64,000 nt of DNA, from NCBI GenBank assembly GCA_964252035.1, contig OZ176205.1. One strand, written 5' to 3'. A model generated the notes under the pieces. That model had not been told where the DNA came from. It did no database searches and was given only the letters and a program-made list of their open reading frames with translations. This stretch comes from Podarcis erhardii. Taxonomy: Eukaryota. The position numbers and the translations under genes were made by a program. Below are positions 1-64,000 of the stretch, one piece after another (the stretch's first letter is position 1; each line of letters opens with the position of its first letter).

Positions 1-63
1 TTAGCGGAATCTGTAACCTGAAGCATCTGTAATCTGAAGCATCTGTAACCCGAGGTACCACTG
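1..63. mobile_element. Right end of a Tc1/mariner (Tigger-like) MITE, truncated by the window edge
   Basis: Subterminal repeats tgtaacctgaagcatc and terminal TIR gtaacccgaggtaccactg, matching the ends of the copies at 966-1194 and 27336-27576. Confidence 0.8.
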
Positions 64-965
64 CCACTGTATCCCCAATTTGGGCACTTCAGGTTTTCCA
101 ACACATTTTGGTCCTGTGACACATCTACCAGCTCTACTAACACAGATATTTAAATTAAGCTTGAGATTAGTGATCACATTAGCATAAATCCTAAAAAGGC
201 TGGAAACCAGTGGGTAGAGAATTGTACTTAAATCATAGTTCATGTTCTGTCACTGATGTAGACTTACTATATGTCCCTGGGGAACTTCCTGAATTTGTGC
301 CTCAGTTTTCCAGTGATCAAATGGAATATTGATTTATTCACAGGGTTGCAATGGGGCAAAAATAAAGCCCGTAGAACAATTAATATGCTATCTAACGAAG
401 TACTAAAAGAATATATTGTTTCATGCCACCCTAATCTCTGAGCAGTGCAAGATTCCAGGGGTTTCAGGTAAGCACCTGTGTTTCCTTTTTGGAACGAGGC
501 ACAGTGGAGACTGGTATCTTTAGGATATATCGTTTATTTACACATATATACAACCTAAGCCTACAATGGAAGGGTTCACAGTATTGACACTCCATGCAGG
601 TGTTGCTTTCCCATAGCTGCAGCCCTGGACAGACACCAGCCATGGTTCTGACTCTGCAGCTTGCTGACTTTTTTCAGATTGTAAATTTTCCTCCAGCTCA
701 CATCACAGCCAACACTAAAAACCCAATCCTAAACATTACTCTACTTCAAACTCTGGCCTTTGTCTTTCTAACTATCTCAGAGTTGAAGGATGCCCCCCCC
801 CCTCAAAAGCGTCTGGCACAAGGCCTCCTCTCCTTGACCATTACTTTCCCTTTGTTCTTGGTTAATGGTTAGTTTCCTAGGTGACTAACTCACGAGGAGA
901 CTGGCCTGGTTATCATAAAATATAATCTGAATCCAGGAGTTCAGTGCCTTCTATCCAGTGTAATA

Positions 966-1194
966 CAGTGGTACCTCGGGTTAAGAACTTAATTCGTTCT
1001 GGAAGTCTGTTCTTAACCTGAAACTGTTCTTAACCTGAGGTACCACTTTAGCTAATGGGGCCTCCCGCTGCTGCTGCTGCGCTGCCACTGCGCGATTTCT
1101 GTTCTCATCCTGAAGCAAAGTTCTTAACCCGAGGTGCTATTTCTGGGTTAGTGGAGTCTGTAACCTGAAGCGTCTGTAACCCGAGGTACCATTG
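966..1194. mobile_element. Tc1/mariner (Tigger-like) MITE, 229 bp
   Basis: TIRs cagtggtacctcgggtta / taacccgaggtaccattg; TA target duplication at 964-965 and 1195-1196. Confidence 0.9.
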
Positions 1195-1577
1195 TACCGC
1201 AAACATTGATTAAATTCTAACAGTTACTGGATCTAGGAATTTAGGAGAGTATGGTACCCCTGAATTCTCCCATCCACAATTTCTTTTATCTTGTACCACT
1301 CTACCTTGATTATTTACTGGGGAATGACAATACTCTTCCTAACCAAAGTTACTGGGCAATATCACAAACGTTTATGTCATTCCATGCCAACCTTGATCGC
1401 ACAGTTATATTCTCTCCCTGAAATGTATGTTCTGTGGCCAGCTTTTTTATTTCACTCCATAGCCAAAAGGGTACTTAGAGTGGCTTGCAAGTTCACTAGT
1501 AACCCTTGAAACAGCGCATTGACTAGTTTGCGTTCTATGTCTAATAACAACACAAAATAAAAGAACCTGGAGTAGAC

Positions 1578-2118
1578 CTCATAAAACATAAAAGGCTCTG
1601 CTGGATCAGACCAAAGGTCCATCTCGTCTAGCATCTTTTTTCCCCCCAGTGGCACAACCAGATACCTCTGGGAAGCTCACAAGTAGGGCATAAAGACAAC
1701 AGCCCTCTCTTGTCATTGCTCCCCAGCAACCAGCATTCACTGCCTCTGAATATGGAGCTTAAAAAAACCATGATAACTAATAGTCTATGATAGATCTATC
1801 CTGCATGAATTTCTCCAGTTCCCCTTTAAATTCATCCAAACTAGTGCCATCCCCGCATCCTGTAAATTGCATTACTGTAATTAATTATGCATCCAATAGA
1901 AACAGTATTTTCTTTTGTCTATCCTGAATCTATTGATCAATTTCACTAGATGACTATGAGTACTAGTATTATAATTAAACCATATCCACTATCTGAACAC
2001 TATCTTTGTGAAGACCTCTATTTAGTCGTTTAAAAAACAAACACAAAAAAGCACGGAAGTCCCAAACATTTTAGTCTTTCCTCATCCCTGATCATTTTGG
2101 TTGCCCTTTTCTGCCTTC
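1578..2118 (-). mobile_element. CR1 LINE 3' fragment, degraded
   Basis: CR1-like 3' UTR motif (ctgctggatcagaccaaaggtccatc) and RT C-terminal remnant; the reverse complement of ctgatcattttggttgcccttttctg encodes QKRATKMI. Boundaries approximate. Confidence 0.7.
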
Positions 2119-3131
2119 ACATTCAGGGTTTAGGAAATAGCGTTATGAGTGATATGATCTCTTGAAGCACATTTCTCTGGGGCTACTTTCCCCCAACATA
2201 ACATGTCCCTTACGGTGTTTCACACAATTCAGGTGCTATATAAACACAGTACAACCACCATTGCTAGGTTTGGGGGGCAAGGGAAGAGGAACAAGTGGAC
2301 AGCATAAAGGTGCTGCATTAAGATCTTCCTAAGCTCTTTCCTCAGTTCTGTAGGTTTATTGTGCTAGCCAAAGGCCATGACAAAAACATGGGAACACAGG
2401 CAATTTCAAATACAAAATATAAATCAAGGCATCTGCTAAAACAAACAGAACCATCAATTCCTAGCAAGACTATAATCAGGGAGCACTCCGCTACTACACA
2501 AAGTGTATTCAGATTTAGACCTCTGAATCCCCATTAGGGTTCACAGCTATTTTGTCCAGTTCTTTCTTCCTAATCTTCCTTGCCGCCAACACAAAAAGGG
2601 CCACTTTATGAGTCACTAATGCATTGCAGTCACTCAGTAACCAGTGAACCCACTCCATCAGGGGAAGACTGCTTCCTTGAACAAACAAGGATTTTAGAAA
2701 GTGACTCCTTGGGTCTGTGTGTAAGGGGCAATATAACAAAAAATGAATTGTGATTACCCGCATATACATAGTCTATCTGCGTATGGAATATTGTGGTAAT
2801 GACTATCCAACATTTGAAACTGCAACTCAATAAAGGCAGATCTTAATGGTACAGGCAGAAATATAGGCAAGGAACTGGCTCTGAAATGCTTTGTTTTCAG
2901 CAGAGGGAAATACGGGAAACATTTAGATTATTTAATCACTTGTAGGTCCCTTCTGGATTCTATCCAGTAGAACCAATCCCTTAGTTGGTGCTTATTCCAT
3001 CTTCAGAATTTCATTCAGCTCCTGAAAACAAGAATCAAGACTACATTGACTGTTTAATTTCCCCCCGTGTGTGTTCCCAGTTCTATATAATGCTCATTGT
3101 GTAAGAATGCAATTCTTTTCAGGCTTTAACA

Positions 3132-3223
3132 CAGGTGTGGGGAACCTTTGGCCATTGTCCATGCTTGTTGGGGCCAACAGTTATAGTTCAGCAACATCTA
3201 GAGGGATGTGTCCTGCACCCCTG
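3132..3223. mobile_element. Degenerate, internally deleted hAT-type MITE
   Basis: Starts caggtgtggggaacc and ends gcacccctg; imperfect 8-bp flanks ctttaaca / ctttaatt. Confidence 0.4.
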
Positions 3224-6212
3224 CTTTAATTGCTGCTCCAATACCTTCCAAAGTTTCTGGACCACCCTGCTTCTTACGACTGAATGCCTCTCCCACACCA
3301 GTACAAGGCTTTTTCCTCAGCTTTATAACAACAAATTGATATAACAGGCAAATGAGGAAACATGAAATGAATTTTCTTAAATGGGGTTCTGTTGCAGACA
3401 CAATGTGAAGTTGCTCTCTTCCAAAGTAATCCAAGCTGCATCAGCCTATTTTCCAAAGCAGAGTCGAAATTCAGTGCACAAACCTAGCATTTACTGCACC
3501 AGGTGTAGAGTACCATTCCCATTTACACAGACATACATGTCAGTTTTGTACTATAATTTATCTTTTTAAATTCTGACAAAGATATTGTGTATATAGGCAA
3601 TCTGTACAACTAAACAGTTCTGTAAGGACTTTTAGCTGTGCAATGAAATTTCCCTTCTACTCTCCTGCAAAACCTCTAAGACTATTCTGGGGATACCCTC
3701 AAACCTTCAGGAGATTGAAGAGTGAAGTTCCATTGGGTAGCTAAAAGTCCTTGTGAACTGTTTAGTCGGATGCCACCTTGAAAAATTATTTACCTAATTA
3801 CATATGTACTGGTGTTGAAAAATATGACTGATCAATGAGAGGACATCAAATATCAGCTTCTAAACTGATCCATCTGCAATGAAAATTATGATTCTCATGT
3901 ACTCCACTGAAGCATACCTAGAGACAAAATACTGGGCAGAAAAACTGAATATGGACTTTCCTCATCTTAAGTGTACAAACAATTCTCTTCCTACATTGCT
4001 GATAAATGGCTGCTTTATTATCTATGCAAGTCAAAATAGTTCAAATGCAAAGGAGAAACAATGCAACTGTTAGATGAGCAAATGAAGCTTAGCTGCTGTT
4101 ATGAAAAAGCTTAATAGTTTAATCAAAGGGCACTCTGATGCTATAAAAAAAGGAATCCTGACCCTTTTGCTATTTTGACTTAGAACCACTAGAGAGCAGC
4201 AAGTCATACTTTCCTCCTTTACTCCCAAAAATCTATGCTACAACAGCTGGAGAAATTCCTTCTACAAAGAAAAAAGGATTTTTATCAGGGAGGGAAACCG
4301 GGACCTAAAGCCAACATCTCCATCAGCATACTTAAGCAGCCATTTAGAGCCCTTACTTCTGGGCTCAGGTGGTAGAACCTACACAAAGGCCACCACTAAA
4401 AGCCAAAGATTATTGCAAGCTACTAATCTATTTTAGTCAATTTCACAGATGACACACCTGGGGTGATGGGGTGGCGAGGAGAGTAGCAACACAATGTTAT
4501 TTTTTTCAGAAGTCCTCTTTGTGTTGTTAACTCCTCAGGGAAACACTTGGCACCATCATTGTCAGTTTTTAGGAACCCAGCTGAGACATTTTTATCTCCA
4601 TAGGCTTTTGAGTTTTTGATAATACTTGTGTATGAATTTAGCCTCCACCGTAGTGCTCATCTTTTAGTTAGGTAAACAAGACTTATCCTTTTTATTGTAT
4701 TTGTGAATGAGAACTTTAGGGGGGTTTCTTTTTGCACCTTCTTTTTATTTTTATATTATATATTGATATTTTATATTCTTGTTAAGTTCCTTTGAGACGC
4801 CTTTTTTTATAAAACAACAAACTAATGGAATAACTAAACAACAACAACAACCTTTGCAGTAATTAGTTTAATTGCTGCTTATGTAGTGTTTTGTTTTTAT
4901 CAGTGCTGCTTTCAGTTTTAGTCAGTCTAGAAGATAGCCTGCTGCTATTTGATTTGTTTTTTGTTTTTATTCACTGTGATATTTTCAAGATTTTTTATTG
5001 CTATCCTTTGGAAAATGAAAAGTGGAATATAAATGTTTAAATTTAAACAAGCTCACTCAAGCTGTGGGAAGCTCGCAGAAGTTCAAGTGAAAGCAACTGT
5101 CAGTGCAAACAGCACAGACCACCATAGGCTCGATAATAACAAATAAGTAGGACGCACCCATTATGTATCATATAAAATGATCCAACCCAAATATCTCTGC
5201 AACACAGCACAATTTGTCCTATAATACAATTTAGCAAGATCTTCATAAGTTATCTTATTCTGTCCTCACAACAACCCTGTGAGGTAGGTTAGACAAAAAT
5301 GTTGTGACTGACCCAAAGTTACACAGAGATTTTCACAGTTGAGGCTACAATCCTACACACATTTGTCTTAGTAACTTCAACAGGACTTAACTCCTATTTC
5401 AGGGCAAAAATGAACTGGTTTGCTCTGTAAGCACATGAACTAAAGTCCATCTGGTTGAAGTCCAAATCTGACATCCAGTGTATCAGAAAGAATAAGACAT
5501 TAAAACACAACACCATGATGCCCATTTTGTATTATTCAGCATAAATGCATCTGCAAACATTAGAAAGCCCTGTTTTTAATTAAAGGCTACAGAGTGATTC
5601 CTGGAATTAGATTTCAGTCTCTTTTTCTATAGGTGTACAAACAGCTCAGTTCTTCCACTCTGTGACAATATTGTGGGAAAGCAGCAGTAAAATGAATTGC
5701 ATTCAACAAAGGTGGCAATATAGGGTTTTTGTTATTAACAGATAAAGTATGAATGTACTACCTGTAAAATCTATTTGAGAGAAGCCTTAAAATCTCCTAA
5801 TACCACATCTGCAGCTAGGGCAACTGAGGGACTATTTATATTTAAGGCTTTAAAACCCTTATTCTTCAGGAGTCTCACTAAAGGTTTAGATCTAGTTGCC
5901 TATTATTTCTGAGTCAACTAGCTTGTTATCATCTTAAACACTTTAGCACATATCAAACAGCAACATGTTTTCCTCTCCAGTTATTTCCCCCAGTACACAG
6001 TTATGAACTGGGGGCAAAATACCCTGAGCTATTGACCCATTGATAGGGGAGACACATGGAAACTGACACCAAGATAGGTAAATCCACCCATTTGAAACAT
6101 AGTACGGTAATTAGCTACAGCAGCTCAGCTAGAACTTCAGTCAATAACCTTCACTGTTTTAAGCATTTCTACAATGGACACATGATCAAGTTAATGTAAA
6201 ATTGATTAGATA

Positions 6213-6457
6213 CAGTGGTGCCTCGCAAGACGAAATTAATCCGTTCCGCGAGTCTCTTCGTCTTGCGGTTTGTTCGTCTTGCGAAGCACGGCTATTAGCG
6301 GCTTAGCGGCTATTAACGGCTTAGCGGCTTTAAGAAAAAGGAAAAACTCGCAAGCTCATAGGGAAATTCGTCTTGCAGAACGACTCAAAAAACGGAAAAC
6401 TCTTTCGTCTTGCGCATTTTTCGTCTTGCGAGGCATTCGTCTTGCGAGGTACCACTG
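6213..6457. mobile_element. Tc1/mariner (Tigger-like) MITE, 245 bp
   Basis: TIRs cagtggtgcctcgcaagacg / cgtcttgcgaggtaccactg; TA TSD on both sides; internal ttagcggc and cgtcttgcg repeats. Sister copy at 45440-45732. Confidence 0.9.
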
Positions 6458-7109
6458 TACTAGAAAACTTTCTAGCCACCTCTGTACTCACAAGACAAGA
6501 CAGCAAAGAATGTTTCACCACCCCACCTCCGTACTGTTACCAAAGTTATAGCAAGTTTTCCTGGATCAATATGGAATAAAAGAGTGTGATTTCATAAATG
6601 CAGAAGACAGATCCAGAAAAGAGATAGGCACAACTTTAGACATGTCCTTTTAATTCTGTGTTATAGTCTATAGCTTAGTTGATAACATGAAGTCACTAGC
6701 CTGGCTTTAACTCACAAGAAGCCTCCTATCCTCAGCTAAAAAGTACTTGGTCACAAGGCAAGTATAAGAGAGAGAAAAGCAGCCCAGAGATGGTGGTGGG
6801 TCAACTAACTGCAGAGTTGTATACAGCAGCACAGAAAGGAACTGATTTTGCTTCACAAGGTGAAACCTTGAAGAGGTGGAAGAAGTTAATGGAAAGATGA
6901 AATGAACATCGGCAGGGTTCTGCATTTAAATTCTACATACATCAAAACACAAAATTTAATATCAGCCAGAGGTACATTTGAGAGCCAGTGCTTACTAAAA
7001 TCTGAGAAACCAAACAGGAAGCTATGTAAGATTTCAAACAGTTAGGGACGGGCTTCAGCAACCAGTACAGGTCCTTGCTCCCCATGATCAGGAGAAGCAG
7101 GATAAAATA

Positions 7110-7375
7110 CAGCAGACCCTTGGGTTACGTTATCTTCAGGTAACGTAACTTTTGGGTTGCGAATGCGGCAAACCCGGAAGTGTATACTTCCGGATTTCAC
7201 TGCGCGTGCATGCACAAAAACGCTCTACGCACCTCATGCATGCGCAGAAGTGCTCTGCACACTGCACACAGAAGTGCTCTATCGCACTGTGTGTGTGCGC
7301 AGAAGCGGCGCCTCATGTTGCGGACTTTTCGGGGTACATAAGGACGAATTAAGTTCGTATCCAGAGGGTCCACTG
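7110..7375. mobile_element. Tigger-like MITE, 266 bp, CpG-rich
   Basis: Imperfect TIRs cagcagacccttgggttacg / cgtatccagagggtccactg with TA on both sides; internal degenerate tandem gcgcagaagtgctct repeats. Confidence 0.75.
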
Positions 7376-7772
7376 TATACACTGTATATCAAATGAGTGT
7401 ATGCAAATGTGTATACTTAAATAAAAGTTGCAGAATTTCGTTTTTCTTAGCTCGAAAGTGTGCATGTTTAAATGCACAGATAACACACAGCCTATTAGAG
7501 TACTTTCCAAAGCCCATGAGCCAAAATCAAGAAGAATGAAGATATTGCAAAATGCATCAGTGTGGGTTTGCTCATATTTATCCTACAGTCCCACTCTCTG
7601 CTACTCAGCTATATGACAATTTCAGACATTCAGATTCTGAGAAATACTTTGGCTTGCATTAGTAAGAGGCAGCAACAGAATTTTATCAAAAGCAATGATG
7701 AACGGTTTAGAGTATAATATTAGTGGGAGAACAGGCAGATACTAATACCTTCACAACAGCCACCAAGTGAGC

Positions 7773-10300
7773 CTATGTGCTCCCAATGCAATTATACATA
7801 AAGGAGGCGCAATGAGTTGTGTATAAGGTGGGATATGCTCGCAGGTGGCTGACATGATCAGTGTCCACAAAGTCCACAGCCTTAACAAGGACCTGATGCT
7901 GCTTCCGAGCCTCTATCATATTCTCCACATCACTTGCTTGAATAACAGAATCCGCCTTGGAGTAGAGGTATAGCTCAGGCCATCTAGAGAGTTGCTTCAA
8001 CATGGCATCATAGTGGCTCTCATGTACAAAACGGGTCACAGGATACAGTACCATCCGCCATGTCACCACCAGAACTGCAAATGTCAGTAAAAGGGCATAC
8101 TTAACACATACATTGTATGACGATAGGACAACTGAGAGGGCACCAAGCGCACCCCGCAGATTCTTCCTGCCAGGAGCACTGTCAAACACAGTACCCACCA
8201 CCCTTAGATGCTGGAACTGCTGGTGAGTGTGAAGAAGCTCCACAATGTAGCGGTACAGCATGACACCTCCATTGCTGAAGACATGAAAGAGCAGGGGCTT
8301 CGTCTCTACTTTGTAGTCAAAGAGGAGCTCCAGCAGCTTCTTTGCCAAGTTCTGCAAGGAATTTATACCCAAGGATTCTGAAAAGAAAACCAATCTCCAA
8401 GGAGCCGTATAGCGGATCACTACACATCCCTGTGAGGAATACACAAGTTTTAGTGTGTGCCATACAGTAAAAAGAACAAGAATTGGACAAGGTGTGCCAA
8501 GAGAAATATTCATATACTGCATATTTGAGAATTGCTCTCAATTTTCACTTCAGGAAATGGAAACATCTTAAAAGCAATACTCCTATATAGACTAGCAATT
8601 AGGTACATGTTAGGTTATCGCAAAGGGTGAGTCCTGAGGAATGAGTAACAAACTAAATTACCTGCAGTGGACTACAGTGATGGGCAAATGAAGCTCTTTC
8701 ATTTCAAGTCAGTGACTCATCCAAAAAAACCTTAACTCCAGTCACAAATCCCATACTTGTCAGCTGACATGCTTATAGCGTGTTTTATACCAGTGTTTGA
8801 GCAAGAGAGTGGAAAGGAATCCATTATGGCCAAAATGGCTATAACAGCAGGGGGAGAGAGACAACTGCTCAGTCTCCCTGCCTTTAACATGGAAACCACA
8901 TTTCAGTCTAAAACATCTATTATCAGAAAGAAATAAAGTGAACATCAGACAGGACCTGTTAATTTTCAGAATCTTTGAAGAGCTAGGCAATAAATACAAA
9001 ATAGTAGGCTTTTGAATGTCCCCTAGAATACATTTTAAAGAGGATGCCAAGCAAACTTCTTAAGCTAAAGTTGCTACCAAAACCAAACACTTCAAATATT
9101 CCCAAGCTTTCTGTTAACATAAAAGAGTTGAAAAAGATTTCAATCAGGCCATATAGAAAATTCAACTTTGAAATCAGTCAAGCTACTCTCTGCGACTTAT
9201 TATGCATGTATGTAATTTGTATACCACCCTTCATCTGAAGATCGCAGGGCAGTTCACAACAGAAAAATACAAAATACACAATAAAACAACAACAACCCAA
9301 TAATCCCCCCTCCTATAACACACATTTTAAAAGCCATAGAATGTTAATCAGCCAAACGCCTGGTTGAAGAGAAACATTTTCACTTGGCACTAGAGTCTAC
9401 TCTATGCAAGTCCTGGGAATGATCAGGTCAGGAAATTCTCACCCTAGAATTTTCACTTTTTGAGTAATAATAATAATTAATAATAATAATAATTTATTAT
9501 TTGTACCCCGCCCATCTGGCTGGGTTTCCCCAGCCACTCTGGGCGGCTTCCATAAAGAGTAGTTCTTTTATACACAATGTTCAGGTGAGCCACATGCCAC
9601 CCAAAGTACAAACCATCCAAGTGTTCTTGATGTATCTCTGGATTGGCCACGAATTGTTCTTTCTCTGAAGAACACTGCAATAACTGCAGTCAAGTAAGTT
9701 CACTACTCACCTCCTGAAGGTAGATGGTGCTGTATTTCTGCAGGTACCTATCCTTGCAGCCAGCCCACCCAAGCAGTATCACCACGGGCAGATTGCCTTT
9801 ACTTCTCTTTGCAGCACCGGACTCTGAAAAAAAGAAAAGAAGATTCAATGTCTGTCTTAGTCTTAACGAAAGGACTACTGTGCCCCCAGACACGCAAACT
9901 TTTGGGAGCTGCAGCCGCCTCCGCAGAACATCCCTGCACTTGTCAGGAGATTCCTGGGTAAGATGTGCGCGTGCGCGCCGATTATTTGCGATTAATTCAT
10001 ACTTCCAAAGGCGAAGCACCTCGGCAATGGAAGCAGATTTCGCGGCCAAGCCAAAGGGAACGCTGCCTAAAATCAAACTCTTAAAAAAAACAAAAAAGAA
10101 CCCGACCCCACGAAGACAGCCCTCGCCTATTTCCAGTTTCCACCTTCAGCACGTCGGTCGGACCTTCCTTTCCCTCTCCAGCGGCCGCTCCGCGAGTGCC
10201 GCACCAGCGAAACCTCCCAAACCCTCGCACACTCACCAGCATTTCTCTCCCGCGGCGTCGGGGGCAGCTCCACTACGCACCCCAACTCCTTGGACCCCAT
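7773..10300 (-). CDS. TMEM53: Transmembrane protein 53 (DUF829 alpha/beta-hydrolase-like), 277 aa. Coding exons: 10300-10237, 9823-9711, 8429-7773
   Basis: Spliced frame [14 protein letters not shown]...[34 protein letters not shown]...FHVFSNGG...FDSAPG...LYLYSKAD...HVSHLR. GT-AG introns with consistent phases (64+113+657=834 nt); same length as human TMEM53. Confidence 0.96.
9465..9554 (-). mobile_element. L2 LINE 3' terminal fragment with (AAT)n tail
   Basis: The reverse complement is identical over about 63 nt to the 3' end of the L2 at 26440-27303. Confidence 0.85.
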
Positions 10301-10700
10301 CCCTACGGCGGCTACCTCAGAACTGCCGCTTCCGCCTCAGCTCACCGGAAATACCCGCCCTCTTCGAGTCGCCTGACGAATCAGGAGGAGCAGGCGAGAG
10401 CGCGCGCGGCCGCTCCGTGAACCCCCCACTTCGCCGGTAACCGGAATGCTGCTTAGCAACGCAGCGGCCTTAGCAACCGAGCGGCCACCCCTTTGCATAT
10501 ACAGTATAAACACACACACTGCCCGTTTTCGTCAAAAACAAAACAAAACCGAGCTGGGCTTCCTCGTTGACAGGTTTGCCAGAGGGTCCCCGCTGGAAGT
10601 TTTGAAGCAGCCCAGGAAAGAAGGAGCAGTGGAGGCTAGGGCAGTCTGTATATGGCAAGAGCAGAACGAGGGGTGTGTAGGGAATTGCGAAGGCTTCGAG
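9900..10700. promoter_or_regulatory. CpG island / bidirectional TMEM53-ARMH1 promoter
   Basis: High CpG density around TMEM53 exon 1; ETS-like ccggaa motifs; NRF1-like gtgcgcgtgcgcg near 9965; divergent gene orientation. TSSs not determined. Confidence 0.8.
10448..10477 (+). promoter_or_regulatory. Two tandem RFX X-box-like motifs
   Basis: gctgcttagcaac (10448-10460) and gcggccttagcaac (10464-10477); both have the strong TAGCAAC half-site and a degenerate left half. Confidence 0.55.
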
Positions 10701-13053
10701 ACTGAGAGGGTGGTGGGCAGAGAGCACGAACTGAGAAGCTAGAATTCAAGCCTGGGTCTCTGAACGAGGAGAGAAAGGCACTGGACACTTTGCTGCATTA
10801 TTCGTTTATTCTGCATCTCAAATTCCAAAGCTGAGCTCCAGCAGAAAATCAGGGTGGGAGAAAACAAGCCCCACCCCACTCCGCAAGAACATATTTCTGG
10901 GGATGCAAAGAAGTTTTGCATTTTGTTGTTTATGTTTGCCCTGGCAGAGTTATCATTTGTTTTGTTTTGTTTTCCTAGCAGGATTCCTGTGACTTTAACA
11001 ACTGCATGATGGAGTAGTTCAGACACTTGGTGAGTTGAACCTTAATGTCTTTCTGCAGGAAACTCATCACAAATCTGAACTACAATGGACAGCAATTTTT
11101 AGCTCACAGCTTATCTAAATTTTAGGTTCTAGAGCCTACAGTATATTGTTTTTGCCAAGCACATCACTATGAAGGATTCTAGGTTTGGTTGTTTTCATTA
11201 TGCCTATTTTTGAATGGGTTAAGATGATTCTAATACCAGGCAGAAAGGATCTCCTTTGGGGAGTACTGTAATATAATTAGTTCTTTCAGGGAAGAAGAGT
11301 TAGAACGCATTCCCAACCATTCCTACTTAAGAGTAAGTTCATTGAATCCAACAGAGCTTACTGCCAGGTAAGTGAAATTATGATTGCAGCCTTAGTTACT
11401 GGGAAAGATTTTAACATTGTGTGTACCCAATGTGAAAAAACAGAGAAATCAAAGGGATATCTTCTAAAATGATTTTAATTAGGTAACTAGGCCACTTGAT
11501 ATATGAAGAAGTTACTGTCCTTTGGCTAAAGTATGTGCTTTTTACTTTATGTCCTACAATTCATCAGGCATATTGATTGTACACTTCTGCTTCCATAGAG
11601 CGCTGGAGAAACTGAGATTGGACTCCACTACATGGTTGGATCACTCTGTCTATTGGATCTTTAGTTTATATAATAGATAGTTAGTGATTATGTGTATTTA
11701 TTAACACCTCCAGGATCTTTATAAACTTGACATCTCAAGAGAAATAGGAAAAACCCACAAATTTCAATAACTTTTTGAGACATGATATATATGACCAAGC
11801 CTATAAGAAATATTTTTAAGGTGGAGGAATTTTAAAAGCTTAAGTTGTCAGAAATTAACAAATTGCAAAAGATACTACTGGGACAGGCTCCATCACTCAA
11901 GATGGGACCCGGGTAACATAATCAATATTCTGAGTGTTTAGAAGTTTCTGTTTTCTGATACTAAAGAATATATAAAAGCTTAAAAAGGACTGGTAGTTTT
12001 CCATTAGAATTCTGTGAGCACTTCTCAGAAGAACTTGTACCACATTTAACTCCATTGTTTAACAATATACTGAGGTGCCCAAGGCTGAAACTCCTGATAT
12101 ATGTAGGGAGGTGATATTAGTAGTTATCCAAAAGCATTTTGCCCCTTGGAACAATCCTGTTCATATATTAGATGTGAAAATGTTTACTATATTTATCAAT
12201 GGAAGGATTGATTATACTCTTATACATTTTATACCACTTTAACAGCCATGGTTTCTCCCAAAGAATCATGGAAACTGGAGCTTACCCTTAAGTGAATACA
12301 GTTCCTAAGATTCTTTGCGAAAGCCTTATGCTTTAAATGAATCAAATGCTGTGATTATGACCCATAATCAGGTTGTGAATATCATTCAGTTTCATGAAAT
12401 GCCCAAAATCCTAATCATTTTTCTCTGGATATGGACAGTACATTGGATTGCTTGAAAAAGATTGCCTTAAAAGGCTTTCAAATAAAATGAATTTCAGGGA
12501 ACGTTTTGTATGGGCCTTTGGACTGAGAAGGAGCATTAAATCATGTTGCTTTTCTGTGAGGGGTCCGTAGCCATTGCTCTGAAAGAGATTAAACAGGTTT
12601 GCTCTTCCTGTGGACAATACTATGTTGTTTTTGAAGAACCTGCTGCAGTTCTTGCCTGCTCTGCTCAATAACCTAAGAATGTACAGTATTATTCAACCTT
12701 TAAATCACCTTAGACAAATCGGAACAGTGGAAGGAATTCAAAGTCATGCTAAAACAAAAGTTCCATCAGCACAAACATTTTTGCTTGCCTGATGGAAATA
12801 CCTCTCCTCTCCATGCTGTTCTGGGCGTTCTCCTGGCACCTCCCCAAGCTAATTTGTGGGGATGGGGGTGCACAGGGGAGGAGAGGAAGGAAAGTCCCAT
12901 TGCTTACTTAAATCCAGCCCTTTAATACCCAAGGTAAAAAAAGAAATAGTATTTTGCATTGAAAGAAAATGTGTGGGGTCAGTGGCAGTGTTTAAGGCTC
13001 CAGATTACAAATAAGCTTAAAGACCTGAAGAATGGAAGTTTTGCTTTTATACT

Positions 13054-13271
13054 CAAAACAAAACAAATTCCTTCCAGTAGCACCTTAAAGACCAACTAAG
13101 TCAGTTCTTGGTATGAGCTTTCGTGTGCATGCACACTTCTTCAGATACACGGAAGAAGTGTGCATGCACACGAAAGCTCATACCAAGAACTGACTTAGTT
13201 GGTCTTTAAGGTGCTACTGGAAGGAATTTGTTTTGTTTTGACTATGGCAGACCAACACGGCTACCTATCTG
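13054..13271 (+). mobile_element. Penelope-like retroelement pseudo-LTR fragment with a 5' inverted segment
   Basis: Perfect 89-bp inverted repeat (13054-13142 / 13152-13240, 9-nt spacer) followed by actatggcagaccaacacggctacctatctg; 13-bp TSD ttgcttttatact at 13041-13053 and 13272-13284; contains a hammerhead motif typical of PLE pLTRs. Confidence 0.8.
13111..13148 (-). ncRNA. Minimal type I hammerhead ribozyme motif
   Basis: Minus strand reads GUAU-CUGAAGA-A-GUGUGCAUGCACAC-GAAA-GC-UC-AUAC: stem I GUAU/AUAC, core CUGANGA, palindromic stem II, GAAA, palindromic mini stem III (AGCU), predicted cleavage after UC (between 13115 and 13114). Confidence 0.75.
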
Positions 13272-15320
13272 TTGCTTTTATACTGTTCAACATTAAGGAT
13301 GCTGTACATATTTTGAATGGCTGTTAAGGTCTCTCTTAAGGGATGTAGAGCAACACTAAAATGGCAGTGTTTCCTAAAGTGTTAGATCTGTTTCAGATTG
13401 TGCTTATGGTTCCATTAAAGTGGTTAACAGCTTGGCAAAAATATTATATGGCAAGGCAAGAAGCCAAGGATTGCTAGATTTACTATGCATTAGCCAATTA
13501 AGCATGGTGGGCTTCCTGTTCTGGATTTCACATTGGATTGCTATGCTGCTGAGTTTTGTGATTTCATTAGTTTGGTACAAGTGCCAGAAAACAAATATTG
13601 GAAGAAGATGGAAAACAAAGGGATACCCAATTACTCAGGTACTGTGGTAGGTTTTTCTTTCTAAATATAGACTTAAAACCTGGCAGCATTATATCCCTGA
13701 CTTCATATGGGAGAAATGGAAAGAAAGGTTACCTCAGATATCTCCGCTCTTACTTTTTAAAAATCCTCCATAGCAGCTGTGTTTGTAGCACTCAAATGTA
13801 TACCCAATTGGCATCTTGGATAAATAGGCAGTTTCTGTTTGTGGCTCAAGATATCCTTGTACACTAATTCAAATGTCTACAAATAAAAAGGCTGGTGAGA
13901 GAGAGCTCTTGAAAATACTTTCTACAGAATTATGTGCTTTCGTCATTTAACAATAAGTACACATGGCAGATTTCTCATGTTCTGAGTTCAGCACTTGAAC
14001 AGGTATGTTTTTACCTCACTGACATCCAGAACCTATCTGTGCAGATGGCAAACTTGTGCCAGTCTCAATCTTTTCCAACTCAATCCAGAAGGCAATTGTG
14101 GGCTGAAGTCCCTATGTGTCTGGATTGCAGAAGATAGATGTGGAACATATAATATCTTTTGAGAGTTTCTCTGTGGCTGTGCCTTTAAAAATGCATTTTC
14201 CTTTGTTGGAAGCCTGAATCTCTTTGTGTCAACTGTGAATAAAGGTAAACATATTCACAGTAGGTGGTGCCATTGAATCTTCAAATAAGAACATGATGTG
14301 GCCATGCAGCCTTCTCCCCTGTGACTGACTTCTGTGTATCAAGTGCTGCAGCCAAGTAGATGAAGATTTATCTTTAGCAGTCAAAGGACTCATTGCTTCC
14401 TAGAAAAAGGAGGGAATATATGCCCCCATAAAAATATGGAGATGTTAATTTAGAATCAAACTAGCAATTGTTTCAGTTGGAAAGTTCTTTTAACTAGATC
14501 AGTGTAGAGGACACAGGTGCACAATATGGAGCTATAATTTATAGTGAATGTCCCAAGATGAAAAACAACTTCTGCCAAAACGCAAATATCAGCTACAAGG
14601 CTCACAAGTAAGATTTCACAAATATTCTGTAAATCAAGTGAATGAGACTCATGTTTCACCTCTTCCTCTGAAAGGCTACTACAGCTGTTCCCTTGTCAGT
14701 GCTAACATTTGTTATGGCTAATAACACTTTCAATCACAACTGTTTGAGGAAAATTGATTTATTTAGAACCTTCTCTCCTGTGCTGAAAATACTCTGCCAA
14801 GGACAAAAGCTCCTGCAAACCACAGGTTGTTAATTCCCTGATGGATTCCTATGCATGTCTCAGCACTGCTTCTTTATACATTTTTGAAGGGGCTGTAAAG
14901 AAAAAAAATGAAATAGGTAAGCTCTTCTTTATATTTAATGTTGCCTTTATCATAGCAATTTTGTAGATGTTACCCCTCAAATTTTTGTATGTGAATCAAA
15001 TTTGATTTTGATGTGCTGTCTATAGGATAAATAAGATTAGTGGGGCAGTGCTGACATAACTTCCAAGATGTCTGTGTTGAGTTTTTGCCTTTCAGACCGA
15101 CCTACAGAATCCATTTTAATTAGCCACTTTACCAAATGCCAAAATTTGGTAACTACAGAATGACACTGCTTGTTAAGCCTACATTACTGAAATACTTGTT
15201 AGTACCTTGACAAAACAAACTAGGCTTTAATATGGTTCAAACTATGGTTTAAAACAAGCATGGTGACTTGCTTTAAATTACAATTTTAATGTGAGATGCA
15301 AGGTGTGCCAGTGTCAAAGT

Positions 15321-15453
15321 CAGGCATAGGCAAACTCAGCCTTCCAGATGTTTTGAGACTACAACTCCCATCATCCCTGACCACTGGTCCTGTTAGCTGG
15401 GGATGATGGGAGTTGTACTGAAACATCTGGAGGGCCAAGTTTGCCTATGCCTG
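15321..15453. mobile_element. hAT MITE, 133 bp, largely palindromic
   Basis: Perfect 15-bp TIR caggcataggcaaac / gtttgcctatgcctg; perfect 8-bp TSD gtcaaagt (15313-15320, 15454-15461). Confidence 0.92.
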
Positions 15454-15485
15454 GTCAAAGTAGATGGGGCTGGTGTATTCTCTGA

Positions 15486-27974
<12,489 letters not shown>

Positions 27975-28323
27975 TTAGTCACCTCTCAATTGTCCTCATT
28001 TATTGGGCTGTTGTTCATTTTCATCTATTTTTTCATGCATTCTGTTTCAGGCCCTACTACCCATCCCCATGAGAAAAAGATGCAAAGCTCCAAGTGCCTT
28101 ATGACAGGTGACTTTGAGTCCCTGTCCCCCTCCCTTTTCTCAAATCTGAAATCTACTTAGTTTGGTTATCAACCACCAGACACATCAATTGCTCTAATTG
28201 TTCTTCAACAGCTGCCTTTGCAACAACATAACCATAGACTAATTTGTGTCATACTTATGAAAATAAGGAATAATCCCTTGTACAGCCACTTTGAGTTCTG
28301 AGGAGACGACGGGATATCTATGT

Positions 28324-28333
28324 AATAAATAAA
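28324..28333 (+). terminator. Candidate ARMH1 polyadenylation signal (overlapping AATAAA)
   Basis: aataaataaa about 350 nt after the stop codon; use not verified. Confidence 0.4.
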
Positions 28334-29247
28334 AACAGTACTGAACAACTAAATTTAAGTCTCTGTGATCATACATACCAGACACAAGACTTCACTCCAA
28401 TTTGCAGGTTCAACTGAAACTGAAATAAATGAACATACAGAAGATACATGGGCATCTGGTTAGCCATTGTGAGAACAGATTGCTTGGCCTTATCTAGCAG
28501 GCTGCTCTGCTCTTACACTGTGAACTCTAAATCCCCTTGCCAACTTTTTTTTGTGCAGACAGACTGAACCCTAATGTAGTAGAGCATCCAGAAGTCTACC
28601 ATAAGACCCAATGTTCTTTTCTTGAGAAATATTATTAAAGGCAAAACATTTACATGATTTGCAAGCCAAAAACAGAAACTGCCACTCTCTAGCAGCGCTA
28701 CTGGGAAAGCAGCAATGGCTTCTCTAGTTATGCATTCAGCAATATAAACACTCTCTTGAATACTTCATAGCTTTACAGATATATAAAGGAATTTTTGAAG
28801 TAATACAGCTCTTCAAGAGAAATTAAGGAGCAATCGTATGCTTAAGCCCATTGATTTCAGATACGGTTTTGTATAGGATTTGGCTGCTCTTTTCCTGAAG
28901 TGTACTTTAGCACAATGGATAGTATGTATGCTTACAGATCAGGCCTATCTACTTCATAGAGATGGAGATAAAATGTTGAAACTTCATATCAGTTGTTTCC
29001 CAACTCCTAGCTCTCTTCTCTTGGAAAGCATGCTATGCCATTAGCATCTCCTTAGCCACTTTGTATGCCTTAGATTTTAGGAATCAATTAACACTTGCAT
29101 GCAGTAATGACAACCTAAATTCACTTTATAATTGCCAATGCCAGCAGACAAAATTAGCAGCATCATTCCCATCCTTTGAAAGCTACACTGATACATCCAT
29201 GCACATATCAGACTTTTCCTCATAGGGTGTAAGCACATGCCGTATAT

Positions 29248-29249
<2 letters not shown>

Positions 29250-29281
<32 letters not shown>
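29250..29281. repeat. (CA)n microsatellite, about 15-16 units
   Basis: Read directly from the sequence. Confidence 0.97.
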
Positions 29282-29284
<3 letters not shown>

Positions 29285-30074
29285 TTTAACACTTTGGGGA
29301 AGGATACTGAAGCATACCCACACACTACTTTGCTCTTGAGTAGTCCAAATAGGTGCAAATTTTAAACTTCACAGTTACAATGAAATGGCCCAAACAGCTG
29401 ACACTTTTTGCCATTCTACTGATAAAATGCAAAAACTCAGAAAGGCAGAAATTAATTTCCATTTCAGAACAGACTGACACTATAATTGATTTTATTCTGT
29501 GAATCACCCTGAGACCTCTGGGTACAGGGCAGTATATAAATTCAATAAACAAATAATAATTGTAAATATTTTTGTAGACTTTTTTTCAAAATAATAGCCA
29601 TCAGAGATAGTTTTCTTTTAAGCACATGATTAATGCATAAAGCCAATAAAATTGTTTAACACTGACAGATTTCAATACCAGTGTTTGACTAGTTTCAGAA
29701 GTCATAAACGGAATTCTTGCCTCTACATGAATGAAGACTATCACAGTCCAACACATTGACTTAAATAGATATGATTATGGTCATTGTCCATTTGCAACAT
29801 TTATAACAGGAACAGCCAGGAGCTGTGTACTCTCAGGTCTGCATGAGAAAATATCCAGACCTCCCAGGGACTAATAACATTTGGTACTATATGGGCCTAG
29901 GTTGTTAAATTGCACACATGAGGGTAGTGTTCCCCTCCACGAAGCCTTTGAGGAGCAGCAGTTGAAATAGCCACAGTAGCTAAGGAGTGGAGTCCTTTCT
30001 ATCCAAGTTGGCTACCTTTGTCTTGTCAGGCAGAGCGGCCGAGCGGCTGGGTATAAATATTTTAAATAAATCCA

Positions 30075-33000
30075 CAATGTTTTAAAAACTTTTATTTATG
30101 CAGTTTTAACAGCCTTTATACACACATTGCACAGTATCCATCACTTATCTCTTTTCCCGACTTCCCAATCCATCTCTCTTGTAGGTTAAATTGTATATTT
30201 AACCTACTTGTAGATTAAATTGTATCTTGTACCCTCTAAGATAATCTCCAAAATACCTCCACTCTACTCTTCTCTTTAACTCATCCTTATTCCTTAGTTT
30301 TGCAGTCAAGGTTACTAATTCTACATATTCTATCAGTTTGTTTTACCAAGTTTCCTTTGTGGGTATCTCTACTTCTTTCCATTTTTTTGCATATATTATT
30401 CTAGCTGCAGTGATTGCGTGCAGAAAGATATTGAGTGCCTTTTTTGGAATGCCATCACCTATTATCCCTAACAGGAAGGCCTCTGGTCTATTGGGAAATG
30501 TGAATTTTAAAATCTTTAATTATTCTTTAGAGCAGGCATCCCCAAACCCGGCCCTCCAGCTGTTTGGGGCCTACAATTCCCATAATCCCTGACCACTAGT
30601 CCTGTTAGCTAGGGATGATGGGAGTTGTAGTCCCAAAACAGGTGGAGGGCCAAGTTTGGGGATGCCTGCTCTAGAGTATTTACACGACCACCACATATGC
30701 ATCAGGGTTCCCTCTACCTTGTGGCACTTCCAGCATAAATTAGACCCTTTTTTATACATTTTCACTAATTTATTGGGTTGTCAAGTACCACTGGTACATC
30801 ATCTTTTGTAGGTTTTCCTTAATAAGTTAACAGGCAGAAAAATTCATGGTTTTCCCCCCATAATTTTTCCCATGTGGACAATTCTATGTTGCAACCAATA
30901 TCTATGGCCCATTTTTTCATTGTCGCCTTTACCATCTCATCTTTGGTCTCCCACTCCAATAACACCTTATAAATTTTTGAGATTAATTTATCATCCTTTC
31001 CTAATACAATTTTTTCAAATTCTGAACTCATTTCCACCAATCCCTTTTCCTTATCTCTTTAAAATACTGGTAACTCATTCACCTGAAAATACTGAAACCA
31101 ATCTATAGTATGATCCCAAATATCTTCTCCTTTTTTTAGGTGAACTTTATATAAACTTTATATAAACCTTCTATAAACTTTATAAGTGGCCCATTAGTCC
31201 ATATTCAACCTTTTCGCTGAGACCACCTCAGTTGGGGATATCCATCTTGGGGGTTTTCTCTCTAAAAGATCTTTGTGTCACTGCCAAACTGTGTACATAC
31301 TTCTTCTTACGACATGGTTTTGGAAACCTTTGTGCACCCTTGATTTGTCATAATGCAGATATGCATGCCATTCAAAGTGTAGATCAAAACCTTCTAGGTC
31401 TAAAATATTAGTATCTCTTAGCTCCATCTATTCTTTCATCCAACAGAGACACGCTGCCTCATAATAAAATCTAAGGTCTGGAAGGGCAAAGTCCCCTCTT
31501 TCTCTTACATCTGTCAGATTTTTATACTTAATTCGGGTTTCTCCACTACCAAATGAAGTTTGTCACGTCCTTCTTTCACATTTTAAAACAGTTTGGGCTA
31601 TTACCGCAAGTGTTTGAAATAAGATGATCATCTTGGGCAAAACATTCATTTTGACTGCTGATATTCTTCCTAACAAAGAAAGGTTCAGTCTAGTCCATTT
31701 TTCTAGATTCTTTTTATTTCATTCCAGATTTTAACATAGTTATCCTGAAAAAGGTTTAAATTCTTAGCTGATATCCATATCCCCAAATATTTTTCTGTTT
31801 TAATTCCCATAATATTCTCAAGTCTTTCTTTTGCCTGCAAGTCTAATTTTTTTACTGTCATTTTTGTTTTTTCCTTATTTATATAGAATCCTGCCAATTT
31901 GCCAAATTTTGTTATAGTTTCTATTGCCCTTGGGACGCTTTCCACCCAATTTTCCAACATCAACACGTCGTCTGCAAAGGCTTTCACTTTGTATTCTCTC
32001 TGCCCAACCTTAATTCCTGTTATTTCATCATTTTTCATATTTCTCTAGTTAACACTTCTAATACGTATTAGGATAAACAACAGTGGCAACAGGGGGTATC
32101 CCTGCCTTGTCCCCTTCTTGATGCTACTTTTTTCTGTGACATTACTATTTATTATTAAGCTCGCCTATTGCTCTGTGTATACTGCATTTATCCCATTAGA
32201 GAATATGGCATTCAGAACAGCATTCTCCACTAATTTCTTCAGGAAGACCCAGAACACATTGTCAAAGGCCTTTTCAGCATATAAAAATATTAGTGCTGCT
32301 TCTTTTTCATTTCTTTTTTCCAAGTATTTGATCACATTTCTAGTATTATTCCTTGGTAAAAAAACCTCATGAATAGGTGATTCTAGGACCACCATCAGCT
32401 TTTTTGCCATTATTGCAGTGTACAACTTACAATCATTGTTCAGTAAGGAGATCAGCCTGTAGTTCTTGGGTTGGAGTATATCCTGATCTTGTTTGGGGAT
32501 TAGAGTAATGTAAATGTTCTTCTACAATGTTGGTATTGTTCTCCCTTGTAAACTTTCATTCATAAGATCTTTAAGGGGCGTGGTAATGTTTCTCTTAATG
32601 TTTTATAATATGCGACTGAAAGTCCGTCCAGACCAGGAGGTTTGCCAGGCTTTGCCTGCTTGATAGGTACATCTATTTCCATCATTGAGATGGGGGCATT
32701 CAGACTATCTACTTGGTCCTTTGTTAGCTGTGGTAGATAACATTTTTGCAAATATTCTTCTATGTCTTTCTCACTCTCCTTTCCATTCACATACAAAGTC
32801 GAGTAGTATCTTAAAACTTCTTTTCTGAATTCTTTTTGGTTATATATCCTCTCCCCTACCATTATCTTGTTTATTATATTGGGGGTTTTACTTTCCCAGC
32901 TTATTGGCAAACTCAGATTGTTTTTGTTTTAAAGCTTTTTAGTCGTTGCTCTATTTCATTCTGTGTGATCATGGCAAATTGCGTTTGTTGTATTTTCAGT

Positions 33001-33650
33001 TTCTGAATACAAACTTGATATTTTCATAACACACCATTTCCTTCAAAATTCTTTTTCTTCCTCTTTTCTTTCTATAAATTGGATTACCAGCATGTCACAT
33101 CCTGATCCATTCCTTTACTGGAGTTCCTTAGTTGTTTTATCGTTTTCTGTCAACACCACCGCATTAAGTCCTCTAATATTATTATCTCATTACATCTTTC
33201 AAATAATTTGCCTTCCAGCTCTCTATAGAACTCCAGTATTTTTTTTTTCCATTTAGCTAGCCTACAAGGTGATTAGCTCCATTTTCTACACATACCTGTG
33301 TTAGTAATTTTTTTTTAAACAACCTGGAAAAAGGTCAGATGAATTCAATCTTGTCCTCTTCCAGTTGTTCCATTAGCAAAAATGGTAGAGTCCAGAAGTT
33401 TTGACTAGCGTTGACCACCCACATTTTTCCAGAACTCCTTATCATTTCTCATAAATAGGGACCATCTTTCCTTAAAGTTCAACCAAAATAGAAACAACCT
33501 TTGCTGTCATCACAACCTAGCTGGACTAGGATTGCCTAATGTGTTCAAGTTACAGTCCTAAACATTCTTTCCATGCTCCTGTAAATATTTAAGGGCGGGG
33601 GGCAAAGATCCACCAAGTTCAATAGACTTCCTCTGGTAAGTATACTAGTA
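30075..33650 (-). mobile_element. Old, degraded L1-clade LINE (ORF1 end, endonuclease, RT and C-terminal remnants)
   Basis: Fragmented minus-strand ORFs: NIRGLN (APE N-terminus, near 33170), KQAKPGKPPGLDGL, IFLYAEKAFDNV, KVKAFADDV (RT), [18 protein letters not shown] (zf-RVT-like); many stops and frameshifts. Boundaries approximate. Confidence 0.85.
30533..30668. mobile_element. hAT (Charlie-like) MITE, 136 bp, nested in the L1 remnant
   Basis: Perfect 15-bp TIR caggcatccccaaac / gtttggggatgcctg; 8-bp TSD ctttagag / ctctagag (NTCTAGAN-type target). Confidence 0.9.
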
Positions 33651-34191
33651 AGTACAATTGCTGCCTTCCTCTGAAACAAAACCAGTTGAAAACCAAGATA
33701 AAAGGCCAGATTCAGCTAAATAGTTGTGCTAGTGCAACAAGTCATGTTAATAGGAAGATGGGAAACTGGTCTACCTGGCAAGCAGAAATGTTTGCAATGA
33801 CTGAACAAACATAACATCACAATGCTAAACTCCTCCCATAGTATTTCTAAGTAAAATATGTTTATAACCAGTCTTACCGACAAATCTCAAATTCTCTTTT
33901 AGATGTAATAGGTTGAAAGTAAGCAAGCTGTCCTTACCAAGTTGTTGCTCTCCAAGCCAGATGTGCATACAAATCCAACATATACAAGTGGCCTCCAAGA
34001 ATAGCAGAAGACCTGCAGAACACACTTCAAACCCCTCACAATACAGGACTTGATGCATTCAGAAATATTTATTTATAAACTGCTTCAATTACTGATTATT
34101 TATATTTTAAAAAGTCTCAAACAGCAAAACCAGTTCAAGATTCACTGGATTGCATTCAATGTTAACATTTCAAAAGTATTTAGTGAAATAC

Positions 34192-34197
34192 TTTATT
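34192..34197 (-). terminator. Candidate KIF2C polyadenylation signal
   Basis: AATAAA on the minus strand about 275 nt after the stop codon. Confidence 0.5.
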
Positions 34198-34471
34198 TAC
34201 ACTAGAAAAATGTACAAGCTTACCAAGAGACACCAAAGCAACTCTTCTTCTTAGCCTTCAGTTGTGAAGAGGAGCAATGGTCCCAGAAACATCACATTCT
34301 GGCAGAGTACTTTCCTTTGCCTGCATAAAGGATAGCACCCTCTCCCCAAAACAGGGAACCCTCAAACAAGATAGGATGAACCTTCTGCTAGCATTTTAAA
34401 TACAGTTAACAGCAAACCAAAGAAGTGACAGACAAATAGAGAGGGAAGAAATTCATTTAACAAGTGGGTAA

Positions 34472-55821
<21,350 letters not shown>

Positions 55822-55859
55822 AGTACTGGAAAAGTCTGGTTCTCTAGCGTCAGCAAAAA

Positions 55860-56110
55860 AAGGGAGCACCTCTCACTTCACAGACCGGTATCGAAAAGAA
55901 GCAGCGAATCAACGGCCGCCGTTTTGAACGGGGCGCGCCGCAAAGCCTGCCGGGAAGCTACGTCTGTCAGGTGACGTAAATGCCTACAAAAAAACTACAT
56001 CTACCAGCACGACTTGCGGCGCCCGCCCCCTAATTGTTTCCCCATGTTTTCTGGAGATTTACACTTCCGAAAATGACGTGCAAGCCAAAGTTAATGACTT
56101 GGAGCCTAGC
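55860..56110 (-). promoter_or_regulatory. KIF2C CpG-island promoter with cell-cycle-type motifs
   Basis: GGCCG-N4-TTTGAA (CDE/CHR-like, 55914-55928, inverse orientation to the gene); E2F-like tttgcggcgcgcc on the minus strand; CRE-like tgacgtaa near 55972; ZNF143-like actacatctaccagcac (55994-56010); NRF1 palindrome gcgcatgcgc in intron 1 (55639-55648). Confidence 0.7.
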
Positions 56111-56742
56111 CGGAGGAGCGTTCTAAGGGGGAAATGGCCTCTCTTGTGATGGAGAAGCAGCTATATAGGTAGACGAATGACGGGGTCTTTTAGTGCAGAT
56201 TAATTGGTATCTCGTAATTTTTAACTTTTCCGTTTTCAACCTTTTTTGCGTTTTGCCCGATTCATTTATTTTTGCCTTTTGGTATACAACTTTTCCTTTT
56301 TTGAATCTATGGGAATCTCGTGACGATTGCCAAAATTCAATATTATGCACATATCGTATTCATGGCATTTTATCCCGCTCTTCCTTCAAGCTCAGGCACC
56401 CCGCCACCCGTTTTTATTCCCTTTACACCCTTATAAGATGGGCTGCCTGAGAGACACAAGCCCAATGTCACCGAGGGAGTTTTGTGGCGGAGGGGGCATT
56501 TGCACAGGGTTCCCCAAGTCCGATGGGCTAGCGATCAGAACGCTACATTTCCGGCAGTCCTTCATTCATTGATATACAGTTACCGGTAACTTCAAAATAA
56601 GCAGACTTTTTAAATTCTTGCTTCCGCCTAAACACGTATAAAACTGCGCTATGGGTCGGCATTAAAAGAAACGAACAGCATCATGCTTTTAACAACACTG
56701 TTTTATGCCTGTTGATTTTTGTGAAGTTGGTAAGCATTCAAA

Positions 56743-56757
56743 TCTATTTTTAACAAC
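56743..56757 (-). terminator. snRNA 3' box of U5
   Basis: GTTGTTAAAAATAGA starting 8 nt downstream of the U5 end; resembles the consensus GTTTN0-3AAARNNAGA. Confidence 0.7.
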
Positions 56758-56764
56758 AAAAAAG

Positions 56765-56881
56765 TAGCCCCACCGAAGCGGGGCCTCAAAAAATTAGTTG
56801 TAAACTCATAACTGTTCCTCTCCACGGAAATCTTTAGTAAAAGGCGAAAGATTTATACGATCTGAAGAGAAACCAGAGTAT
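56765..56881 (-). ncRNA. RNU5: U5 spliceosomal snRNA
   Basis: Reverse complement ATACTCTGGTTTCTCTTCAGATCGTATAAATCTTTCGCCTTTTACTAAAGATTTCCGTGGAGAGGAAC...AATTTTTTGAGGCCCCGCTTCGGTGGGGCTA; invariant loop 1 GCCTTTTAC, Sm site AATTTTTTG and 3' stem-loop are all intact. Confidence 0.97.
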
Positions 56882-56918
56882 AAACTTAAGCACCGTGGTA
56901 GATTTGCTGGAGTAACCA

Positions 56919-56937
56919 CGCCTGCTTCTTAGGTGAC
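56919..56937 (-). promoter_or_regulatory. U5 proximal sequence element (PSE)
   Basis: GTCACCTAAGAAGCAGGCG(TG) with TCACC at -55; the 3' half diverges from the human consensus. Confidence 0.6.
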
Positions 56938-57080
56938 AGCAACTCCTTTAAACCAAGAGTTAAAATCTTGCTTTTCAACAATGAGTTATATTCCGGAATT
57001 TCTATTTGCTTTTAGAACCAGCACATGTAATATTTCACAACAGAAATAAACAGAAAATACAGATAAAAGAATTAATTCAG

Positions 57081-57149
57081 CGCACTGCATTATGGTTGTG
57101 ACTAAATGCAAAATAAGCTCACAAACTCTTCCTGCTTTACGCCCCGCCC
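57081..57149 (-). promoter_or_regulatory. U5 distal sequence element (SPH/ZNF143 site, octamer-like site, GC box)
   Basis: caaccataatgcagtgcg (minus, -200 to -217), ATGCAAAA (57106-57113, one mismatch to ATGCAAAT) and gccccgccc (57141-57149). Confidence 0.65.
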
Positions 57150-57514
57150 TCACCCAAACCGTCAGCAGCGGCTGGATGCCCATCTCTGTCAGTGGCTTCC
57201 CTTGCTGCTACAGACTTGTTGGGTCTTGTTCACAATGGTGGTTCAATTTTCTACATACAGTACTTGGAAAAATGATACCACTGGATAATTACGTAGTGAG
57301 CAATGTAACTAACACGCAGGAAGTAGCAAGGCCCCATAAAAATCTACACTTGGCTATGACAACACACTAATGATTAGTTTCTTTTCAATCTATCATCTCC
57401 AAGGAAGAAAAAAAATGCCCTTTTTCAAAAAGAGGATTTCATACTAAAAATATATTTGCCAACAAATTTTCTTTTCAAATTCTAGTCTCAAACTCAGCAA
57501 TAACAAAGTTGCCA

Positions 57515-57766
57515 ACCTGAACCAATGGATTGAAGTTACATGAAAGCAGATTCTGACTAAACATCAAGAAGCATTTTGACAGTAAGAGCTGTTTGACAGT
57601 GGAACAGACTCCCTGAGAAGGTTGTGGACTGTCCTTCACTGGAGGTTTATATCACTGGCTGGCCACCTGTTGTGGATGCTTTAGTTGAGATTCCTGCATT
57701 GCAGGGGGTTGGACTAGATAGCCCTTGGGGGTTCTTTCCAATTCTACAATTTCTATGATTTTATGA
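57515..57766 (+). mobile_element. CR1 LINE 3' end
   Basis: gttggactagatagcccttgggggttctttccaattctacaatttctatgattttatgat is a CR1 3' hairpin with ATTCTRTG-like terminal repeats. Confidence 0.8.
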
Positions 57767-57789
57767 TACCAGTACTTGGTGTCTGTTTC

Positions 57790-58160
57790 TGCACTTTCTT
57801 TTAGGGTTATCACACTCCCCATAAATACATTTTCCCTGTGCTGGTGGCCATCAATGCGTCCTGTGGGAGCAAGTTCCTTAGTTTAAATATGTGCTGCATA
57901 TTTAAACTACTTTTATCTGTTCCAAATCTTCCAACATTCAGCTTCATTGGATGTCCTTGAGTTCTAGCATTATGAGAGAGGAAGAAAATCTTTATCCTTT
58001 TTCTCCATACCATGCATAATTTTATAATCTTTTATTATGTCACCACTTACTCACCTTTTCTTTAAACTAAGAAGTCCCAAATGCTGTGCCACCTTTCTTC
58101 CCAGGTGAGTTGCTCCATCCCATTTATCATTTAGGTTGCCCCTTTCTGAACCTTTTCCAA
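57790..58160 (-). mobile_element. CR1 LINE RT C-terminal fragment
   Basis: Minus-strand remnants LEKVQKGAT, FFLSHNARTQGHPMKLNVGRFGTDK and LRNLLPQD. Confidence 0.75.
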
Positions 58161-58915
58161 GTCAAAGGCGCACAAATGTGCGCGTGGAAACAGACACATG
58201 TATGCACGAATGCCGGAGTGTAGGGACAGCCTTTATTGCCCTGCATATAAACAACAGAAGAAGAAGAATGGAATTGCTTTAAGAACATACACTCTCCTTA
58301 ACTGTCCCTCCCCTCTAGTGACTGATGCAGGGAGGTGGCTGACACCCCAACCAGGTATTATAGACTCAGCTCCTTCTTGGATTCTCAGATTGCACTTAGA
58401 GTTTCCCAGTAACAGCTCTTACTGATTTGGTTATTGCATTTACTTTAGGCCTTTTTATTATTACACCTTTTCATGTCGTAAACTTTTTTCCACTTTGTAC
58501 ATATGGTTAGGAATGGACTATATGTACATAAACATTTTTATTGAAGTGCTTGTGGATTAGGCTTGCAGTAGCACACAATCCAGGCCAGATATTACAGAGT
58601 GCTATCACAGAAAGGGCCCTGTCAGAAATATCAAAAGCAAATAGAGACCAGGTGCACACACAGATCTCCTCTCCTTAACAGATCTTAGGTAACAGCAAAC
58701 ATAAACAGTAGCTACTGCCATGGTGATTATTCCAATCACTCTGGGCTACTTTGCTGCATCATTTTGGCTGGCTAGGCACCACCTGCCAGTTACCAGCATA
58801 GCAACTATAGAAACTCCATATGCTGTTGTAGTCCTTTCCTGCAAGGGAGAACAAGTGCCCAGTGCCTTCCAAATAAACACCACCCTTTGTGGAACAGCAG
58901 CAGCAGGCACTCCTC

Positions 58916-61900
58916 ATGATGACGGATCTGGTGGCTTTCCACTGTGCCAACTGCGGGATGGGGTTCCGCTCCAGGCGGCTGCTAGAAAAGCACATGGAAA
59001 AATTCTGCATTGGAGAGGAGACTGCATCTGATGCCAGATACCGAAACAGGCAAGCCCTCCGTAAGGGGAAAGAACCTAAGAAAGCAGAGACTCCGGACAG
59101 CATGGTAAAGACCTGGCAATGTTTGTTAGACTTTCCCCCAATATTTTGGGACCTACTAGCTTGTGTGCTGGAGGGGGAAAGTTATGTGCTGCAATTTTGC
59201 TGACTGCATTGGCGTATAAGGCTTTTCCAGTCATACCAAAAAGCCATCAATATTTTAAACTTTTTCCTGTGTATGTACACATACAGCAGAAGGAGGAGGA
59301 AGGTATGCCTAGATTTTTCCCCCACCCCAGTTTCGAGGTGTTTCATGAACTGAGAGGGTTTTGAAGCCTTCTGTTTAGATATTTTAGCTTCCATGAATTT
59401 GCATTTGAGTAACAATATATTTTCCTGACACCCCCTTCCATTTATTGGCTTTCTTTTCTGGGTGGTGGTTTCTTCTATGGCACAGCATCATCAGCTACAA
59501 GCACCAAAAACAAAGAAGCATCACTTGGATGGGGAATATGAGGAACAAGCACACCACTCCAGAAGCTTTGATCATAAAGGAAGTGTTTCAGACAGCCAGG
59601 CCTTGAAGAAACTGACTGAAGAGGTACTGCAGAAAAGAAGAGAGGAGCGCAGATCTTTGCTCCATCATAGATTCTCTGTTTACAGTACTTCCATTCTAAA
59701 CTACTTTACTTAGTACTTAATTAATTCAAACACTTAGGTTATTTCCCCTCATCTCTGATGCCTTTTTATTTTTTGTCACCACAGATGAAAAATTGAGCTG
59801 ATGAAACAAAGGGCTCATCATCTGAGTACAGCACCACAAGTCTAGCTTTCATTTTTTTTTTATTTATGATATTTATTAAGGCTTTTTTTAATACAATACA
59901 TAAAAATAAAACAGTATAACATATATCTCAACATAGTTTCACCACTTCTTTGGACTTCCTCTCATCTCCCGCTCCTACCTTCATTCCAATAAAATTTTGC
60001 CAGCAATTTATCGTCCTAATTCCACTCTTATTATCTAACTTTCTAATCTCCAACACCCTATGACCAAATCTTAGTAGATTAAATATAATCTAATAATTGT
60101 TCAAAAAAAATTTTAAATTCTTAAGTAGCTTATCCTCATAACTCCATTCTAGTTTAGTGGTGCCAAGTTATTTATGATCCAGCATCCTTCTTAACATTCA
60201 ACCAAATTACAATGTTTTTGCAAATAAGTCTTAAATTTCTTCCAGTCTTCTTCCATCCTCTCCTCTCCCAGGTCTCGGATTCTGCCAGTCATCTCGGCTA
60301 GTTCCATCAGTTGCGTCTGCCATTCTTCCAGTGTGGGTAGATCTTGGGTTTTCCAATATTTAGTGATGAGTATCCTTGCTGCCGTTGTTGCATACAGAAA
60401 AAAAGTTCGGTCCTTCTTTGTCACCCTCTGACCGACAATGCCCAAAAGGAAGGCCTCTGGTTTCTTAAGGAAGGTATACTTAAATACCTTTTTCAGCTCA
60501 TTATATATCATTTCCCAAAAGGCCTTCACTTTAGGACAGGTCCACCAGAGGTGAAAGAATGTTCCTTCATTCTCTTTGCATTTCCAACATTTATTATCAG
60601 ACACATGGTATATTTTTGCAAGTTTGACTGGGGTCATGTACCATCTATACATCATTTTCATAACATTTTCTTTCAAAGCATTACATGCAGTGAAATTCAA
60701 CCCAGTGGTCCACAACCTTTCCCAGTCCTCGAACATAATATTATGCCCAATATCCTGTGCCCATTTTATCATAGCCGATTTGACCGTTTCATCTTGTGTG
60801 TTCCATTTTAACAGCAAGTTATACATTCTTGAGAGTACCTTAGTCCTAGGTTCTAACAGTTCTGTTTCCAACTTCGATTTCTCCACCTGGAACCCTAACT
60901 TTTTGTCATTTTTAAAAACTTCTTTAATCTGAGCGTAATGTAACCAGTCTCGAACTTTATCCTTCATTTTCTCCAAACTCTGCAATTTCCAATTGTCTCC
61001 ATCTTTTTCTAATATCTCCCAATATTTTGGCCATTTGGCCTCCATATTGAGTCTTTTTCGGGCCTTAGCTTCCAAAGGTGAGAGCCACCTTGGAGTTTTA
61101 TTTTCCAATAAGTCTTTATATTTTGTCCAGACATTAAACACTGCTTTTCTGACAATATGGTTCTTAAAGGCCTTATTGATCTTAACCTTGTCATACCATA
61201 AATATGCATGCCAACCAAAAGCATTGTTAAAACCTTCCAAATCCAATACGTCAGTGTCTTCGAGAAGTAGCCAGTCTTTTAGCCAGCAGAAAGCTGCTGA
61301 CTCATAATACAACCTTAAGTCTGGCAGGGCAAAGCCCCCTCTTTCTTTCGCATCAGTTAATATCTTAAACTTAATTCTGGGCTTTTTGCCCTGCCAGACA
61401 AACTTGGAAATGTCTCTCTGCCACTTCCGGAAGCACTCTGTTTTGTCCACAATCTGTAGTGTTTGAAACAAAAACAGCATTTTTGGCAATACATTCATCT
61501 TGATAGCAGCAATTCGGCCTAACAAAGAAAGTTTCAATTTTGTCCAGCTATCTAAGTCTTTCTTAATTTCTGACCAGCATTTTTCATAATTATCCTTAAA
61601 TAGACTCAGATTTTTTGCTGTTATGTTTACCCCTAGGTACTTTACTTTTTTAACCACATTTAGTTCTGTCTCTCTCTGAAACCGTTCTGACTCTGTATCT
61701 GTCAAATTTTTTTCCAATACCTTAGTTTTCTGTTTGTTTAATTTAAATCCCGCCACCCGACCAACACAAGTCTAGCTTTCAGCTTATGCACTTCTTACAA
61801 GCATTTCAGAAAGCTCCCTCACCCCAACATTTCAGTTGAGCTAAGGGGCAATAAGCTGCTGTCTCCTGCTAGACGTGTTTTTTGAGCATTTGACAAACTT

Positions 61901-63395
61901 ACCATTAGGCTTAGAAAGGTCAACTAGTAACATTGGCATGGAAAAGGTTGTATGAAACATTGGCCTATAGATTCAGAGAATTTGGCCACTAGTGTTGATT
62001 TTCTCGAGTTCCATCTGAAATTGTATTAGCGTTGCGTTCACCAACAGTAAAAAAGAATGGAAGAGAGCCAGCTCTTTTCTCTATATGATGCGCCAACAGC
62101 AAGATTGCCAATGGAAATGCAGGCCTCTTTGGACAGCTGTAAGAAATTCAGTAGGTGAAACCTTTCCTGTCACTGAGACAGAGTGATGGAAAAGCTTCAC
62201 TTGTATCATTTCTGCTTAACACACAGCAGAAGACACAATAGTCCTGCCAAAAAATAAGCTGGCAACCTTAAATAAAACAATAAACAAACCCTAATTAGCA
62301 CCCATAACTTGAATAAGTTGTTTCAAGCTCTTTTAAATATTGTGTTGTAGCTGTTGTAACCCACCTTGGAACCTTGGGGTGAAGGGTGGGTAATAAGTTG
62401 TAGTAGTAATTATAATAATAATCACTAAATCACTAAAGGAATTCTTCCCTTTCACAGTTCCACAAACTGAGGATGTCACTGGAAGACACTCTTCCTACAT
62501 TCAGGACATTCCAGGCAGAGGTAAAACAGTGATTAAAGACTTCTAAAAAAATGTTGCAGGCTTCTAGCAATTTTAATTCTGGATTGCAGTGGAGTGCTTA
62601 AAATTGCCAGAATTGTGTGAGGAACAACTTTACAGAAACTCATTGCCATGGGGAGCTCCTTCCTGTGCTGTTCCATTTTCAGACCAGAAAGTGCAGATCA
62701 TAGCTCAGAACAGGGGGAGCAACACTAAAAGCTCTGCTCTGAGTTAATGTGGAACAGACCTGAGATCTTTGGAATTCGCAGGATAAACTCTCCCACTGAT
62801 CACAGTGATCTAAGGAATATGGTGGTCTTCCCAGTAACCTGTCCTGGTAACAGATTAGTAGCCAATGCAAATCCTACAAGCAGGGTGTTATATGCTAGTG
62901 GTAGTTGTTCATGAGATAAATATTTGAAATCCATTCCAATATGATATTATTTTTGTAATGGCTGTGTCCTGTCTTTCCTTACAAGGAATTTAGAGAACAG
63001 CTTTAAGCTTTACCACTTAGGAAGTAGGCTAGTCTGATAGAGAGTGTGATTTACCCAAAGCTGAATGGAGATTTGAATCTGGGTTTCTCACATCTAAGCC
63101 CAGCACTCTGCCACTAAATCATGCAGGCTTTCAGTAGAGGGCATGCCGAGATCACTTCTTCTGGAATTTACAATTAATTCACCACAACATACCATTTCTC
63201 ATGGGCATTTAGCTCTGAAGCATTGCATCACTGGCATATCAAACATATCAAACTTGTCATCTTTCCTTGACTCCTAGGAGAACGACAGACACCAGTGGGA
63301 ATACTGGAAGCGCCAACAGCAAATGGCAGAAGAACATGAGCGCCATTTGGCAGATATCCAGGCCAGAAACCAGTACCTGGAGCAGCAGAAGGATG
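58916..63395 (+). CDS. CCDC17: Coiled-coil domain containing 17, 5' part only. Coding exons in window: 58916-59104, 59486-59623, 62458-62520, 63278-63395; continues beyond the window
   Basis: MMTDLVAFHCANCGMGFRSRRLLEKHMEKFCIG resembles recalled human CCDC17 ([25 protein letters not shown]); ALKKLTEE|FHKLRMSL resembles ALKRLTEEVQWLRLSL; GT-AG exons stay in frame (189, 138, 63, 118 nt). Confidence 0.82.
59852..61764 (-). mobile_element. Young 5'-truncated L1-clade LINE with an open ORF2 3' end (60191-61756, 521 codons), 3' UTR and poly(A)
   Basis: 17-bp TSD cacaagtctagctttca at 59835-59851 and 61765-61781; poly(T) on the plus strand from 59852; protein motifs KYLGVNI, LSLLGRIAAIKMNVLPK, GGFALPDL, CWKCKENEGTFFHLWWTC. 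Confidence 0.95.
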
Positions 63396-64000
63396 GTAAG
63401 AGAATGAGAGTACCTACTAGATTACTGCCTTCTTGCTTCAGGTAAAGGGAATGACCTGGAGTTCAAAACAATAAAGGATGCGCAAATAGCCACCACTATC
63501 CAGCAAATGGCCAGGCCTGATACACAAGGCTCATGATACCACAAGTTCTGCAGAAGGGAAGGAGGCAGTTAGACCCATCCACAAATACTACCGACAGCTA
63601 ATTTTGTACTTGAGAGCTTTCTTGTCTACTTACGTATATTTGGAGGATGCATAGGCCAAGTCCTCAGAAACAGCAGATGACATGGTAAACCTGTGTCCGG
63701 ACTGTTCCACTTCAGACTGTGCATGAAGATTTTCATGACTGAATTCTCCTCTATACAAAACAACAACACAAAACCCATTTTGCATATAGAAGACTATCAT
63801 TTCAGGGAATATATTTATACCCTAGCCTTCTCCCTGATATGCAAGTTTTCTATATGTAAGATTTTTCTTTTCTTTTCAGAGTGGGGTGGGGGGGGTAGGG
63901 TATTAAGTACCGGTAATAAGCACACATCTGCAATCTTATGTACATATAAAGTGCAGGTTTGCTTTCCTTATCAGGTGTTTCTGAGAACTAGGACAAAGGA

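What the first reader, a model, noticed from the sequence alone, without database searches (positions are those of the whole stretch)
13111..13148. Complete minimal hammerhead ribozyme in a Penelope-type insertion
Seen in the sequence: the minus strand reads GUAU CUGAAGA A GUGUGCAUGCACAC GAAA GC UC^AUAC. All catalytic core nucleotides are present with one extra A after A9, a 4-bp stem I, a self-complementary 14-nt stem II and a 1-bp stem III inside the palindrome AGCU. Established: Penelope-like elements carry minimal type I hammerheads in their pLTRs that are thought to cleave as dimers via the palindromic stem III. Inference: this is a potentially functional self-cleaving RNA antisense to the presumed ARMH1 intron 1. 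The plus-strand arm lacks the core CU (cgGAAGA), so the inversion junction falls inside the ribozyme.
Basis: partly seen in the sequence, partly recalled or inferred. Interest (0 to 1): 0.75.

Follow-up and report, generated by a model that had tools for sequence, protein, structure and literature searches.

The report
Palindromic Penelope fragment with hammerhead motif
A young 218-base mirror-image fragment of a lizard Penelope-like retrotransposon carries one complete copy of that family's usual minimal hammerhead ribozyme motif, but here it is an ordinary by-product of insertion and is very unlikely to cut RNA.

Summary
The motif is real. The minus strand at 13111-13148 reads GUAU-CUGAAGA-A-GUGUGCAUGCACAC-GAAA-GCUC^AUAC, with every hammerhead core base present. 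A descriptor scan finds it once in the window and never in 100 random 64-kb sequences.

It sits at the centre of a 218-bp insertion (13054-13271) flanked by a perfect 13-bp target-site duplication. The insertion is two head-to-head, 5'-truncated copies of one about 120-nt module, identical over 89 bp. One arm carries a 31-bp "tail". This is the published Penelope-like element (PLE) insertion signature, and the motif has all published features of metazoan PLE minimal hammerheads.

Function at this locus is not supported:
- Only one copy is complete; the plus-strand copy starts at G5.
- The two copies lie on opposite strands, so no dimer can form in cis.
- No element promoter is included.
- Any transcript folds into a 94-bp hairpin (-179 kcal/mol) in which the hammerhead stems have probability 0.
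- Rfam finds no hammerhead.

Both arms read through the cut site, so uncut RNA was copied.

The scan has already noted this family about 150 times in this genome, including several similar palindromes. Verdict: an ordinary member of a known kind.

The parts
13041..13053 (.). Left copy of the 13-bp target-site duplication TTGCTTTTATACT
   Evidence: Identical 13/13 to 13272-13284. Its last base, and 4 of its last 5 bases, also match the element at the start of the tail, so the boundary is ambiguous by 1 nt.
13054..13142 (-). Arm A: the part shared with arm B, from hammerhead G5 to ...GUUUUGUUUUG. It ends at the tail-less reverse-transcription start.
   Evidence: Inverted repeat of 94 nt at 99%. 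It is 100% identical to arm B over 89 nt.
13111..13148 (-). Complete minimal hammerhead motif. The predicted cut site is between 13115 and 13114.
   Evidence: Its features match the min-HHR definition in PMC4209133.
13143..13151 (-). Central 9-nt spacer CGUGUAUCU (minus-strand reading). It holds arm A's 5' extension with U4, C3 and the stem I 5' strand GUAU. The outer 0-3 nt may be untemplated filler.
   Evidence: By direct calculation, the chance that random filler would supply both CU and a 4-bp stem I is about 1/2048.
13152..13240 (+). Arm B: the part shared with arm A. It starts at hammerhead G5, so its hammerhead copy (13150-13183) lacks U4 and stem I.
13241..13271 (+). 31-nt 'tail' ACUAUGGCAGACCAACACGGCUACCUAUCUG, present only on arm B. 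It ends at the distal reverse-transcription start, 92 nt after the cut site.
   Evidence: PLE tails of 30-40 bp at one end are described in PMC8557442. They were mapped between two RT start sites in PMC11167929.
13272..13284 (.). Right copy of the 13-bp target-site duplication

Best explanation
This is a dead-on-arrival mini-insertion of a Penelope-like retrotransposon (PLE). It was most likely made when the element's reverse transcriptase/endonuclease cut both strands of an AT-rich target 13 bp apart and used both 3' ends as primers.

How the two arms arose (inferred):
- One cDNA started at the distal start site and gave arm B with the 31-nt tail.
- The other cDNA started at the proximal start site and gave arm A without the tail.
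- Both ran towards the 5' end of a short element RNA that began a few bases upstream of the hammerhead.
- The two were joined head to head. Arm A reached the RNA end, so its hammerhead is complete. Arm B contributes sequence only from G5 onward.

The hammerhead is simply the family's normal minimal ribozyme motif carried along. Both arms read through the cut site, so the RNA that was copied had not been cleaved there.

At this locus the motif is not expected to act:
- The class needs a second copy in the same RNA (a dimer) or the element's own protein.
- Here the partner copy is truncated and on the opposite strand.
- There is no element promoter.
- Transcripts fold into a 94-bp hairpin.

Shown here: the anatomy, the motif, the target-site duplication and the folding. 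Inferred: the priming scenario and the inactivity.
For: Motif and significance.

Anatomy:
- Arms of 94 nt at 99% with a 9-nt spacer.
- Arms identical over 89 nt, with arm B 31 nt longer at its outer end.
- 13/13 target-site duplication.

Literature:
[quoted passage not shown] They show no monomer activity and only weak dimer activity. Dual motifs on opposite strands 100-700 bp apart have been seen (PMC4209133).
- PLE insertions are highly 5'-truncated, often have an adjacent inverted 5'-truncated copy, and carry a 30-40 bp tail at one end only (PMC8557442).
- The anole Poseidon enzyme cleaves and extends both DNA strands. It starts reverse transcription at two internal sites separated by the tail, about 85-92 nt after the hammerhead cut site. 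Its hammerhead cleaves only with protein, cleavage is not needed for insertion, and no RNA-seq reads end at the cut site (PMC11167929).
- Here the cut site to the distal end is 92 nt and the tail is 31 nt.
- The Poseidon_Ac consensus shows the same motif architecture with a different sequence.

Folding:
- The whole insertion folds as a hairpin at -179.2 kcal/mol (z -26.7).
- Hammerhead stem pair probabilities in that context are 0.0.
- A15.1-U16.1 would close a 2-nt loop, which cannot form in cis (direct reading of the sequence).
Against: - No other copy of this family could be examined, so its consensus, the true 5' end of its RNA and its link to an RT/GIY-YIG ORF are untested here.
- No nucleotide similarity to the one PLE consensus I could read (Poseidon_Ac) beyond the motif layout (by eye).
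- Rfam gives no hammerhead hit.
Expression, cleavage, and presence or absence in relatives are therefore unknown.
- The joining step at the centre is inferred. A template jump or a snap-back would give similar products.
Confidence: 0.8

Rival explanations
1. The complete minus-strand hammerhead is a working self-cleaving RNA at this locus. It would cleave antisense transcripts at 13115/13114, either as an intermolecular dimer through the AGCU palindrome or with the help of PLE protein supplied by active copies.
For: All core nucleotides and family features are intact. The insertion is young, so the motif is undecayed. The anole PLE hammerhead does cleave when its protein is added.
Against: - There is a single complete copy, and the partner lies on the other strand and lacks U4 and stem I.
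- No pLTR promoter is included, and no transcript is known on the minus strand here.
- On a minus-strand transcript the complementary arm is made first, and the hairpin (-179 kcal/mol) leaves the hammerhead stems at probability 0.
- The minimum-energy homodimer pairs through the palindromic stem II, not through helix III.
- Monomers of this class are inactive and dimers only weakly active.
- No reads end at the cut site in the anole.
Confidence: 0.06
2. The origin is the same, but the palindrome was made differently. A single cDNA folded back on itself (snap-back self-priming), or the RT jumped templates, rather than both target strands priming independently.
For: Perfect arms with a short 9-nt centre look like a hairpin loop. 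An earlier scan note proposes self-priming for such palindromes in this genome (s1-259088, untested).
Against: - The arm with the complete 5' end (A) is the one without the tail, while arm B has 31 nt that arm A lacks. Neither arm can therefore be a plain fold-back copy of the other.
- Each outer end abuts a copy of the target-site duplication, as expected for two target-primed starts.
- The purified anole enzyme extends both strands and uses two start sites.
Confidence: 0.12
3. The palindrome is an assembly artefact (a false inverted duplication) and only one arm exists in the animal.
For: PLE tandem and inverted structures are known to trouble assemblies. I could not lay reads on it.
Against: The arms have different outer ends, a unique 9-nt centre and a perfect target-site duplication around the whole unit. 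That is a biological signature, not a collapse or fold-back error. Three contig sets of organism A hold 0.87-0.95 of the sampled words of 12300-14000, although these may include the source sample.
Confidence: 0.02
4. The hammerhead-like string is a chance match with no relation to ribozymes.
For: The hammerhead fold energy is no better than shuffled sequence. There is no Rfam hit.
Against: There were 0 hits in 100 random windows. The motif shows the four family-specific features that a bare core search does not require. It also lies in an insertion with PLE-type structure.
Confidence: 0.01

Closest known systems
Metazoan Penelope-like-element minimal hammerheads (min-HHR; Cervera & De la Pena 2014, PMC4209133)
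   Same: Type I topology. CUGANGA / GAAA / H17 boxes. An unpaired nucleotide between A9 and G10.1. A G10.1-C11.1 pair. Helix III reduced to A15.1-U16.1 around a 2-nt palindrome (AGCU). A short helix I (4 bp) and a long, stable helix II. Often found as solitary truncated copies or as pairs on opposite strands.
   Different: The helix II sequence is a perfect 14-nt palindrome, so it can form a 5-bp hairpin with a CAUG loop or a 14-bp intermolecular duplex. This copy is not inside a recognisable pLTR next to an ORF. It is only the last ~100-120 nt module of the element.
Poseidon_Ac (PAc) of Anolis carolinensis: hammerhead and insertion mechanism (Frangieh et al. 2024, PMC11167929)
   Same: Same motif architecture (bulge after A9, G10.1-C11.1, a 2-nt palindrome at 15.2/16.2, C17). 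Reverse transcription starts about 85-92 nt after the cut site, against 92 nt here. Two start sites are separated by a 30-40 nt tail, against 31 nt here. The start region is AC-rich (...GACCAACACGG... here). Both target strands are extended. The target is AT-rich. Uncleaved RNA serves as template.
   Different: By eye I saw no nucleotide similarity outside the core boxes. In PAc the ORF starts inside the hammerhead, whereas here all three frames close within about 60 nt of the motif. This is therefore another PLE family, or an untranslated or non-autonomous module.
Non-LTR retrozymes (Cervera & De la Pena 2020, PMC7229834; Li et al. 2026 preprint, 10.64898/2026.07.22.740005)
   Same: Small, non-coding, hammerhead-bearing sequences derived from PLE pLTRs.
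   Different: Retrozymes are head-to-tail tandem repeats with a hammerhead in each unit, which allows dimer cleavage and circular RNAs. Here the two units are head to head and there is no tandem array.
L1 twin priming (inversion with 5' truncation); from my own knowledge, not checked here
   Same: The second target strand also primes reverse transcription, which produces an inverted segment within one pair of target-site duplications.
   Different: In L1 the second primer anneals upstream on the same RNA, so the two segments are different parts of the element. Here both arms are the same 3' module starting at the element's own two start sites, which gives a true palindrome.

Membership tests
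Metazoan PLE minimal hammerhead (min-HHR) | Catalytic boxes C3-U4-G5-A6-N7-G8-A9, G12-A13-A14, the A15.1-U16.1 pair, and H17 (not G) | tested here: met
   13144-13138, 13122-13120, 13119/13116 and C at 13115 on the minus strand.
Metazoan PLE minimal hammerhead (min-HHR) | One unpaired nucleotide between A9 and 10.1 | tested here: met
   A at 13137. The feature is listed in PMC4209133.
Metazoan PLE minimal hammerhead (min-HHR) | G10.1-C11.1 closing pair of helix II, with a long helix II (6-8 bp in the paper) | tested here: met
   G13136-C13123. The stem II segment is a 14-nt palindrome. The predicted hairpin has 5 bp plus a CAUG loop. That is one pair short of the published 6-8 bp, so the length criterion is borderline.
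Metazoan PLE minimal hammerhead (min-HHR) | Palindromic 15.2-16.2 (helix III only possible between two copies) | tested here: met
   A-GC-U at 13119-13116. The 2-nt 'loop' cannot close in cis.
Metazoan PLE minimal hammerhead (min-HHR) | Helix I of 4-5 bp | tested here: met
   GUAU/AUAC, 4 bp.
Metazoan PLE minimal hammerhead (min-HHR) | Family-wide conservation with covariation in helices I and II | not testable with these tools
   There is only one locus in the window. Pattern scans of metagenome and viral collections found no copies. No animal genome collection is on hand.
Metazoan PLE minimal hammerhead (min-HHR) | Self-cleavage (as a dimer or with protein) | not testable with these tools
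   This needs in vitro transcription.
Penelope-like element insertion | 5'-truncated copy with an adjacent inverted 5'-truncated copy | tested here: met
   Head-to-head arms at 13054-13151 (-) and 13152-13271 (+). The feature is described in PMC8557442.
Penelope-like element insertion | 30-40 bp 'tail' extension at one end only | tested here: met
   31 nt at 13241-13271, on arm B only. Described.
Penelope-like element insertion | Target-site duplication at an AT-rich target | tested here: met
   TTGCTTTTATACT twice, 13/13 identical, 69% A+T.
Penelope-like element insertion | Sequence continuity with a pLTR and an RT/GIY-YIG ORF of the same family | not testable with these tools
   No further copy exists in the window and no repeat library is on hand. 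The only consensus I could read (Poseidon_Ac) belongs to a different family.
Rfam hammerhead families (types I, II, III, HH9, HH10) | Score at or above the family's gathering threshold | tested here: not met
   No hammerhead hit at the gathering threshold on the window, at E<=10 on 701 nt, or at E<=10 on the 53-nt motif alone. This is expected for a motif without helix III.
Non-LTR retrozyme | Head-to-tail tandem units, each with a type I hammerhead | tested here: not met
   No direct repeat of the unit and no tandem array at 10000-14600. The two units are inverted.

The most novel reading that the evidence does not exclude
The insertion may matter as a perfect 94-bp RNA hairpin rather than as a ribozyme. 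It appears to lie in ARMH1 intron 1, so it would be transcribed with the host gene. Such a hairpin could be processed into small RNAs, or edited. Those small RNAs would match the hammerhead-to-RT-start module that every active copy of this PLE family must carry, making the locus an accidental hairpin trap against the family. Nothing here tests this.
Probability: 0.04. Interest if true: 0.5.

Novelty: new member of a known kind. Interest (0 to 1): 0.12.

Why it matters
The finding matters little by itself. Minimal hammerheads in Penelope-like elements have been described since 2014, including in reptiles. The insertion architecture seen here (inverted truncated copy, one-sided tail) is textbook for the class.

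Its modest value is as a natural record that agrees with recent test-tube results for a lizard PLE:
- Both target strands primed.
- Both alternative reverse-transcription start sites were used in a single event.
- The RNA that was copied had not been cut by its own ribozyme.

A genome-wide census of such mini-palindromes could turn these anecdotes into a measurement of how PLEs start transcription and whether their hammerheads ever act in vivo.

Tried and rejected
1. Rfam. I ran the whole window at the gathering threshold, 701 nt at E<=10 and the 53-nt motif alone. No hammerhead was found. The only hits are sub-threshold microRNA-precursor models that merely recognise the long hairpin; I reject these as generic hairpin matches.

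2. Reads. The look-up of sequencing runs listed DNA contig sets of organism A (0.87-0.95 of the sampled words) and of organisms B-G (0.55-0.66), plus RNA raw-read runs of organism G.
   - As a result there is no evidence on expression, RNA ends, copy number, or presence or absence in relatives.
   - Two local scripts read the whole window file as the subject of a motif scan and a local BLAST.

3. Other copies. Window searches found only this locus. Exact-pattern scans of metagenome and viral contigs gave nothing, apart from three chance 19-mers in microbial contigs. The family consensus and its 5' end therefore remain untested.

4. Lunse et al. 2017 (dimer cleavage of PLE hammerheads) is not held in the library. 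I cite it only through the review PMC6765202.

5. AC-rich stem-loop at the distal start site. A weak local hairpin with a CAACA loop forms at -4.1 kcal/mol, no better than shuffles. This is inconclusive.

6. Thermodynamic support for a Forster-type double hammerhead. The modelled trans structure is -13.8 kcal/mol. The minimum-energy dimer is -32.6 kcal/mol and pairs through the stem II palindrome instead.

7. Earlier-findings look-ups by sequence and by several word sets were blank.

Full report
**Observation**

In hammerhead numbering, on the minus strand:
- C3-A9 is 13144-13138.
- The extra A is 13137.
- G10.1 is 13136 and C11.1 is 13123.
- G12-A14 is 13122-13120.
- A15.1, G15.2, C16.2 and U16.1 are 13119-13116.
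- C17 is 13115, and the predicted cut is between 13115 and 13114.

The isolated 48-nt RNA has the hammerhead secondary structure as its minimum-energy fold: helix I of 4 bp, and helix II of 5 bp with a CAUG loop. The energy is only -7.8 kcal/mol, no better than shuffled sequences (z -0.36).

I wrote a min-HHR descriptor in the spirit of the published one and scanned both strands. It finds this single site in the 64-kb window and none in 100 first-order Markov random windows. The motif is therefore real and is not a chance match.

**Anatomy of the surroundings**

The motif sits at the centre of an inverted repeat: arms 13049-13142 and 13152-13245, 94 nt, 99% complementary, 9 nt apart. Reading the sequence and aligning the two arms in their sense orientation shows four things.

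1. A perfect 13-bp direct repeat, TTGCTTTTATACT, lies at 13041-13053 and 13272-13284. It brackets a 218-bp insertion (13054-13271).
2. The two arms are identical over 89 nt, from hammerhead G5 to ...GUUUUGUUUUG.
3. The plus-sense arm B continues 31 nt further at its outer end (ACUAUGGCAGACCAACACGGCUACCUAUCUG, 13241-13271). The minus-sense arm A stops and abuts the target-site duplication. Four of the next five bases agree with the target (AGUAU against ACUAU).
4. The 9-nt centre (minus strand CGUGUAUCU) supplies U4, C3 and the helix I strand GUAU to arm A only.

By direct calculation, the chance that unrelated filler would supply both CU and a strand pairing with AUAC is about 1 in 2048. I therefore take the centre to be genuine element sequence belonging to arm A.

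All three reading frames of the module close within about 60 nt. No other copy or fragment of the family is present in the window.

**What it is**

Three papers define the comparison.

*Cervera & De la Pena 2014 (PMC4209133).* They describe minimal hammerheads in the pseudo-LTRs of Penelope-like elements (PLEs) of metazoans, reptiles included.
[quoted passage not shown] In addition, helix I is short (4-5 bp) and helix II is long.
- The present motif has the first three features and the helix I length.
- Its helix II is a 14-nt palindrome, predicted to form a 5-bp hairpin.
- The 'extra A' is thus a family trait, not a flaw.
- They also report that most motifs are solitary remnants of truncated PLEs, that pairs occur on opposite strands, that monomers show no cleavage, and that dimers cleave only weakly.

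*Craig et al. 2021 (PMC8557442).* They list the structural hallmarks of PLE insertions: strong 5' truncation, often an inverted 5'-truncated copy adjacent to the 5' end, and a 30-40 bp 'tail' present at one end only. All three are seen here.

*Frangieh et al. 2024 (PMC11167929).* They purified the Poseidon enzyme of the green anole and found the following.
- It cuts and extends both strands of AT-rich targets.
- It initiates reverse transcription at two internal RNA sites separated by the tail, 111-118 nt into an ORF whose start lies 26 nt before the hammerhead cut site. That places the start about 85-92 nt after the cut.
- Its hammerhead cleaves only when the protein is present.
- Cleavage is not needed for insertion.
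- No RNA-seq reads end at the cut site.

In the present insertion the distal outer end lies 92 nt after the cut site (13180-13271), the tail is 31 nt, and the start region is AC-rich (GACCAACACGG).

The Poseidon_Ac consensus in that paper's supplement has the same motif architecture: CUGAGGA-U-G...C-GAAA-CG-UC. By eye I saw no other sequence similarity, and its ORF begins inside the motif. The element here is therefore a different PLE family, or a non-coding module of one.

**How it most likely arose (inference)**

- A staggered cut 13 bp apart left two 3' ends.
- The plus-strand end (...TTGCTTTTATACT-3') primed a cDNA from the proximal start site. This is arm A, possibly helped by the 4-of-5-base match.
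- The minus-strand end primed a cDNA from the distal start site. This is arm B, with the tail.
- Both ran towards the 5' end of a short RNA that began 4-7 nt before C3. They were then joined, with arm A complete and arm B contributing only from G5.
- A plain fold-back of one cDNA does not fit. The arm with the complete 5' end lacks the tail and the other arm has it, so neither can be a copy of the other.
- Both arms read through C17^A1.1. The copied RNA had therefore not been cleaved at this hammerhead, which matches the in vitro result that unprocessed RNA is the substrate.
- There are zero differences in the 89 paired arm positions and in the 13-bp duplication, so the insertion is young. By my own rough estimate from typical squamate substitution rates it is under about 10-15 million years old. 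Palindrome arms could also be homogenised by conversion.

**Does it work here?**

Probably not.
1. A15.1-U16.1 would close a 2-nt loop, so helix III cannot form within one copy. The class depends on a second copy in the same RNA or on its protein.
2. The only nearby copy is on the opposite strand and is incomplete.
3. Both arms begin at or just before the motif, so no pLTR promoter came along.
4. The 244-nt transcript of the insertion folds into a near-perfect hairpin at -179.2 kcal/mol (z -26.7). In that ensemble every helix I and helix II pair of the hammerhead has probability 0.0. On a minus-strand transcript the complementary arm is made first.
5. Even two free 48-nt copies prefer to pair through the palindromic helix II (-32.6 kcal/mol). 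A modelled trans hammerhead arrangement scores only -13.8 kcal/mol.
6. Rfam finds no hammerhead at any threshold. This is weak evidence, because motifs without helix III were discovered with descriptors, not with covariance models. The sub-threshold microRNA hits only reflect the hairpin.

**Genomic context**

- A TMEM53-like gene (Pfam DUF829, E 9e-49) lies on the minus strand. Its last exon is at 7773-8522 and an upstream exon lies within 9690-10076.
- A GC-rich block at 10200-10600, with a change of GC-skew sign, looks like a bidirectional promoter.
- The ARMH1-like first coding exon (MTSIKEQ..., ATG at 15543) is on the plus strand. It is preceded by a good acceptor (ctcaacag|G at 15529/15530) and followed by a GTATCCTC donor at 15749.
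- A strong candidate donor lies at 11029/11030.
Without RNA data this rests on splice-site sequence only.

**Limits**

I have no data on expression, RNA ends, copy number, or the state of the site in the related organisms listed.
Pattern scans of metagenome and viral contigs found only chance matches.
The PLE assignment rests on motif type and insertion architecture.

**Earlier scan notes (untested leads)**

A word search of this scan's earlier notes returned 153 that mention hammerhead and Penelope. Those shown were all from this lizard genome. They include several head-to-head palindromic mini-inserts. One follow-up states that most copies begin at one fixed base just before the ribozyme. 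This agrees with my reading that the RNA 5' end lay just upstream of helix I, but I did not test it.

**Verdict**

A function at this locus is not supported. This is an ordinary, recently inserted member of a known kind.

Noticed in passing
window 56766-56881 (-): A full-length U5 spliceosomal snRNA gene (Rfam RF00020, 110 bits, E 6e-19). It is the only Rfam hit at the gathering threshold in the window.
   Followed up: no
window 7773-8522 (-), 9690-10076 (-), 10200-10600: A TMEM53-like gene (Pfam DUF829, E 9e-49) lies on the minus strand with an upstream exon ([12 protein letters not shown]...). A GC-rich block with a GC-skew sign change looks like a bidirectional promoter shared with ARMH1.
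   Followed up: partly
window 15530-15748 (+), 11029/11030: The ARMH1-like first coding exon has ATG at 15543, acceptor ctcaacag|G and a U12-like donor |GTATCCTC at 15749. A candidate non-coding exon-1 donor CTTG|GTGAGT lies at 11029/11030. These would place the insertion in intron 1.
   Followed up: partly
window 60191-61756 (-): A 521-aa open frame whose end carries a CWKC...H...C cysteine motif typical of LINE-1 ORF2 C-termini (my own knowledge). It has no Pfam hit at E<=0.01.
   Followed up: no
window 13123-13136: Hammerhead helix II is a perfect 14-nt palindrome (GUGUGCAUGCACAC). Two RNA copies are predicted to pair through it (14 bp, total -32.6 kcal/mol) rather than through the AGCU helix III. 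This could favour a stem-II-swapped dimer in this PLE family.
   Followed up: partly
window 13049-13053 vs 13241-13245: The target end next to the tail-less arm matches the element's sequence at the start of the tail in 4 of 5 bases (AGUAU against ACUAU). This may be a microhomology at the proximal reverse-transcription start. The anole enzyme was reported to start without homology.
   Followed up: no
The tool's message says the filter also trips by chance. I did not inspect them.
   Followed up: no
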